The position numbers and the translations under genes are program-made. From assembly GCA_963710605.1 (NCBI GenBank), contig CAVQBA010000007.1, forward strand, positions 448,001 through 512,000: DNA of 64,000 nucleotides, given 5' to 3'. The notes under the pieces are model-generated. The model was given only the letters and a program-made list of their open reading frames with translations. It was not told where the DNA came from and did not search any database. Each line of letters begins with the position of its first letter. Position 1 is the stretch's first letter. Positions 1 to 64,000 of this stretch are shown one piece after another. The DNA is from an uncultured cyanobacterium. GTDB taxonomy: Bacteria > Cyanobacteriota > Cyanobacteriia > Cyanobacteriales > Cyanobacteriaceae.

Positions 1-1
1 T

Positions 2-1519
2 ATTAATCGAAACTTAGGTTTTTATCTCAATTTAGCTAATGTTAACGAACAACAAATTGCGAGTTTCAGAGAAGCACTAACTAGAAAGGTAAATGTTGAT
101 CCTGTTTTGCTTTCTAGAAGTTTGAATACCGAATCTGTAGAAAGATTACTTAGTTATTTTGGTTCAGTTATTAATATCAAAGGAGGAAGCAACGGTAAAT
201 TTTTACTTCGAGGTGCGTTAGTGCAAGCGGCTTTTGAAGAAGAAGGATTAACTTTACTTGGTGTTTTACAAAAATTAGCAGTTGATGTGCAAGTCGATAT
301 TCCTAAAATAATTACTTACGGACGGCAAGTAGAATTAGTGGTTAGAGGTAGTGAATTATTTGCTCAGCAAATTGCTGTTTTAGGAGAAGAGGAAGCAAAA
401 CTTTCCGAAAAGATTGATTTTAGCCAAAAAGCGGATATTCGTTTATTAGGTTCATCTAAGTTCACCTCATCTACGATTAATTTAAATGACGAAGCAAGAG
501 ATAGACGTTTTTATGCCCAGATATTTCAACCTGAAGAATTAAAAGGTGATAATATTCCAGTAGTTGTTTTTTCTCATGGTTTAAGTTCTCGCCCTGAAGA
601 TTTTGAAAAAAGAGCGATTCATCTAGCTTCTTATGGTTATGTGGTAGTTATGCCTCAACACCCAGGTAGTGATATTCTCAAAACCGAAGATTTTTTAGCC
701 GGTTATACTCGTAGTGTTTTTGATACCCAAGAATTTATCGATCGCCCTAAAGATATTAGTTTTGTCTTAGATGAGTTAACCCGTTTAAATGATAGCCAAT
801 TTCAAGGTAAATTAAACTTAGAGAGTGTTGGTGTTGCAGGACATTCTTTTGGTGGTTATACGGCTTTAGCTGTGGCGGGTGCGACACTCGATTTTGAGAA
901 TTTAGAAACCGATTGTAATTCGAGTATTGGTTATCTGAATGCCGCTTTGTTGCTACAATGTGATGCTTTGAAGCTCGATCGTAAACCAGAAGAATCCGAA
1001 GAATATAATCTACGTGATTCTCGTATTAAAGCTGTATTTGTCAGTAATCCTGTTAATGCTTCTATTTTTGGAGAGAAGGGTTTAAGTAATCTTAATATAC
1101 CTGTTTTTATTTCTGCTGGTAGTTATGATCCAGCCACCCCGTTTGTTTTTGAACAAGGTCGAACTTTTCCCTTTATTGGTAGCGAATTTACTTACTTACA
1201 ATTACAAGAAGGGCAAGCCCATGTCGATTTTTCGGAATTAGATGTAGGTATTACTGATTTAATTAATACGGTAGATATTCTTACTTTACCGACACCCTAT
1301 TTATTAGATACTTATACTCATTCAATGACATTAGCTTTTTTTAGGACACATTTAAATAATCAATCTCAATACGATGTTTATTTACAGTCTAGTTATGCTC
1401 AATATATTAGTCAAGGACAAGAGTTTAAAACTTATTTGATAACTAAAGAGTCTGCTTCTAAATTAGATGCAGAGTATCGACAGTTTCTTCAACAAAATCA
1501 AAGATTAATTATTGATTAA
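2..1519 (+). CDS. Alpha/beta hydrolase (DUF1400-type N-terminus), 5'-truncated by the window edge
   Basis: Frame is open from position 2 (INRNLGFYLNLA...); GHSFGG nucleophile elbow, SHGL oxyanion motif. Confidence 0.85.
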   Translation: MNRNLGFYLNLANVNEQQIASFREALTRKVNVDPVLLSRSLNTESVERLLSYFGSVINIKGGSNGKFLLRGALVQAAFEEEGLTLLGVLQKLAVDVQVDIPKIITYGRQVELVVRGSELFAQQIAVLGEEEAKLSEKIDFSQKADIRLLGSSKFTSSTINLNDEARDRRFYAQIFQPEELKGDNIPVVVFSHGLSSRPEDFEKRAIHLASYGYVVVMPQHPGSDILKTEDFLAGYTRSVFDTQEFIDRPKDISFVLDELTRLNDSQFQGKLNLESVGVAGHSFGGYTALAVAGATLDFENLETDCNSSIGYLNAALLLQCDALKLDRKPEESEEYNLRDSRIKAVFVSNPVNASIFGEKGLSNLNIPVFISAGSYDPATPFVFEQGRTFPFIGSEFTYLQLQEGQAHVDFSELDVGITDLINTVDILTLPTPYLLDTYTHSMTLAFFRTHLNNQSQYDVYLQSSYAQYISQGQEFKTYLITKESASKLDAEYRQFLQQNQRLIID

Positions 1520-1528
1520 TTGATTATA

Positions 1529-2743
1529 TTATTCAATAATGTTGTCGTCTTGATTTAATACTGATTTATAAACATCGATCGTTTCTTGGGCTAATTTAGA
1601 CCATTGAAAACGATTTCTTAAATCTTGATAGGCATTATTAATTAAATTCTTCGCCAATTCAGGATTGTTTAAAACATGAAGAATACCCCATGCTAAAGAA
1701 TCACTATTTTGAGTATGGGTAACAATACCTGTTTTTTCATGAATTACCACTTCAGGTAATCCTCCTGCTGATGAAACTACCACAGGCACTAAAGAAGCAA
1801 AACTTTCTAAAACAACGATACCGAATGGCTCATACAAACTAGGAAAAACAGCACAATCAGCGATCGTGGTAAACTTATTCAAATCTTCATCAGACATAAA
1901 CCCAGTAAAATAACAATGCTGATTAATATCAAGATAATTAGCTAAATCTTGTAAATTTTGAGTTGAGCCACCACCTATAATAACTAACTTAGTTTTGTTT
2001 TGAGTTGCCTGTAAAATTTTAGGCATCGCTCCAATTAAAATTTGGACTCCTTTTTCGTAAGTCATCCGCCCGACATAATAAATAATTTTCTCATCATCTC
2101 GAGCAAAACGACGACGAAACTCGATCGAATTAAAATCTACTTTATGTATTTTTTTTTCGGCACGAATACCGTTATAAATAATATTGAGTTTATCGATCGG
2201 GCAATTTAAAGTTTGATTTACTTCATTTTGCATATATTTAGTACAGACAACTACTCTAGATGACTCATTAACTAATTTTCTTTCTTGACTCGAAATATAA
2301 GATTGAATATCATTGTGGATACCATGATTACGTCCATATTCAGTAGCGTGGATTGTCGTAATTAAAGGGATATTGTATTTGTTTTTTAAAGGAATAACAC
2401 TATCGGCAATTAACCAATCATGACCATGAATTAAAGCAAAATTGCCTTCAGTTTCAATTAGTTTTTTTCCATAAGCATACATACTCTGATTCATGTTTTT
2501 AATCCAATCAAAGAAATAATCGTTACCATCTACCCAAATACGATGTACGTAGATTCCCTCAACTTGTTCGCATTGACCAACATTATCAATATCAACAGTA
2601 ATTAAATGTACTTCATAATCTAACTTGACAATTTCAGGATATAATTCAGCAACATGACGAGCAATTCCACCGATAATGCGAGGTGGAAATTCCCATGAGA
2701 AAACTAGTACTTTTGTGTTATTCATTTTTTTCACTACTACCAA
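1529..2743 (-). CDS. Glycosyltransferase family 4 (GT-B)
   Basis: WEFPPRIIGGIARHV N-terminus, HGHDW, FPSLYEPFGIVVLE signature. Confidence 0.9.
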   Translation of the reverse strand: MVVVKKMNNTKVLVFSWEFPPRIIGGIARHVAELYPEIVKLDYEVHLITVDIDNVGQCEQVEGIYVHRIWVDGNDYFFDWIKNMNQSMYAYGKKLIETEGNFALIHGHDWLIADSVIPLKNKYNIPLITTIHATEYGRNHGIHNDIQSYISSQERKLVNESSRVVVCTKYMQNEVNQTLNCPIDKLNIIYNGIRAEKKIHKVDFNSIEFRRRFARDDEKIIYYVGRMTYEKGVQILIGAMPKILQATQNKTKLVIIGGGSTQNLQDLANYLDINQHCYFTGFMSDEDLNKFTTIADCAVFPSLYEPFGIVVLESFASLVPVVVSSAGGLPEVVIHEKTGIVTHTQNSDSLAWGILHVLNNPELAKNLINNAYQDLRNRFQWSKLAQETIDVYKSVLNQDDNIIE

Positions 2744-2796
2744 TCAATTATTCGCTATGAATGAATAATAATCAATTTTATTTAAAAATTTAATCA

Positions 2797-3450
2797 ATGT
2801 TAGACAGTTGGCTATCTATTGTTAGTAAATATCGCCTCATTGCCGTGATTAGAACCGATAATGTCGCTGATGGAATCAAAATGGCTCAGGCGGTAGCCAA
2901 TGGCGGTGTACGTTTAATCGAAATTACTTGGAATAGTGAACAACCGTTGTTGTTAGTAAGTCGTTTAAGAGAACTTTTACCTGATTGTTATATTGGGGTA
3001 GGTACGATCTTATCTTGCTCTGATTTAGAATTATCGATCGATGCAGGGATACAATTTGCCTTTAGCCCTCATTTTAACCACGAATTAATTGACTTAGCTC
3101 ATAGCAATAATGTTCCCTTTATTCCGGGGGCGTTATCTCCAACTGAAATTATCAATGCTTTTAATTATGGTGCCAAAACAGTTAAAGTCTTTCCCATTAA
3201 ATCCGTTGGTGGAGTTGATTATCTGAAAAATATACTTGCCCCTACTCCTCACCTCAAATTAATTCCCACAGGTGGAGTTAATTTGACAAATGCGGCTGAT
3301 TTTATTCGCAATGGTGCTGTTGCAGTTGGTTTATCTAGCGACTTGTTTCCTCGTCAGTTAATTCTCAATCAAAACTGGGAAGAAATTACCAATAGAGCAA
3401 ACAAAATACAAACTCAATTGCAACAGTTAACAACGAACAATGAACAATGA
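2797..3450 (+). CDS. eda: KDPG/KHG aldolase
   Basis: LIAVIR, IEIT, GVGTI, VKVFP (Schiff-base Lys), PTGGV motifs. Confidence 0.9.
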   Translation: MLDSWLSIVSKYRLIAVIRTDNVADGIKMAQAVANGGVRLIEITWNSEQPLLLVSRLRELLPDCYIGVGTILSCSDLELSIDAGIQFAFSPHFNHELIDLAHSNNVPFIPGALSPTEIINAFNYGAKTVKVFPIKSVGGVDYLKNILAPTPHLKLIPTGGVNLTNAADFIRNGAVAVGLSSDLFPRQLILNQNWEEITNRANKIQTQLQQLTTNNEQ

Positions 3451-3541
3451 ATAATTAATAATTAATAATGAACAATTAGCTCATCCCTCATCTTTCATCC
3501 CTCATCCTTACTTTTAACTCTTAACTCTTAACTCTTAACTA

Positions 3542-5233
3542 TCAACTGATATTGCAGTCCATCATTCTGGAGATTAAAGTATAAATTCCTCGATCGAGAA
3601 TTCCTGAGATGGCAATACTTGGTAAATGACCTGAAGGAGATTGATCGGTATAATTTAGATCTTCGGTGAATAACCAAACTCCATCCACACACCATTCTAG
3701 TTTTTTGCCTAAAGCCTCCCAAGCTTTTTTATCATATATTCTTTTACCACCTAAACTAAGATAAATTCTTTTTTGAACAGAAAAACCAAACTTACCTCGA
3801 CTATATTTTACCCAGAGTTTATCGATCGTTTGTAAATCTTTACTGGGAAATTTAGCCATCGTTTTACGATCGATCCAAGCTGAATCCTCTTGCCCAGAAG
3901 CTTTCAACATTAAATTTTGAGTTTTTTGATCAGCTTCTTGCCATTTACGTTTATGAAGTAATTGTGCTAAAGGGCGATAATCAATTCCTACTTCTGAGAA
4001 AGAGGCTTTATCTGTTTTTTTCTTAGTCGATTTTTTATTTGTCTTTAATGGTGTTGCCTGTATCTGAGCAGAAGAAGAGTAATCTATTTGAGTAAGAATA
4101 TCATTAGACTTTGGTGATAAAGGTTCAAGATTAGTTTTTTCCAGATTATGATTCTCAAATCGAGTCGGAGAAAAAGGATCATATTCAGTTATAGTCGGTG
4201 TTTGCTTTACCTTAACCTCCTTTAATTCTGGTGGTGGTGATGATTGATCATTATCATTATTTGAAGGTATTGCACTCACAACCTCCTCATCAGTTGTTTG
4301 TGTTGTTAATTGCTCAAAAGAATCTTGAGTTTTTTTAGTAATTTGCTTATCAGAAGAAAGGTTTGATTCTGTTTTTTTATTTGATAAAGAATTAGAGCTA
4401 TAAAGATGTATTTCTTCATTTTCAGTTAGAAGATTAAGCCACTGTGCCACTGATTGAGGACGATTTTGAGGTTCTAATTCCATCCCCTTAAGAATAACCA
4501 AATTAGTTCTGTGACTAATATTTTGGTTATGTTGTCTAGGTGGAATTAAACCAATACCCTGCTGTCTAAATTGTGCAGGAAAAGGAACTTGCCGAGTTAA
4601 GAGATAATATAATGTAGCCGCTAAAGCATAGACATCTGTGTAAGCACCTCTTTTGGCTTTACGAGAATATTGTTCGATTGGGGCAAAACCTTCAGTACGA
4701 GAATTAGTATGCATCTGAGTTTTATCTTCAACAAAATCTCTAGCCAAACCAAAATCGATTAAAACAGCTTCACTTGTCTGGCTACGACGCATTATATTTG
4801 CTGGTTTTACATCTCGGTGCAAAATACCTTGTTGGTGAATATAATTCAAAGCACTTCCTACTTGATAGATATAACGAATTGCTTCAACTTCAGCAAAATC
4901 ACCTTGATTTTTGACTAATTTTTCTAAATTACCCCCATCTATATATTCCATAACCATGCACCATAAATTCTCTTCTTGGCAAACATCATTTACCTGAATA
5001 ACGTGTGTATGATTGCATTTAGCTAAACGAAAAGCCTCTTGAACAAATCTTTCTTGGTGTTTAGCAAAGTCAGATTGTACTTGTAATGCGGTGTTTAAAG
5101 TTTTAATCGCAACTATTTCATTTGTATTAACATCTTTTGCCTGATAAGTAATTCCAGCACCACCTACACCCAAAACTTTTTCGATTACATATTTACCTCT
5201 TTGAATAAGTTGTCCTGTTTTCCAATAACTCAT
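3542..5233 (-). CDS. Ser/Thr protein kinase with C-terminal GUN4-like domain
   Basis: GxGGxG, VAIK, HRDVKPAN, DFG, APIE; C-terminal IDYRPL...WQEAD...DLQTIDKLWVKYSRGKFGFSVQ...GHLP. Confidence 0.9.
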   Translation of the reverse strand: MSYWKTGQLIQRGKYVIEKVLGVGGAGITYQAKDVNTNEIVAIKTLNTALQVQSDFAKHQERFVQEAFRLAKCNHTHVIQVNDVCQEENLWCMVMEYIDGGNLEKLVKNQGDFAEVEAIRYIYQVGSALNYIHQQGILHRDVKPANIMRRSQTSEAVLIDFGLARDFVEDKTQMHTNSRTEGFAPIEQYSRKAKRGAYTDVYALAATLYYLLTRQVPFPAQFRQQGIGLIPPRQHNQNISHRTNLVILKGMELEPQNRPQSVAQWLNLLTENEEIHLYSSNSLSNKKTESNLSSDKQITKKTQDSFEQLTTQTTDEEVVSAIPSNNDNDQSSPPPELKEVKVKQTPTITEYDPFSPTRFENHNLEKTNLEPLSPKSNDILTQIDYSSSAQIQATPLKTNKKSTKKKTDKASFSEVGIDYRPLAQLLHKRKWQEADQKTQNLMLKASGQEDSAWIDRKTMAKFPSKDLQTIDKLWVKYSRGKFGFSVQKRIYLSLGGKRIYDKKAWEALGKKLEWCVDGVWLFTEDLNYTDQSPSGHLPSIAISGILDRGIYTLISRMMDCNIS

Positions 5234-5605
5234 AATTTCTATGATGGTATCTGACTGACGTTATTTGACGACTATCTAGGTGATATTAATTACTCTATTA
5301 TAATTTTACTTGTATTTGACAATGAACAAAAATATGAGTAAGAGCATATATTCTTTAGCAAAAATTTCCAAACAAACAGCATCATTACTAACAGTCGGGA
5401 AAAATGCCTCTCATTAAATCTTAAATACAATAAGTTAACAGATTAGTTGTTTTGTGTCAAATGGTTAATAGTCAATGATTTGGATCTCGATCGAGCCGAT
5501 TTTGATCTTGATTAAAATAAAAATATGAGAAAAATGTAAAAAATTGTAAATTTCGCCAAGATAGCAACTAAAATAGTAATATAGACGAAGAAAAAACAAA
5601 TTTAT

Positions 5606-5929
5606 ATGCAACCATCCAAACCAACAGAAAAAGAAATATTACAACAAGTACTAGTACCTCTTCTTGAAGATTTCAAATACTGGTTTTCTCGATCGGCATC
5701 ATTGCTAGAATCAGAAACTATGCCTTTTCTTTCTACTGAAGAACAAGCAGATTTACTCTTTAGAATCAAAGATGCACAAGCCCAAGTAAATACTGCCAAA
5801 ACACTATTTCAGATAACTGATGGTCAAGTAGGAGTAGAAACACAAGTATTAATGCCATGGCATAGATTAGTTGCCGAATGTTGGAATGTAGCCAGAAAAT
5901 GGCGTGAAACCAAACAACAAGATTCTTAA
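5606..5929 (+). CDS. Conserved cyanobacterial protein (DUF2605-like)
   Basis: LLEDFKYWFSRS and PWHRLVAECW motifs. Confidence 0.75.
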   Translation: MQPSKPTEKEILQQVLVPLLEDFKYWFSRSASLLESETMPFLSTEEQADLLFRIKDAQAQVNTAKTLFQITDGQVGVETQVLMPWHRLVAECWNVARKWRETKQQDS

Positions 5930-6125
5930 GTTCGAGTTTTACTAATAACTATTTACTTTTTTACATTTTAGATTCAAAACAAAATCGAGTTGTCTATTAA
6001 ATAACAATATTTTGAGCCAATGAGTTATGAGTATTCATAATATCTTTGGTCATTTGAGTAGATTAATTATAATTTCCCAAAAAACAATTCTTTATTTAAA
6101 ATAATTACTTTCAGAGGTTAAAACA

Positions 6126-6446
6126 ATGTTACACTTAGTTTATATTCTAGCTTTTACCGTGATTGCTTTTTTCGCAATTAGCAACATGATTCGTAGTTTA
6201 ATCACCATCAGTGCTGAATCTCAGAAAGGACCATGGACAGACACACCTAGAAGAATTAATGTTAATACTCCAGATGGTCGTCAATATCAAACCAATCATC
6301 CTGAATTATTTGATGAGGCAGGTAAACCGATCGATGAACCTTTATTGGTAATTCGTTCTGTTTCTATGGACGACGCACGTCAAAAACTAGACTCTTTATA
6401 CGAATCTTCTCCTAGCAATACAACGACTACTGAAGAAGAAGTGTAA
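6126..6446 (+). CDS. Conserved cyanobacterial membrane protein (DUF2973-like)
   Basis: MLHLVYILAF N-terminal helix, HPELFD, EPLLVIRS. Confidence 0.75.
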   Translation: MLHLVYILAFTVIAFFAISNMIRSLITISAESQKGPWTDTPRRINVNTPDGRQYQTNHPELFDEAGKPIDEPLLVIRSVSMDDARQKLDSLYESSPSNTTTTEEEV

Positions 6447-6507
6447 AACAATTGACAATTGACAATTGATAATTGACAATGACAATCGATTAAAGTTTAC
6501 ATTTATA

Positions 6508-6708
6508 TATAGCAATTATTAGTCTTGTGAAGTACATATCAATCCCCCTAAATCCCCATCCCCCTTGCCACGGGGCTTACAAGCATTTGAAATCAATTCA
6601 GGTGACAGCCCCTCCCCTTTGTAAGGGGGAAATTTAAGGATGCTTCGCTTTTGTTTCTAGGGGACTTCCGATTTTCCGTTGTACCTCGTAAACATGGGAA
6701 AAGCTATA
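6508..6708. mobile_element. MITE-like element with TATAGC...GCTATA ends and internal C/G-rich hairpins
   Basis: Imperfect ~29-bp terminal inverted repeats; related copies at 49112-49219 (inverted) and ~47244-47328 (partial). Confidence 0.6.
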
Positions 6709-6852
6709 TTGTAAAAGATGAGGTGGTTTATCATGATAATCCACCTTAGTTTTTGTCAACTAAGCTCACAATAACAGTAAATCTATTGTCAATTGAATTT
6801 GATTTTTTAGGTTAAAAAAATTTTGGCTATTAGCTATTTGCGTAAAATATAA

Positions 6853-7530
6853 ATGATCATTTCAGCTACAGACATAAGTATCGCCGATTATATCGAACAA
6901 GCTATTCTTAATCCGACTAGTACTAGTCAACAAATTAAAGAAGGTTGTAATTTAGCAATGAGTTACAATTTTCCTTTTGTTTGTGTTTATCCAACGGCTG
7001 TCAAAGAAGCGACCGAGTTAGTTTATAATCAAAAAACTCAAGTAGCTACGGTTATTGGTTTTCCTAGTGGTGCATCAACTAGTTTAACTAAGCTGTCAGA
7101 AGCCAATGAAGCGATCGAAAACGGTGCAAACGAGCTTGATGTCGTTATTAACTTAGGTTGGCTCAAAGAAGGCAATTCTGATTCAATCTACAAAGAAATA
7201 GCCTCGATCGTTAGTGAAACAGGAGTACCAGTAAAAGCTATTTTAGAAATGACCGTTTTAACTCCCGATGAAAAACAACTAGCCGCTGAAATTTGTTTGG
7301 ATGCAGGAGTAAGTTTTCTTAAAACAAGTACTGGCTGGTTTGGTGGTGCAACAGTTGAAGATGTCAAACTCTTACACGAAATTACTAAAGGAAGAATACA
7401 AATTAAAGCTAGTGGTGGAATACGTAATTTAACTCAAGCAATGGCTTTAATTAACGCTGGTGCAACCAGATTAGGTACTTCTCAAGGATTACAATTAGTT
7501 CAACAACAAAAAAACACGGTTAACAATTGA
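6853..7530 (+). CDS. deoC: Deoxyribose-phosphate aldolase
   Basis: [38 protein letters not shown]. Confidence 0.95.
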
Positions 7531-7557
7531 CAATTAATATTTCATCCTTCCTCCTTC

Positions 7558-7599
7558 ATTCCCTATTCCCTATTCCCTATTCCCTATTCCCTATTCCCT
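7558..7599. repeat. Heptamer tandem repeat (ATTCCCT)x6, STRR-type
   Basis: Read directly. Confidence 0.9.
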
Positions 7600-7606
7600 A
7601 TCGATT

Positions 7607-8413
7607 ATGAGTGCAAGTTACGAATTGACAGGTATTGTGATTCAAAAAAAAACTTTTGGTGAGAATGACTTATTAATAACTATTTTTTCTCCAGAAGCAG
7701 GATTAGTAAGGGCAGTTGCACCAGGGGCAAGAAAACACAAGTCGAGATTAAGAGGTAGAACAGAATTATTAGTTATCAATAACTTTTTTTTAATTAAAGG
7801 GAGAAATTTAGATCGAGTTACGCAAATAGAAACGATCGAATCTCATCCTAAACTGTGTCAAAGTATTGGTAAATTAACCGTGAGTCAATATCTGGCTGAA
7901 TTAGTCTTAAATTTAGCTTTAACCGAGCAACCACAAGGAGAATTATATAGTTTATTAACCGAACATTTAAGCAGGATTGAAAACCTCTGTGTTACTGATA
8001 ATCTATTTCCTTATATCGCCCAAGCTGTTTTTCATTTGTTAGCCGTCACAGGTGTTGCCCCTAATGTATATCGTTGTGTCGAAACACAACAAGATATTAA
8101 ACCCGAATTTGATAAACCTAATTGGAATATCGGTTTTAGTTTTCAAGCAGGAGGTATGATTGCCAATAATCGCCCAACTCATAACCAGATTGATACTAAA
8201 ATTAATGCCTTGGAATTAGCTTGTTTACAAAGTCTGACTAATCCTGATTTGTCTTCTATTCAACAATTTACCAATAATGTCTCTTTCGATCGTTTATTAA
8301 TCGAAAAAAGTTGGATTCGTATTGAAAGATTATTAAAAAACTACGCTGAATATTACTTAGGAAAAATGTTAAAATCCGCCGACATCGTTACTGATGTTTT
8401 ACTGGCTTTTTAA
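7607..8413 (+). CDS. recO: DNA repair protein RecO
   Basis: GENDLLITIFSPEAGLVRAVAPGARKHKSRL N-terminal OB-fold motif; follows deoC as in many cyanobacteria. Confidence 0.92.
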   Translation: MSASYELTGIVIQKKTFGENDLLITIFSPEAGLVRAVAPGARKHKSRLRGRTELLVINNFFLIKGRNLDRVTQIETIESHPKLCQSIGKLTVSQYLAELVLNLALTEQPQGELYSLLTEHLSRIENLCVTDNLFPYIAQAVFHLLAVTGVAPNVYRCVETQQDIKPEFDKPNWNIGFSFQAGGMIANNRPTHNQIDTKINALELACLQSLTNPDLSSIQQFTNNVSFDRLLIEKSWIRIERLLKNYAEYYLGKMLKSADIVTDVLLAF

Positions 8414-8517
8414 CAATCGCTCAAACTGATTAATCATTAATTAGATAGCTTTTTCTATACTTACAAAATACAATAAGACCACAAAAAATGATAAGTCCCC
8501 TTTTCTAAGAAATTAAA

Positions 8518-8540
8518 GGGTGCAAACCTTGCACCCCTAC
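8518..8540. repeat. REP-like hairpin GGGTGCAAACCTTGCACCC-CTAC
   Basis: Identical copy at 18354-18376; related GTAG-hairpins at 10134-10158, 25047-25071 and 58008-58028. Confidence 0.75.
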
Positions 8541-8647
8541 AAGTAACTAACAATTTTTCATCCTTCATCTTTCCGAATTCCTAACTCCGAATTCAAGTAA
8601 TTTTAGTTAAAATATGTAAAGGAAAGTTAAGAAAACGGAATCAAAAA

Positions 8648-10105
8648 ATGAAAGTTGCGATCGTCGGTGCAGGATTAGCAGGATTAGCCACAGCCATTGA
8701 TTTAGTCGATGCTGGTTGTGAAGTAGAAATATATGAGTCACGCCCTTTTGTTGGTGGAAAAGTAGGCAGTTGGGTGGACAAAAATGGTAATCATATCGAG
8801 ATGGGTTTACACGTCTTTTTTGGTTGTTATTACAATCTTTTCGCTTTAATGGAAAAAGTAGGAGCGATCGATAGTTTATTATTAAAACAACATACCCATA
8901 CCTTTATTAATGAAGGTGGTAGAGTAGGAGAATTAGACTTTCGTTTTCTTACTGGTGCACCCTTCAATGGTTTAAAAGCATTTTTTACCACCTCGCAACT
9001 TTCTACTATTGATAAATTAGCTAACTCCTTAGCATTAGGCACTAGCCCTATTGTCAGAGGCTTGGTCGATTTTGAAGGAGCGATGAAACAAATCAGAAAT
9101 CTTGACGGTATTAGTTTTGCTGACTGGTTTCGCTCTCATGGTGGTAATCAAGGCAGTTTAGATAAAATGTGGAATCCGATCGCTTACGCCCTTGGTTTTA
9201 TCGATACAGAGAATATTTCGGCTCGTTGTATGTTGACAATTTTCCAGTTTTTTGCGGCGAAAAGTGAGGCTTCTGTTTTAAGAATGTTAGAAGGCTCACC
9301 TCAAGAATATTTACATAAACCGATCGTTGATTATCTTGAAGCCAAAGGTGCTAAAATCCATACTCGTCATCGTCTCAAAGAGATTAAATACGATCGTCAA
9401 AGCGATGGTACAAAAGAAATCAAAGCATTTATCATCGCTCAAGGTGAAGGACAAAAAACTGTAACCGCAGATGCTTATGTCTGTGCTTGTGATATACCAG
9501 GAATTCAACGCATAATTCCCCCTGATTGGCGTGAAGACAAGTTCTTTGATAATATTTATCAATTAACCGCCGTACCCGTTGCTACAGTGCAATTACGTTT
9601 TGATGGTTGGGTAACTGAGTTAAAAGACGAAGCTAAACGCAAACAGTTAGAAAAAGCAGAAGGAATTAATAACTTACTTTATACTTGCGATGCCGACTTT
9701 TCTTGTTTTTCAGATTTAGCTTTATCTAGCCCTAGTAGTTTCTATAAAGAAGGAGAAGGCTCATTATTACAATTAGTTTTAACTCCTGGCGATCCTTTTA
9801 TCAAGGAAAGTAATGATAAAATAGCCGAACACGTATTGGCACAAGTACATAAATTATTCCCTTCTTCTCGTGAGTTGAATGTAACTTGGTCAAATGTAGT
9901 TAAACTCGCTCAATCTCTTTATCGTGAAGCACCGGGAATGGATGTATATCGTCCTTCGCAAAAAACTCCGATCGCTAATTTCTTCCTTGCTGGTAGTTAT
10001 ACCCAACAAGATTATATTGATAGTATGGAAGGGGCGACAATTTCGGGTATTCAAGCCGCACAAACAATCTTGAAATCTGAGAAAAAAGTTTTGGCGATTG
10101 CTTAA
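8648..10105 (+). CDS. zds: 9,9'-di-cis-zeta-carotene desaturase (ZDS/CrtQ)
   Basis: [16 protein letters not shown] motif, [29 protein letters not shown]. Confidence 0.95.
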
Positions 10106-10179
10106 CAAAACAGAGAATCAAATATAGATAACCGTAGGGGTTGAACATTGTTCAACCCTGTACAATATAAATACAAATA

Positions 10180-10572
10180 ATGAAAATAGAAAAATGGAAT
10201 AATTGGCAAAAATTTGATGAAGGTAGCTGTTTTCTTTCTTCTTTATCTTACAATTATGGAATTTTAAAAGTTCAAATTGATTATAAACAATCGGGTATTA
10301 CTTATTTAGTTATATTTGTATGTCCTATATATTTTAGATGTATGGATGAAGCCGATCTTTTACAATATCAAAATCAAATTAATTATTTAAAAAATTGTGA
10401 AAGAGGTTTTATTTATCAACTTTTTGATTCTCCCATCATCAAATATTGTCATCAAGAAAAGTTAGGAATTTTAGGCATAGATGAATATTTACATTTTCAA
10501 ATCATTACAGACGATCATTTTATTGATATAGTAACGACCGAAGATAATCTACCAAAAATAATCGAATTATAA
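10180..10572 (+). CDS. Hypothetical protein
   Basis: 130-aa ORF with ATG start, very AT-rich; no family recognised. Confidence 0.6.
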   Translation: MKIEKWNNWQKFDEGSCFLSSLSYNYGILKVQIDYKQSGITYLVIFVCPIYFRCMDEADLLQYQNQINYLKNCERGFIYQLFDSPIIKYCHQEKLGILGIDEYLHFQIITDDHFIDIVTTEDNLPKIIEL

Positions 10573-10776
10573 CTAATGTTATGATTTAATTGATTTTGAG
10601 CATAATTTTTATCTTTTAATTTAGGTGATTCTATTTGTTTTTTGTATCGAATAGTTCACGAGAATCTGAAGGTAGTTGAACAATTACGAATAAATTACGC
10701 TCTAGGGATATTTATTATCATCACAATCTACAATTATGTCTTAATTTAGTTCGATCGAGCCATTATATTAGGTATC

Positions 10777-11028
10777 TTACTTATAAATATCACCACGAGA
10801 ACCAATATTTGTAATCACGTAAATATTATTTTGATTATCTTCTCTAAACAAAATACGATATTTTCCCACTCTTAATCTATACTCTTCACGCCCTTTTAAA
10901 GATTTTATATCTAGTAAATTATTTGGTTTTAATAAATTATTCTTAGCATCAATAATTCTAACTTGTTCTTTATTCGGTAATTTTTCTAAAAACTTAAATG
11001 CAGGTTTAATTTGAATGTAATCATTCAC
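10777..11028 (-). CDS. RelE/ParE-family type II toxin (apparently intact)
   Basis: DIKSLKG..YRLRVGKYRILF..IGSRGDIYK; overlaps the upstream antitoxin by 8 nt. Confidence 0.85.
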   Translation of the reverse strand: MNDYIQIKPAFKFLEKLPNKEQVRIIDAKNNLLKPNNLLDIKSLKGREEYRLRVGKYRILFREDNQNNIYVITNIGSRGDIYK

Positions 11029-11284
11029 TTTGGTTGTTCAATAATTTTCTTTTTAACTCTTGAGAAGAAATACCTTTATCATTACCAGCAATATAATTAT
11101 TCCATGCTTCTTCACTAGTAACTATTTCGTCAATACTAACAACTTCATCACTATTTTCTACTTTGATTCCTTGTATTTGCCAATCGAGTATTAGCCATAA
11201 TTTTTGTTTCTCTTCTAAATCAAGAGAATTTATGGCTTCAATAAGAGTATCCAAGTTTAATTCCAGTTTAATTGTAGCTACCAT
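11021..11284 (-). CDS. Putative antitoxin partner of the RelE-like toxin
   Basis: Small acidic ORF translationally coupled upstream of the toxin. Confidence 0.7.
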   Translation of the reverse strand: MVATIKLELNLDTLIEAINSLDLEEKQKLWLILDWQIQGIKVENSDEVVSIDEIVTSEEAWNNYIAGNDKGISSQELKRKLLNNQSE

Positions 11285-11346
11285 TTTTTGAAATTATCTC
11301 ATCTTTTAACTGTATTATAGCTTAAGCTATTAAACCATTTTTCAAA

Positions 11347-11652
11347 CTACAATATTTTTGAAGAAATGAATTGATTTAGAGTATAACTTTTATATTTTAA
11401 TTTAGCTGATTCTATCTTTTTTAAAGAACGCCATTCGCCTCTTTCAACACTGTTTAATAAGTCTTGTTCTTCAATCAAACTTTCTACATATAACTCTATC
11501 GCTTCTGTGATATTGTTTACAGCTTCTTCAAAAGAATCTCCTTGAGAATGACAACCTTTAAGAATAGGACAAAAAGCATGATAACCTCCATCCTCCTCTT
11601 TTTCTAAAAGAACAGTGTAGTTATAAATGTGTTTACTGCTATTTTCTTCCAT
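11347..11652 (-). CDS. hicB: HicB-family antitoxin, orphan, with an atypical C-terminal tail
   Basis: YTVLLEKEEDGGYHAFCPILKGCHSQGDSFEEAVNNITEAIELY; no hicA seen adjacent. Confidence 0.8.
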   Translation of the reverse strand: MEENSSKHIYNYTVLLEKEEDGGYHAFCPILKGCHSQGDSFEEAVNNITEAIELYVESLIEEQDLLNSVERGEWRSLKKIESAKLKYKSYTLNQFISSKIL

Positions 11653-11701
11653 AAATAATTTGGGAAATACATTGTTAGCTTAAATGTATCATAAAATATT
11701 C

Positions 11702-11788
11702 CTAGTCTTCTTCTTGAGTTGGCACATCAAAATTAACTCTTTGGTATAAATTTTCTAAACTAATGCTAAAATCTAAACCGAAGGCTGA
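11702..11788 (-). pseudogene. Possible C-terminal remnant of a Uma2 (DUF820) endonuclease gene
   Basis: Hand translation SAFGLDFSISLENLYQRVNFDVPTQEED* resembles Uma2 C-termini; no start or N-terminus. Confidence 0.4.
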
Positions 11789-12057
11789 CCAAGAAGTTAA
11801 AAAACATTGTCAATCTAATTATGATTTAACTAAAAAAAATGGACAGTAAAACCTAAAAAATTGTTTACTATCCATATATATATTTACTAATTAATTTGGC
11901 TTTAAAGATTCAATTTGAATAATTAGAATTAAATAAGCAAGATTACTAAAATTTATCGTTTTAAATTACGATCGATTTAGTCGACAAATTCTTTAAAATA
12001 CAAAAATTAGCAGATTTTCAGTTTCAAATTGTCAATGTAAACGATCGTTTAAAAAGA

Positions 12058-12549
12058 TTAGTTATCAATTAAAGAAAGATTACCCCATTTAGGATCGGCA
12101 TTTACCTGAGTTAAAATATAACCTGCAACATCTTTAATATCTTCTTCAGTATAGTTTCTAATTTCAGACCACAGTTCGGGTACGCTAGTATTCATGTGTA
12201 AAAGAGAAAGATCTTCTTCACCATCATAACTAGTAGGATTTTTAATATAATCTACCATTCCTAATAAATTATCTCTAGCAGGAAGAGCGTAAGCTAAAGA
12301 TTCGCCACTTAAAGTCACATTAGGATTAGTTTTAGTTTTACCTTGAATATGACATTGAGCGCAATTAGCACCAAATAGTCTCGCTCCTTTTTGTACTTGT
12401 TGGTTAGTTAATGTAACTGTCTCACCGTCTTCATTTACAGGAATGGTACGAAGATTTTCATTTAAACTTAGTGCATTAGCCGTTCCAGCAAAAGATTGCC
12501 AGACTAAAATAACACCGGCAAGGAAAATTAAAACAATTTTTTTCAACAT
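12058..12549 (-). CDS. psbV: Photosystem II cytochrome c550
   Basis: Signal peptide, CAQCH heme motif, GKTKTNPNV, KNPTSYDGE..LH. Confidence 0.9.
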   Translation of the reverse strand: MLKKIVLIFLAGVILVWQSFAGTANALSLNENLRTIPVNEDGETVTLTNQQVQKGARLFGANCAQCHIQGKTKTNPNVTLSGESLAYALPARDNLLGMVDYIKNPTSYDGEEDLSLLHMNTSVPELWSEIRNYTEEDIKDVAGYILTQVNADPKWGNLSLIDN

Positions 12550-12702
12550 AATTCTTAAACAAAAACTTTTTGCTTATATTTCGATTCTTTTTTTCATTTC
12601 TACTTTAATTATTTTCTCTTAAAATTGGTTCATATTTGACCATCTGTTGTAAAGTTTTGTTAAAATATCTCATTTTGACTGATTTTTCATCGCTATTTGA
12701 GT

Positions 12703-13518
12703 TTATTTTTCTTCTACTTCTTCAACAGCGACAAATTTTAATAATGGTGCCATTCTCGCTTTATGGAAAGTCAAAACATCATCTTTGATTGCATAGTTAT
12801 CTATTTTTCTTAAAATATCCATAAATTGACCTTCATTACCCATCTCAGGACATATTTTCATGGTAGCCATCATTTCTTGAAAAATTAAACGATTACCTAA
12901 AGTGGCTTCATATCCTCCTCGGAAGGAATTACAACTATTAAATCCGCTAACTATATTTTCATAGCCATTAAACTTGATAAAAATATCTCTAGTTACTTCT
13001 TGCCCCATTATTTCGACTAATTCCCAGCGAGTATCGGTCAAACTTCTTTCGGTTTTAGTCAGTTTGTCTAAGATATAATTATCAGCCATACCTCCTGTGA
13101 TTACATTACCTCGATCGTCTAGTTGAATTAATCTATTTTCACCAACTATGTATTGATTCGGTGCATCTTCAACGTTATTTAAAGTAATTCTACCACCTGC
13201 TTGATTCCAACTAAATTCGCCCTTCGTGACAAATGTTTGTTCGTCTTTACCTAAATACTCAGTTTCCATAATATAAGTACCATTACCGTACAATCTAATC
13301 GAAGTTTGAATACCTTCGCAATCACCACAAGGTAATATTCCTTTATATACTCCATTCCAATCTAGAGAGTTGCGACTATTATGTCCTGTATCTACATTTG
13401 TTGAACTATTAGGTAATTTTTGTAAATCAACTTGTGCGAAAAGTTGTTGATGATTACTACTTGTTACCAATGATAGCCCTATGACGACTAAAGGAATAAT
13501 TACAGAGCGATAATTCAT
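12703..13518 (-). CDS. Exported protein with NlpE N-terminal and META domains
   Basis: SLDWNGVYKGILPCGDCEGIQT; SGFNSCNSFRG..ATMKICP. Confidence 0.85.
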   Translation of the reverse strand: MNYRSVIIPLVVIGLSLVTSSNHQQLFAQVDLQKLPNSSTNVDTGHNSRNSLDWNGVYKGILPCGDCEGIQTSIRLYGNGTYIMETEYLGKDEQTFVTKGEFSWNQAGGRITLNNVEDAPNQYIVGENRLIQLDDRGNVITGGMADNYILDKLTKTERSLTDTRWELVEIMGQEVTRDIFIKFNGYENIVSGFNSCNSFRGGYEATLGNRLIFQEMMATMKICPEMGNEGQFMDILRKIDNYAIKDDVLTFHKARMAPLLKFVAVEEVEEK

Positions 13519-13703
13519 GTTATTTTAATCTAGTTATTTTGTTTTTCAAAAATGATGCCAATTTGTTTGACGCAGGTATTTTAGTTTTTGTTTCCTTCTT
13601 AATTCTTAAAATACAGCTACTATTCATACGTTACAGACAAATACCATACTGATTTGATAATATCTAAATTTTTGCTCTGTTCTAACAATAGCTAAGATAC
13701 GCA

Positions 13704-13821
13704 GGGCTGTTTCATTCAAAGGAAGAAAAAATAGCTAGAAGCAAAAAATAAATAGCTAGAAGCAAAAAATAAATAGCTAGAAGCTATTACTACATACTCG
13801 ATCGAGAGATTTGGTTACATT
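13704..13821. mobile_element. IS-end/MITE fragment with a 21-bp tandem repeat (AAATAGCTAGAAGCAAAAAAT, ~2.7 copies at 13729-13784)
   Basis: Begins GGGCTGTTTCATTC; homologous to the reverse complement of 31211-31306. Confidence 0.6.
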
Positions 13822-14143
13822 ATCTTTTTACTGATAGTTGTCAACTTCGATTATGTTCGTAATTGTTTTTTTAGTCTCAATCGTATCTTCTTGATTTACA
13901 AAAATTAATGATTAGTCAATGATGGTTAAAATAATCACTTAAAGAGCAAAGACAAAAGTAGGAGATAAAAAATTTATTTGGGACAAATGCTTTAGCAAAA
14001 GGGTATCTTTGCCTTATGTAATTGTTTGATGAGCAAAATAAAGCAATGAGAAATATTAAATTAAAAATTTATCAGTGAAAAAATAATCTTGAGTTTAGTT
14101 AAAGTTAATTGACAAGGAATAATCGACAATAGAATAATAAATA

Positions 14144-14626
14144 ATGAACCATTCAGTAAAAAATATATATACGATGATGAGATTATTTCGTCCTATTATT
14201 TCTATAATGTTAGTTTTAGTCACAACTTTATTAGTAAGTTGTAGCTCAGCCCCAAAAGCTAAAATTCCGACTACCTACACACCAGAAAAAATTGCTCAAT
14301 TACAACAGTTTCGTACTCCTATCTCTGACGCTAGAGAACAATTAAACTCATTAAAAGACTTAATTGCGGATGAAAACTGGGTAGATACTAGATCATTTAT
14401 TCATGGCCCCTTAGGTGGTTTACGTCAAGATATGTCGATCGTGGGTAAAAAACTGTTACAAAAAGATCAAAAATCTGCTCAAGATTTGGGTAGAGAATTA
14501 TTCAGCGATTTTGACAAAATTGATGCCGCCGCTAAAGAGCGTAATGGAAATGGTGCTAAAAATGCTTACACCAGAGCACTTCAAGATTTTGATTCTTATT
14601 TAGATTTAATTCCTAGTAATAGCTAA
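14144..14626 (+). CDS. psbQ: Photosystem II extrinsic lipoprotein CyanoQ (true start probably 14174/14177)
   Basis: Lipobox LVSC, PTTYTPEKI, WVDTRSFIHGPLGGLR. Confidence 0.92.
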   Translation: MNHSVKNIYTMMRLFRPIISIMLVLVTTLLVSCSSAPKAKIPTTYTPEKIAQLQQFRTPISDAREQLNSLKDLIADENWVDTRSFIHGPLGGLRQDMSIVGKKLLQKDQKSAQDLGRELFSDFDKIDAAAKERNGNGAKNAYTRALQDFDSYLDLIPSNS

Positions 14627-14681
14627 AGTTACGAGTAATTATTAAATTGCTTACAGTTAATCTTTAATTGTTTTCAATAAT

Positions 14682-14724
14682 AAGTGGAGGTAGTATTATT
14701 TAATCCTAAATTACCTCTACTTTT
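14682..14724 (+). terminator. Putative intrinsic terminator after psbQ
   Basis: AAGTGGAGGTA...TACCTCTACTTTT stem followed by Ts. Confidence 0.5.
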
Positions 14725-15088
14725 GCATTTGTATCATAAAAATCACTGAAAACGATCGCACAAGTCTAAATTATACTAGTCTAGCCATAAAAACCAAGCT
14801 GAAAAATTGTTTGGTTATTTTTTTGTCTTAAAATACAATAATTATATTCTTTATTTTTAAGTTAGTTACAAAAAAGCTGGTAACTAAAACATGATCTAAT
14901 TGTTTGCTTGAGAATGATTTAAACGATCGTATTTAGTAAAATATTTGATTAGTTTTAGTTAAGATAAAAGTATGTTTATTTGCTTTTCGCTTCAATTTTT
15001 CGCCAAAAAAGATAATTATTTGTCATAATACTTTGATACCTAATTATTTTTAACTAACTGTATTGCTTAGTAATAGAACTCCAATGAT

Positions 15089-16075
15089 ATGAATAATAGA
15101 GATAAGTATTTATTTACGATCGATGATGATGTTTTTTGTTCTTATTTATTAGCTAAAATAAAGAAATATCTAGGTTGTGAACAAGTTTTTATCTACAAAG
15201 TAGATTCTCAACAACAGTTAGAAAAAACGATTTACCCTTCAGATAATAACAGTCAAGATAAAACAATTGATTCAGATTATCAATTTGCGAGCGAAAATAA
15301 TCACAATATTGTTAAAAATATTATTAAAGATTCAAAATTAAAAGACGAAGATTCAGATGATACTATACCATTACAAACAGCTCAATTAGTCATCCCGATC
15401 GAATTGAAAACATCTGAAGTAGTTATCATTAATAATAATATAAAACTTTGGGGTATATTATTTATCTACGATTATAATTATCTTAGAGAATGGAGTGAAG
15501 AAGAAAAAACCGTCGTCAATGAAATTGCTGTTCAAATCACTTTAGCGATTGAAAAAAACATTGTTTATACCAAATTCAAAGAGCTGGAAAAAACGTTATC
15601 AATTTATCAATTTTTTGATCAAGAAACAGGGTTGATTAATTACTCTTCTTTTCTTGATTGTTTAGAATACGAATGGCATAATTTGACCAGAGACAAAAAT
15701 ATATTATCCTTAATTTTAATTCAGATTGAAAGTAACGATAAATTAAACCTCGCACTCTGGAAAGAAATAGTAGAAATTATCCAACAACAAATCAAACGCC
15801 CTGCTGATATAGTTGCTCGTTACGATGGAGATAAAATTGTGGCAATGTTACCTAAAACTGATAATCAAGGTGCATTGTATGTAAATCAACAAATAATTTC
15901 TCAAATCTCCACTTTAGACAATAATCAAGAATATAATTATCAATTTCGCTCTAGTCTCATTACTTATCTTCCTAACACAGAGCAAAATTATGAATTTTTG
16001 TTAGCCAAAATAGAGAAACCTTTTACCGATGACTTAGATAAGTGCGAAAAAGTCTATAATCAAAACTTGGTTTAA
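15089..16075 (+). CDS. GAF plus degenerate GGDEF-domain protein
   Basis: LWGILF..REWSEEE..IAVQITLAIE (GAF); DQETGLIN; RPADIVARYDGDK. Confidence 0.8.
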   Translation: MNNRDKYLFTIDDDVFCSYLLAKIKKYLGCEQVFIYKVDSQQQLEKTIYPSDNNSQDKTIDSDYQFASENNHNIVKNIIKDSKLKDEDSDDTIPLQTAQLVIPIELKTSEVVIINNNIKLWGILFIYDYNYLREWSEEEKTVVNEIAVQITLAIEKNIVYTKFKELEKTLSIYQFFDQETGLINYSSFLDCLEYEWHNLTRDKNILSLILIQIESNDKLNLALWKEIVEIIQQQIKRPADIVARYDGDKIVAMLPKTDNQGALYVNQQIISQISTLDNNQEYNYQFRSSLITYLPNTEQNYEFLLAKIEKPFTDDLDKCEKVYNQNLV

Positions 16076-16128
16076 ATTCGCCATTTGCCTTTAGAATTAG
16101 TTAGATTAATCGTCAACAAACCACAGAT

Positions 16129-17466
16129 ATGAATATTGTCGATCGTTTTCGTTTAGGTTTAGCTGTTGGTACTGCCAAAACTGTCACCGGGGTAGTAAAA
16201 TCATTAAACTTAGGTGCGGCTAGTGTTTTACCAGGGGAAATCTCCCGTCGTCTTCATCCTCGTTTACTCAATCTTTTATCACAACAATTTAAAAAAGGCT
16301 TGATACTAGTCGTCGGCACAAACGGGAAAACAACCACTTCTTTATTACTCAAAGATATTTTAACCAATGACGGTTATGACGTTATCCATAACTCTACGGG
16401 TGCTAACTTAATCAATGGTTTGATTACTTGTCTAATTACTAACAGTAATCTTTTAGGAACTTTATCGGCTGATTATGGTATTTTAGAAGTCGATGAAAAT
16501 ATTTTGCCTTTAGCTTTAAAAGAATGTCAGCCTACACATATTTTAGCCCTGAATTTATTTCGTGATCAACTCGATCGTTATGGAGAAGTTGATACCATCA
16601 GTTATCGTTGGCAAAGTGCGATCGAATCTTTACCACAAGACACTTATATCATAGCTAACGGCGACGATCCTACTTTATGTCATTTTGGGCAAAATTTGAC
16701 GCAAAAGGTTTTATTTTTTGGTTTAAATGAGCCTGAGTTGTATTTAGATGAGATACCCCATGCTGTCGATTCTATTTATTGCCCTAAGTGCGGTACTTCT
16801 TTAGATTACAATGGCGTTTATCTTTCTCATTTAGGAGATTACGATTGCCCGAAGTGTGATTTTACTAAAAGTCAGTTGTCAGTAGATAGTAAACAGTGGC
16901 AACAAATTTTAATTGGTGTTTATAACAAGTACAATACTTTAGCCGCCGCTTTAACGGCTCAAACTATCGGTGTAGAAAAAGATGTTATTGATAAAAGCAT
17001 TACTAACTTTAAAGCCGCTTTTGGTAGGGCAGAAGAATTAACTATTGAAGACAAAAATGTGCGTATCTTGTTATCCAAAAATCCTGTAGGTATGAATGAA
17101 ACAATTCGGGCGGTGAATGATATTAAGAAGGTTAATCCTAGTGCAACTATTTTGATGGTTTTAAACAATCGGACTCCAGATGGAACAGATGTATCGTGGA
17201 TTTGGGATGTAGATACAGAGAAATTAGTAGCTTCAGGAGGAGATATGGTAGTTAGTGGCGATCGGGTTTATGACATGGCATTAAGATTGAAGTATAGTAT
17301 CGATACCGTAGAATCTGAGCTTAATTTAGTAGTCGAAGAAAAGTTAGCCTCTGCAGTAACTAAAGCATTAGAATTAACTCCATCGCAAGAGACTTTATAT
17401 ATTATTCCGACTTATTCTGCAATGTTAGAAGTTAGAAAAATTTTAACAGGCAGAGAAATACTTTAA
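16129..17466 (+). CDS. murT: Mur-ligase family protein with DUF1727 (MurT-like)
   Basis: GTNGKTTT, NLFRDQLDRYGE, CPKC..CPKC zinc finger, KNPVG, DGTDVSWIWD, PTYSAML. Confidence 0.85.
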   Translation: MNIVDRFRLGLAVGTAKTVTGVVKSLNLGAASVLPGEISRRLHPRLLNLLSQQFKKGLILVVGTNGKTTTSLLLKDILTNDGYDVIHNSTGANLINGLITCLITNSNLLGTLSADYGILEVDENILPLALKECQPTHILALNLFRDQLDRYGEVDTISYRWQSAIESLPQDTYIIANGDDPTLCHFGQNLTQKVLFFGLNEPELYLDEIPHAVDSIYCPKCGTSLDYNGVYLSHLGDYDCPKCDFTKSQLSVDSKQWQQILIGVYNKYNTLAAALTAQTIGVEKDVIDKSITNFKAAFGRAEELTIEDKNVRILLSKNPVGMNETIRAVNDIKKVNPSATILMVLNNRTPDGTDVSWIWDVDTEKLVASGGDMVVSGDRVYDMALRLKYSIDTVESELNLVVEEKLASAVTKALELTPSQETLYIIPTYSAMLEVRKILTGREIL

Positions 17467-17750
17467 GAATTTGGGATTATCAGATAATCAAGGTTTGATT
17501 TGTTTTCTTGTGGAAAAAGTGTTTCTTTTGGATACATAGGTAAGGGTACAAGATATAGAATAAAAAACGATCTATCTTTAGATAGTAGGTTGGGTTAAGC
17601 CTCTAAATCTTTAAGATAAAACAAATAGATTCAAAAAAAGCGAAACCCAACATTTTATACGCTAAAAATACAAAGAAAGCTGATGATAAGTTACGGCACT
17701 CGTTAATAATGATGGATGAGTGTTAAACAATATAAATAGTACAACAGTTT

Positions 17751-18008
17751 TTAATAAACCCGATCGTGAGAACCAATTAATAATAATAAAATCTCTTTTT
17801 CCTCTAATTCTGAACTATTAATGAATTTGAAAATAATTCGATTATTATAATCAAGAGAACAAGACCATTTATCTGATCAATCTCCTCTCAATTTATGAGT
17901 ATGAAGACTAAGATGAAATGGATTTTCGGCAATTAACTCTAATTTTTGTTTGAGTAATAAACGTTTCAGTTTACGAGTAAAACTATCACTCCAAACAATT
18001 TTATTCAT
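17751..18008 (-). pseudogene. YafQ/RelE-family mRNA interferase pseudogene (internal TGA at 17877-17879)
   Basis: Hand translation MNKIVWSDSFTRKLKRL...NPFHLSLHTHKLRGD*SDKWSCSLDYNNRIIF...IGSHDRVY*; ATG overlaps the antitoxin stop (TAATG). Confidence 0.85.
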
Positions 18009-18223
18009 TAATCCAACTCCGCCATTAAATCTTCGACTGAGCCTCGTTTAAATTTTCCTTGTTCGTATTCTTGTTCTGCTTGTTGAATTTCATTAATCAA
18101 TTCACTTCTTTTGTGTTCATTTAATCTATTTCTAATAATTTCTACTAACATCTCTTGCTCTTCTAATGGTAGATTTTCTACCGCTACTATTGCTTCTTGA
18201 AAACTTAATATATTATTCATCAC
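18008..18223 (-). CDS. Putative antitoxin
   Basis: Acidic 71-aa ORF ending RGSVEDLMAELD, coupled to the toxin pseudogene. Confidence 0.75.
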   Translation of the reverse strand: MMNNILSFQEAIVAVENLPLEEQEMLVEIIRNRLNEHKRSELINEIQQAEQEYEQGKFKRGSVEDLMAELD

Positions 18224-18552
18224 ATTTACTAAGTATTATTTAATTTAAGTATCTATAATTTTTTTGTTCAAAACTAATTTTCAATAATAATTTTATATAT
18301 TTTCAACTACTTTTTTTATAGCAGCTTTGATACCGCAGAAAGACAAAATATTTGGGTGCAAACCTTGCACCCCTACAATTAATTTAAAATAAACATTACT
18401 TAATTAATACTCTTAAACCATTATTAAACAAAATCATTCTCTATTCTTCTTCAGTACGATCGATCGTAGGGAACGGTTAAAGCCCTCAAATATTAGATAC
18501 AAAACGAATACACTCTCAGAAGTGAAACCCAACACCCATAAAAATGAAATCA

Positions 18553-19332
18553 TCATTCTCCATTCTCCACTCTCAACTCTCCATTCTTCTTCAGCCCCCA
18601 TTCAGTTTGACGTAAAATTCCTCTTAACATAGCTAACTCTTGAGCGGATAAATTAGTACGATTTATAATTCGTCTTAACTTTTCCATTCTGTTACTTGCG
18701 GTATGAGGATAAACATATTCAATTTGTAATAAAACTGATTCTAAATGAGTGTAATATCTTTCTAGTTGATCGATCGTCGCTAAAGGTTCGGTATTCTCTT
18801 TTTCTTTTTCATTTTCAGCTTGAGTTTCCAAAGACAAAAAATGCTGATACAATTCATAAGCACAAACTCCAACGGCTTGAGCAAGATTCAAAGAAGGATA
18901 ATCAGGATTAGAGGGAATACAAATAAAACGTTGAGCATGACTTAATTCTTGGTTACTTAAGCCTCTGTCTTCAGGTCCAAAAATCAAAGCTGAGGTAAGA
19001 TTACTATCATCATTATCATTATCATTAATCAACCAAGGGATAGCTTGTCTGGGAGTTTCTAATTTAGTTGGTATTCCTCTGGGGCGTGCTGTCGTTGCGA
19101 TCGCTTTGTGGCATCCTTGTAACGCTTCAGGAATAGAATCACAAATTTGAGCATTATTTAAAACTTGGACTGCATGAACAGCCATAATAGTAGCATCTTC
19201 GCTCTTGTAGTCACAACGAGGATTAACGATCGTTAACCTGTCTAACCCCATATTACGCATAACTCGAGCGATCGAACCAATATTTCTTTCCCCTGCGGGT
19301 TCGACTAAAACTATTTTGACTTGCTTAATCAT
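18553..19332 (-). CDS. trmJ: TrmJ/LasT-family SPOUT RNA methyltransferase
   Basis: IVLVEP..NIGSIAR, FGPEDRGLSNQEL, YPSLNLAQAV. Confidence 0.88.
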   Translation of the reverse strand: MIKQVKIVLVEPAGERNIGSIARVMRNMGLDRLTIVNPRCDYKSEDATIMAVHAVQVLNNAQICDSIPEALQGCHKAIATTARPRGIPTKLETPRQAIPWLINDNDNDDSNLTSALIFGPEDRGLSNQELSHAQRFICIPSNPDYPSLNLAQAVGVCAYELYQHFLSLETQAENEKEKENTEPLATIDQLERYYTHLESVLLQIEYVYPHTASNRMEKLRRIINRTNLSAQELAMLRGILRQTEWGLKKNGELRVENGE

Positions 19333-19583
19333 GGATGAAGAATAATTAATAATTAATGATAAAGATAAATCTTTGCTCTTGTAAATCTTCTACAAGAATC
19401 TATTACCAAGTTTTAATCGTCAACTGTCAACTGTCAATTGTCAATTGTTTGACACTCTTAACTCTTAACTTTTAACTTTTAACTATTATTGCTTATTGGC
19501 TATAATTACATTCATGTACTTGATAATTAATTGCTGTGAGTTGAGAACAAAATTATTGTACTCGAAAAATAGTAATTATTACT

Positions 19584-21575
19584 GTGCCTAAATGTAATCT
19601 AAAATTACCAGATCAAATTATGGAAGGATCGTTTGCTCTCACCATACAAATCGTCATAGCAGTTTGTGCAGGGATTGCCGCTCAAGTATTGGGAGAATTA
19701 TGGAAAAAGCCGAGCATAGTAATTTTATTATTTTTAGGTATTTTAATTGGTAGAGATGGGCTTGGTTATCTACATCCTGAATATTTAGGAGAAGGATTAG
19801 AAGTATTTGTCTCTTTAGCGGTGGCAATTATTCTTTTTGAAGGTGGGTTGAGTTTAGAATTAGAACAAATCGGAAAAGTCTCAGGAAGCCTACGTAATTT
19901 GGTCAGTATTGGCACATTAATTACGTTTTTTGGTGGTGGTGTTGCCGCTCACTATTTAGCCGAATTTCCTTGGGATATTTCCTTTTTATACGCTTCTTTG
20001 GTTGTTGTAACAGGACCGACTGTAGTTGGACCATTACTTAAGCAAGTACCTGTAGATAAAAGGGTGGCGACTTTATTAGAAGGAGAAGGGGTATTAATTG
20101 ATCCTGTTGGAGCTATTTTAGCCGTTGTTGTTTTTAATGCGATCGTTAATCAGCAATCTTCCGATTCAATGGAGACATCCTATCAATTAGTTATCTTTTA
20201 TCAACTTTTTTTACGTTTATTTGTCGGGGCAACTATCGGTTTACTTGGTGGCTGGTTATTAGGTGTTTTTCAAAAAAAAGCTGATTTTGTTTCTGATGAA
20301 ATTAAAAATTTGGTTGTTTTAGCTTTTGTCTGGGCAATTTTTAGTATCTCTCAAGCATTAGTCAGTGAATCAGGATTAATGGCAACAGTGATAGCAGGTA
20401 TTGTTTTAAAAGCCTCGGATATACCCGCAGAAAGAGTATTGTTACGTTTTAAAGGACAATTGACCATTTTAGGGGTTTCGGTACTTTTTATCCTCTTAGC
20501 GGCTGATTTATCGATCGATAGTGTTTTTGCTTTGGGCTGGGGTAGTGTCTTCGCTGTATTTACCCTGATGTTTGTCATTCGCCCTTTAAGTATTATTATT
20601 TGTACATGGAATAGTGGCTTAAATTGGCGACAAAAAATATTTTTAGCTTGGGTTGCCCCCCGTGGGATTGTCTCGGCTTCTGTTGCGTCTTTATTCGTCA
20701 TTTTATTAGAACAAAATGATATTAATGGTGGTGGCTCAATTAAAGCCTTAGTCTTTTTAACCATCATCATGACAGTTGTGATTCAAGGATTAAGTGCCGG
20801 TTTTTTAGCCAAACTACTCAAAATCACCAGCGATAAAGCTCAAGGAGTAATGATAGTTGGTTGCAATCCTTTAGGGCGTACTTTAGGTAAATTAATTCAA
20901 GAGTTAGGTGAATCAGTTGTTTTAATTGATACTAATGAAGAAGCTTGCGAAAAAGCAAGAAATGAAGACTTACTAGTAGTTGAAAGTAGTGCCTTAAATA
21001 TGGATATATTGGCAGATGCAGGTATTGAAGCAGTAGGTACTTTAATCGCCCTTACTACCAATGGTAATGTTAATTTGATGACAACCCAAAGGGCATCAGA
21101 AGAATTTGCACCGAGTAAAGTTTTTGCTATTCATCCTCAAAGTGAAGAAACAAGTATTAATAATAAAGATAAAAAAATTAATCAACCTTTCGCTTCTCCC
21201 TTGTCAGTCAAAACTTGGAATAAATATCTACGAGAAAAAACATATCTAATTGGTAAAACACAAATTAAATCCCAAATTATCGACGCTCAAAAAGAACATT
21301 TAACTAATTTGATTAAAAAAGGTGAATTTTTACCTTTACTATTAACCAGAAAAGATCAAGTTACAATTGTCAGAGCGGGGATGAAATGGGAGGCTGATGA
21401 TTCTTTGGTTTATTTATTTCACGATTCTCGATCGAGTTTACTTAAAACACTTTCAGGAAATCAAATTTCATCTAATATAACTTTTGAAAAAATAGCGAAA
21501 GTTGAAGAAATACCACTTTCTACTTCTACTATAACCCCCGAAAAAAATAATCCTCAAGAATTAACTAAAAAGTAA
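19584..21575 (+). CDS. CPA1 Na+/H+ antiporter with TrkA-N/RCK domain (start may be ATG 19620)
   Basis: ILFEGGL, VVTGPTVV, LEGEGVLIDP, APRGIVSA; many TM helices. Confidence 0.9.
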   Translation: MPKCNLKLPDQIMEGSFALTIQIVIAVCAGIAAQVLGELWKKPSIVILLFLGILIGRDGLGYLHPEYLGEGLEVFVSLAVAIILFEGGLSLELEQIGKVSGSLRNLVSIGTLITFFGGGVAAHYLAEFPWDISFLYASLVVVTGPTVVGPLLKQVPVDKRVATLLEGEGVLIDPVGAILAVVVFNAIVNQQSSDSMETSYQLVIFYQLFLRLFVGATIGLLGGWLLGVFQKKADFVSDEIKNLVVLAFVWAIFSISQALVSESGLMATVIAGIVLKASDIPAERVLLRFKGQLTILGVSVLFILLAADLSIDSVFALGWGSVFAVFTLMFVIRPLSIIICTWNSGLNWRQKIFLAWVAPRGIVSASVASLFVILLEQNDINGGGSIKALVFLTIIMTVVIQGLSAGFLAKLLKITSDKAQGVMIVGCNPLGRTLGKLIQELGESVVLIDTNEEACEKARNEDLLVVESSALNMDILADAGIEAVGTLIALTTNGNVNLMTTQRASEEFAPSKVFAIHPQSEETSINNKDKKINQPFASPLSVKTWNKYLREKTYLIGKTQIKSQIIDAQKEHLTNLIKKGEFLPLLLTRKDQVTIVRAGMKWEADDSLVYLFHDSRSSLLKTLSGNQISSNITFEKIAKVEEIPLSTSTITPEKNNPQELTKK

Positions 21576-21771
21576 TAGTAATCGAAGTTTAAATGTTTAA
21601 CCACCCCTATCCCCTCTTTTTGAAGGAGGGGCACTTCATTCACAGTAAACACAGCAACAAAATAGGGTAATTATTACAAGTAACACTTAAGCTATAATCA
21701 AACTTTAAAATGCCGTTTAAAATTTTTAGATTAATCTGTCATTATCAATTTTAATTAACTCACTACAAAAA

Positions 21772-22644
21772 ATGATCAATTTAAGAGAATTATTATTTCC
21801 TAAAAACACCGATAATAGCAACAAAACTAAAAAGAAAAAAACAAAAGGGCTTCCACCGATGAAGAGAAGTCGTCGGGGAATCGAAATCAAAACACCTGCT
21901 GAGATCGAGATTATGCGTACTTCAGGCAAAATTGTCGCTACAGTTTTAAAAGAAATTAGCGAAATAGCCAGTGCAGGTATGACAACAGCCGATTTAGATA
22001 CCTATGCCGAGAAACGGATTCGAGAAATGGGTGCAACACCTAGCTTTAAAGGTTATCATGGCTTTCCTGCGTCCATCTGTGCTTGTATTAATGATGAGGT
22101 AGTGCATGGTATTCCCAGTGACAAAAAAGTGATCAAGATGGGTGATATTATCAAAATCGATACAGGGGCTTTCTATCAAGGTTATCATGGTGATTCTTGT
22201 ATTAGTGTGCCGATTGGTAAGGTAAAACGATCGACCGTTAAACTGTTAGAGGTTGCCGAAACTGCTATGTATAAAGGTGTAGAACAAGTAAAAGCAGGAA
22301 AATATCTGATGGATATAGCGATCGCCATTCAAGACTATGTCGAAGCCAATGGGTTTACCGTCGTTGAAAATTTTGTTGGGCATGGTGTCGGGAGAAATTT
22401 ACATGAAGAGCCTTCTGTGTTTAACGTACGCACCTATGATTTACCGAATGTACAATTAAGAGCGGGAATGACGTTAGCGATCGAACCTATTGTTAATATG
22501 GGTAGTAACAAAACTAAGACATTAAAAGATCGTTGGACAGTGATAACCGTTGATAAACAACTATCTGCTCAGTTTGAACATACGGTTTTAGTTACTAATG
22601 ACGGTTACGAAATTTTGACTAACCGAGAAAATCTTGAGAAATAA
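21772..22644 (+). CDS. map: Methionine aminopeptidase type I
   Basis: EVVHGIP, DTG..GYHGD, GHGVG..LHEEP, AIEP, SAQFEHT. Confidence 0.95.
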
Positions 22645-22748
22645 TTTAATTTTTTACTCGTTACAACATTTTTAGATATTATTTAATTAATAACTATTTT
22701 CTGTTTCATATTGTTTATATATGAGTCGGGAAAATATAGATTAATAGT

Positions 22749-22859
22749 AAAGACGATTGTTTAGTCAACTGCAAACATCAGAATAAATCACTATTATATT
22801 GATTGTCTATTCTTGATGTTCTTCTCTCTAAAGTTGATTAGTCTCGATCGTCTTTTTTT
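22749..22859 (+). ncRNA. Candidate long-hairpin small RNA (copy 1)
   Basis: Long imperfect inverted repeat ending in a T7 run; homologous to 25121-25239. Confidence 0.35.
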
Positions 22860-22909
22860 GTTTAGGCTATATTTAATCTGATTTAAAGTTTGGATTTAAA
22901 AATTAAAGC

Positions 22910-23014
22910 TATAGCGGTAAATGAGTGAGTTAAGACGTGATTGTTCGATTCCCTTCCTTACAAAGGAGGGGTTAGGGGTGGTTGATTGTCCTAACCAAGT
23001 CGTTTACTGCTATA
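22910..23014. mobile_element. MITE-like element with TATAGC..GCTATA ends and an internal CCCTTCCTT/AAGGAGGGG hairpin
   Basis: Ends TATAGCGGTAAATGA / TCGTTTACTGCTATA are inverted complements. Confidence 0.55.
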
Positions 23015-23527
23015 ACTTTGGTTAAGGTATATAATTAGCCTTCAACTTAAGTTCAAGTCTAAACGAAATCGTTTTTATAAATTGAACTAAAAATTATGTC
23101 CAGCCAAAACATTTTAGACAACTTATTTTTTTGATTAGACATTTAGAGCGAAATGATTTTTCATTGGTTCAATCGTTTAGGGCTTGTTATCCTTTAGGTT
23201 CTAATTTTTCAACCATATTTTTGTTGACAAAAACAAGATTGTATGATAATTAATGGACTAGTTTTTTTGACAATCGATTCTCAAAAATCTAAACAGTTTT
23301 ATAACTATATATAACTTATTATTTTTTAACCATTTTTAATCGATAGATAGGGTTAGTAAACATTACAATACAGCAAAGTACGGTTGTAAACCGAATAACT
23401 TTTTGGGTTATTAATTATCTGTTGATTAGCTTAATTAGTTACTGTAACAACATTTAAGAAAAACTTGATATCTAATAGACACAAAAAATAGAACAAATAA
23501 ATTAAATAAAAATTTAGCCAAAATAAT

Positions 23528-24991
23528 ATGGTTCAACTAAACACAACGGCAGGAGACGGTGGATTACGTGTAGAGTTAGATGGTTTCGGTTCTTTTGGCT
23601 CTAACATAGGTAACAATGTTTCGGATGCTTTTTACGATCCTATTGGCGAACAAACAGAAGCAGGTACAACCTTCGAGTCTGCGGTAGCTATTAGAGTAGG
23701 AAGCCAAATCAGACGTACTTTCCTGACAACAGGTAATATTGCCGAAGTATCAAACTTAATAATCCCATTTTTTGATAGCAGAACTACAAACACAACAACT
23801 GCTAACAGTACGTTCACCGTTCGTAATTTAGACTTTAGCCTCAATCAGGTAGTTGAAGAAGTATTGGTAGAGGGAGAACAAACAGGAAGTACTCTAATTC
23901 AAACTTATACTATTACTAACCCTAGTTCAAATCCAATCGAATTTGAATTAATTCGCTATATTGACGGTGATTTAGACTTTGATGGTAGCATCGACGATTC
24001 TGGTGGACGATTACTCAGAGATGGACAAGAAATTCTGTTTCAAACAGATAGTGGAGAAAATCCTTTCGTCGCAACTACTTTTTTTAGTATCACCGCTACA
24101 GGGGGTGATACACTAGAATCCGGACGTTATGAAATAGATTCTTTTAGTGGATTACGCAGTCGTATTTCAAATGGTACAGACTTAGACGATATTATTACAG
24201 GAGATAGTGATGACTCAGATCAATTTATTGATAGTAGTCCTTATGATGTAAGTCTAGCACTACGAAATAGTTTTGTACTTAATCCTGGTGCATCAACAAG
24301 TTATGTGACAACTACAGTCTTCGGTTCTGGTTCTCCAGAAGCATTAGATGAGTTAGAAACTGTTTTTACCACGATCGATAATAGCGATTTAGTTAACGGT
24401 TTAGCTTATGATGCTACCTTAATTCCCGAATCAATTAGTATTAACATGAGACTTACTCAGGGTGTCCAAAATTTAGGTAGTGAAGCTGATTTTAAAAACT
24501 TAGTTGGTTTGTATGCTGTTTTAGATATCAATGGTGGTATAGATATCGATGGTGATGGTAATGTCGATTTACTTCCTACCGATGAAGGATATGCCCGTGC
24601 GGCGATCGAAAATCGTGTCGATAGTTTCCAAATCTTAGCTGGTGGTTTTGGTGATCCTAATTTTAACACTACGGTTGAAGAATTTGGAGATGTATTAATC
24701 AGTGGTGGTCAGATGTATGCACCCTTTCTGATCGCTAATGGTGGTGAAATTGGCTTTGAAGGGTTTATAGCGAATGAAGATGGAGAAGAAAGCGTATTTA
24801 ACAATATGTCACAATTCCGTGAAGATTTTGTTGCTTACTTTGCCTTTATTGGTGCTAATCCAGATGGTACGGCTCACTTACAAAGCAGACGCAACGGTGT
24901 GTTTGGCTTTGAAGATTTACCTAGTAATTTAGGTATGAGCGACAACGACTTCAATGATGCTGTTTTCCAATTAATTTCGGTCACAGTTTAA
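23528..24991 (+). CDS. Acidic putative extracellular protein with C-terminal DUF4114-like domain
   Basis: YFAFIGANPDG..H...FGFEDL...DNDFNDAVF; DIDGDGNVD Ca-binding-like loop. Confidence 0.75.
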   Translation: MVQLNTTAGDGGLRVELDGFGSFGSNIGNNVSDAFYDPIGEQTEAGTTFESAVAIRVGSQIRRTFLTTGNIAEVSNLIIPFFDSRTTNTTTANSTFTVRNLDFSLNQVVEEVLVEGEQTGSTLIQTYTITNPSSNPIEFELIRYIDGDLDFDGSIDDSGGRLLRDGQEILFQTDSGENPFVATTFFSITATGGDTLESGRYEIDSFSGLRSRISNGTDLDDIITGDSDDSDQFIDSSPYDVSLALRNSFVLNPGASTSYVTTTVFGSGSPEALDELETVFTTIDNSDLVNGLAYDATLIPESISINMRLTQGVQNLGSEADFKNLVGLYAVLDINGGIDIDGDGNVDLLPTDEGYARAAIENRVDSFQILAGGFGDPNFNTTVEEFGDVLISGGQMYAPFLIANGGEIGFEGFIANEDGEESVFNNMSQFREDFVAYFAFIGANPDGTAHLQSRRNGVFGFEDLPSNLGMSDNDFNDAVFQLISVTV

Positions 24992-25120
24992 TCGATCGTC
25001 GTTTACAGCGATCTTTAATTCAACTCTAACCAATACAAAAATTATAGTAGGGGTAGAATATCATTCTACCCGAAGACATCATTAGCATACATAAACGATC
25101 AGCTCAACTTGGTATTACGT

Positions 25121-25239
25121 GCGATCGTAATTGTCAACTCTCAACATCAAAATAAGTTAGCAATGTGTTATATGAGCGTTGTTTGTCTCTAATGTTTTTC
25201 TCTCTAGTAAGTTGATTGTTATCGATCGTCTTTTTTTTT
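25121..25239 (+). ncRNA. Candidate long-hairpin small RNA (copy 2)
   Basis: CGATCGTAATTGTCAACT pairs with AGTTGATTGTTATCGATCG, then T9. Confidence 0.35.
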
Positions 25240-25590
25240 GTTGCATAAATATTTCGTAGTCATAATTTCAGACGGGCAATTTCAACTAAGTAAGACTAAT
25301 CTCCAGTTTCTTGGTAAATCGAGCGTTCGATTAATTCTCAGCTTAACAAATAATATCATCGTTAAATAAATTAACAAATTCGATCGAAACTCTCAAAGAA
25401 ATTAAGATTAATTAGTATCAATTTAAAACTGAATAAATTATATAATAGCAAAAGTCCTTAGTCTCTTTTAGTTGTTAGCTATTAAACCATATTTTAGCGA
25501 GCTTAAAACTCAACCCTGAGATTGAAAACACTAACCGTGTCTTATCTAATTTTAAATCGTCACGATATTCTAATCTAAAACAATCTAACA

Positions 25591-28500
25591 ATGACAACAC
25601 GAGCAAGATCGAAAAAACCCGAAAACTTTTTTATTATTGGGATTGGAGCTTCAGCAGGTGGAGTACAAGCATTAGAGTTATTCTTTAATAGCTTACCCGA
25701 TAATCCTAATGGGGCTTTTGTAGTGGTACAACATCTGTCGCCTAATCACCGTAGTGCAATGACCGAGATTTTGCAAAGGCAAACAACTTTACCAGTACAA
25801 GAAGTCGAAGATCGGATGTTGCTCGAACCTGCTAAGGTATATGTGTTGCCACCAGGTAAAATTATTGTCCTCGAAGACGATCGGCGATTACATTTAGAAG
25901 AAGTCTTAAGTTCGCCTCGCAATACAATCGATCGTTTTTTTCAGTCTCTTGTAGATGGATGGGGAGAACGCACGATCGCTATTTTGTTATCTGGAACGGG
26001 TAATGATGGTACTGAAGGAATCCAAGCAGTTAGTAGAGTAGGGGGTATCGCCTTAGTTCAGTCGCCAGAAACCGCTCAATTTACCAGTATGCCTTCGGGT
26101 GCTATTCCTTCTGGCTTGGTAGATGAAATTCTCTCTCCTCAAGATTTGGCTCAAACCGTTTACGAATTGATTCGCTTTTCTGATAATTTTCCTACTGCTC
26201 GTATGCAAGAAGCAAGTACGCTCGCTCCCGACTTGCTACAACAAATCTTAAATATTTTGGCAGAGCGAGAAGATATCGACTTTTCTCATTACAAAACTAG
26301 TACCCTCAGCCGCCGTATCCACCATCGCTGTGCCTTGATACGAAAAAACAGTATTAATGAATATATCCAGTTATTAGAAACTTCAGAAGAAGAGCAAAAG
26401 CAGTTACGTCAAGATCTTTTAATCGGTGCAACCTGCTTTTTCCGAGATTTAGAAGCCTGGCAGTTTTTAGCTACTGAAGTTATTCCCCGTCATCTAAAGA
26501 AGCTAGAACCAAATCAGCCGTTACGCATCTGGGTATCGGCTTGTGCTACTGGTGAAGAAGCCTATTCGATGGCTATAATCGTTGATGAGCTTTTGCAAAC
26601 TACAGATAAATTCGTTCAGGTAAAAATTTTTGCCACCGATTTAGATACCAAAGCTTTAGAGGCGGCGGCGCAGGGTGTTTATTCTGAGAGTGCTATCAAC
26701 AATGTCTCGCCCGAACGGCTAGAAAAATACTTTGATTACGATGGTGGTTACTATCGAGTTAAACGATCGCTACGAGAAATGTTGATTATTGCCCCTCATG
26801 ATTTGACCAAAAACGCCGGTTTTTCGCGGATGAATTTGGTTAGCTGTCGCAATGTTCTCATTTATATGCAACCCCAACTTCAACATCAAGTATTAGGTTT
26901 ACTCCACTTTGCACTAGAAACTAAAGGTACTCTTTTTCTTGGTAGCTCAGAAACATTGGGACAGATAGCTGAAGAATTTACTACCGAAAACTCGAAGTGG
27001 AAAATTTATCAAAAACGGCGCAATACCTCACTAACATCTGTAGCCATTTCTCAGCAAATTGTGCCATCGCCCTTTCGCTCATCTGTTGGTCATAAAACTC
27101 GTCAGCAACAACTCGAGCGTCTGTTGAACGGATTATTTAAGCTGAGTTTTGCCGAACGCAAAATCACTTCTTTACTAGTTGCTTCTAATAACGAGCTTTT
27201 GCGGGTATTTTACAACTCAGCTCGTTTGCTAGATCATCCGATCGGGGAAATGAGTACAGATGTTTTAGAGCAGGTAAATGCCTCTTTGAAGCTACCTCTA
27301 AGTACTGCCTTATACCGTATCCGCAGACGTAATGAAGAGATGATACTCTATACGGGTATTAAAGTAATACGTGAAGAAGAAGAACTCAACGTAACCTTAC
27401 GGGTTGCTCCAGATAGAAGTAGTACCGATAGTACTCAAATTTTGGTCATTTTTGAAATAGAATCTCCTCACTTATCTTCGGTTGCACCTTTACGTTTTGA
27501 TGTGGGTGAAGAAGCGGCTCAGCAAATTACGGAGTTAGAATATGAGCTACAGCAAACTCGTGAAAATTTACAGGTCACGATCGAAGAGCTAGAAACGGCA
27601 AATGAAGAACAACAGGCTACCAATGAAGAACTATTAGCATCCAATGAAGAATTACAAAGTACTAATGAAGAGCTACAGTCGGTTAACGAAGAACTATATA
27701 CCGTTAACTGTGAGTATCAGTCGAAAATTAAAGAGCTAACTCAACTTAATAGCGACATTGATAACCTTTTACGCAGTACAGACATTGGTGTAATCTTCCT
27801 TGATAATGATTTTAATATTCGCAAGTTTACGCCTGCGGCTACCAGAGCTATTAATATCAAACTGTCTGATGTAGGTCGTCCTCTGACTGATTTAAGTAGA
27901 AATATTGACTTGCCTAACTTTGTCGATATTTTACAGCAGGTGGTTTCATCTAACGAACCCTACGAACAAGAGATAGCGATCGCTAACTCTAAAGATCATC
28001 TGCTCGTGCGAGTTCATCCTTATATACGAGAAGATCGTAATAATAATGGAATTGTCCTAACTTTTGTTCAGATTAATGAGTTGCGGCAAGCCCAAGAACA
28101 ACTTCAACAAGCCAATAAAATTCTCGAAAATCTTTACGAAGCTAGTCCCGCAGGACTGTGTTTATTTAACAAAAACTTAGAGTTTATTCGCGTTAATCCT
28201 GCTTTAGCAGAAATTAATGGCGTTTCGATTGAAAATCACTTGGGTAAAACTTTGCGCGATATTGCACCCGATCTAGCTGACTATCTAGAGTCGTTATTAT
28301 CTCAAGTTATTGAGACGGGCGAACCAATTTGTAATATTGAAATTAGAGGTAAAATGCCAGCTACTCCCGATCTCGAACGTTGTTGGATAGCTAGCTATTA
28401 TCCTGTTGATTTTCTCGATGATGGTCGGGGCGTTGGAGCTGTTGTTGTTGAGATTACAGAGCGGGTTCTAGCTGAAAAAGCTTTACGTAATAGCCAAAGA

Positions 28501-30096
28501 CGTTTGCAAGAAGCCCAGCAGTTAGCCAAACTAGGCAACTGGGAATTCCAATTAAAGAGCGATTTAACTTTGGATACTGCTTATCCCGAATTTTCTAGAG
28601 AGCTACGAAACATTTATCAGCTTGATGCCGAGGCGAAATCGAACTTGACAGATTTATTGCAACAGCACCCGAGAAGCGATCGCCAACTACTAAGTAATGC
28701 TTTTGAATTTTTAATCTCAGATGGTATTCCTTTTAGCCTTGATGTCCAGCTTTTTGAATCCGAGCAACAAAGGCTTACTGTCAATATTATGGGGCAAGCA
28801 ATCCGAGACGTTGAGGAGCGAATTATCAAATTTTATGGCACAGTGATGGATATTACCGAACGCAAAGCCATCGAGCAAGAACTAGAACGGCGTAATGCGG
28901 CATTAGAAGAAGCGATCGCTATCGCTCAAGTAGCTGACTCAGCCAATCAAGCTAAGACGGAATTCCTAGCCAATATGAGTCACGAAATTCGTACACCAAT
29001 GAATTCGATCGTCGTAGTCAGTCAGCTATTAGAACGTACAGATTTGGCAACCCAACAGCAAAAATTACTAAATACTTTGAGGGTAAATACCGATCGCTTG
29101 TTGACACTTATTAATGATGTTTTGTCACTCTCTAAGCTAGAAGCTAATCAACTGCAATTGGAATACAGCCCTTTCAACCTAAGTCAGACTTTTGAAGTGT
29201 TATCTGATTCTTTTACGACACAAGTTCAAACCAAAAACCTAACACTAAAGTTTGAGATTGCTTCGGATATACCAACAATATTGATTGGAGATGACTATCG
29301 CTTACAGCAAGTGTTCGGCAATCTTATTAGTAATAGTATCAAATTTACCGATACGGGTGAGATTTCTGTCACTGCTTCATTAGACAAATCATCTACCGAT
29401 CTAACGAATGATAATATGATTAGCTTATATTTCACTGTCAAAGATACGGGTATAGGTATTGATACTGCTGACCAAGCAAGGTTGTTTCAACCCTTTACCC
29501 AAGCTGATAGTTCGGTTACGCGTCAGTTTGGCGGTACGGGTTTAGGGCTGACAATTTGCCGTCATATTGTACAAGCTATGGGCGGAGAAATTGGCTTAGA
29601 CAGTAGTCCGGGGCAGGGTTCAACCTTTTGGTTTAAGATACCTTTTGCTATAGGAGAAAACTCTACTACCTTAGATACGCTCTCATCACCCTCGCAAATA
29701 CCCGATACTGACGTATTATCCCGCTCAATGGATACCCTCAGAATATTACTAGTCGAAGATTACCAAGACAATCGCGAACTAATGCTACTTATTTTAGAGA
29801 ATATGGGCTGTCAAGTAGATTGGGTAACGAATGGTCAAGAATTTCTCGATCGTACTGCCGAGCAAGATTATGACATTGTTTTATTAGACTGTCAAATGCC
29901 TATCTTGGATGGTTATGAAGCAGTACGTAGGTTACGGATACGAGAAGAAAATACAAAAAGAACAGTTGTGATCGGTTTGACTGCTCATGCCATGCCCGAA
30001 GATCGTGAAAAATGTCTAGCCGCTGGGATGGATGATTATTTGAGTAAGCCTGTATTAAGAAACGATCTTTTTGAAATGTTAAAGCAATGGAGCTAA
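25591..30096 (+). CDS. CheB-CheR-PAS hybrid histidine kinase with receiver domain
   Basis: [16 protein letters not shown] (CheB), [10 protein letters not shown] (CheR), NEELQS coiled coil, PAS domains, [10 protein letters not shown]-box, GGTGLGL, LLDCQMP. Confidence 0.92.
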
Positions 30097-30140
30097 ATTT
30101 AAGAAGGAAGAGAGCATCACTTTTTACCAAAAAATCAAGG

Positions 30141-30210
30141 GTAAGAAGTAAGGAGTAAGAAGAATGAGTAAGAAGTAAGAAGTAAGGAGTAAGGAGTAAG
30201 GAGTAAGAAG
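30141..30210. repeat. Heptamer tandem repeat (GTAAGRA)
   Basis: Read directly. Confidence 0.85.
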
Positions 30211-30344
30211 AGATCAATTGTTAATTGTCAATTGTCAATTATTTTAAATAAATTTCTTATCTATTTGAGGGGTGATAGCGACTATGCCTACATTTAAAAT
30301 GTAAAATTAATTTTGTACTCGTACTTAAACACTAACTATCAACC

Positions 30345-31064
30345 ATGACCACAGTTAAAATATTACCCGATCTTAATGCGTTAGTAGATGAATCTTCCGA
30401 ATACATCGCTACTAAAATGAAAGACGCTGTTGCTAAAAATGGTGTTTGTTATATTGCCTTAGCAGGTGGTAGTACTCCAGAACCAGTATATGAGAAATTA
30501 GCAAAAGCCGATTTACCTTGGGATAAAATCCATTTTTTTTGGGGAGACGAGCGTTATGTGCCTCCGACTCATGAAGATAGCAATTATAAAATGTCAAAGG
30601 AAGCATGGTTAGACTCGATCGATATTCCTGAAAGTAACATTCACATTACCCCAACCGAAGGAAGTGACGTGCAATCAGATGCGCAAGAATACGAACAAGA
30701 CATACTCGATACTTTTGGTATAACTGAAGGTATTCCTACTTTTGATGTAGTTTTTATGGGTATGGGCGACGATGGGCATACTGCTTCTCTTTTCCCTGAA
30801 ACTTATGCTTTAAGTGTAGTCGATCGATTAGTGACTGTAGGTAACAAACAAGAACACCAAAGAATTACATTTACTATACCTTTAATCAATAACGCTGATT
30901 GTGTTGTCTTTTTGGTTGCAGGTGAAGGTAAGCAATCGGCATTAGCACAGGTATTTAATGACGAAGACAATAGTTACCAATATCCTAGTAAACTAATTCA
31001 ACCTCAAGGAGAGTTAGTCTGGTTTCTAGATGAAGCGGTGGCGAAACAATTGGAAGTTGATTAA
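30345..31064 (+). CDS. pgl: 6-phosphogluconolactonase
   Basis: ALAGGSTP, FWGDERYVP, GMGDDGHTASLFP, RITFT. Confidence 0.95.
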   Translation: MTTVKILPDLNALVDESSEYIATKMKDAVAKNGVCYIALAGGSTPEPVYEKLAKADLPWDKIHFFWGDERYVPPTHEDSNYKMSKEAWLDSIDIPESNIHITPTEGSDVQSDAQEYEQDILDTFGITEGIPTFDVVFMGMGDDGHTASLFPETYALSVVDRLVTVGNKQEHQRITFTIPLINNADCVVFLVAGEGKQSALAQVFNDEDNSYQYPSKLIQPQGELVWFLDEAVAKQLEVD

Positions 31065-31098
31065 TTATCAATTGAGAAGTTAATGTTTGATACTTAAC

Positions 31099-31325
31099 CA
31101 CCCCTAACCCCTCTTTTAAAAGAAGAGCTGTTTCATGTCTTATTTTTGTAATTTATACAATGCCAGAAATAGCCGTAAATTTAGCCGTTTTTATCTAATA
31201 GTAAAAAGAAAATGTAACCACTCTCGATCGATCGTTCAGTAGTAATAGCTTCTAGCTATTTATTGTGAGCTTCTAACTATTTTTGGCGAACGAGAATGAA
31301 TCACCCCTAACCCCTCTTTTAAAAG
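31099..31325. mobile_element. MITE-like element flanked by an exact 24-bp direct repeat
   Basis: CACCCCTAACCCCTCTTTTAAAAG at 31099-31122 and 31302-31325; inner ends GAGCTGTTTCAT / ATGAATCACCC. Confidence 0.6.
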
Positions 31326-31788
31326 GAGGGGAACGAATTTGAGAATAATTAGGATATTAATAAAATAATAAAAGTAATCACCTTGAATTTAGTCATTCAA
31401 GGCTAAAGGTATTCGTTCAATTTATTGAACTAAGATAATCATTAATCACATTTGATAAATTTATTAATAACGAGTGCCGTAACCCATGAGTAACTTTTTT
31501 TAGGCGTATTTGTGTTGGGCTTCGTTGAGGAAGGAGTGTATCTGTTTTCTTTTTAATGTTTTTAATCTCAACCCAACCTAGTAATCTACTAATCGTCGAT
31601 CGTTTTTTCTCTTAACTTTCCAATTTAGCTAAACCAAATCAAAACAGAAATAATAAAACCGACTAACAAAATATATATTAATAAATTTTAACTAACAAGA
31701 AGAATATCTATTATATTATGTAAAGTTTAAAATAATATTTAGGTAGAATATTAAGTATTATCGATCGAATTAATCAAAAATAAAAAAG

Positions 31789-32262
31789 ATGAATAATTCC
31801 CATGAGCAATTCAATGAATCTGCTGGTGATAGTATCACTAATGTAGTCAAAAATCTAGAAGATAGTCTTTTAAATAAGCCTTCTCCTGCTGTTACTAATA
31901 TTTCAGATCAAGCACTGACACAAATTCAATCTTTAGTCGCTACTTTAGTTCATGTTCATACTCAAGTAGAATTGGAATTGCCTAATCATTTTTCGGTTAT
32001 TCATATTGGTAAACCTAACGAAAAAGTACCTCCAGATATAGATGTTTCAGGTTTTCCTCATTCACAAGTTGTTTCTCGTATTCATGCTGATATTATTCAC
32101 AATGAAGATGATTTTTATTTAGAAGATACCCAAAGTGCTAATGGTACTTATATTAATCATACTCCTTTACCTAAGGGTAATCGTCATCGTTTAAAATCAG
32201 GAGATAGAATCGCTTTTGGCAAAGAAGATAAAGTTAGTTTTATTTTTCAATTGAAAAGTTGA
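31789..32262 (+). CDS. FHA-domain protein
   Basis: IGKP..PDIDVS..VSRIHA..ED..SANGTYIN..GDRI. Confidence 0.9.
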   Translation: MNNSHEQFNESAGDSITNVVKNLEDSLLNKPSPAVTNISDQALTQIQSLVATLVHVHTQVELELPNHFSVIHIGKPNEKVPPDIDVSGFPHSQVVSRIHADIIHNEDDFYLEDTQSANGTYINHTPLPKGNRHRLKSGDRIAFGKEDKVSFIFQLKS

Positions 32263-32340
32263 TTTGTTGATTATTGTTTGAAACAAAACACTAAAATCTT
32301 TACCCACGATCGATTTACTAATTAAATATTTTTAAGCAAA

Positions 32341-33384
32341 TTGATGTCATTAGTAAACGTTATTTCTGTTCTAGAGAAATTGACAGCAAAATTAGAATTG
32401 TCTTCAGTAGAAAATAAGCTATTACAAGAATATAGTTTAGATGATCCTGATCCTTTTAAATATCAAAAAAAAGATGATTTGTATCGGCAAAAAAAAGCTG
32501 TATTTACAGAAGTTTATCCACTAGTTAATTCGTTATGTAAACAACTTATATTTAACAATAAAGAGCTAGTTTTACAAACTCTTTGGTTTTTTTGGTTACC
32601 ACTGGCATTAGAACTCGTTCAGAAAAGACGACAGCAGGCTATTCCTTTGGTGTTCGCTATTCTTGGTGGACAGGGGACAGGAAAAACTACTTTAACTAAA
32701 ATATTGCCCCTGATTTGGGATTATTGGAATATTAAAAGTGTCGCAATTTCGATCGATGATTTGTATAAAACTTATAGCCAAAGACAAGAATTGTTAAAAA
32801 CCGATCCCCGTTTAATCTGGCGTGGTCCTCCTGCAACTCATGATGTAGATTTGGGAATCGAAATTATCGAGCAGTTACAACAAGAAAAAGAAAATGTTGA
32901 GATTCCACGTTTTGATAAATCTGCTTATGAGGGTATGGGCGATCGGACACGGTCTGAGCAAGTAAATAAGGTGGATATAATCATCATTGAAGGGTGGTTT
33001 GTGGGAATTGTACCTGTAAACGAGAAAGTCTTTGATAAAGCCCCTTTTCCTCTAGTTACAGAAGACGATCGACAATTTGCTCGTGATAATAATGCCCGAT
33101 TAATTGAATACTTACCATTATGGGCAAAAATAGACTACTTAATGATTTTTAATCCTCAGCAGTATCAATATAGCTTACAATGGCGAAAACAAGCAGAACA
33201 TTTGATGATTTCTCAAGGTAAGACAGGGATGAGTGATGAGCAGATAGAACAATTTGTTTATTATTTTTGGCAAGCCTTACACCCAGAGATTTATCTTCCA
33301 CCTCTGCTTAGTGATGCCCAAAAAACTGATTTGGTGGTTGAGATTAATTTTGAACATAGCGTCGATCGTCTTTATCGTCCTTGA
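32341..33384 (+). CDS. GLYK-type glycerate kinase (P-loop)
   Basis: GGQGTGKTT, SIDDLY, RGPPATHD, PRFDKS, EGWFVG. Confidence 0.85.
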   Translation: MMSLVNVISVLEKLTAKLELSSVENKLLQEYSLDDPDPFKYQKKDDLYRQKKAVFTEVYPLVNSLCKQLIFNNKELVLQTLWFFWLPLALELVQKRRQQAIPLVFAILGGQGTGKTTLTKILPLIWDYWNIKSVAISIDDLYKTYSQRQELLKTDPRLIWRGPPATHDVDLGIEIIEQLQQEKENVEIPRFDKSAYEGMGDRTRSEQVNKVDIIIIEGWFVGIVPVNEKVFDKAPFPLVTEDDRQFARDNNARLIEYLPLWAKIDYLMIFNPQQYQYSLQWRKQAEHLMISQGKTGMSDEQIEQFVYYFWQALHPEIYLPPLLSDAQKTDLVVEINFEHSVDRLYRP

Positions 33385-33404
33385 ATCTCGAATAATGATT
33401 AATT

Positions 33405-33773
33405 ATGTTTACAACTGAACTACCAGCGATAAATTATGTAACACAAAACAGTATCATAGAAGAACAAAGAATAGAACCAGAAAAAATCATGATACTTAAC
33501 GATAGTCAAGTTAGACAACAATTATCAGATATTCCTGAATGGTTCACAAGTGGGCAATACCTTAGTCATACTTATCAGTTTAGCGACTTTAGACAAGCAA
33601 TAAAATTTATTAATTCTCTAGTTGAACCCTCAGAAGCGATCGGACACCATCCTGACATCAGTATTTCTTACAATAAAGTGACAATTCATTTAACAACTCA
33701 CGATGCAGGAGGAATTACCCAAAAAGATATTGATTTAGCTAAACAGATTACTAGAATAGTAAAAAACTTTTAA
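33405..33773 (+). CDS. Pterin-4a-carbinolamine dehydratase
   Basis: HHPDI..YNKV..LTTHDAGGITQKD. Confidence 0.9.
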   Translation: MFTTELPAINYVTQNSIIEEQRIEPEKIMILNDSQVRQQLSDIPEWFTSGQYLSHTYQFSDFRQAIKFINSLVEPSEAIGHHPDISISYNKVTIHLTTHDAGGITQKDIDLAKQITRIVKNF

Positions 33774-33970
33774 AAGCTAATTACTAATGTTAATCTAATT
33801 ATTTTTTGGCTCAAGTTGTCAGTCATAATCTACTTATATAGCATTCGTTCATTAAGTAAAAATAATTAATTATTAGTTGTTTAGGCTAAATAGTCTCAAC
33901 TTTTGAGAATTCTCTTAATTCAGGTAAAATGTAAACGGAAATAATAGCAGAAAGTACCCCCAAAATAAAT

Positions 33971-34312
33971 ATGATTGAAGTTAATAATCAGAAAAACTTA
34001 GAAGCAATGAAAAATTTTGCTGAACAGTATGCGAATAGAAGTGATACTTATTTTTGTGCCGACCCTTCAGTGACAGCCGTCGTCATTCAAGGTTTAGCAC
34101 GTCATAAAGAAGAATTAGGTGCTCCTCTTTGTCCTTGTCGTTATTACGAAGATAAAGAAGCTGAGGTTAAAGATACATTTTGGAATTGTCCTTGTGTACC
34201 TATGCGTGAGAGAAAAGAATGTCATTGTATGTTGTTTCTCACACCTGATAATGAATTTGTGGGTGAGCAACAAGAAATTAGTTGGGATGATTTACAAGGA
34301 GATGGTAAGTAA
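33971..34312 (+). CDS. ftrC: Ferredoxin-thioredoxin reductase catalytic subunit
   Basis: CPC, CPC and CHC motifs. Confidence 0.95.
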   Translation: MIEVNNQKNLEAMKNFAEQYANRSDTYFCADPSVTAVVIQGLARHKEELGAPLCPCRYYEDKEAEVKDTFWNCPCVPMRERKECHCMLFLTPDNEFVGEQQEISWDDLQGDGK

Positions 34313-34450
34313 TTAATTGATAATTACGGTTGTATCGATCGCAATCTAACTTACTCAAGGTTACAACACATTTTTAGTAATCATAACCTTGAGTGTTTGC
34401 TTATTTAATTGGTTATAAAGACAGAAAAAATAATATTACCCGACGTCTTT

Positions 34451-34582
34451 TTAGTCTTCATGATCTTCAAAAGGATCACCTAGTTCGGCTGATGGTGGAC
34501 CAAAAGCAGTATAAATAGAGTATCCTGTAATAGCTACCAAAACTGTAGCTACGCTAATGCCAATAATTGTTGCACTTTCCAT
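34451..34582 (-). CDS. psbN: Photosystem II assembly protein PsbN (not in ORF track)
   Basis: Hand translation [43 protein letters not shown]; divergent from psbH. Confidence 0.95.
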
Positions 34583-34669
34583 AATTCGTATTTTCTTTTC
34601 AATGATAGTCTTATTCTTATATAATATTACGACAGATAAAAAAAATTATTGTAATAGATAAAATTAAAT

Positions 34670-34873
34670 ATGTCACAACAAACTCGTTTAGGCGATCTTC
34701 TTAAACCTCTTAACTCAGAGTACGGTAAAGTTGTCCCAGGCTGGGGTACAACTGCTTTAATGGGCGTTTTTATGGCTTTATTCTTAGTATTTTTATTGAT
34801 TATTTTACAAATTTACAACTCTTCTATTTTGATAGAAGGAGTCGATGTTGATTGGAGAAGTTTAGGTCAATAA
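34670..34873 (+). CDS. psbH: Photosystem II PsbH
   Basis: [18 protein letters not shown]. Confidence 0.97.
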
Positions 34874-34992
34874 TCAAAACAAATAGATTATCGATCGCAA
34901 TTAGATTACCTACTTTTCTAATTTATTATACTTATTAGCTAATGAGTATAAACTAGAAATAATTACTAGAAAATACGAGCATATAATCTAAA

Positions 34993-35265
34993 ATGAATAT
35001 ATTTGGTATTGGACTACCAGAATTAGTTGTTATTTTTGGAGTGGCTTTATTAATTTTTGGTCCTAAAAAGTTACCTGAAATAGGTAAAACTTTGGGTAAA
35101 ACTTTAAAGGGTTTCCAACAGGCTTCTCAAGAATTTCAAGATGAATTCAAAAAAGAAGTCGATAAAATTGAAGAAACTGTATCTATGAATGCACAATTAG
35201 AGTCTGGTAAAGAAATGGAAGTAGAACCAACTGCTTCTGAAGAAAAAACTAAAACTAACAGCTAA
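34993..35265 (+). CDS. tatA: Twin-arginine translocase TatA/E subunit
   Basis: FGIGLPEL..LLIFGPKKLPEIGK. Confidence 0.93.
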   Translation: MNIFGIGLPELVVIFGVALLIFGPKKLPEIGKTLGKTLKGFQQASQEFQDEFKKEVDKIEETVSMNAQLESGKEMEVEPTASEEKTKTNS

Positions 35266-35544
35266 TTAATTATTAGAAACAAAACAATTAATTATTGATT
35301 ATGGATTACTAATTGTTTTTTAAATCAAATGTTTTAACTAACTATTTCTCTGTTTCAGCTTTGTTTTTGATTGATTAAGATCAATCGATATTTGATGAAG
35401 CTGAACTTTTTTTGTCTGCTTCCACAACTCATTTGCTGTAATTTAGATTGAAGATTATTTCTCAGAATAAAGTTTTCACGACAACAAACTAATCATCATA
35501 TTTATTTGTTAAAGTAAATTCACATAGTAGGAAATAAATCGTAT

Positions 35545-36063
35545 ATGAACTTAGGTAAAACAATTATAGCTTCAACATTATTATTAACCATGGGTTTGTT
35601 TACATCTAGTTGCACATCAAGACAAATAGTCGTTGCCGAGCCTGAATTAGTCTCTACATCTGTCAGTTATTCCGCCAGTGATTTAGAAAAATCAGTCCAT
35701 AAACAAATAAACAAATATCGTGCATCCAAAAATTTACCAAGACTAGAAATGGATGCTGTAATTAGCCAAGAAGCGAAAAATCATAGTTTAGCGATGGCAA
35801 ATAAAAAAACTCCTTTCTCTCATGACGGTTTTAAGCAAAGAGTAGATAATATCGGTAATCAAATTGTTTATCGTAGTGCCGCAGAAAACGTCGCTTTTAA
35901 TTACGGACATAAAAATCCTGTAGATAGTGCAGTTAAAGGCTGGTTAGAAAGTCCTGGACATTATAAAAATATAATTGGTAAATTTGATAAAACAGGTGTT
36001 GGTGTGGTGCAAAATGAAAAAGGAGAATATTATTTTACACAGATTTTTATTTTATCTAGGTAA
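35545..36063 (+). CDS. CAP/SCP-domain lipoprotein
   Basis: Lipobox-like TSSC, FSHDG, AENVA, WLESPGHYKNI, YFTQIF. Confidence 0.9.
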   Translation: MNLGKTIIASTLLLTMGLFTSSCTSRQIVVAEPELVSTSVSYSASDLEKSVHKQINKYRASKNLPRLEMDAVISQEAKNHSLAMANKKTPFSHDGFKQRVDNIGNQIVYRSAAENVAFNYGHKNPVDSAVKGWLESPGHYKNIIGKFDKTGVGVVQNEKGEYYFTQIFILSR

Positions 36064-36067
36064 TTAA

Positions 36068-37039
36068 ATGAGATTTAAGAATAAATTCCTCAAAATTATA
36101 TTATCTGGATTATTAATCTTGACGATAATTCTTTCTATAGGTAGTTTATTTTGGAAAAGCTATCCTTTAGAGTTATTCTCTAATTTTAGAGTTTATTACC
36201 TTTTACTTTCTATTACGATTTTTGTTATTTATTTAATACTGCAAATTAGAGGATTAGAAACTAAATTATTCATCTATTTTTCCTTAGTATTAGTCATATT
36301 CAATGCTTTCTGGATTATTCCTTGGTATCTGCCCGATTCTAGATTGTCAGATGCAACTGATCAAGTTAGAGTTTTGACTTTTAATATTAATATTGGTAAT
36401 AATAATTGGGATACGATCGCTAATGATATCCAAAAATTAAAACCAAATCTTGTGTGTATTAGTGAGGGTAGTATTCGCTCAACAGAAGAATTATCGCAAC
36501 GATTAAAAAATTCTTTTCCTTATATTTATAGTATTCCAGATAGTAGTGAACTATCTATTTTTAGCCAATTTCCCTTGATTTCACCACACCGTGAAAAATT
36601 TGAGCACGGTACTATTTTGACTACTTCCTTAGAAATAAACAAAAAAACCATCAAAATAATTACGACTCACCCTTTTGCACCTGTTAATTTACAGCTTTTC
36701 GAGTCTCGCAATCAACTTTTAGAAGAAATAACCAATTATATTCAACAGCAAACAACTCCGATAATTTTTTTAGGAGACATGAATATTACGATTTGGTCAT
36801 CTTATTATTTACAATTAGTTAAAAATACGAATCTTTATAATACTCGTTTAGGATTTGGCATACAACCATCTTGGGTTGAATTGACAACTTATTTTGACAA
36901 ACCAAAATGGATAACTAATATAATTAAAATTCCGATCGATCATATTTTAGTGACTAATCAGATTGAGGTTTTAGATTGTCAAACAATTAAAGCAGGTAAT
37001 TCAGATCATCGAATACTTTGGAGTGATTTAATTATCTAA
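36068..37039 (+). CDS. Endonuclease/exonuclease/phosphatase-family membrane protein
   Basis: N-terminal TM helices, LTFNI, GDMN, IDHIL, SDHR. Confidence 0.88.
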   Translation: MRFKNKFLKIILSGLLILTIILSIGSLFWKSYPLELFSNFRVYYLLLSITIFVIYLILQIRGLETKLFIYFSLVLVIFNAFWIIPWYLPDSRLSDATDQVRVLTFNINIGNNNWDTIANDIQKLKPNLVCISEGSIRSTEELSQRLKNSFPYIYSIPDSSELSIFSQFPLISPHREKFEHGTILTTSLEINKKTIKIITTHPFAPVNLQLFESRNQLLEEITNYIQQQTTPIIFLGDMNITIWSSYYLQLVKNTNLYNTRLGFGIQPSWVELTTYFDKPKWITNIIKIPIDHILVTNQIEVLDCQTIKAGNSDHRILWSDLII

Positions 37040-37049
37040 ATCATATCTT

Positions 37050-38342
37050 TTAATTTTGTTGTAAATTAGCCAGAAAATAACCTAAAAGATAAAGTGAACC
37101 ACAAAGAACGATCGTTTGCTTCTCAGTATTTACTTTAGTCACTATCTGGTTTAAACCAACAAATAAATCGGCATATATTTTCACTTCTTCTAGATGAGGA
37201 TTAACATCACCAGCGATCGTTGCTAATTGAGATGGTGATGCGGTACTATGATCGGGTACAGGAACGAGATAAAGTCGATCGTTTGCCCGTAACAATTGAT
37301 TAAACACCCCATGATGATCTTTTGTCGCTAACATCCCCATTACCCATACAATTGGTTGATTAAGTGTATCGATATATTGTCGTAATGCTTTAGCCGCCTC
37401 TACATTATGCGCTCCATCAATTAATAATTTTGTTCCTTGCCATTGTATCCATTCCATTCTGCCCCGCCAACGAGCATTCTTCATTCCTTCGACAATAGCA
37501 GTTTGAGCGATTTGCCATCCTTGTTGTCGTAAGCTTTCGATAGTAGCAATAGCTAAGGCTGAATTTTGTAATTGGATATCACCTGCAAGGGCTAAAGGAT
37601 ATTCTATTTGGTTATAGTTTGCCCAATTATGACGATCGCGCAGCGCCGACAAGTGCCGATCGTCTTTACTAATTTTGGTGGCAGGTTTTACCCACGTAAT
37701 GGTAGAGTTTAATTGATTTGCTTTTTGAGCGATAACTTTTTGTGCTTCTGGTGGTAGTTGTCCGACAATTACAGGGCATGAAGGTTTAATTATTCCTGCT
37801 TTTTCAAAGGCAATTTTAGCTAATGTATCTCCTAATCTTTGCCAATGTTCTCGACTAATAGAAACAATTATACTAGCAAGGCATCGATCGCAGACATTCG
37901 TTGCGTCTAATCTACCACCTAAACCAACTTCCATCACCACTACATCAACTTCCTTTTGAGCAAAATAAAGCCAAGCGGCGGCAGTAATGATTTCAAATTG
38001 AGTTGGTATTTCACCTTGATAATTCTTAATTACCTTTTGTATTTGAATTAAAATCTTGATTAATTCTACTTGCTCGATCGGTTTTTCATTAATACAGATT
38101 CTTTCTCTCCAATCGATTAAATGAGGAGATGTATATCTACCTGTTTTGTAACCTGCTTGAGTTAAAACAGAGGATAAATAAGCACAAACAGAGCCTTTTC
38201 CATTCGTTCCTCCTACATGAATTAGAGATACTTTATTTTGAGGATTATCTAGTAAATTTAGTAATTTTTTAATTCTTTCTAATCCTAAGTTAATCCCGAA
38301 CTTTTTGAAAGGTTCTAATATTTCCTCAACTGTATTTAGCAT
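37050..38342 (-). CDS. folC: Folylpolyglutamate synthase / dihydrofolate synthase
   Basis: HVGGTNGKGS, YTSPHL, EVGLGGRLDATN, IDGAHN, GSLYL. Confidence 0.95.
   Translation of the reverse strand: MLNTVEEILEPFKKFGINLGLERIKKLLNLLDNPQNKVSLIHVGGTNGKGSVCAYLSSVLTQAGYKTGRYTSPHLIDWRERICINEKPIEQVELIKILIQIQKVIKNYQGEIPTQFEIITAAAWLYFAQKEVDVVVMEVGLGGRLDATNVCDRCLASIIVSISREHWQRLGDTLAKIAFEKAGIIKPSCPVIVGQLPPEAQKVIAQKANQLNSTITWVKPATKISKDDRHLSALRDRHNWANYNQIEYPLALAGDIQLQNSALAIATIESLRQQGWQIAQTAIVEGMKNARWRGRMEWIQWQGTKLLIDGAHNVEAAKALRQYIDTLNQPIVWVMGMLATKDHHGVFNQLLRANDRLYLVPVPDHSTASPSQLATIAGDVNPHLEEVKIYADLFVGLNQIVTKVNTEKQTIVLCGSLYLLGYFLANLQQN
37633..37662. repeat. 24-bp in-frame insertion between duplicated CGATCG sites inside folC
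   Basis: CGATCG-CGCAGCGCCGACAAGTGC-CGATCG; related copy at 49904-49933. Confidence 0.7.
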
Positions 38343-38710
38343 TTATTTGTAATAATAGAATTAATTTGATTCTCTAATTGTGGTTTTATTTATCATTATT
38401 TTATGATAATTTATTTTGCTAAATTTTAATCAAGAATTAATCAAGCTTTTACCATTATTTACTATAGCAGAGAACGAGTTGATTAAGACATGGTATAAGA
38501 ACGAAAGCTATACCATATGAGCATTTTAACTTTGCACGAGTGCCCTTTTGACCGCACAAAAAAAAGAGCCGATAATAGCCCTTTGGAAAATTATTTTTTA
38601 TAGTTATTGTCAATATAATTTTTTATCTTAATTTTATTTTTTACTATTCAAAATTAGACAAGTTGATTAAGACGAGTTAGTTTTGAAAATAAATAAACGC
38701 AATTAGTAAC

Positions 38711-39031
38711 CTAACTGATTGTAGTTAGAGAAGCGGTATTTCCTTTAACTTGAGGTTTAATCATTCTTAAACTAGGAAAAAGAAAATGATTTTCTTCAAC
38801 ATATTGAGCCCCAAATAATCCTTTTTCAGCCCAAAAGTATCGATCGGTGGTATGCTCATTTCGTTTAACGACTAACAAAGCAGGAGGCATAATATTGTTA
38901 GATCTAATATGTTTACGAGCGGCGGTCACTGGCTTGTCTTCGCCACTTTCGATATGAAAATGAGTTACTAATTCTAAGATTTTACGTCCCTCGAGGCGAC
39001 GACGACTTTTGCGTTTTCTTTTTCTCGCCAA
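38711..39031 (-). CDS. Conserved cyanobacterial protein (DUF3155-like)
   Basis: MARKRKRKSRRR..RNEHTTDRYFWAEKGLFGAQY. Confidence 0.8.
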   Translation of the reverse strand: MARKRKRKSRRRLEGRKILELVTHFHIESGEDKPVTAARKHIRSNNIMPPALLVVKRNEHTTDRYFWAEKGLFGAQYVEENHFLFPSLRMIKPQVKGNTASLTTIS

Positions 39032-39185
39032 TTTTACATCCTCCTTTATATAAGAAATGTTATTTTTATTACATTTGTTGAGTGATTATATAATTTTTTT
39101 ATCAGAAAGTCAATACCTAATCAGAATCTTTTTCAATAAACAAGCCAATTTACCGATAACGTGCGAACAGATTAGGTTTTAGGGG

Positions 39186-39405
39186 TTAGGGATTAGGGAT
39201 TAGGGAATAGGGATTAGGGATTAGGGAATAGGGAATAGGGATTAGGGATTAGGGAATAGGGAATAAAAATAATTTACTTGTTACTTATTACTTATTACTC
39301 CTTACTTATTACTTCTTACTTCTTACTCTTTACTTCTTACTCCTTACTCCTTACTCTTTACTCATTACTCCTTACTCCTTACTTCTTACTTCTTACTCAT
39401 TACTT
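39186..39405. repeat. Two adjacent heptamer arrays: TAGGGA(A/T) then TTACT-based units
   Basis: Read directly upstream of rpsP. Confidence 0.9.
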
Positions 39406-39513
39406 TCATTTTTAATGATTGTGTTTTAGCAATCGGGAACAAATTTGAGTATTATAGTAAAGGTTAATTAAAATTTAACAGTCAAAACTTATATTGTAAA
39501 TAGTTCAATTAAT

Positions 39514-39762
39514 ATGGTTAAGTTACGTTTAAAAAGATTAGGTAAGAAAAGAGAAGTAAGTTATCGTATTGTGGCGATGAATAGTCGTAATCGCCGTGAT
39601 GGTAGAGTATTAGAAGAATTAGGTTTTTATAATCCTAGAAATGATGATGTGAGATTAAATACACCTGCAATCATCGCTCGTCTAAAGCAAGGAGCGCAAC
39701 CTACTGAAACAGTACGTAGTCTTTTAAATAAAGCTAAAGTATTTGAACAAATAAATGGTTAA
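39514..39762 (+). CDS. rpsP: 30S ribosomal protein S16
   Basis: [36 protein letters not shown]. Confidence 0.97.
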
Positions 39763-40177
39763 TATCGAAACGAGCGTTACCAATAATCTTTGTACACCTG
39801 ATTATGACGGTTTAGTTCGTTTTTTAATTGAACCGTTACTTGAATCTCCGAGTTTGTTATCTTTTGATTGTGAACAAATATCTAGCACCAAAAGAGTTTG
39901 GATTCGCCTAGCCTTTGAGGATAACGATAAAGGCAAAATTTATGGTCGAGGTGGACGTAATATCCAAGCCGTAAGAAATGTATTACAAACTGCGGCACAA
40001 ACCGCAGGTGAAACTCTCTATTTAGAGATATATGATGAACAAGCAGTACGTGGTAGAATGAAACGATCGCATTCTGATTTTCGACCACCTCAACCGACGG
40101 GTAATCATTCAAAAGACAATTTTGATCGTCGTCCTCGTAAAAGGAGTGCAGCCCCAATTACTAAACCCCAAATCTAG
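39755..40177 (+). CDS. khpA: KH-domain RNA-binding protein (KhpA-like)
   Basis: [15 protein letters not shown] GxxG loop; directly after rpsP. Confidence 0.85.
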
Positions 40178-40210
40178 CTTAGTATAGCAAATTTGAATAT
40201 ATAATCATCT

Positions 40211-40253
40211 AAACGTTACAACCACTTCAGTAGTAAATGATTGTAGCGTTTTT
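40211..40253 (+). terminator. Putative terminator after rpsP-khpA
   Basis: AAACGTTACAA...TTGTAGCGTTTTT stem. Confidence 0.5.
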
Positions 40254-40272
40254 ATTTATTCTGAATTAGATA

Positions 40273-41055
40273 ATGACAATGACAATGACAAAAATATTAG
40301 TTAGTGACTTTGATGGTGTAATTTGTAATGGTTTATCAGAATACTTTCATTCAAGTGAGTTAGTTTATCAACAGATTTGGTCTTCTAATGATGATCTAGC
40401 CTCTTTACGCTCAGAATTTAATCAATTACGCCCCGTTGTCGAAACAGGTTGGGAAATGCCTTTATTACTTAGAGCATTAATTTTAAATAAAGATATCACC
40501 TCAATGCTCAACCATTGGCATACAATCAAACAAGAGATGGTAAGCGAACTTCAAACACAAGGTATTACTGTTGCCGAGCTTACCCAACTCTTAGATCAAG
40601 TTAGACAACAACAAATTACTGAAAACTTGGATAAGTGGCTGAGTTTACATAGTTTTTATGATGGTGTAATTGATAAACTTAAACAATCAATCGAGCAAAA
40701 CATAACCTTATATATTATCACCACCAAAGAAGGTAGTTTTACCCGTACATTACTCGAACAACAAGGTGTCTTTTTGCCTGAAGATACTATTTTTGGTAAA
40801 GAAGTCAAACGCCCTAAATACGAAACTTTAAAATTGATTATCGATCGAGAACAAATATCACCCTCACAGATATATTTTATCGAAGATCGTTTACCTGCAT
40901 TAGAATTAGTTGCCCAGCAACCTGAATTAGAAAAAGTGAACTTATTATTTGCCAATTGGGGATACAATACTAAATCGGCAACTGAAAAAGCCGAAAAAAT
41001 TGCTAGAGTTAAAGTATTATCATTAGCTAATTTTACAGGTAATGATGTATTCTAA
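40273..41055 (+). CDS. HAD-family hydrolase
   Basis: DFDGVI motif I, TTK, IEDR, WGYN. Confidence 0.88.
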   Translation: MTMTMTKILVSDFDGVICNGLSEYFHSSELVYQQIWSSNDDLASLRSEFNQLRPVVETGWEMPLLLRALILNKDITSMLNHWHTIKQEMVSELQTQGITVAELTQLLDQVRQQQITENLDKWLSLHSFYDGVIDKLKQSIEQNITLYIITTKEGSFTRTLLEQQGVFLPEDTIFGKEVKRPKYETLKLIIDREQISPSQIYFIEDRLPALELVAQQPELEKVNLLFANWGYNTKSATEKAEKIARVKVLSLANFTGNDVF

Positions 41056-41092
41056 AATGGGTGGGGTGTTGTTTGAAACCTAATTTGCTTAT

Positions 41093-41680
41093 ATGAGTTA
41101 CACGACAGAAGAACTAATCAAATTTTTGGAGTTGGAATTAAGAGCTACGTGGGGGGGAAAAAGGTTAATTTTTAACGCTGAGGAAAAATTAGATAATCCC
41201 ATTGTAGCCAAAGCAATTGACTTAGATAAAATGAGTCGAGTGTTTGTTTTTCGTGATTTTCGTGAACAAATACATGACTATCAACAACAACATCAGGTTT
41301 CGGGTGTGGTGGGGCGAAACATCACGTTTAATGAGCAATCAATTACTTTTCCTGAAGTTTATAATCAATTAATTGCGATCGAAGGTGATAAAGAAATTTT
41401 AATGAGAGCGAAGAGTAAAGTACTCGATTTTTGGCGTAAAACTACTGTCGATATGAAATATTATCTCTCAAGCGATCGTGAATCGGTAATTAGTTCAGAT
41501 TTATTCGAGCAATTATGCTCAGAAGCCGAATGGGCAGAATTAGACGCAGGTAAAGAGGAAATCTATTTAGGATTATGTTGGGGAAACCCAAAAGAGTATA
41601 TCTATCAATGGGCAAAGCCTGACTCTGGTTTTTATCGCATCATAGCTAGTCATACTCAACCCAGTGCAATTAATATTTAA
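41093..41680 (+). CDS. Conserved hypothetical protein
   Basis: 195-aa ORF with native-looking codon usage. Confidence 0.7.
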   Translation: MSYTTEELIKFLELELRATWGGKRLIFNAEEKLDNPIVAKAIDLDKMSRVFVFRDFREQIHDYQQQHQVSGVVGRNITFNEQSITFPEVYNQLIAIEGDKEILMRAKSKVLDFWRKTTVDMKYYLSSDRESVISSDLFEQLCSEAEWAELDAGKEEIYLGLCWGNPKEYIYQWAKPDSGFYRIIASHTQPSAINI

Positions 41681-41737
41681 GACAATTAGCAATCAGTAAT
41701 ACTTCGGAAGTTCGCTCAGTATAAATTAACAATTAAA

Positions 41738-41832
41738 ACTTCTTACTTCTTACTCCTTACTTCTTACTCCTTACTCCTTACTCCTTACTTCTTACTCCTT
41801 ACTCCTTACTCCTTACTCCTTACTCCTTACTC
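41738..41832. repeat. Heptamer tandem repeat (TTACTCC/TTACTTC)
   Basis: Read directly. Confidence 0.9.
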
Positions 41833-41859
41833 AAAAAACTATTAACTATTAACTATTAA

Positions 41860-42036
41860 TTAATCCAGTCCCCATTGGTGTTTGAGAGTATCTTTATAAA
41901 TATTTTCTCTGACTAACATCTCTTTGTATAACTGTACCAAAAAGTCTTGTGCTTGTTCTCTATCCATTTTTACCACCTCATTGGCAAAAGAATGTAAACT
42001 AAATTGCTGTTCTAAAGATAATTTGTTGTTAGACAT
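41860..42036 (-). CDS. nblA: Phycobilisome degradation protein NblA (not in ORF track)
   Basis: Hand translation MSNNKLSLEQQFSLHSFANEVVKMDREQAQDFLVQLYKEMLVRENIYKDTLKHQWGLD*. Confidence 0.93.
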   Translation of the reverse strand: MSNNKLSLEQQFSLHSFANEVVKMDREQAQDFLVQLYKEMLVRENIYKDTLKHQWGLD

Positions 42037-42324
42037 AATTTTTTTTGATTCTCCTTTACTTTAAAAGCAAGATAATTATTTTGGTTAAAACACATCTAAG
42101 TTTAAATGTCAAACCAAAGTTACTTTACTTAATAAATATCATAGCTATTTGAACAAAAATGTTTATCACGAACAATAAGTATAATTACTCATTGACATTG
42201 AAGATAAATAGACATATGAGAAAACAGCAAAATAATAAATAGTGATGAATTACAGCCAATATGCTCAAAATCAAAAGTAGATTAGATAAAAAAAACTAAT
42301 AGCGATGAATTGGATTAATCAAAT

Positions 42325-44772
42325 TTATTTGAGATTTTCAACTAACCAATAATCATTATATTTTTGGCTAAAAATAGAGATAGCTTCATCAGTGTTTACT
42401 TCTAAATCTGCTTGATTAATATCGACAATCATTTGATACAGTAGTTCAAAAAGAACACGCTCGTCACGATCGCTGATGATAAAATTACCATTATCAAGAT
42501 AGTTTAACTTTTTAATTTCTTGTCTTCCTACCTTTCCTGAAACTTCTCCTTCTCGATCGTCTCTGAGTAGATAAAATTTGGTTTTAGGGTAAGATAAAGC
42601 TAGTTGATTGAAATTTTTAATTCTGGAAGTAAAAGCTGAGCCTCCAATATTTAAAAATCCAACCACAAATTCAAGGTCATTTTTAGTTATAAGTAGATGA
42701 GGAGGTAATATTTTTTTACCTAATGCTAACTGATCTTTTTCAATAGAGGAATTGTCAATTTCAAATCCTTCAATGATAGTAACTAATTTGCCATAGTCAT
42801 CATCATCAGTAATAATATGGGGGTTATGATAGTTTTTGTCTAGTTGTTTTTGGTTGACTTGTAGATAATCATCAATGATGTTAGTATATGCGTCATCAAT
42901 CTGAGGAGAAACTGTTTGTTTTTCTTCTGGGAAGGAATTATCTTGAGTTATATTTTCAACTAAAGGAGTACAAATATTAATAATCTGTTGAAGTGCATTT
43001 TCTAATTTGCCTACTCTTTGCTCAATATCAAGAGTATTTTTCGGTTTGTATTCTTGAGGTAAAGCAATCTCGCAAACACGATAACGATAATAGTCAGATG
43101 CTTTATTAATTACTTTCCTGATTGACGATTGAGACAAAATAACTTTTAAATCATCATCAGTAAATAATTGGTTTAAATCACAACCTTTTTGTTGACATTT
43201 TAATTGTAATATTTGTGTTAATTCTTCTATTGAAGGGGTTTGAAGAGTAATTTGATTTAATGATAATCGATCGGTGACAGAATTATCCCAATAATTGCGG
43301 AAATGTTGCCAACGATCGGGAAAAAGATTGACTATAATCAAACTATTAGGTACAACAGTGATAATTTCTCTTACAGCATTACCAAAACTTTCGAGAATAG
43401 CTGGACGATTAATCAATGACTCTAACTGATCAAAAACAATAATTAATGGCTCATCTAAAGTAGATAACTGAGCAAATAAACGAATCGCTTCTAAGGCGAA
43501 ATCTTCCTTACTTAAATTGTCTTCTTGCCAATTGTTTAAACCTATTTCTTTAATGATAGGATCATCTGAGACTATTCCGGCTAACCATCTTCTTACTTTA
43601 TCTTTATAGTTAATACCTCTTGTTACATCATCCTTGTAACGACAGAATTTCAAAATCCCTTGAAGTATGTAAGGGCTGTAACCTCCTGTAGAATAGTTAC
43701 TTTCCCACCATTTTATTACTTTACTTTCAATATATTTCCAATTATCGGTATGTTTTGGACTACCTTGTTTTCCTAAACGTTTGTAAAGGATTAAGTTATC
43801 ATTTTCCAGTGCTTTGATGATACCACTTAATTTTTCAGTTTGCTCCTTTACTTGGATTAGTTTTAAAATACGGGTAAATGTACGGGCTAAGAGTAAATCT
43901 AATTGAGTAGTTTGGCTATCAGTCGGCTCAATTTTTTGGGCAAAAGATTCTAAAATACGTGAATAAATATGGTGCATCACCGATTCGGCGTTATTTGGTT
44001 GACGCACATACAACACACGATTAGTTTTTAAAGTTGCTTCGGTTAAACGCATCATTAAATGAGTCTTGCCATTTCCTGCTTCTGCAAGCACAACTGCGGC
44101 TTTACTTTGTTTTTCGATCGATGTATCACTTTTAATCTCTTCTATCAATAACTGAAGATGTTTAAATTGCTTTTGATAAGTAATCGGAAAATCCAAATGT
44201 TTTTGAAAAGGATTATCTACACGATTAGTGCTAAAAGGATTGGTAATAGAAGTGTTAATCACCATCGGCTTATTATTTGAATGAGCAGTTTTTGAGATAA
44301 GGTTTTGATACAATTTTAAAGTAAATTGAGCATCGTAATAAGCACTATGAGCTTTTTGTCTTTCAAAGAGGCGATGGTTAACTTTGAGGAATAATTTATG
44401 AGCCAGATTTTCTAAACTATAACTAGGTAATCGAAAATATTTTTGTTGTGCTAATTTTATTGTACAAACAAATTTTATCGGCGGAAAAGGTTGATGGCAT
44501 TTTTGAAAACTATTGCGAAGTATCTTAGCATCGTGTTGAGCGTTATGACAAACAACTATTTGATTGGCTAGAAGTTTGCTTAAATCTTTGATTATTTCGT
44601 CTAAGGGTTTGCTTTTAAGTTTAGGATTCTTTTTATTGTTTTGATAAATAAATGCTTCATAAATCAATTTTTCTTGATCATTAACGATCGCTATTTCTGT
44701 TAACGTATGACTTCCTTCTGTATCTAAAATCAAAATTATTTTTGAGTCAGTTTTTGTTTTTGAAAATGACAT
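42325..44772 (-). CDS. DEDDh 3'-5' exonuclease fused to a P-loop ATPase
   Basis: LDTEG, HNAQHD, HSAYYDA; Walker A AEAGNGKT; Walker B IIVFDQLE. Confidence 0.85.
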   Translation of the reverse strand: MSFSKTKTDSKIILILDTEGSHTLTEIAIVNDQEKLIYEAFIYQNNKKNPKLKSKPLDEIIKDLSKLLANQIVVCHNAQHDAKILRNSFQKCHQPFPPIKFVCTIKLAQQKYFRLPSYSLENLAHKLFLKVNHRLFERQKAHSAYYDAQFTLKLYQNLISKTAHSNNKPMVINTSITNPFSTNRVDNPFQKHLDFPITYQKQFKHLQLLIEEIKSDTSIEKQSKAAVVLAEAGNGKTHLMMRLTEATLKTNRVLYVRQPNNAESVMHHIYSRILESFAQKIEPTDSQTTQLDLLLARTFTRILKLIQVKEQTEKLSGIIKALENDNLILYKRLGKQGSPKHTDNWKYIESKVIKWWESNYSTGGYSPYILQGILKFCRYKDDVTRGINYKDKVRRWLAGIVSDDPIIKEIGLNNWQEDNLSKEDFALEAIRLFAQLSTLDEPLIIVFDQLESLINRPAILESFGNAVREIITVVPNSLIIVNLFPDRWQHFRNYWDNSVTDRLSLNQITLQTPSIEELTQILQLKCQQKGCDLNQLFTDDDLKVILSQSSIRKVINKASDYYRYRVCEIALPQEYKPKNTLDIEQRVGKLENALQQIINICTPLVENITQDNSFPEEKQTVSPQIDDAYTNIIDDYLQVNQKQLDKNYHNPHIITDDDDYGKLVTIIEGFEIDNSSIEKDQLALGKKILPPHLLITKNDLEFVVGFLNIGGSAFTSRIKNFNQLALSYPKTKFYLLRDDREGEVSGKVGRQEIKKLNYLDNGNFIISDRDERVLFELLYQMIVDINQADLEVNTDEAISIFSQKYNDYWLVENLK

Positions 44773-44965
44773 ACTAAGCTAAAGTGAACTGTTGTGTTGT
44801 TATCAAAATTATTTGTGAAAATCTTATCTCATTTAATATTTCAACAACTGTAGTATTTATTATATTAAAAAAAATTTATTTAAATACTTTTTCTGGGAAA
44901 ACAAATTTTTTTTGCCTTCTGAATTTTTGTTAGTGATTGTTTACTATTGGAGTTGATTATTTATC

Positions 44966-45586
44966 ATGTCGTCATTTATCGGACATAGCTTGATCGGTTC
45001 GACTATATTTGTAGCTAGTAAAAACGATCGAAATCACCGTCTTTTGACCCCTTACTCTTACAGTAATTTAATTTGGTTAGGCTGGTTCATTGTTGTTGCG
45101 AATACACCAGACTTAGACTATATAATCCCTTTTTTACATCCTAGTTCAAACGATGGATTAAGAATAACTCATTCGCTTTTATTTAGTTTAATTTTACCCT
45201 TATCTACATTTGTTTACTTACAATTTAATCTTCAACATAAACAAAAATGGATTAAATATATTATTCCTTTAATATTTGCTGGTTTATCTCATCTGGTATT
45301 AGACTTGTTAGTGGGAGTTACACCCTTACCCTTACTTTTTCCTTTTACTGAAAATACATTTAAGTTACCCTTTGGTATTCTTCCGAGTGCGGGCAAAATA
45401 GATTTATCAAATTACTATTTTTATCATAATTTGGGTATTGAATTAGGAGTAATAATCCCATTGATTTGTATCTTGTTATTAACTAAAAAACAACCAAAAA
45501 TCGATCGTCAAAAATTAATTATCCTAGCTTTATTGTTCTTCATCTCAGTAATATGTATGTATTTAGCATTAAATCTAACCCGATAA
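44966..45586 (+). CDS. Membrane-bound metal-dependent hydrolase (YdjM-like)
   Basis: GHSL, PDLD, RITHSL, SHLVLD. Confidence 0.85.
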   Translation: MSSFIGHSLIGSTIFVASKNDRNHRLLTPYSYSNLIWLGWFIVVANTPDLDYIIPFLHPSSNDGLRITHSLLFSLILPLSTFVYLQFNLQHKQKWIKYIIPLIFAGLSHLVLDLLVGVTPLPLLFPFTENTFKLPFGILPSAGKIDLSNYYFYHNLGIELGVIIPLICILLLTKKQPKIDRQKLIILALLFFISVICMYLALNLTR

Positions 45587-45674
45587 CAATGAACAATGAA
45601 TAATGAATAATGAATAATGAATAATTATCAACTGTTAACTTTTAACTGTTAACTATTAACTATTAACTATTGCC

Positions 45675-47033
45675 GTGTTCACAACTACTCGTAGGCGTTT
45701 AGCTATTTGGTACACTACCGTTACCGCTATTTTATTAATTATCTTCGCCACAGGAATTTATGCTTATGTATATAAAACCTTAATCGATCGAATTGATGAT
45801 ACTTTAAAACACGTGATTGAAATAGTTGAACCTTCTTTAGTCATCGAAAAAGTAGGCGTATCGCAGGGTAGATATAAAGTAAATTTAGATGCGAGTTTTT
45901 ATCAACATCCTCATACCACCAATCAAGTAGAAGATGATCATATTGATCTAGAATGGTTTAGCCCTAATGGTAAATTGTTGTGGCAAACATCAGAGCAAAT
46001 ATTACCCGTTGAGTTATCATTTAATTCTGGTGGTGATACTATTCGTATTTCTGATGATTATTTATTAAGACAAATAACAAAAAGAATCCAAAAAGGTCGA
46101 TATGTATTAGGTTATCTTCGGGTTAGTCATCCTCTATTTGATGTTATCAAACCAATTCGTCAATTAATAGTTGATTTGAGTATTGCCATTATTTTGTTAG
46201 TGATGGCGGTAGGAAGTATCGGTTGGTTTTTGTCAGGGATTGCGATTCGACCTGTTAAAGAATCTTACCAAAGTTTAAAGCAATTTACCGCAGATGCTTC
46301 TCATGAGTTACGTAATCCGATTGCGACAATCAAAATTAATATTGAAAGTTTATTGGCTTATCCACAACTAGATTTAAAGATTCAGCAACAACAATTTAAA
46401 ATTATCAATCGTCTAACTGATAGGCTGAATAGTTTGGTCAATGATTTATTGTTTTTAGCTCGTAATGATAGTGGTATTATCAATCATGATTTTCAACCGA
46501 TTCCTTTAGATGCTTTGTTGTTAGAGGTAGTTGAAGAGCAAAAAATTATTGCCGTTGAAAACAATGTCGATTTGGTTTTGATTATTAATGAGGAAGATAA
46601 TTTAACCACTGATATAGAAGACGATTTATATCTTGTTGATGGAGATTGGTTACAAATAAATCGTGTTTTTACCAATCTAATTAGTAATGCTATTTTACAC
46701 GGTCAAATAACAGGTGAAGATTCATCTAAACTAATTGTTAACGTCGTTTTGAAGACTGTGATCAAAAAACCACATAAAATTTTTTATGACATAACGATCG
46801 AGGATAATGGAGTAGGAATCTGTGAAAATGTTTTACCTCATTTATTCGATCGATTTTATCGGGGGGATAATGCACGGACTTACCAAGATAATAATTCTAG
46901 CACGGGTTTAGGTTTAGCGATCGTCAAAACGATCGTTGACAATCATCAAGGCAAAATCACAGTTGAAAGTAAACTCAACCAAGGTACAAAATTTATCGTT
47001 AGTTTACCCCAATCGGTAATGAGTAATAAGTAA
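45675..47033 (+). CDS. Membrane sensor histidine kinase (possibly ManS-like)
   Basis: Two TM helices, FTADASHELRNP H-box, NLISNA, DNGVG, FDRFYR, GLGLAIV. Confidence 0.9.
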   Translation: MFTTTRRRLAIWYTTVTAILLIIFATGIYAYVYKTLIDRIDDTLKHVIEIVEPSLVIEKVGVSQGRYKVNLDASFYQHPHTTNQVEDDHIDLEWFSPNGKLLWQTSEQILPVELSFNSGGDTIRISDDYLLRQITKRIQKGRYVLGYLRVSHPLFDVIKPIRQLIVDLSIAIILLVMAVGSIGWFLSGIAIRPVKESYQSLKQFTADASHELRNPIATIKINIESLLAYPQLDLKIQQQQFKIINRLTDRLNSLVNDLLFLARNDSGIINHDFQPIPLDALLLEVVEEQKIIAVENNVDLVLIINEEDNLTTDIEDDLYLVDGDWLQINRVFTNLISNAILHGQITGEDSSKLIVNVVLKTVIKKPHKIFYDITIEDNGVGICENVLPHLFDRFYRGDNARTYQDNNSSTGLGLAIVKTIVDNHQGKITVESKLNQGTKFIVSLPQSVMSNK

Positions 47034-47329
47034 TGAGTAATAAGTAAGAAGTAATAAGTAAGAAGTAAGAAGTAATGAGTTATAGTCGTTTAAAATAACG
47101 ATGAAACAATTTTTGGGTTTGATTTGAGTTTAATTTATTAAACGGTATCTATTAGCCTTGTCAATTTATTGCAAGGCGGGTTTGAAGATTACATTTTCAC
47201 TATTATTTATACTGTCTTAAAGTTAATTTTAACAACTATATAAAGTATAAATAGATTCCCCTAAATCCCCCGAGTCCACGGGGGACTTGCAAATATAAAC
47301 CGTACCTGATAAATGTGAGATACGCTGTA

Positions 47330-49012
47330 TTAATTGTCAATTATTTCGTTGTTAATTCTTTCCCTCCACCATCGATCGTTTTTAACTAAAGTATGAGATT
47401 GCCAATCATCATCCACATGAGGATAATCAAGACGATAATGCCCTCCTCTGCTTTCGGTACGAAATTTGGCACTTTCTAGAATTAAGTAGCCGATATCAAG
47501 TAAATTTAACGTCTCTGCGGTTAATTTGAGTTGTTGCTCGATCGTTGGCGTTTTTAGTTGATAATTATCATTAGGCGATATATCTAAAATTAGTTTGACG
47601 ATCGATAATTGCTTAATTTGTTCACGCCATTGTTTAAACTGAGTAATTGCTTTTTGTAAACCTACTTCTGTACGACAGATACCCGCACCTTCCCACATCA
47701 CTACAGGTAGTTGTTGTCTAATCTGATTAACTACTGTCATCTCCTTGTCAAAATCTGTATCAATCAATTTATCTTCGGTTTTAATTGATGGTATTTCACT
47801 CAATGTAGGTAAAGACAAGTTACGAAAACTTTCACCAAAAACAATACATTCTAACAACGAATTACTCGCTAAACGATTAGCACCATGTACTCCTGTATTC
47901 GATGTTTCACCAATAGCGTACAAACCTGTAATCGAAGTTTGGTTATCTATATTAACTGCTATACCTCCCATCCAATAATGTGCGGCAGGAGAGACAGGTA
48001 TCGGTTGAGCAAATAAATCAACTCCCCATTGCTGACATTTTTTGATGATATTGGGAAAACGATATTTAATTCGATCACGATCGATCGCCCTTAAATCAAG
48101 ATATACTTTACCATCAGCGGGGTCATCACTAGTTTCTTGCAAATGACTATAAATCGCCCTACTGACTATATCACGAGGAGCAAGTTCACCTTGAGGATGA
48201 TAATCAAAAGCAAAACGTTTACCTTCCTCATCAATCAAATAAGCCCCTTCTCCACGCACAGCTTCACTAATTAAAAAACGAGGTGCATCAGCTACATTCA
48301 AAGCAGTAGGATGAAATTGAACAAATTCCAAATCTCTCAAAACAACTCCACTACGCCACCCTAAAGCGACTCCATCCCCTGTACTAACAGCAGGATTGGT
48401 TGTATGTGCAAAAACTTGTCCGCCTCCTCCTGTCGCTAAAATAACCGCCGAAGAGAACAACCATTTTATTTTTTGGTTATGTAGTAAGCATATACCCTGA
48501 CATTTATTTTGGCTTTCATCCATCCACAAATTTAAGGCATAAGCTTGTTCATAAACTTGAATATGTTCGCTTTTTAGTAATTGTTGTCGTAAGATAGAAA
48601 CGATCGCTCTTCCTGTTGTATCAGCGGCGTGAAGCACCCTAGGGAAAGAATGAGCGGCTTCTAATGTCATGGCTAATTGCCCATTATCTCGATCGAAATC
48701 TACCCCCATTTGAATTAAAGATTTAATCGACTCAGTAGCGTTTTCAACTAAATATTTAACAGCAGTAGGGTTACACAAACCAGCACCAGCTTTAATTGTG
48801 TCTTGTAAATGCGAAGCAGGAGAATCATTTTCATTAACCGCCGCCGCTATTCCTCCTTGCGCCCAATCACTTGCACCCCTTTTGAGTTTGTCTTTGGTAA
48901 TGACAGCAATTTGCAAATTAGTCGGTAAGGATAAAGCCGCATATAAACCAGCCGCACCTGAGCCAACTATAATAACATCAAAATTTACAACAGAAAAAGA
49001 TCGATCGTTCAA
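47330..49012 (-). CDS. nadB: L-aspartate oxidase
   Basis: GSGAAGL, WAQGGIAA, EFVQFHPT, SEAVRGEG, GVHGANRLASNSLLE, ESRGGH. Confidence 0.95.
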   Translation of the reverse strand: MNDRSFSVVNFDVIIVGSGAAGLYAALSLPTNLQIAVITKDKLKRGASDWAQGGIAAAVNENDSPASHLQDTIKAGAGLCNPTAVKYLVENATESIKSLIQMGVDFDRDNGQLAMTLEAAHSFPRVLHAADTTGRAIVSILRQQLLKSEHIQVYEQAYALNLWMDESQNKCQGICLLHNQKIKWLFSSAVILATGGGGQVFAHTTNPAVSTGDGVALGWRSGVVLRDLEFVQFHPTALNVADAPRFLISEAVRGEGAYLIDEEGKRFAFDYHPQGELAPRDIVSRAIYSHLQETSDDPADGKVYLDLRAIDRDRIKYRFPNIIKKCQQWGVDLFAQPIPVSPAAHYWMGGIAVNIDNQTSITGLYAIGETSNTGVHGANRLASNSLLECIVFGESFRNLSLPTLSEIPSIKTEDKLIDTDFDKEMTVVNQIRQQLPVVMWEGAGICRTEVGLQKAITQFKQWREQIKQLSIVKLILDISPNDNYQLKTPTIEQQLKLTAETLNLLDIGYLILESAKFRTESRGGHYRLDYPHVDDDWQSHTLVKNDRWWRERINNEIIDN

Positions 49013-49111
49013 AATGTTGTTTACACTATCATTAATAGCGTTTTTTTATACTTTTGCTCATTTTACCTAATCTTAAACATTTTAAGCAATCGATCGATAA
49101 TTAATAATTAA

Positions 49112-49219
49112 TACAGCGTTTCCCATCTTTATGAAGTATATTTCTAATTTACAAGTCCCCCTTACAAAGGGGGATTTAGGGGGATTAATCTGTATCTTAT
49201 GAAACTGAGAATTGCTATA
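49112..49219. mobile_element. MITE-like element, same family as 6508-6708 (inverted)
   Basis: End sequences resemble the reverse complements of the 6508-6708 termini; internal CCCCCTT/AAGGGGG hairpin. Confidence 0.6.
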
Positions 49220-49301
49220 ACTAACAATTGATAATCTTCTTACCGAAAGTAAACCTATAAATGAAGGGTAGCTTGTCTGTAGTTTTTATCTCAAACATAT
49301 T

Positions 49302-49345
49302 AAAAAAAGGCATTAATGAATTAATTTTTCACTAATACCTTTTTT
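49302..49345 (-). terminator. Terminator downstream of ssrA
   Basis: AAAAAAAGGCATTA...TAATACCTTTTTT inverted repeat. Confidence 0.6.
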
Positions 49346-49353
49346 GTTGATTA

Positions 49354-49740
49354 TGGAGCTGAGCAGAGTTGAACTGCTGTCCAAACCAGCTATTTACTTA
49401 TCGATCGTTCACAGGTTTAGCCTATCTAATCCTCAGGCGGGAACTATCACTTATCCCTGACAGTGGGATTTTCTCGTATTATCTTAATTTAAAAACTGAC
49501 AAGAAGCAGTCGTTAAAAGCATCCGTTATTTATTGCCTATAGTACTTAACGGAGTCACACTATAAGCGCTCGAACCAATTTTTTAGGTCTTAGGCTGCTA
49601 CTGGAGCTGCTTTACGAGCAAAAGGAACTATGTTGTTCGCAGTTACAATTTTTTTGAATCTTTGATTAATGAGAGGAGATTCACTCTCAACCTGTATCAC
49701 GGGTCAGCTTTCACAAGCCTGTCGAAACCTTTACAGCCCC
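49354..49740 (-). ncRNA. ssrA: tmRNA; tag peptide ANNIVPFARKAAPVAA* at 49590-49640
   Basis: 5' GGGGCTGTAAAGGTTTCGAC, 3' T-arm GCAGTTCAACTCTGC and CAGCTCCA acceptor end (CCA not encoded); cyanobacterial-type tag. Confidence 0.97.
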
Positions 49741-49844
49741 TTGTTTTCCCTTTCGGTATTTACCATCATAACTTATAATTTATTAGTTGACAACCCCCAA
49801 TCATGAGTAAGGAGTAAGGAGTAACAAGTAATGAGTAAGAAGTT

Positions 49845-51356
49845 TTAATTGTCCATTGTCAATTGTCGATCGTTCACTGCTGGATGTGCCTCCAATACAA
49901 ACTCGATCGGCTGAAGCCGGCGCTGCGCGATCGTCGAAGTGGGCTGTGCCGTAAGGAGATTTGAGGGGAATTGCCCGTCGAGATAAGTAGAAGAATCCCC
50001 CCTAGCCCCCCTTTGTAAGGGGGGAACAAGATCGTGGTCGTGGTTGTCAGTATGAGGTATCAGGGTATGATAAGTGTCTGTTTTTGTATTTTGAATTGCA
50101 TTGAGTATTAAGACGTTGATATCGGAAGGAAGTTTACGGATACCAGGGGCTATATGGTTCTTTAATAAGTCATAGGGGTGAGCTTGTTGGTCTAAATGTG
50201 AACCATCGTCCGAGAGGAAGGCAGTAAAGTTATCACCGACAAAGGTACGTCTGCCATTTTGATAACGAACATTTTTATCGAATTCTGAATAACCGTTGAT
50301 GAAGCCATAAAGGTGGGCAGTTTCATGGAGGATGGTGGTAAGCAGATCGTATTTACCATAGGCTTCTGAGTCAGGAGTTGCCAAAAATGCGAACTCCGAA
50401 TTCCGAATTGCGAACTCCAAATTCTCCATAGGAGTAGCGTCGATAAACCAGCCAACACCGTTAGCATCGTGGTCAATGGAGACGATACCAGCATTGGGTT
50501 TACCCTCTGAGTCAAAACCTGTGATAGTGGCTTCTGCTAGTTGTCCAGAGGGAAGATCTTTTATTTCATAGGTGATGTCGATGTTGGTTTGAGGTAAAAG
50601 GGTTGACCAGATATGGTTTACGCTATTATTGAGTTGGTTAATAGTTTGGAGATTTGAATTATGGATATCACTGCTGAGGAGTTGCTCAGAAGGTATAATG
50701 CTGGAGAAAGGGATTTCACTAATATATGTTTGCGTAGAATCAATCTTATCGATGTTGATTTGAGTGAGATTAATTTGAGTGGTGCTAGATTGGATAATAC
50801 TTGTTTGACCAGAGTAAATCTCGACCGATCTATTTTTGTTAATGTCTTTTTGGAAACCACTTTCTTTGATGAAGTTAGTTTGGAGAGAGCTAATTTGAGC
50901 GGGGTCAATTTGTACGGTTCTAGAATGAGACGGGTTAATCTCAAAAGGAGTAACTTGGAAAATATTATCTGGTATGAATCTTGGCTGGAAGATGTCGATC
51001 TTCGAGAGTCCAATCTGCGTGGTGCTGACATGGGAGAGATTTATCTTGTTGATTGCAACTTTCTTGGAGCTAGGATGGAGGAAATATCCTTTCTGCCTAT
51101 GAGAGAGAGAGTTATCATGCCAGACGGAACTATCATAACTGATGATTGGATTTTTACTAGTTAAATTCTCACCATACTGTGCATTTGTTTCTATTATTGA
51201 AAAATCGGCTAGAAGGTTAGAAGTCAATGGGGAACAAGAGACATGATTTTCATCTTCAATGATATTTTGAATTTCTTTTGGAAGATGAGAAAAGAAATTG
51301 TTACTTGTTAATTCTTCTAAATAGAGCTCGCTTGTAGGGTGCGTTCTATTAAACCG
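49845..51356 (-). pseudogene. Fragment of a large-protein gene: variable region, conserved QLAEATITGFD..GWFID block, HExxH motif
   Basis: Frame is open 49845-51356 with no ATG near its 5' end (track start is TTG 51227); LLTTILHETAHLYGF; 3' end dissolves into repeats. Confidence 0.7.
50661..51164 (+). CDS. Pentapeptide-repeat protein 1, nested antisense in the minus-strand frame
   Basis: ITAEELLRRYNAGERDF N-cap, xNLxx repeats, IMPDG C-cap; GGAG upstream of the ATG. Confidence 0.88.
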   Translation: MDITAEELLRRYNAGERDFTNICLRRINLIDVDLSEINLSGARLDNTCLTRVNLDRSIFVNVFLETTFFDEVSLERANLSGVNLYGSRMRRVNLKRSNLENIIWYESWLEDVDLRESNLRGADMGEIYLVDCNFLGARMEEISFLPMRERVIMPDGTIITDDWIFTS

Positions 51357-51527
51357 TTACATATTTAAGACCATCCCATATAATATAGAACGCACCACCC
51401 TTATTTATTCATTAACGATTTTTTGAGGTATTTGTGGTATGTTATTTAATTCCCAATCAGACGGATAAATTCCTCGAGCAATAAAGCACTAAGATATACG
51501 ATACATAAAATAAAAGCGAAACCCAAC
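51328..51527. repeat. REP-like cluster duplicated at 52290-52507
   Basis: TCGCTTGTAGGGTGCGTTCTATTAAACCG...CCCAAT and ACGATACATAAAAT.AAAGCGAAACCCAAC occur in both. Confidence 0.85.
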
Positions 51528-51539
51528 TGTATTGGTTAT

Positions 51540-52307
51540 GGAGTATTCATTATTATCTAATGGTGTATCGTCGATAAACCAGCCGACACCGTTAGCATTG
51601 TGGTCAATGGAGACTATACCTGCGTTAGGTTTACCGAAAGAGTCAAACCCTGTGATAGTTGCTTCTGCTAGTTGTCTTGTTGGTAAGTCTTTTATTTCAT
51701 AGGTGATGTCAATGTCGGTTTGAGGTAAGAGGGTTGACCAGATATTGTTTACGCTATTATTTAGTTGGTTAAGTGTTTAGATCTTTTTTGAATTATGCCA
51801 AAAAGAAGGAAAATTACTGCTGATGAATTGATTCGACAATATAATAGGGGGAACAGAGATTTCCGTCGGATTCGTATATGGGATTGGAGAAATGATGTTT
51901 TCAATGGTGTCGATCTTAGGGGTATTAATCTTGAAGATACTTTTATCGATATCAATCTAAGTGGTGCTATTTTGAGAAATGCTAATTTCAAAAATTCTAT
52001 CTGGGTTAGTGGAGACTGGCAAAATATTGATTTTACTGATTCCAATATGATCGGTGTTTCCAATGTGGATAGTTTCATCTTTACCCGTTGCGATTTTAGT
52101 GGAACTGTTTGGAGTAACGTCAAATTTTTTCAGTCTACTTTCGTTGACTGCAATTTGAGCTTCACTGATTTTGATAACGCCAGTCTTGTCGAAGTTGATC
52201 TTTACGGTTGAATTGTTTGTATTAATTAATGTAATATTATTTGCTTGAGATAATTTTAATGGTTGAGCTAATATATTAGTGCGATCGTATCGCTTGTAGG
52301 GTGCGTT
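51540..52307 (-). pseudogene. Second, degraded copy of the minus-strand frame (two in-frame stops)
   Basis: Hand translation keeps register through NQLNNSVNNIWSTLLPQTDIDITYEIKDLPTRQLAEATITGFDSFGKPNAGIVSIDHNANGVGWFIDDTP; stops at 51777-79 (TAA) and 51957-59 (TAG). Confidence 0.75.
51795..52211 (+). CDS. Pentapeptide-repeat protein 2, nested antisense
   Basis: ITADELIRQYNRGNRDF N-cap, xDFxx/xNLxx repeats. Confidence 0.85.
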   Translation: MPKRRKITADELIRQYNRGNRDFRRIRIWDWRNDVFNGVDLRGINLEDTFIDINLSGAILRNANFKNSIWVSGDWQNIDFTDSNMIGVSNVDSFIFTRCDFSGTVWSNVKFFQSTFVDCNLSFTDFDNASLVEVDLYG

Positions 52308-52551
52308 CTATTAAACCGTTACATATTTAAGACCATCCCATATCATATAAAACGCACCACCCTTATTTATTAACTAACGATTTCTTGAGGTATTTGTGGT
52401 ATGTTATCTAATCCCCAATTAGTGAGATAGAAGATATTGTAGGGAACGGTTAAGCCTCGCAAAGATTAATATACACACGATACATAAAATGAAAGCGAAA
52501 CCCAACAACCGACTATCTACTAGCTCGTAATGAGAATCGGGAATATAACGA

Positions 52552-53577
52552 TTAATTCTCTGTCGTCCATCGATCGAGAATATCATTAAAAAGTACTTCT
52601 TCAACTATTGTTTTAAAAACTACTGTCAACGGAAGTGCCAACAGCAAACCAAGTAAGCCAAAGGTACTCGCAAAAAAGATTTGGGCAAAAAGAGTAACCG
52701 CTGGTAATAAAGACACTTTTTCTTCCATTACTCTAGGTGTTAACCAATAACTTTCGATATTTTGAATAATAAAGTATAAGACAAAAATAGGTAGTATTTT
52801 CCAAGGATAATCAACTATCGCAATCATAATCGGGAAAACAATGCTGAGTGTCGGACCAATATTAGGGATAAAATTTAATAATCCTGCTAAAAGTGCATGA
52901 ACTAAAACAAACTTTACTTGTAATGCGAACAAACCGACACCGCTTAATAAACCAATGAAGAGCGAATTAATTACTGTTCCATTAAACCAACTAACGATCG
53001 CAATTTCACTTTTATCTAATATATTATCAATTCGATACCGATAAAAAGCAGGAAATAATTGTCGAAAATAATGACGATATTTCTGAGGATTAAGTAAAAA
53101 CATAATACTCAAAATTAAAATAAATATTCCTTGAAAAAGGATCACTAATACATTAGAAAAAAAAGTAATAAAATTATTCAATAAATTATCAGGAATAAAA
53201 TTATAATCTTCGATCGAAATATCTAATTCTTGGATGAATTTAAAATATTTATATCGATCGTAATCAAAGTTATTAATTAAATAATTTATTCTTTCAGGAA
53301 AATTTTGAAAAACATTTAATAATAATTGAAACTGTTCAATAAATGGAGGTAAAATAACTAAAAATAGTAAATTAAAAATAATAGTTATAAGAATGATGAT
53401 GATGACAATCGCAGTAGAACGAGTTAAATAAAATTGATTTAGTTTTATAACAAGACGGTTAAGAGCTACAGCTATAATAATAGCCAAGAAAATTAACAAC
53501 AAAAGTTGACGTATTTCCCATAAAATATAAAGAGAAATTAAAAAACTAAGAAATCCTAAAGATTGACCAAAATTCAT
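52552..53577 (-). CDS. AI-2E family transporter
   Basis: Multiple TM helices, LNFIPNIGP, IQNIESYWLTP, GLLGLLLALPL. Confidence 0.9.
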   Translation of the reverse strand: MNFGQSLGFLSFLISLYILWEIRQLLLLIFLAIIIAVALNRLVIKLNQFYLTRSTAIVIIIILITIIFNLLFLVILPPFIEQFQLLLNVFQNFPERINYLINNFDYDRYKYFKFIQELDISIEDYNFIPDNLLNNFITFFSNVLVILFQGIFILILSIMFLLNPQKYRHYFRQLFPAFYRYRIDNILDKSEIAIVSWFNGTVINSLFIGLLSGVGLFALQVKFVLVHALLAGLLNFIPNIGPTLSIVFPIMIAIVDYPWKILPIFVLYFIIQNIESYWLTPRVMEEKVSLLPAVTLFAQIFFASTFGLLGLLLALPLTVVFKTIVEEVLFNDILDRWTTEN

Positions 53578-53654
53578 ATTTACTTATCAACTAAAAATGT
53601 GCTAATTTGAAAATAAAAAATAAAAATAATTATAAAGATAGGAGTTAAAAAACA

Positions 53655-54224
53655 ATGCGAGAAGAAGTAATTGAATGGTTAAACAATAATGTACCTGCTA
53701 AAAGAGTTCAACATATTTTAGGGGTAGAACAAATGTCGATACATTTAGCCCAAAAACATGATTGTGATCTTGAATTAGCCCAAAAAGCAGGTTTAATGCA
53801 CGATTTAGCTAAGTTTTTTCCGCCACAAAAACTACTTCAAATAGCTAAAGATAATAATTTAAAATTAGATAATATTACTGAAAAAATTCCTCATTTAATT
53901 CATGCTGATGTAAGTTCGATCGTTGCTAAACAACAATTTGGTGTTAATAACGAGTCAATCTTAGAAGCTATTAGTAATCATACTTTAGGTAACCCACAAA
54001 TGAGTAAATTAAGTTGTATAGTTTTTATCGCTGATAAAATTGAGTGGAATCGTGGTGATACCGAGCAATTAAATCAACTTAGACAAATTAGTGATGAAAA
54101 TTTATATAAAGGTTTAGCATTTGTTTGTAACTATTCCCTCTCATATCTATTAAAATGTAATCAACTAATTCATCCACGGACGATTTTAACCCGTAATTGG
54201 GCGATATCGCACCAGAAAAATTGA
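53655..54224 (+). CDS. yqeK: YqeK-family HD hydrolase (Ap4A hydrolase)
   Basis: RVQHILGV, MHDLAK, IHA, NHTLG, FIADKIE. Confidence 0.88.
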   Translation: MREEVIEWLNNNVPAKRVQHILGVEQMSIHLAQKHDCDLELAQKAGLMHDLAKFFPPQKLLQIAKDNNLKLDNITEKIPHLIHADVSSIVAKQQFGVNNESILEAISNHTLGNPQMSKLSCIVFIADKIEWNRGDTEQLNQLRQISDENLYKGLAFVCNYSLSYLLKCNQLIHPRTILTRNWAISHQKN

Positions 54225-54410
54225 CAACTGACCAAAGACAGTTGAAAATCACAATAAACCCAAAAAATTGCTATCTAATCTCAAAATAAGCTTGAACTAT
54301 TCAATCTAGATAATTTGAATAATCATCTGTTTTAAGAATTAAGATTAATAAAGGGTTACATATATACGATCGTTGTTTGATTAATAAATTTTTACTCCCC
54401 TTGATATGTT

Positions 54411-54599
54411 ATGTCAGATAAAAATACTCATAAACTATTGCCCGAAGTCTTTTTAAGTATTCTCACCCCAACGATGATGATTACCAAAATGTCGGGTGAA
54501 AATTTGGTTAATTTACTCGAAGAAATGGGTAAAGCTAGTGAAGAAATTTTTCGTGGTGAAAGATTACCGATTCTTAAAGATCACTATTTAGATTCTTAA
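54411..54599 (+). CDS. Small hypothetical protein
   Basis: 62-aa ORF ending GKASEEIFRGERLPIL, which looks like a conserved cyanobacterial motif. Confidence 0.6.
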   Translation: MSDKNTHKLLPEVFLSILTPTMMITKMSGENLVNLLEEMGKASEEIFRGERLPILKDHYLDS

Positions 54600-54935
54600 T
54601 CATTATTTACTTTACTTCACTAATAAAATGTATCGCAGTAAACTATCTATGATCAAAAATCACTGCTAAGCTAACAAGAGTTAATAATCAGTAATTTAAT
54701 GATTCCTCAAATTGATAGTGGATTGTTATTCAAATATTCTAGTTTGATGAGCGTAATTTTACTCTGGGAACTAAATTAAGATTAATAAATAAATAAAATA
54801 AGCAAAAATAAAATGATTTTGATAGTTAGTGAAAAATAAAATAAGATTCATCAATGTATGATCAAATTGCTAGAAACCTGCTAATGAAGCTATTAGTTAT
54901 TTGCACAAGATAAAGATTAAATAAGATAAATAATT

Positions 54936-57900
54936 ATGACCACAGTGAGTACAAGTTATCAAGAAGAATTGAGTATTTATTCGAGTTCTGAGTTATTATT
55001 ACGTCATCGATTAAAATTAGTTGAGAATTTATGGGTTTCAGTACTAAAAAATGAATGTGGACAAGAGCTAATTGATTTATTAGATAAACTAAAATCAGCT
55101 TGCTCTCCTGAAGGGCAAACTACTGATATTGATCAAATTTCAGTTAGTAATTGGATTGAAAAATTAGAGTTAGATGAAGCGATACGGGCTGTTAGAGCAT
55201 TTGCTTTATATTTTCAACTAATTAATATTTTAGAACAACATTACGAACAAAGAACTCAAAAGCTGATTCGTCGTACTAGCACCGAAGCACAAGTAAATGC
55301 GATCGAAACTTCACCATCAAATTCGGCTCACGATAATGGTAAAGATAATAGTTATTTTAATCTGAAATCGACTCCTAGTGGAGGCGGTACATTTCATTGG
55401 CTTTTCCCTTATCTGAGAAATTTAAACGTACCACCTCAAAAAATACAACAATTAATTGCTCAACTAGATATTAACCTTGTTTTTACCGCTCACCCAACAG
55501 AAATTGTTCGTCACACTATTCGTAAAAAACAACGTCGTATTGCTTCTATTTTAGAAAAACTCGATTTGGCTGAAGAGTCTAACCGTAATATGAGTTTGAC
55601 TAATTCTTGGGAAGAAGAAAATTATCGCCAATTGTTACTCGAAGAAATTCGCTTATGGTGGCGTACTGATGAATTACATCAATTCAAACCAACTGTTTTA
55701 GATGAAGTTGATTACGCTTTACATTATTTTCAAGAAGTCTTATTTGATATCTTACCAGAATTATCTAATCGTTTAAAACAAGCATTAAACATGACTTTTC
55801 CCGGTTTAAAACCACCTGTGGAAAAATTCTGTTATTTCGGCTCTTGGGTAGGAGGCGATCGAGATGGAAACCCGTTTGTAACTCCAGAGGTTACTTGGTC
55901 AACGGCTTGTTATCAAAGAAATATAGTTTTAGAAAAATATATCGATTCAGTTCATCAACTTAATGATATTCTCAGTTTGTCATTACATTGGTGTAATGTA
56001 GAACCAGAATTATTAGATTCATTAGAACGCGATCGTATTGCGATGCCTGAAGTGTATGATCAGTTTTATGTCCGTTATCGTCAAGAGCCTTATCGTCTTA
56101 AACTAGCTTATATTGAAGAAAAACTAATTAATACTAAAGCTCGTAACCAAGCACTTTCTAATCCAGAAACCAGAAAATCAATCAAACTCGCTCAAAAAGC
56201 AGACAAAGTTTATCCTAGTAGTAACGACTTTTTACAAGACTTAAATCTAATTAAGGATAATCTGGAAAATACTAATATTCAGTGTCAAGAATTAGTCCGT
56301 CTAACTCGTCAATTAGATGTTTATGGTTTTCATCTTACCCCGCTTGATTTTCGTCAAGATTCTTCTCGTCATTCTGATGCCTTAAATGAAATTGCTGAAT
56401 ATTTAGGAGTACTAGACAAACCTTATAATGAATTATCCGAAGACGAAAAAACCCAGTGGTTAATTAAAGAATTACAAACTCGTCGCCCTTTAATTCCGAC
56501 AGAAGTAACTTTTTCTGACATTACGACAGAAACGATCGAGACATTTAAAGTACTTAGAGCATTACAATTAGAATTTAGCTTAGATATTTGTCAGACATAT
56601 ATCATCAGTATGACTAATTATGTCAGCGATGTCTTGGAAGTATTGTTACTAGCTAAAGAAGCAGGGTTATATGACCCCATCTTAGGTATGACAACCATTA
56701 GAATCGTACCTCTATTTGAAACAGTAGAAGATTTAAAAAGAGCACCCTCAGTAATGACAGAATTATTTGAGTTACCGCTTTATCGTGCTTGTTTATCAGG
56801 TGGTTATCAAAACTTAGACAAATCAGCATCTTATCTCAACCTACCTGTATTAAAACCCTATGATTTACAAGAAATCATGTTAGGTTACTCAGATAGTAAC
56901 AAAGACTCAGGTTTTGTTAGTAGTAACTGGGAAATACATAAAGCTCAGAAAAATCTGGCTAAAATCGGGACTAAATATGATCTTAATATCAAAATATTCC
57001 ACGGTAGAGGTGGTTCAGTCGGTAGAGGAGGAGGCCCCGCTTATGCGGCTATTTTGGCTCAACCTAGCTCAACAATCAACGGTAGAATTAAGATTACTGA
57101 GCAAGGAGAAGTACTCGCTTCTAAATATTCTTTACCCGAATTAGCTTTATATAACTTAGAAACAATTACCACCGCTACAATACAAGCCAGTTTACTCGGT
57201 AGTGGTTTTGATGATATTGAGCCATGGAATCAGATTATGGAAGAAATATCAGCGGCTTCTCGTAAAACTTATCGTCAACTTATTTATGAGCAACCAGACT
57301 TTTTAGACTTTTTTATGTCTGTGACTCCTGTAGAAGAAATCAGTAAGTTACAAATAAGTTCTCGTCCTGCTCGTCGTAGTTCGGGTAAAAAGGATATTTC
57401 ATCTTTAAGAGCAATTCCTTGGGTATTTAGTTGGACACAAAGCCGTTTTCTTCTCCCTGCTTGGTATGGTGTGGGTACTGCTTTACAAGACTTTTTAGAT
57501 CAAGAGCCTGAAGAAAACCTTAAACTATTACGTTCGTTTTATATTCGTTGGCCGTTTTTCAAGATGGTAATTTCTAAAGTAGAGATGACTTTGTCTAAAG
57601 TAGATTTACAAATGGCGAGTCATTATATTGAGGAGTTGTCTGATGAGAAAGACAAAGAGCGTTTTTATGCTTTGTTTGAGCAAATTAAGAAGGAATATAC
57701 TTTGAGTCGAGATGTTGTTTTGAAGATTAATGAACAAGAAAAATTACTTGATAATGATCCTGAACTGCAACGATCGGTACAATTAAGAAATGGAACGATC
57801 GTACCTTTAGGATTTTTACAAGTATCTTTAATTAAACGTCTAAGACAATACGCCAAACAAGACAGAGCGGGTTTAATCCATTTCCGTTATAGTAAAGAAG

Positions 57901-57965
57901 AATTGTTACGGGGTGCTTTACTCACTATTAATGGTATCGCCGCAGGTATGCGTAATACAGGCTAA
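54936..57965 (+). CDS. ppc: Phosphoenolpyruvate carboxylase
   Basis: [52 protein letters not shown]. Confidence 0.97.
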
Positions 57966-58106
57966 AAAATCAATGGACAATTGATAATTGATAATTGACA
58001 ATTAATTGTAGGGTGGGCAATGCCCACCTCTTTTTTGTTTTGATTTGCCATGTACGATCGCTTTCTTTCTTCTATCCTTTTTTTAAGAAAGTAGCTACAT
58101 TTTATT

Positions 58107-58331
58107 TTATGTTGAAATTAATTTAACTTTATTTGTCAAAGGTTGCGGTAATGCTCGATTACGAGCTTGATAATCCTCAATTAAAAGTTCTAATACTTCT
58201 TGTCCATTTTTTAATGCTTCTTCATAACTATCACCATGAGTATGAGCGTAAGGACCAAATTCTGGCAAACTAGCAATATATTTTTGGTCTTCGTCACTCC
58301 ATCGAATCACTATTGAGTATTGATATTTCAT
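58107..58331 (-). CDS. hicB: HicB-family antitoxin
   Basis: YSIVIRWSDEDQKYIASLPEF..THGDSYEEAL. Confidence 0.88.
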   Translation of the reverse strand: MKYQYSIVIRWSDEDQKYIASLPEFGPYAHTHGDSYEEALKNGQEVLELLIEDYQARNRALPQPLTNKVKLIST

Positions 58332-58333
58332 TA

Positions 58334-58550
58334 TTATTCTTCTTTCTTTAATTTATCTAAATCTTGGAGAGCATTCTTTATATCTCGCTCTTGATAACGA
58401 TCGGCATCTTTACCATCTTTGCCAGAAATAGTTAAACTATATATAGTCTAATAAAGGATGACTCCAAACTGTATTACTACCTTTGCCTGAACGACTAGCA
58501 AATCCTGCTTTTTTTAGCATTGATTTTAATTCTCTAATTTTTTTCGGCAC
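58334..58550 (-). pseudogene. hicA: HicA toxin pseudogene (+4 frameshift and GSH to GSN change)
   Basis: GTG PKKIRELKSMLKKAGF..GKGSNTVWSHP..DY / SLTISGKDGKDADRYQE; extra ATAT in a TA run near 58438-58445. Confidence 0.85.
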
Positions 58551-58929
58551 ATTAGAACTCGATCCTTTGGTTTAATTTTAACATCCGTAAAGGTGAATAT
58601 TGCCTACTCTACGCTCAATTATTCACTACAATCGATTTTTTCTAAATACTTATTTTTTAAAAATATTTAAAGAAAATTTTTCGATAATATTCACTGTCTA
58701 ACAATATTAAATAATGTAGTATAAGTCGTAACGCACCATTGGTATATTTTTGACCAGTAATAACCTTATAACTATTAATGGCTAAAGCCATTACTACAAA
58801 ACTTGTTCTATTTTAGGATTCATTATGATTAATTTAATTTTAGATATTGGTTTTTTAATGAATAGAACAAAATTTCAGAGGGTAAATTGTTACAATTTCA
58901 TTATTATTACCGACCGAAAGTAGGGGATT

Positions 58930-59154
58930 GTGATTTTGACAAAATTAGATAAAGTATTAGATGAAGTAATGGAGTTATCTTTAGAAGAAAAAGAAATTTT
59001 ATCTCAAATTCTTAAACAAAGAATTATTGAAAACAAACGAGAGCAAATTGCTTTAGATGCCCAAATATCTTTACAAGAATTCAAAGAAGGAAAATACCAA
59101 CTTTTAACCGCTCAAGAAGCTATCCAAAATTTACGAGAATATTTACAAAGTTAA
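58930..59154 (+). CDS. Putative antitoxin (similar type to 18008-18223)
   Basis: LSLEEKEIL..IIENKREQI; upstream of a truncated toxin. Confidence 0.7.
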   Translation: MILTKLDKVLDEVMELSLEEKEILSQILKQRIIENKREQIALDAQISLQEFKEGKYQLLTAQEAIQNLREYLQS

Positions 59155-59161
59155 GTCAAAA

Positions 59162-59326
59162 ATGACTAAAATCGTTGTTACTAACAAATATAAAATATCT
59201 TTGAAAAAGTTTGTCCGTAATAATCCTAATCTACAAATAAAAATAGAAGAGACAATAGAATTAATGACTAACGATTTGTTTAGTCCTGAATTAGATATAC
59301 TTGACACTCCTCGCTCCTTTTTCTAA
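59162..59326 (+). pseudogene. 3'-truncated YafQ/RelE-like toxin
   Basis: MTKIVVTNKYKISLKKFVRNNPNLQIKIEETIELMTNDLFSPEL then unrelated sequence; lacks the HKLxG and C-terminal half. Confidence 0.65.
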
Positions 59327-59383
59327 ATATTTTCTGTTATTATACTTGTACTCTCAATTATTTTAAAAATTCGCTTATATCAA

Positions 59384-59722
59384 TTAAGCATAAAAAAGAA
59401 AATATAAAAAAGTAAAAATTAAGAAAATTATTAGAGACTGGCGAAATATCTCTAAAAGTGATAGCTGAGATTTTTCTACTTCCCAATTAGAATAAAATTC
59501 AATTTCTAAAAAATAATCTTTAATCCAATAAAAAGCTAATTTTAGTAAATTGTTTTTAATTAGCAAAAAAAGTAAAAACAATATTATCTGTTTTTCTTTT
59601 GTTTTCTTTAAGCTATCAAAAATATTTAAATCGTATTTAGCAGTTATAAAAACAGATATCAAAGAGATAATATATAAAATTGTTAAATTTTTTAAGTCAG
59701 ATATTAAATATGGATACAGCAT
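59384..59722 (-). CDS. Hypothetical membrane protein (very AT-rich)
   Basis: Three hydrophobic segments; downstream of 59741-60031 on the same strand. Confidence 0.5.
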   Translation of the reverse strand: MLYPYLISDLKNLTILYIISLISVFITAKYDLNIFDSLKKTKEKQIILFLLFLLIKNNLLKLAFYWIKDYFLEIEFYSNWEVEKSQLSLLEIFRQSLIIFLIFTFLYFLFYA

Positions 59723-59740
59723 TTTACTTTTATACTTAAC

Positions 59741-60031
59741 TCAGTTTGTATTCTTCGTTTCCCATTTTTGGTGAAGATTATAACCAAAGACAAAACCTCT
59801 ACGATACATATCATCGAGTGCACTCCCTGTGGGAAGATTTATTGACTCATTTTTCCTTATTTTTCTTTCTCTTTGATATTTTTCTTTCGTGTACGATTTG
59901 TCTTTTTTTTGCAACGAATACTTATTTGATTTTTGATTTGTAATGTGAGGACTAACTCTTGCACTTACAGGTGAAACTTGATGTAATGTGAAAATCACAA
60001 AAATAAATAAGGTGAGGATTATTTTTTTCAT
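59741..60031 (-). CDS. Hypothetical secreted basic protein
   Basis: Signal-peptide-like MKKIILTLFIFVIFTLHQVSPVSA. Confidence 0.55.
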   Translation of the reverse strand: MKKIILTLFIFVIFTLHQVSPVSARVSPHITNQKSNKYSLQKKDKSYTKEKYQRERKIRKNESINLPTGSALDDMYRRGFVFGYNLHQKWETKNTN

Positions 60032-60300
60032 AATTAGTAAATTTATTTAGCTATTGTTAAACTGAAAATTATTAAAACTATGAATGATAACCAACCAATG
60101 CACCTATTATAAAGTAAACAGCAAAACTGCTAGCTATTCCTAAAATAGTTATTATAACTGCTGTTAGAATTGATTCAGAATTCATTTTTTGCTTTATAAA
60201 TATAAAAATAAGTATATTGCTAATATAGTATCATTATTTCAATAAATCTAACGATTGCTCTTTTTTCAAGACTTATCTTTATATTAGTTATTTGTTATAC

Positions 60301-60320
60301 TTGTACTAACTTAAGTACAA
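60301..60320. promoter_or_regulatory. Palindromic operator candidate upstream of yefM
   Basis: TTGTACT-AACTTA-AGTACAA, 11 bp before the ATG. Confidence 0.55.
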
Positions 60321-60331
60321 AAAATTAGGTT

Positions 60332-60586
60332 ATGGAAATAGTTAATTATTCTGAAGCAAGAAGAAACTTTAAACAGATTTTAGATTGTTTGAGTGAAGAC
60401 TGTGATACGACATTAATCAAAAGAAGAAATTGCGAAGATGTCGTATTAATATCAAAGAGTCATTACGATTCTATTATGGAGACATTATATTTAATGAAAT
60501 CTCCTGCTAATGCTCAACACTTAAACGAAGCTATCGCTAGAGACAAAGCAGGTAAAAGTGAATCTCATGATTTAATCGATGCGTGA
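60332..60586 (+). CDS. yefM: Phd/YefM antitoxin
   Basis: VNYSEARRNF..ETLYLMKSPANAQHL. Confidence 0.92.
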   Translation: MEIVNYSEARRNFKQILDCLSEDCDTTLIKRRNCEDVVLISKSHYDSIMETLYLMKSPANAQHLNEAIARDKAGKSESHDLIDA

Positions 60587-60738
60587 ACTAGTTTGGGATA
60601 CAAAAGCTTGGCAAGATTACATTTATTGGCAAAGTCAAGACAAGAAAACTCTTAAAAGAATTAATCGACTAATCAAAGATAGTTTGGTTAATCCTTTTGA
60701 TGGAATCGGAAAACCTGAGCCTTTGAAAGAAAATTTAT

Positions 60739-62103
60739 CTAAGGAGCGTAAGACCCTCACGTCCCGTGAAGGGATGTAAGCGGATTTAGTTTTTACAATT
60801 TAAGTCTTTAGTTTGTAAAAAATGTGATAGAATCAGTATATCATACATCAAGCATGAAGTTGAAATGCTTAATCTGACGTACAACTACAAGCTACAGCCA
60901 ACGAAAAAACAAATAGGAATAATTGAACAGAATCTAGATGTTTGCCGCTCTGTTTGGAACTATGGGTTGTATGAAAGAAAGCTATGGTACAACTCCCGTC
61001 AATGTGAAATTAACAAATGTTCATTACACAGTGAACACATTGTTGAACCTTTTGAATATCCTAATTACCATCATCAATCTAAACAGTTAACTAAAGCTAA
61101 AAAAACTAATCCTTTCCTTAAATCAGGCAATGCTCAGGCTATGCAACAGACTCTAAGAAAGTTGGATAAAGCATTTAATGACATGAAAAACAAAGGCATG
61201 GGCTTTCCTAGGTACAAAAAGAAAATGAAATCTTTTAACCTAATTAGCAATAAAATTGAATTAAATGGTAATTATCTTAAGATGCCTCTGTTGAAAAACA
61301 TCAAAGTGAGAAAATCTAGAGATATTCCAGAAGGCTTTAAGATAAAACAAGCTCAAATCATTAAAAAAGCTAGTGGTTACTATGTTAATTTAATGATTGA
61401 GTTTGATGTTAATGTACCTTCACCTAGTCCACATGGTCACGCACTAGGATTAGATGCTGGTATTCAAAGTATGATAGCAACCTCTGATAATTTAACTATT
61501 CCTAGACCTAGGTTTTTAGACAAAGTATTACGTAAGATTAAATTACTACAAAGAAAACTTAGAAATAAAATCAAGGGTTCTAATAAATGGAAAAAGTTGA
61601 ATCATAGAATTGCTTTACTGCATGAAGCCGTAGCTAATAGACGAAAAGACTATCACTTTAAACTAGCTCACCAACTAGTACAAGAAAATGGAATGATATT
61701 TGTAGAAGATATTAACTTTAAGTCATGGTCTAAAGGGCTGTTTTGTAAGCAATCTTTAGATATGGGTTTAGGTCAATTCTTTACTAGACTAGAGTATATT
61801 TGCTCACAGACAGACACCTATTTTGCAAAGGTAAATAAAGATTTCACGTCTCAAATATGTCCTAACTGTAACACTCATACAGGAAAAAAAGAACTAAATG
61901 TAAGAATACATAAGTGTCCTGAGTGTGGGTATGAACAGGATAGAGATATTGCGGCGGCGGAAGTAGTAAGGAATCGAGGTTTAGAAAACACTGCGGTAGG
62001 AACTATCGTGGTTAAACAGCCCAGTAATGGCGATCTGACAGGGGCAATAGCCTAGTTAAGAGTCTATATGGGAATCCCCCGACTCTGTCGGCGGGAGGTT
62101 CAA
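60739..62103 (+). mobile_element. IS200/IS605-family element, tnpB only (IS1341-type), 1365 bp
   Basis: Inserted 3' of TTTAT without target duplication, ends TTCAA; subterminal hairpins at both ends. Confidence 0.9.
60865..62055 (+). CDS. tnpB: RNA-guided endonuclease TnpB
   Basis: HTH N-terminus, GFPRYK, RuvC residues GLDAG / FVEDI / DRDIAAA, CPNC..CPEC zinc ribbon. Confidence 0.95.
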   Translation: MLNLTYNYKLQPTKKQIGIIEQNLDVCRSVWNYGLYERKLWYNSRQCEINKCSLHSEHIVEPFEYPNYHHQSKQLTKAKKTNPFLKSGNAQAMQQTLRKLDKAFNDMKNKGMGFPRYKKKMKSFNLISNKIELNGNYLKMPLLKNIKVRKSRDIPEGFKIKQAQIIKKASGYYVNLMIEFDVNVPSPSPHGHALGLDAGIQSMIATSDNLTIPRPRFLDKVLRKIKLLQRKLRNKIKGSNKWKKLNHRIALLHEAVANRRKDYHFKLAHQLVQENGMIFVEDINFKSWSKGLFCKQSLDMGLGQFFTRLEYICSQTDTYFAKVNKDFTSQICPNCNTHTGKKELNVRIHKCPECGYEQDRDIAAAEVVRNRGLENTAVGTIVVKQPSNGDLTGAIA

Positions 62104-62204
62104 CTGGTTATTGGTCGAGAAGAATTGATGAAACAAATCGATTAGTTTATCGAGTAGCAGAAGACTATATTAAAATTATCTCCTGCCGATACCACTACTA
62201 ACTC

Positions 62205-63713
62205 TTAACGCATATCATAACCAAATAAATTAGGATCGACTTCAGATAAACCAATATCGTCTAAACCGTATTCTGCCCAACGTTGGCTTACTTTTTCCGC
62301 CATATCAGGATCGGATTCTAATACTTCTCCCCATTCGTGATCTGTTTCAGGAGGGATTTTTGTTGTCGCATCGATCGCCATTCTACCGCCCAAGCCAATT
62401 TTTTCACTAGCAAAATCGAGAGTATCAAAAGGAGTTTCTTCTAAAATAAAGACATCTCGAACAGGATCGACTTTAGAACTTATTGCCCATACTATCTGAC
62501 GAGGGTCACGAATATTGATTTCTTTATCCACTACAATTACAAATTTAGTATAAGTAAATTGCGGTAAAGCACTCCAAAAAGCCATCGCCGCTCTTCTTGC
62601 TTGTCCAGGATACGCTTTATCGATCGAGATAATCGCCGCTTTATAACTTAATGCTTCCATCGGTAAAAAGAAATCGGTGATTTCCGATACTTGCTGACGC
62701 AAAATAGGTGTATAAATTCGGTTTAGAGCGATCGCCATCATTGCTTCTTCTTTTGGTGGACGACCACTAAAAGTAGTAAGATAAATCGGATCTTTGCGAT
62801 GAGTTAGGCAATGGAAACGAACTAAAGGCGAATCTTCCACACCGCCATAATAACCCATATGATCGCCAAACGGACCATCGGGGAGCATTTCATTGGGATC
62901 GATCGTTCCTTCTAAAACAAACTCTGAATCGGCGGGTACTTCCAGATCGACTGTTTTACATTTAGCCAGTTTTACCCCCGAACCACCATACAAACCAGCA
63001 AATAACCATTCGGATAAATCGACAGGAATAGGTGTAGCGGCGGCTAAAATGATTAACGGATCAACTCCTAAAGCGATCGCTATCTCTAGTTTTTTACCCA
63101 TTTGGGCGGCTTTCCTTAGATGTCTCGCTCCTCCCCTAACCGATAACCAATGGACTGTCATCGTCTTATCTGACTGTAATTGCAGACGATATACACCGAC
63201 ATTAGGAGTACCTGTTTCGCAATCTTTAGTAATTACTAAACCGAGGGTAATAATTTTACCTGCATCTTTGGGGTAAGGACGAATCAAAGGTATTTTGTTG
63301 AGATCTAATTCTTCTGATTCGATTACTACTTGATGACAAGGAGGGAAAAAATCTCGTCCGGGTTTAGCTTTAACTACATCAAACAATACTTTCCCGAAAT
63401 CGATCGCTTGTTGGACTTTTTTCGGTGGTTTGGGTTGTTGTAGCATACCCAATTTCTTACCTAATTCTTCTAATTCTAAAGGATGTTCCATTTTCATCGC
63501 CCAGCAAACTCTTTCTAATGTACCTAAAGAGTTAATTAGAATCGGAAAGGGCGAATCCTTCACATTTTCAAATAAAAGAGCAGGGCCACCGACTTGTAGC
63601 ATCCGATTAGAAATTTCTGCTATTTCCAAATCTGGATCGACTAAGGTTTTAATTCGTTTTAATTGTCCTCTTTTTTCTAGTAACTCAATAAATTGACGTA
63701 AATCCCTAGCCAT
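62205..63713 (-). CDS. ubiD: UbiD-family decarboxylase
   Basis: DLRQFI, NVGVYRLQ, DGPFGDHMGYY, GRPPKEE, DTLDFAS, IDATTK. Confidence 0.95.
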   Translation of the reverse strand: MARDLRQFIELLEKRGQLKRIKTLVDPDLEIAEISNRMLQVGGPALLFENVKDSPFPILINSLGTLERVCWAMKMEHPLELEELGKKLGMLQQPKPPKKVQQAIDFGKVLFDVVKAKPGRDFFPPCHQVVIESEELDLNKIPLIRPYPKDAGKIITLGLVITKDCETGTPNVGVYRLQLQSDKTMTVHWLSVRGGARHLRKAAQMGKKLEIAIALGVDPLIILAAATPIPVDLSEWLFAGLYGGSGVKLAKCKTVDLEVPADSEFVLEGTIDPNEMLPDGPFGDHMGYYGGVEDSPLVRFHCLTHRKDPIYLTTFSGRPPKEEAMMAIALNRIYTPILRQQVSEITDFFLPMEALSYKAAIISIDKAYPGQARRAAMAFWSALPQFTYTKFVIVVDKEINIRDPRQIVWAISSKVDPVRDVFILEETPFDTLDFASEKIGLGGRMAIDATTKIPPETDHEWGEVLESDPDMAEKVSQRWAEYGLDDIGLSEVDPNLFGYDMR

Positions 63714-64000
63714 AGTTGGTAATTGATAATTTTAATGATTGATAATGACAAGAAGCTATTTATAGTACTAAACGAGTTAATTAAAACAGTTGAATCAAGT
63801 TCCCCTCCTCACTAAGGAGGGGTTAGGGGAGGTTGAACATCCGAATCAAATCGTTCTTTGCTATATTTTCATTTTTATCTCAAAAAGCAAGAAGATAAAG
63901 TATGAGGCTTCAACTGTCAATTTTACATTGTCAACTGTCTTTGCTATACCTTATCTTAATGATAATGTTCAAATTTTTTCGATGGTTAGTTAATTACTAC

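Follow-up and report, generated by a model that had tools for sequence, protein, structure and literature searches.

Pentapeptide-repeat genes probably nested antisense, and in exact register, within large exoprotein genes of cyanobacteria

Overview of the arrangement

The explanation that best fits the data as a whole, and one that we consider very likely on the strength of sequence comparisons, is that cyanobacteria widely carry pentapeptide-repeat protein (PRP) genes which lie antisense, and in exact codon register, within the inter-domain linker of genes for large multi-domain exoproteins. In its full form the host protein would comprise an Endonuclease_NS domain, the linker, a metzincin-like domain, Big_9/cadherin-like domains and PKD repeats. 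The PRP would be the sequence-constrained partner, and the host linker, which is predicted to be intrinsically disordered, would merely have to remain free of stops; this need would force the PRP never to use the codons TTA, CTA and TCA. Opposite the PRP start codon, the host protein would have an invariant His. The same layout on two strands turns up again and again in cyanobacteria, so that the DNA concerned seems to be maintained with a protein reading on each strand.

Two open frames in register at the window locus

In the window, which is the whole 64,000 nt stretch of DNA analysed, the minus strand carries an open frame of 503 codons from stop to stop (49845..51356, −), and a 167 aa PRP gene with an ATG start is present on the opposite strand (50661..51164, +). 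The offset between the two (50661−49845) is 816 nt, or 3 × 272, so that the codons of both frames coincide exactly, in line with the nesting in exact register that a preliminary description had given for the PRP gene within a minus frame that has no stop between 51356 and 49845. That description had also counted no TTA, CTA or TCA among the 21 Leu and 11 Ser codons of the PRP, which our count reproduced (Leu: TTG 11, CTT 4, CTC 3 and CTG 3; Ser: AGT 5, TCT 3, TCC 2 and AGC 1). Genome-wide, TTA and CTA make up 58.3% and 9.1% of the Leu codons and TCA 18.3% of the Ser codons (670,082 codons from ORFs of at least 300 aa; genome 33% GC), and against this usage the probability of finding none in the PRP is 6.3e-12.

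Read from the other strand, the nested part of the minus frame contains 9 Leu and 28 Ser codons, the one TTA/CTA/TCA-type codon in this part being a TTA that lies across from the stop codon of the PRP (P = 1.4e-7). The 271 minus-strand codons outside the nested part include TTA six times, CTA once and TCA seven times. Both window frames are thus open far beyond chance. The avoidance of TTA in the PRP is frame-specific, because TTA is present out of frame. A GC-rich foreign origin of the PRP was rejected as the source of this avoidance, since the gene is otherwise AT-rich in its codons (AAT, GAT, AGA), and a general shunning of A-ending codons was likewise rejected, with AGA, GAA, GGA, ATA and GTA all being in use.

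The plus-strand PRP gene

The product of 50661..51164 (+) has tandem A(D/N)LXX-type repeats and matches Pfam family PF00805 with an E-value of 3e-23 and 81.4 bits (cut-off 20.2), and PF13599 and PF13576 also exceed their cut-offs. It has a helix motif at the N-terminus (EELLRRYNAGERDF) and an MPDG motif at the C-terminus, and the ATG is preceded at 9 nt by a GGAG sequence (50648-50651). Among PRPs of solved structure, the best sequence matches were All3740 (3du1, 2e-15) and Np275-276 (2j8k, 3.8e-15), with Qnr (3pss) and 2bm4 matching weakly. The match to All3740, also known as HetL, which has a role in heterocyst patterning, begins at query residue 6 and so includes the N-terminal helix region. 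A simple scan for sigma-70-like promoters upstream of the PRP on the plus strand found none, with the region 50300-51600 containing 2 sites against 4.2 expected by chance. Taking all observations together, ORF 50661-51164 is in all likelihood a genuine HetL-like PRP gene that would be translated independently.

The minus-strand host frame

Of 3208 candidate proteins, 163 are homologous to the 503-codon minus frame at E ≤ 1e-3, and no Pfam family matches its 503 aa at E ≤ 0.1. The only in-frame start upstream of its folded domain is a TTG at 51227, from which the ORF encodes 460 aa (49845..51227, −). Of an Endonuclease_NS-type domain, the frame retains a remnant of the C-terminus (LEELTSNNFFSHLPKEIQNIIEDENH; 51243..51320, −), which matches the end of the nuclease domain of locus L014 (pairwise BLASTP E 1e-5) and fits the consensus of the nuclease-domain alignment (A4). 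There follows an S/T/Q/I-rich segment with a period of five residues that coincides with the PRP (50661..51164, −). This 'anti-pentapeptide' segment had been proposed earlier and is real, with the qualification that AlphaFold2 predicts it to be disordered and that it is the less conserved of the two readings. Residues 1-191 of the minus ORF have a pLDDT of 25–40 and lack secondary structure in the AlphaFold2 model, a prediction that may partly stem from poor alignment of the repetitive region; homologs of the minus frame do align across the segment. The segment would serve the host protein as a linker.

The minus frame had further been said to continue into a well-formed HExxH domain, and this holds: residues 189-382 of the 460-aa ORF (50082..50663, −) are modelled by AlphaFold2 with a pLDDT >90, with HETAH at 50313-50327, and fold comparison places them as a metzincin-like metallopeptidase-fold domain. 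Over residues 188-381, the predicted model resembles leishmanolysin (1lml; Z 12.0, rmsd 3.1 over 163 residues) as well as MMPs and karilysin (2xs4; Z 8-9 over ~121 residues, 20-23% identity), and the Foldseek E-values are weak (best 3.7e-3). The domain begins with His189 (50661-50663), whose codon is complementary to the PRP ATG and which is invariant in 50 aligned sequences. Within the HExxH motif, H305 is likewise without variation in these sequences, and H301 and E302 vary hardly at all. The extended motif, HETAHLYGFIN, has an N (D in many relatives) at the place of the third H of the HExxHxxGxxH motif of metzincins; the nearly invariant H344 in a downstream DGSHLD motif could be a substitute zinc ligand.

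Behind the domain, the frame runs through a dispersed short repeat reading PPLQRGARGD in frame (49989..50031, −), of which blastn found copies at C6:868392, C6:687986, C7:332404 and elsewhere. The alignment to the full-length paralog P0002 stops at residue 413, just past this repeat, with P0002 extending a further 337 aa with Ig-like domains, and alignment and AlphaFold2 indicate that the remaining C-terminal tail (49845..49988, −) is non-homologous and predicted disordered, the C-terminal domains of the relatives being absent. Since only the tail of the nuclease domain is left, homology to P0002 ends at residue 413 and TTG is the sole upstream start, we classify the window host gene, as judged from these alignments, as derived by truncation from the gene of a large exoprotein, with a nuclease tail, linker, metzincin-like domain and junk tail left; the PRP opposite it is intact.

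Recurrence across cyanobacteria

Loci were retrieved via the metzincin-like domain alone, which gave 149 confirmed stretches, and the best 80 were kept. The call of a nested PRP required an antisense ORF in register with the host frame, no shorter than 100 aa, that carried the PRP N-terminal motif and began with an ATG no more than 60 nt from the domain boundary. At 70 of these best 80 loci of 149 an intact PRP is nested at the same position, antisense and in register, and phmmer recognises 69 antisense ORFs at the boundary as PRP-like. In 67 of 68 loci the host frame stays open across the entire PRP, and the frequent stops in homologs that had been named as evidence against the overlap were thus not seen. 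Across loci, the PRP frame has TTA, CTA and TCA 0, 1 and 1 times among 1496 Leu and 901 Ser codons. In the same host frames outside the nested part these codons constitute 38.5% of Leu and 15.3% of Ser codons, from which ~714 forbidden codons would be expected in the PRP frame against the 2 observed.

The nested pair was found in MAGs and isolates labelled from Pseudanabaenaceae through Nostoc. An Endonuclease_NS domain lies upstream in the host frame in 47 of the 80 loci, and about 25 loci have a PRP without an upstream nuclease domain. All five long host ORFs (5/5) combine upstream Endonuclease_NS with downstream Big_9, cadherin-like and PKD domains in one frame. An annotated example, on a plasmid of Calothrix sp. 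PCC 7716, is a CDS of 30,984 nt adjoining genes annotated as toxin-secretion ABC transporter and leukotoxin-secretion-like protein, with the nested PRP being unannotated in that record. ABC transporter and HlyD-type membrane-fusion genes typically neighbour type I secreted giant exoproteins, and neighbours of this kind come from this one annotated relative. Locus L001 has three tandem nested PRPs. Six of eight nested PRPs looked up were missing from a collection of ~15 billion proteins; as most annotations omit the nested PRP, inventories of cyanobacterial PRPs are probably incomplete.

Selection and translation signals

In frame-blind DNA alignments of 25 independent locus pairs, differences at PRP codon positions 1, 2 and 3 were 0.273, 0.212 and 0.377, respectively. 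In 24 of the 25 pairs position 3 differed more often than position 1, and in all 25 the amino-acid identity of the PRP was higher than that of the host frame. The metzincin domain, used as control, gave 0.256, 0.191 and 0.426, so position 3 stands out less from position 1 in the nested part (1.38-fold) than in the control (1.66-fold), and the most diverged pairs are near saturation. As the third positions of the PRP are the most variable, the PRP is the constrained reading, and these alignments show its frame to be under purifying selection. Of 70 loci, 42 have an SD-like motif at −18..−5 relative to the PRP start codon, compared with 141 of 700 control windows. The suggestion of present or recent selection on both strands gains support from the recurrence of the nested PRP (70/80 loci) together with the open host frame (67/68), and we infer from these sequence signals that both strands are translated.

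Module copies and other PRPs in the same genome

The genome contains ~27 copies of the module, the window host among them. A second module lies within the window: a decayed remnant of the metzincin domain, recognised by homology (51489..51776, −; 95 codons, 79% identity to domain residues 3-88, with one TAA within the match), is located directly upstream of a second PRP gene of the same module family as the first (51795..52211, +; 138 aa; PF13599 1e-15, PF00805 1.8e-14). This second PRP has one TTA/CTA/TCA codon, and its in-register antisense frame breaks after 54 codons.

The preliminary description had weighed whether stand-alone PRP genes might avoid the same codons. On the surface many PRPs do, with 23 of the 49 PRP ORFs in the genome avoiding TTA, CTA and TCA, yet most of these have a module block. 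The 18 intact PRPs beside a module block, linked to their codon counts by coordinate matching, have 0-2 such codons each, and 24 of the remaining PRP ORFs have at least 11 each; an open in-register antisense frame as a general PRP trait was rejected on these 24 of 49 ORFs. Two PRPs of a Tolypothrix genome with the same N-terminal motif and no adjoining metzincin remnant use TTA/CTA for 12 of 36 and 22 of 40 Leu codons. Codon avoidance tracks nesting, not PRP membership.

The antisense frame is fully open in 12 of the 18 intact module PRPs, and just 2 of these 12 retain at least 200 host codons on the domain side. Fully open antisense frames in copies lacking a long host are an observation that the model alone does not explain; either the decay of the hosts is very recent, or some constraint persists. 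On whether selection against TTA persists in copies with a dead host gene, a rough estimate from one tandem pair (C6:565797/C6:566574) gave ~2.5 expected and none observed, a difference short of significance.

Alternative explanations

The overlap would vanish if only one of the two readings were a gene. That the PRP alone is real, in which case the minus ORF would be an artefact of gene calling or a shadow ORF and the start of the metalloprotease-like gene would lie elsewhere, might be argued from the TTG at 51227 as the only start of the window minus ORF, from its lack of a Pfam match, and from long non-PRP antisense ORFs being common in the loci (of 248 antisense ORFs with 100 aa or more, 170 do not resemble PRPs). 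We regard it as extremely improbable, however, because ATG, GTG and TTG are absent from the PRP to the middle of the folded domain, 47 of 80 loci have a nuclease domain upstream in the same frame, Pfam domains flank the linker on both sides in 5/5 long ORFs, and TTA, CTA and TCA are used normally by the minus ORF outside the nested part but number 2 against ~714 expected in the PRP frame. Very improbable, too, is the converse, in which only the large minus-strand protein is real and the 'PRP' an untranslated mirror of its period-5 linker. A pentapeptide pattern read antisense does give a period-5 pattern again, and the nested PRP is mostly unannotated (6/8 absent from the protein collection, and the Calothrix plasmid record), but a mirror would not account for third PRP positions, which are first positions of the host, being the most variable in 24/25 pairs and PRP identity being higher in 25/25, nor for the invariant ATG, the enriched SD-like motifs, and the conserved non-repeat N-terminal helix and C-terminal MPDG motif. 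PRPs also survive host decay: of the 18 that are intact in this genome, 16 are left with no long host ORF.

Two further explanations accept both readings. Both window genes may still function, with the 460-aa minus ORF being not a relic but a functional short version in which a disordered N-terminus precedes the metzincin-like domain. This is the more doubtful reading of the window host, though a serious one: its 503 codons are open, HExxH is intact and the predicted fold is confident, domain paralogs in the genome differ mainly at third positions (e.g. 23/16/66 at positions 1/2/3 versus P0002), and short forms of similar length occur elsewhere (e.g. P0004, 460 aa), but its sole start is TTG, its C-terminus is junk past the dispersed repeat with the downstream domains of P0002 missing, and the adjacent module copies are plainly decayed. 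Alternatively, module copies could be recombination cassettes, with PRP/linker segments swapped among host paralogs and second-order selection keeping the donor frames open. Conserved blocks (~50511-50716 and 51321-51490) bracket the variable repeat region in several copies, antisense frames are open in copies with a dead host gene, and PRP and metzincin identities are discordant (L014/L035 88% versus 66%; L048/L051 72% versus 94%). Rate differences or paralogy would explain the discordance as well, no recombination events were traced, and the PRPs act like ordinary selected genes, which makes the cassette explanation improbable. PRP genes nested in the linkers of exoprotein genes, with a truncated host in the window, thus stay our preferred reading.

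Possible origin and function

We speculate that the nested arrangement originated by read-through fusion of two same-strand genes over an intervening PRP gene on the opposite strand. NucA and NuiA of Anabaena are a nuclease-inhibitor pair, and MfpA and Qnr are DNA-mimic PRPs. The preliminary description had suggested that the PRP might be a small partner, possibly for immunity or as a chaperone. Our leading guess on its role, weakly held, is that of a cytoplasmic DNA-mimic guard against the nuclease domain. The more specific proposal, that each nested PRP might be the dedicated partner of its exoprotein and keep the Endonuclease_NS (or protease) domain harmless before export, is in our estimation rather unlikely. 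The nuclease-guard idea is weakened by the ~25 loci that have a PRP but no upstream nuclease domain. Co-folding of the nested PRP (alignment A3) and the nuclease domain (alignment A4), run without controls, scored 0.00 against a mark of 0.32, which speaks neither for nor against a complex. If the guard reading were true, the pair would resemble a toxin-immunity pair on the two strands of one DNA stretch, in which opposite-strand coding would enforce co-inheritance, head-on transcription would couple the expression of the PRP and exoprotein genes, and swapping or tandem duplication of the nested cassette could diversify the pair.

Comparison with known systems

The nested PRP is like HetL (All3740) and Np275-Np276 in its sequence matches, and the host domain is like the metzincins (leishmanolysin, MMPs, karilysin) in predicted fold and HExxH motif, differing in the lack of a Pfam match and the N in place of the third H. 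With NucA/NuiA-type pairs it shares, as known here from sequence, a secreted Endonuclease_NS protein and a small, cytoplasmic-looking protein from the same DNA. It differs from toxin-immunity pairs in that the PRP is antisense within the host ORF and not immediately downstream on the same strand; to our knowledge, inhibitor and immunity genes adjoin their partner on the same strand and are not antisense inside it.

Long antisense overlapping genes of bacteria are still disputed. In the papers searched on pentapeptide repeats in connection with antisense or overlapping genes, we found no published account of a PRP nested antisense in an exoprotein gene. Passages of a proteogenomic study of Nostoc 7120 (PMC8557916) describe novel genes opposite existing genes and tie none of them to PRPs; its supplementary tables could bear on the question. 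The arrangement described here is retained in loci from very different cyanobacterial lineages, with a very large statistical signal, and it illustrates an affordable form of overlap, with a constrained gene opposite a predicted disordered linker that must avoid stops alone. Reciprocal knock-outs should be feasible, since substitutions silent in one frame can create a stop in the other.

The closest parallels are olg1 and olg2 of Pseudomonas aeruginosa, embedded antisense ORFs described as evolutionarily novel in passages of PMC8850804, and two genes of E. coli O157:H7: pop, antisense to ompA (PMC7103648), and laoB, an embedded antisense gene that arose by overprinting according to PMC5810103. 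As far as these accounts go, they share with the nested PRP a complete ORF lying wholly inside and antisense to another coding sequence, the usual omission of such ORFs by pipelines, and a case built on open frames and purifying selection. The published overlap examples that we found are, in the passages concerned, young and narrowly distributed ORFs of unknown fold, whereas here both partners have recognisable domains. Unlike olg1/olg2 and laoB, as those sources portray them, the embedded PRP belongs to an old and widespread Pfam family and is the better-conserved partner, with the host contributing a predicted disordered linker.

A pentapeptide-repeat gene nested antisense in codon register

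The pentapeptide-repeat protein (PRP) gene at 50661–51164 on the plus strand (167 aa, ATG start) matched PF00805 (E = 3e-23, 81.4 bits, cut-off 20.2), and a GGAG is located at 50648–50651, upstream of its ATG. It lies within a minus-strand host frame that is open for 503 codons from stop to stop (49845–51356) and contains an ORF of 460 aa from a TTG (49845–51227), with no ATG, GTG or TTG between this TTG at 51227 and an ATG at 50429 inside its metzincin-like HExxH domain. The starts of the two features are offset by 816 nt (50661 − 49845 = 3 × 272), so that all codon boundaries are shared and the PRP gene is nested in exact register, as the preliminary description had proposed. A Pfam scan of the minus frame gave no families at E ≤ 0.1. 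Second-register antisense frames, also long and open, were observed opposite both PRP genes of the window (50618–51031, minus strand, 137 aa; 51761–52123, minus strand, 120 aa), and probably reflect the composition of the repeats.

In this register each TTA, CTA or TCA codon gives a stop in the opposite frame (forbidden codons). The reported absence of these codons from the PRP gene was confirmed, as its 21 Leu codons are TTG (11), CTT (4), CTC (3) and CTG (3), with no TTA or CTA, and its 11 Ser codons are AGT (5), TCT (3), TCC (2) and AGC (1), with no TCA. Given the usage in the source genome (3.93 Mb, 7 contigs, 33% GC; 670,082 codons from long ORFs), where TTA and CTA represent 58.3% and 9.1% of Leu codons and TCA 18.3% of Ser codons, the probability of this absence is 6.3e-12. 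The nested part of the minus frame, with 9 Leu and 28 Ser codons, has the TTA opposite the PRP stop as its sole forbidden codon (P = 1.4e-7); the 271 codons outside it contain six TTA, one CTA and seven TCA.

Recurrence across cyanobacteria

Further loci were fetched via the minus-strand domain only, using back-translated patterns inside the HExxH domain, and of 262 pattern matches 149 were confirmed by tblastn. The record titles of the best 80 of these 149 loci, which were used here, name Pseudanabaenaceae, Phormidesmis, Leptolyngbya, Chamaesiphon, Acaryochloris, Xenococcus, Waterburya, Crocosphaera, Calothrix, Rivularia and Nostoc. Of these best 80 loci, 70 had an antisense ORF in register with the host frame, ≥100 aa long and with its ATG at most 60 nt from the domain boundary (usual offset −3), which encodes a PRP with an EELLxRYAAGERDF N-terminus and thus recurs at the same position; with phmmer, 69 antisense ORFs at the boundary were PRP-like. 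Among the ten remaining loci the ORF was short in L009, L058 and L073, cut by the locus edge in L052 and 93 aa long in L079, and the ATG was absent at the boundary in L023, L039, L060, L067 and L068.

Codons were counted in 68 of the 70 loci (GC 38–55%), L053 and L055 having been dropped by a motif filter although their sequences look PRP-like. The host frame was open across the entire PRP in 67 of the 68 (exception L077), so that frequent minus-frame stops in homologs were not found; with the recurrence in 70 of 80 loci, this supports the proposed selection, past or present, on both strands. The 68 PRP frames contained no TTA, one CTA and one TCA among 1496 Leu and 901 Ser codons, two forbidden codons versus approximately 714 expected from the host frames outside the nested part, where these represent 38.5% of Leu and 15.3% of Ser codons. 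The two-strand coding arrangement is conserved across cyanobacteria; the preliminary description was essentially right, with the arrangement being wider than first seen.

At L001 (1040–2500), a single host linker contains three tandem PRP genes on its opposite strand (150–152 aa, N-termini nearly identical), and the host frame remains open across all three. Many loci also have a non-PRP antisense ORF of 100–330 aa on the minus strand at approximately 2830–3600, opposite the HExxH domain and downstream sequence, with similar translations in many loci (L017:2839–3429, L033:2824–3414); it probably represents a shadow ORF arising from a conserved coding region with a higher GC content.

Codon avoidance and nesting

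Avoidance of forbidden codons could be a property of PRPs as such. Of the 49 PRP-like ORFs in the source genome, 23 had 0–2 forbidden codons, as the nested gene does, but 24 had at least 11, and the other two had 3 and 8. The low class overlaps with the genes adjoining a conserved module block (about 50511–50716 in the window), which consists of the start of the HExxH domain and the first ~19 PRP codons: all 18 intact PRPs adjoining this block, matched by coordinates, fall in the 0–2 class. Two PRPs of a Tolypothrix genome that share the same N-terminal motif but lack a HExxH-domain remnant used TTA or CTA for 12/36 and 22/40 Leu codons. Three more had 0–2 forbidden codons; a remnant adjoins one of them, and for the other two no remnant was detected within ~2 kb. 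The nested PRP at L042 had no forbidden codons. Judged by these codon counts, avoidance belongs to the nesting and not to PRPs as such.

Constraint on the two readings

In 25 independent locus pairs, aligned at the DNA level blind to frame, differences per site at PRP codon positions 1, 2 and 3 were 0.273, 0.212 and 0.377, with position 3 exceeding position 1 in 24 pairs (exception L019/L041), and amino-acid identity was higher for the PRP than for the host frame in all 25 (overall 0.599 versus 0.497). The PRP therefore behaves as an ordinary gene under purifying selection. Protein-guided alignments of 15 pairs gave 0.247/0.177/0.375 for the nested part and 0.256/0.191/0.426 for the non-overlapped HExxH domain in the host frame. 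The non-repeat features of the PRP, an N-terminal helix motif and a C-terminal T.MPDG motif, are conserved, and a Shine-Dalgarno-like motif was present 5–18 nt upstream of its ATG in 42/70 loci, versus 141/700 control windows. These comparisons show the PRP to be the constrained reading of the overlap. Changes in the nested part of the host frame fall mostly on its own first positions, without any stop gained. Identities of the nested PRP and the adjoining HExxH domain were discordant in some pairs (L014/L035, 88% versus 66%; L048/L051, 72% versus 94%; L075/L080, 69% versus 88%), which points to an exchange of the segment comprising PRP and linker, or to strongly differing rates.

The host protein

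A protein search found 163 relatives of the minus frame at E ≤ 1e-3 among 3208 candidates, and alignments with two of these (P0004, 44% identity; P0027, 40%) continue across the segment antisense to the PRP. In all 11 relatives inspected, the folded domain is preceded by a segment of period 5 in which S, T, Q and I or V are abundant; this segment mostly ends in a SF.SSIS.EQFFSSH-like stretch, which by the genetic code is the codon-wise complement of M..EELL.RY..GERDF. His189, with a codon complementary to the PRP ATG, is invariant in 50 aligned sequences. By these alignments, the minus frame represents a genuine protein family that extends through the 'anti-pentapeptide' segment. AlphaFold2 modelling with the 50 aligned sequences gave a pLDDT of 25–40 and no secondary structure for residues 1–191 of the window ORF, hence the host segment opposite the PRP is predicted to be disordered; the period-5 segment proposed earlier is real, but is the less conserved reading. 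The proposed well-formed HExxH domain was supported, with residues 192–382 folding at a pLDDT above 90 and a first helix from residue 189. This domain resembled leishmanolysin (Z 12.0, 163 residues, rmsd 3.1) and, at Z 8–9, matrix metalloproteinases and karilysin; Foldseek E-values were weak (best 3.7e-3).

The host gene is large and encodes a putative multi-domain exoprotein. Many host ORFs span the whole 5.5-kb locus (>1,800 codons), and all five scanned have, in a single frame and in this order, Endonuclease_NS (PF01223), the linker, the HExxH domain, domains of the Big_9 and cadherin-like types, and 4–6 PKD domains. The nuclease domain was present upstream in the same frame in 47/80 loci, with its RGH catalytic motif kept (G151 and H152 invariant in 35 sequences). 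The PRP gene represents essentially the whole linker, because at L014 the PRP (1943–2464) is located between the end of the nuclease match (1903) and the extrapolated domain boundary (2465). On a Calothrix sp. PCC 7716 plasmid (L081, 1–4977) the host is one CDS of 30,984 nt annotated 'hypothetical protein', with the nested PRP unannotated; its neighbours, annotated as toxin-secretion ABC transporter and leukotoxin-secretion-like protein, hint that the host protein is exported by type I secretion. Two of eight nested PRPs looked up in the protein collection were present, under the NCBI name 'pentapeptide repeat-containing protein', and six were absent.

The window copy and its paralogs

The source genome has 27 module-block matches. 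An intact PRP (≥95 aa) adjoins 18 of them, and in 12 of these 18 the antisense frame in register has no stop across the entire PRP. Only two of the 12 have at least 200 host codons on the domain side (window, 271; C6:183405, 300), and many HExxH-domain remnants have in-frame stops. The window ORF retains only the last ~25 residues of the nuclease domain, the sole genomic match to which is located elsewhere (C5:276195–276818), and its homology to the longer paralog P0002 stops after a dispersed repeat (residue 413). Another module, in a more advanced state of decay, is located at 51489–52422. From these features, the window is a partly decayed copy of the conserved arrangement. The HExxH-domain paralogs differ chiefly at third positions (e.g. 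23/16/66), and position 3 was the most variable in 16/16 comparisons of PRPs within this genome; selection therefore acted through most of the divergence of the paralogs.

The ~40-bp dispersed repeat (49989–50031) reads PPLQRGARGD in frame, at the same place in P0002, and similar strings (PLTKGG..., PPRIGGLGG) are in frame in relatives from other species. Heptamer-type tandem repeats at 49799–49843, just past the minus ORF stop, have many similar arrays genome-wide by blastn, and presumably resemble the short tandem repeats of heterocystous cyanobacteria. A conserved element at 51321–51490, again at 52290–52422, is located 3′ of module PRPs, with copies at C2:137712 and C7:500290 (93% identical) and C6:184129 (93% over 95 bases); its sequence includes a perfect inverted repeat (12 bp, loop of 35 nt) and, on the plus strand at 51356–51384, a promoter-like site.

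Possible origin and comparison with known embedded genes

The arrangement may have originated from two same-strand genes fused by read-through across an opposite-strand PRP gene. Both strands of the overlap are probably translated, and the overlap is probably affordable because the linker tolerates almost any stop-free sequence. By analogy with other PRPs, an attractive role for the PRP would be that of a DNA-mimic guard for the nuclease domain, an idea weakened because loci keep the PRP without this domain (~25 loci lack it upstream). A description of nested PRPs was not found in the literature searched. The nearest published kind is that of embedded antisense genes, such as olg1/olg2 (PMC8850804), pop (PMC7103648) and laoB (PMC5810103); olg1/olg2 are described as evolutionarily novel (PMC8850804) and laoB as having arisen by overprinting (PMC5810103).

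What the first reader, a model, noticed from the sequence alone, without database searches (positions are those of the whole stretch)
50441..52507. Tandem variable cassettes: constant homology block plus different nested pentapeptide alleles
SEEN: two modules share a gap-free 201-nt block (50441-50641 vs 51572-51772, about 24 mismatches by hand, many synonymous in the minus frame). Each block is followed by TTGAATT-ATG starting a pentapeptide gene. The two genes share only the N-cap (ITAEELLRRYNAGERDF / ITADELIRQYNRGNRDF) and then diverge strongly. Each module is closed on the far side by the same ~200-bp REP-like cluster (51328-51527 vs 52290-52507). INFERENCE: a constant-variable-constant layout recalls the orphan/silent cassettes of polymorphic toxin or antigenic-variation loci. 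These could donate alternative variable segments, each with its own antisense partner gene, to a full-length gene elsewhere by recombination.
Basis: partly seen in the sequence, partly recalled or inferred. Interest (0 to 1): 0.85.

Follow-up and report, generated by a model that had tools for sequence, protein, structure and literature searches.

The report
Antisense-nested pentapeptide gene modules
These are two neighbouring copies of a repeated module in which a small pentapeptide-repeat gene lies wholly inside a larger gene on the opposite strand, an arrangement shared by several cyanobacteria that looks like real coding on both strands.

Summary
Block 50441-50641 and block 51572-51772 differ at 24 of 201 bases. 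The two pentapeptide genes share 28% of residues. The far-side repeat clusters are 92% alike.

The pair is not a private locus. The block has about 20 copies in this genome, and I marked 15 pentapeptide-repeat (PRP) genes as lying beside one. The block is the first 67 codons of a zincin-like (HETAH) domain on the minus strand. That frame runs codon for codon antisense through the whole PRP gene.

These PRP genes avoid exactly the three codons whose complement is a stop: TTA 6 against TTG 209, TCA 0 of 250 Ser codons. Most of the genome's 34 other PRP genes do not. Other cyanobacteria hold the same nesting, three of them inside open frames of 5,000-10,000 codons. Substitutions show the PRP frame is the conserved one.

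Trees of the constant and variable parts disagree, so recombination is real. Silent-cassette donation is unproven: most PRP genes keep their own start signals, and no intact host gene was found here. No expression data exist.

The parts
49848..51356 (-). Open minus-strand frame of 503 codons (listed ORF 49845-51227, 460 aa from TTG). In reading order it holds: a repeat-derived start ('RFNRTHPT'), a remnant of the tail that follows the Endonuclease_NS domain in relatives ('LTSNNFFSHLPKEIQNIIEDEN'), a low-complexity linker antisense to PRP1, a zincin-like domain with HETAH, and a degraded C-terminus.
50441..50641 (-). Constant block 1: the first 67 codons of the zincin-like domain (NQLNNSVNHIWSTLLPQ...GVGWFI). 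On the + strand it also holds a promoter-like pair upstream of PRP1: TTGACC 50603-50608, a 15-nt spacer, TATTAT 50624-50629.
   Evidence: The promoter reading is inference; the consensus scan did not list it.
50648..50663 (+). GGAG (50648-50651), a 9-nt spacer and the ATG of PRP1 (50661-50663). Read on the minus strand, the same bases give the conserved motif H-N-S-N-L-Q of the large protein.
50661..51164 (+). PRP1, a pentapeptide-repeat protein of 167 aa, with an N-terminal cap (ITAEELLRRYNAGERDF) and a C-terminal cap (VIMPDGTI). It lies wholly inside the minus ORF, codon-aligned. It has no TTA, CTA or TCA codon.
51165..51327 (.). Spacer unique to this locus. The minus frame here holds the TTG start at 51227 and the remnant of the nuclease-tail motif.
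51328..51527 (+). Repeat cluster 1: hairpin-like element 51328-51400 (4 copies in the genome, all beside modules) and element 'rep3' ending 51498-51527 (27 copies; I count 16 beside modules, all in the module's orientation).
51552..51786 (-). Constant block 2: a fragment of the zincin-like domain with no start codon. A TAA stands just upstream in frame, and the frame ends inside repeat cluster 1 ('...VGFRFYFMYRIS*'). It is a truncated remnant.
51795..52211 (+). PRP2, a pentapeptide-repeat protein of 138 aa. Its GGAG motif is lost (TTTAGATC...), it has no 'MPDG' C-terminal cap, and the aligned antisense frame holds one stop. It is the more decayed module.
52290..52507 (+). Repeat cluster 2: hairpin-like element 52290-52362 and rep3 52448-52507.

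Best explanation
The two 'cassettes' are neighbouring members of a family of about 20-25 modules in this genome.

Each module is a pentapeptide-repeat (PRP) gene that lies wholly inside a larger ORF on the opposite strand, codon for codon. The PRP's promoter-like region, Shine-Dalgarno-like motif and ATG lie inside that ORF too. The larger ORF encodes a low-complexity linker (the mirror image of the PRP) followed by a zincin-like HExxH domain.

The 'constant block' is the first 67 codons of that domain plus the PRP's 5' signals. The 'variable' part is the PRP and linker. The 'REP-like cluster' is a repeat that travels with the modules and lies near many of the places where the larger ORF is cut.

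In other cyanobacteria the same nesting occurs. In three of them it sits in intact giant ORFs (5,000-10,000 codons), between an Endonuclease_NS domain and the zincin-like domain. In this genome the large ORFs are mostly broken. The window's module 1 keeps the whole zincin-like domain but has lost both ends. Module 2 keeps only about 73 codons of it. The PRP genes stay whole.

Shown:
- Both frames are kept open far beyond chance.
- The PRP frame is under purifying selection, while the antisense frame is only kept free of stops.
- The block evolves under protein constraint in the minus frame.
- Blocks are alike within the genome, while PRP types are old and shared between genera, so recombination has joined blocks and PRPs.

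Inferred:
- The PRP is translated from its own signals.
- It acts on the large exoprotein, most likely as a DNA-mimicking inhibitor or immunity factor of its nuclease domain.
- Its mRNA, fully complementary to the large mRNA, may also couple the expression of the two.
- In this genome the open minus frames may be relics.
For: Copies:
- The block has 21 matches in the genome and 20 by blastn.
- I marked 15 PRP genes as lying beside a block copy. In the ORF maps most start about 20 nt after the block.

Frame kept open:
- The 15 block-linked PRP genes (2,477 codons, 248 Leu) use TTA 3, TTG 144, CTA 2, TCA 0. That is 0.2 antisense stops per 100 codons, and 10 of 15 have none.
- The other 34 PRP genes of the same genome use TTA for 626 of 1,169 Leu. 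They carry 9.38 antisense stops per 100 codons, and 2 of 34 have none.
- The genome background is TTA 6.29% and TTG 1.37% of codons.
- Over 20 family members: TTA 6 against TTG 209, CTA 2, TCA 0 of 250 Ser. Other choices stay AT-biased (AAA 70/AAG 13, GAA 178/GAG 34, AAT 250/AAC 70). P(at most 5 of 248 at p=0.61) = 3e-91.

Other genomes:
- Ten of 376 good-quality genomes sampled from the phylum hold the domain. Six of those matches lie in open frames of 4,970-10,437 codons. Three of the six (L037, L039, L040) carry the nested PRP.
- All 11 loci of the close subfamily carry a nested PRP ORF. There are 14 PRPs in all; 12 start with ATG, one with GTG and one with TTG. Eleven have no antisense stop, and the other three have one each.
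- In L037, L039 and L040 the large frame reads Endonuclease_NS, then linker, then zincin-like domain, then beta-sandwich, cadherin-like and PKD-like parts. Database homologues carry the Pfam domains PF01223, PF17963, PF17892 and PF18911.

Which frame is conserved:
- Differences at PRP codon positions 1/2/3 are 14/15/38, 42/42/78, 41/40/73, 34/23/63, 21/27/51 and 47/37/79 in six pairs.
- Changes silent only in the PRP frame against silent only in the antisense frame are 22 v 4, 38 v 3, 40 v 8, 39 v 12, 29 v 8, 39 v 8 and 47 v 9.

Start signals:
- The nearly invariant His of the large protein (H13 in alignment A1, H189 in A5) is the complement of the PRP's ATG.
- The motif HNS(N/T)(L/P)Q mirrors ATG, spacer and GGAG/GAGGAG in most modules of all genomes.

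Block:
- Against block 1, the mismatches of four other copies fall mostly on minus-frame position 3 (16 of 24, 24 of 30, 22 of 30, 25 of 33). Synonymous against non-synonymous codon changes are 14:6, 22:5, 21:5 and 20:6.

Incongruence:
- In the PRP tree, 0 of 200 bootstrap trees make G000 one clade, and starred branches force at least 3 changes.
- In the block tree, the nine G000 blocks form one group. Best-partner identities agree.

Repeats:
- rep3 has 27 copies. I count 16 beside modules, all in the same orientation. The hairpin element has 4 copies, all beside modules.
Against: - There is no evidence of transcription or translation of either strand. No RNA run is listed for this organism.
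- In this genome most large ORFs are cut, so two-strand coding here may be a relic rather than a working state. The one test I could make of this had no power: 0 of 17 control codons differ in the only close truncated pair.
- The count of stop-complement codons 'inside' the PRP overlap (0 of 2,112 and 0 of 1,980) is zero by construction, because I picked open PRP ORFs. Only the fact that every close locus has such an ORF carries weight.
- The substitution counts rest on alignments made in the PRP frame, which favours that frame where gaps are placed. The 81%-identical pair is nearly gap-free and still gives 22 v 4.
- The block tree has only 47 columns and SH-aLRT 80 for the G000 group. The bootstrap of the PRP tree had not fully settled.
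- The zincin reading rests on the HETAH motif, a weak fold match (leishmanolysin, E 0.012, on a model of mean pLDDT 51.8) and a sub-threshold NCBIfam hit.
- The promoter-like hexamers have a 15-nt spacer and were not listed by the consensus scan.
- The proposed role of the PRP as an inhibitor has no test behind it.
Confidence: 0.75

Rival explanations
1. The truncated modules are stored cassettes. By recombination through the constant block (and the repeat or C-terminal cap on the other side) they hand their variable segment, with its nested PRP gene, to an expressed full-length gene. This would work like the orphan toxin-immunity modules of polymorphic toxin loci or the silent cassettes of antigenic variation.
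For: - The identity profile is constant, then variable, then constant.
- Truncated modules stand in tandem beside a fuller copy, here and in other genomes: three modules in L044, two in L049.
- Constant and variable parts have incongruent histories.
- The antisense frame of the truncated modules is still open or broken only once, which occasional re-use would explain.
Against: - Most PRPs have their own ATG and a GGAG-like motif and are conserved as proteins, so they are genes, not silent segments.
- No intact host gene with the nuclease domain was found in this assembly. The one Endonuclease_NS match is a stand-alone 256-codon frame.
- Blocks are cut at different points from copy to copy, many close to rep3, rather than at a shared crossover site.
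- The variable part is an internal linker, not a toxin tip.
- No swapped junction was seen, though only contigs could be laid.
Confidence: 0.12
2. One old tandem duplication followed by ordinary divergence. The block stayed alike because it encodes a conserved domain. The pentapeptide genes drifted apart because repeats evolve fast. No recombination is needed.
For: - Changes in the block are mostly synonymous in the minus frame (14:6 for block 1 against block 2). So protein constraint alone explains part of its conservation.
- One other tandem pair, C6_565285 and C6_566068, is a plain duplication with 81% identical PRPs.
Against: - Identity falls abruptly from 83-93% to 30-55% at the block edge and rises again to 92-97% in the non-coding repeat cluster. 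Uniform divergence does not give this.
- PRP types of this genome have closer relatives in other genera than in their own genome: 57-59% against at most 36%, with clades supported at 100/100 and 97/91. Yet the blocks of this genome group together.
Confidence: 0.08
3. Only the pentapeptide genes are real genes. The long antisense frames are a side effect of their composition or dead remnants. The block is simply the conserved upstream region of the pentapeptide genes.
For: - Truncated copies always keep the PRP-proximal end of the block, which holds the promoter-like hexamers and the GGAG.
- The antisense frame shows no constraint on its residues, and its model has no confident structure (mean pLDDT 44.2).
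- In this genome most large ORFs are cut.
Against: - Composition does not explain it. Most of the 34 other PRP genes of the same genome are full of antisense stops (9.38 per 100 codons), and the family is AT-biased at all other codon choices.
- In other genomes the antisense frame is part of open frames of 5,000-10,000 codons, with known domains on both sides in the same frame.
- The block changes mainly at minus-frame third positions.

As a statement about this genome alone (relics of a former two-strand state), it may well be true. It is then part of the best explanation rather than a rival.
Confidence: 0.05

Closest known systems
Embedded antisense overlapping genes of bacteria: olg1 and olg2 of Pseudomonas aeruginosa (PMC8850804), pop opposite ompA (PMC7103648) and laoB (PMC5810103) in E. 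coli O157:H7. For all three I saw only the search listing and the start of the abstract.
   Same: A long ORF lies wholly inside another gene on the opposite strand. Both frames are argued to be coding.
   Different: Their abstracts describe those genes as evolutionarily novel or born by overprinting, and they belong to no known family. Here the nested gene belongs to an old, well-known family (pentapeptide repeats) and is the better-conserved frame. The surrounding frame seems only to be kept open. The arrangement is shared by several cyanobacterial genera and is multi-copy in one genome. Those cases have expression data; this one has none.
Polymorphic toxin systems with orphan toxin-immunity cassettes (PMC3482391; abstract and passages found).
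   Same: Large multi-domain exoproteins; a small partner gene tied to each variable segment; truncated copies that carry a piece of the constant region and stand in tandem; diversity made by recombination.
   Different: The variable segment is an internal linker, not a C-terminal toxin tip. The small gene lies antisense inside the large gene, not downstream on the same strand. The constant piece lies 3' of the variable one. That paper was not found to mention pentapeptide or antisense arrangements (0 occurrences each).
YjbI-like pentapeptide-repeat genes beside GH-E His-Me finger nuclease toxins (PMC5714182; one passage).
   Same: A pentapeptide-repeat gene is tied to a nuclease toxin gene, and no other immunity gene was found there. 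By my own knowledge, not tested here, Endonuclease_NS is also a His-Me finger nuclease.
   Different: There the genes are neighbours, not nested antisense. The nuclease family differs. No function was shown there either.
DNA-mimicking pentapeptide-repeat proteins MfpA, Qnr and AlbG (review PMC8145042; passages).
   Same: The protein family is the same. A rod that mimics B-form DNA and blocks a DNA-handling enzyme is the model for the role I propose.
   Different: Those proteins act on gyrase. PRP1 and PRP2 match Qnr and MfpA models far below their cut-offs (17-27 bits against 240-500). Any action on a nuclease is untested.
Silent-cassette antigenic variation (pilE/pilS type; recalled, no call).
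   Same: Short constant stretches flank variable segments held in several copies.
   Different: Most cassettes here have their own start codon and ribosome-binding motif and are conserved as whole proteins. No single expression locus was found.

Membership tests
Pentapeptide repeat proteins (Pfam PF00805) | Tandem five-residue repeats that score over the Pfam gathering threshold | tested here: met
   PRP1 81.4 bits and PRP2 53.4 bits against a cut-off of 20.2.
Named pentapeptide-repeat subfamilies (HetL, Alr5209, Qnr, MfpA; NCBIfam) | Score over the curated cut-off of the equivalog model | tested here: not met
   The best scores are HetL 64.8 against 260 and Alr5209 58.7 against 125. All Qnr and MfpA models score under 27 bits against 240-500.
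Antisense overlapping protein-coding gene pair | Two long ORFs on opposite strands, one wholly inside the other | tested here: met
   PRP1 50661-51164 (+) lies inside 49848-51356 (-), codon-aligned. The same holds in 11 of 11 close loci of other genomes.
Antisense overlapping protein-coding gene pair | Both frames kept open more than composition predicts | tested here: met
   TTA 6 against TTG 209, and TCA 0 of 250 Ser codons, in the family. The other PRP genes of the genome carry 9.38 antisense stops per 100 codons. Outside the overlap, the large frames use these three codons at 7.8% (139 of 1,774) and 5.1% (271 of 5,324).
Antisense overlapping protein-coding gene pair | Purifying selection on the nested frame | tested here: met
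   Changes silent only in the PRP frame outnumber those silent only in the antisense frame in 7 of 7 related pairs (22 v 4 up to 47 v 9).
Antisense overlapping protein-coding gene pair | Both products expressed | not testable with these tools
   No RNA run is listed for this organism. No proteomics is on hand.
Polymorphic toxin locus with orphan cassettes | A full-length gene with a constant body and a variable C-terminal toxin, followed by an immunity gene on the same strand | tested here: not met
   The variable part is an internal linker. The small gene lies antisense inside the large one. No intact large gene with the nuclease domain was found in this assembly.
Polymorphic toxin locus with orphan cassettes | Truncated modules that carry a piece of the constant region, and signs of recombination | tested here: met
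   Truncated blocks stand beside whole PRP genes. The block and PRP trees are incongruent.
Silent-cassette antigenic variation | Cassettes lack their own start signals and depend on one expression locus | tested here: not met
   Most modules have an ATG preceded by GGAG or GAGG. No expression locus was found.
Zincin-like metallopeptidases | An HExxH motif on an active-site helix within the zincin fold | tested here: inconclusive
   HETAH is present, and H125, E126 and H129 are nearly invariant in 44 sequences. The model has mean pLDDT 51.8, with a helix at 119-134. The best PDB match is leishmanolysin at E 0.012, with other zincins lower. There is no Pfam match.
NF038122 metallo_LGF metalloprotease family (NCBIfam) | Score over the curated cut-off of 80 bits | tested here: not met
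   17.3 bits for the window ORF and 26.4 bits for P0009.
REP elements with a RAYT transposase | A short palindromic extragenic repeat in high copy number, with a Y1-transposase gene of the RAYT type in the genome | tested here: inconclusive
   Copy numbers are low, 27 and 4. The fold of cluster 2 is no better than shuffles, z = -0.45. There is no Rfam match. Two of the 12 Y1_Tnp matches lie beside modules, at C2:30920-31282 and C2:137939-138268.

The most novel reading that the evidence does not exclude
A toxin-immunity system in which the immunity gene is written on the opposite strand, inside the toxin gene. The pentapeptide-repeat protein would be a DNA-mimicking inhibitor of the Endonuclease_NS domain of a giant secreted protein. 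Its mRNA, fully complementary to the giant mRNA, would also act as an antisense regulator. The modules (linker plus PRP) would be exchanged between loci by recombination through the constant block. Toxin neighbourhood and immunity would then always move as one piece, because they are the same DNA.
Probability: 0.15. Interest if true: 0.92.

Novelty: new variant of a known kind. Interest (0 to 1): 0.8.

Why it matters
Whether bacteria hold working protein genes nested antisense inside other genes is still disputed. As far as I saw from their abstracts, the cases in print are young, lineage-specific ORFs of no known family.

This case differs in four ways:
- The nested gene belongs to a classic family.
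- It is the better-conserved of the two frames.
- The nesting is shared by several cyanobacterial genera, and in some it lies inside giant genes.
- The evidence comes from sequence alone. Three codons are almost absent in an otherwise AT-biased gene set, and a conserved motif of the large protein mirrors the small gene's ribosome-binding site and start codon.

The case is therefore clean and directly testable.

It also matters for annotation. Gene callers keep only one of the two frames: PRP1 and the PRPs of L037 and L040 are missing from the 15-billion-protein collection, while the long frames are present.

It may also give a first functional lead for some of the many cyanobacterial pentapeptide-repeat proteins of unknown role.

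Tried and rejected
I used the genome search instead.
- Expression: no RNA holder is listed for this stretch.
- Laid contigs gave no usable picture of cassette swapping. Several low-depth joints between paralogous parts (50664 to 51906, 51692 to 50618, 52510 to 50655) cannot be told apart from relatives' paralogues. Parts without cover say nothing.
- Complex prediction (nuclease domain, zincin-like domain and PRP of L040) was not available. Binding is therefore untested.
- I considered that the antisense linker might itself fold as a pentapeptide-type beta-helix. A weak profile hit to a PRP chain (6fls, E 0.073) suggested it. It is not supported: the model has mean pLDDT 44.2 and no secondary structure, and the minus ORF has no Pfam PRP match.
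- The sigma-70 consensus scan listed no site in the block.
- Rfam found nothing in the repeat clusters. The DNA fold of cluster 2 is no better than shuffles.
- Synteny with the only congener, G001 (67% complete), was uninformative. The flanking genes lie on other contigs with other neighbours.
- The test of whether truncated modules still reject TTG-to-TTA changes had no power.
- Earlier notes of this scan held nothing.
- I considered a diversity-generating retroelement and dropped it without a test. About 20 copies whose changes are mostly synonymous do not fit a template-variable repeat pair.
- Literature: four searches and term look-ups in four papers found no description of a pentapeptide-repeat gene nested antisense in another gene. 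The library lacks most subscription journals.
Full report
OBSERVATION

- A gap-free direct repeat joins 50421-50655 to 51552-51786, 85% over 235 nt.
- Over the stated 201 nt the identity is 88%, which is 24 mismatches.
- Each block is followed by ...TTGAATT-ATG and a gene that matches Pfam Pentapeptide. PRP1 is 50661-51164, 167 aa, 3e-23. PRP2 is 51795-52211, 138 aa, 1.8e-14.
- The two proteins share the N-terminal cap but only 28% of residues overall.
- A global alignment of the two modules shows 83-93% identity in the block, about 30-55% across the genes, and 92-97% again at 51333-51452 in the far-side repeat cluster.
- The clusters match at 92% over 140 nt, plus 97% over their last 30 nt.

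WHAT THE BLOCK IS

On the minus strand a frame of 503 codons is open from 51356 to 49848 (listed ORF 49845-51227, 460 aa). The block is its stretch NQLNNSVNHIWSTLLPQ...GVGWFI. This leads into a domain with HETAH.

The domain has no Pfam match. It has 163 relatives in the large protein collection, nearly all unnamed or 'hypothetical'. The named ones are cyanobacterial. H125, E126 and H129 are nearly invariant in 44 aligned sequences.

A model built on that alignment is poor (mean pLDDT 51.8). It does place the motif on a helix after a three-stranded sheet. Its best solved match is leishmanolysin (E 0.012), with other zincins lower in the list. NCBIfam gives only a sub-threshold hit to the metallo_LGF family. 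I therefore call it zincin-like and no more.

Between block 1 and four other copies, most mismatches fall on minus-frame third positions. Synonymous changes outnumber the rest: 14:6 for block 2, and up to 22:5. The block evolved as coding sequence.

Block 2 has a TAA just upstream in frame, has no start codon, and runs into the repeat cluster, where it stops. It is a truncated remnant.

THE PAIR BELONGS TO A LARGE FAMILY

The block has 20-21 matches in the 3.93-Mb assembly.
- Four copies carry most or all of the domain: the window copy, C7:75049-75699, C7:5110-5763 and C6:182733-183385.
- One copy is partial, in C2.
- The rest keep only 50-170 nt, always the end nearest the PRP gene.
- I marked 15 PRP genes as lying beside a block copy. 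In the ORF maps most start about 20 nt after the block.
- Several more PRP genes with the same N-terminal cap have nearly lost their block.

Within the genome these PRPs are 25-49% identical. One tandem pair reaches 81%.

TWO-STRAND CODING

The minus frame is codon-aligned with the PRP frame. In most modules it runs open through the whole PRP gene.

In a genome of 33% G+C this cannot be chance. TTA, CTA and TCA, whose complements are stops, make up 8.5% of background codons.
- The 15 block-linked PRP genes use TTA 3 times, CTA 2 times and TCA 0 times in 2,477 codons. TTG is used 144 times.
- The other 34 PRP genes of the same genome use TTA for 626 of 1,169 Leu codons and carry 9.38 antisense stops per 100 codons.
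- Over 20 family members the figures are TTA 6 against TTG 209, and TCA 0 of 250 Ser codons.
- Lys, Glu, Gln, Asn and Asp codons keep the genome's A/T preference.

The avoidance is therefore specific to the codons that would close the opposite frame.

The count in the other direction (0 such codons in the large frame inside the overlap, 5-8% outside) is zero by construction. Its weight lies only in the fact that every close locus has an open PRP frame.

THE SAME NESTING ELSEWHERE

Close relatives mostly lack the domain. It was found in 0 of 28 good genomes of the family and order, and otherwise only in an incomplete congener.

In an even sample of the phylum, 10 of 376 good genomes have it. 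Six of those matches lie in open frames of 4,970-10,437 codons. Three of the six carry the nested PRP.
- All 11 loci of the close subfamily (over 50% identity) hold a nested PRP ORF on the opposite strand, just upstream of the domain. There are 14 PRPs; 12 start with ATG, one with GTG and one with TTG. Eleven have no antisense stop. The three with one stop each are the truncated modules of one locus.
- Three more distant domains, also in giant frames (L042, L043, L046), have no such ORF.
- In L037, L039 and L040 the large frame reads Endonuclease_NS, then a linker of about 190 residues rich in (S/T)Q(I/V) five-residue repeats, then the zincin-like domain, then a beta-sandwich-like part, then cadherin-like and PKD-like repeats (Pfam domains of homologues).

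The window's minus frame begins with repeat-derived residues. These are followed by 'LTSNNFFSHLPKEIQNIIEDEN', which matches the tail that follows the nuclease domain in those proteins. Its C-terminus is degraded compared with the 788-aa paralogue P0002. The window copy is therefore a fragment of a once larger gene. The genome's only Endonuclease_NS match is a stand-alone frame of 256 codons elsewhere.

WHICH FRAME CARRIES INFORMATION

In pairs of related modules, differences pile up on the third position of the PRP frame (14/15/38, 42/42/78, 41/40/73, 34/23/63, 21/27/51, 47/37/79). Changes silent only for the PRP outnumber those silent only for the antisense frame in seven of seven related pairs (22 v 4 up to 47 v 9).

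The PRP is thus under purifying selection as a protein. The linker frame is merely kept open. A model of the window's linker has no confident structure (mean pLDDT 44.2), which fits a flexible spacer.

The PRP's start signals are also conserved inside the large gene. The nearly invariant His of the large protein (H13 in A1, H189 in A5) is the complement of the PRP's ATG. The motif HNS(N/T)(L/P)Q mirrors ATG, spacer and GGAG/GAGGAG in most modules of all genomes. In this genome a TTGACC-N15-TATTAT pair further upstream is also highly conserved. Reading it as a promoter is inference, since the consensus scan did not list it.

HISTORY OF THE PARTS

Some PRPs of this genome have their nearest relatives in other genera.
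- C1_183925 groups with G308 and G107 at 57-59% identity, clade support 100/100.
- Three 'MVW' PRPs group with G279 and G190, clade support 97/91.
- No bootstrap tree (0 of 200) makes the genome's PRPs one clade.

The nine usable blocks of this genome form one tight group (only 47 columns, SH-aLRT 80). They are about 83-89% identical as protein, against about 55-60% across genomes.

Old PRP types are therefore joined to blocks that are alike within the genome. This needs recombination or gene conversion at or near the block. The plain 'one old duplication' reading is contradicted.

THE REPEAT CLUSTERS

The last 60 nt ('rep3') has only 27 copies in the genome. I count 16 beside modules, all in the module's orientation. 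They lie just after the PRP's end or close upstream of a truncated block. The hairpin-like first part has 4 copies, all beside modules.

The truncation points of the blocks differ from copy to copy. Two of the 12 Y1-transposase matches of the genome lie beside modules. The cluster does not fold better than shuffles and has no Rfam match. 'REP-like' is a fair description, but membership is not shown.

A contig of a relative in run X2 joins 49781 to 52565 with 94 other letters between. The whole two-module stretch is therefore an insertion or deletion between related organisms.

READING

The best-supported account is a family of modules in which a conserved PRP gene is nested antisense in the linker-coding part of a large exoprotein gene. 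The window holds two such modules in tandem, one fairly whole and one decayed.

The cassette-donation idea keeps some support from the mosaic layout, the truncated tandem copies and the incongruent trees. It lacks a recipient gene, silent cassettes and any observed exchange.

What the PRP does is inference. Pentapeptide-repeat proteins can mimic DNA (passages of PMC8145042). Pentapeptide-repeat genes lie beside His-Me nuclease toxins that have no other immunity gene (a passage of PMC5714182). So an inhibitor of the nuclease domain is my first guess. The test by complex prediction could not be run.

Whether the open minus frames of this genome still work or are relics is left open.

I found no description of this arrangement in four literature searches and four look-ups. 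That library lacks most subscription journals.

Noticed in passing
window 49400-49740 (-), perhaps to 49919: A tmRNA gene (Rfam RF00023, 61.6 bits against a gathering score of 47) lies just beside the module region. My search began at 49400, so its 3' end is cut off. The permuted-tmRNA model scores 33.9 bits at 49590-49919, below its gathering score.
   Followed up: no
window 49995-50031, with a similar piece near 49153-49185: A GC-rich palindromic element (ccccctagcccccc...gggggg) sits in frame inside the zincin-like ORFs, where it reads 'PPLQRGARGDSS'. The same reading stands in the paralogue P0002. It is very abundant in the contigs of runs X1-X4, with many different flanks.
   Followed up: partly
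window 49781 / 52565: A contig of run X2 (857 nt, depth 60) joins the tmRNA side directly to the end of the AI-2E transporter gene, with 94 other letters between. A relative therefore lacks the whole 2.8-kb two-module stretch.
   Followed up: partly
G000:C2:30920-31282 and G000:C2:137939-138268; also L047:3153-3569: Y1-transposase (PF01797) matches over the cut-off lie right beside two modules of this genome. An ORF that looks similar by eye lies beside a module of G190.
   Followed up: partly
G000:C6:258300-260200 and G000:C6:565200-566800: There are further tandem arrays of truncated modules: three in a row and two in a row, each unit ending in rep3.
   Followed up: partly
G000:C5:276186-276791: This is the genome's only Endonuclease_NS match. 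It is a stand-alone open frame of 256 codons, not part of a large gene.
   Followed up: no
L053 and L059 (G323:C2): One giant open frame of 10,437 codons holds two zincin-like domains about 25 kb apart. I looked for a nested PRP only beside the second.
   Followed up: no
window 50661-51161 (+); L037:1087-1515 (-); L040:943-1470 (-): These nested PRP proteins are absent from the 15-billion-protein collection, while the long opposite frames are present. PRP2, whose opposite frame is broken, is present. The PRP of L039 is on record as a 'pentapeptide repeat-containing protein'. Gene callers seem to keep one frame only.
   Followed up: partly
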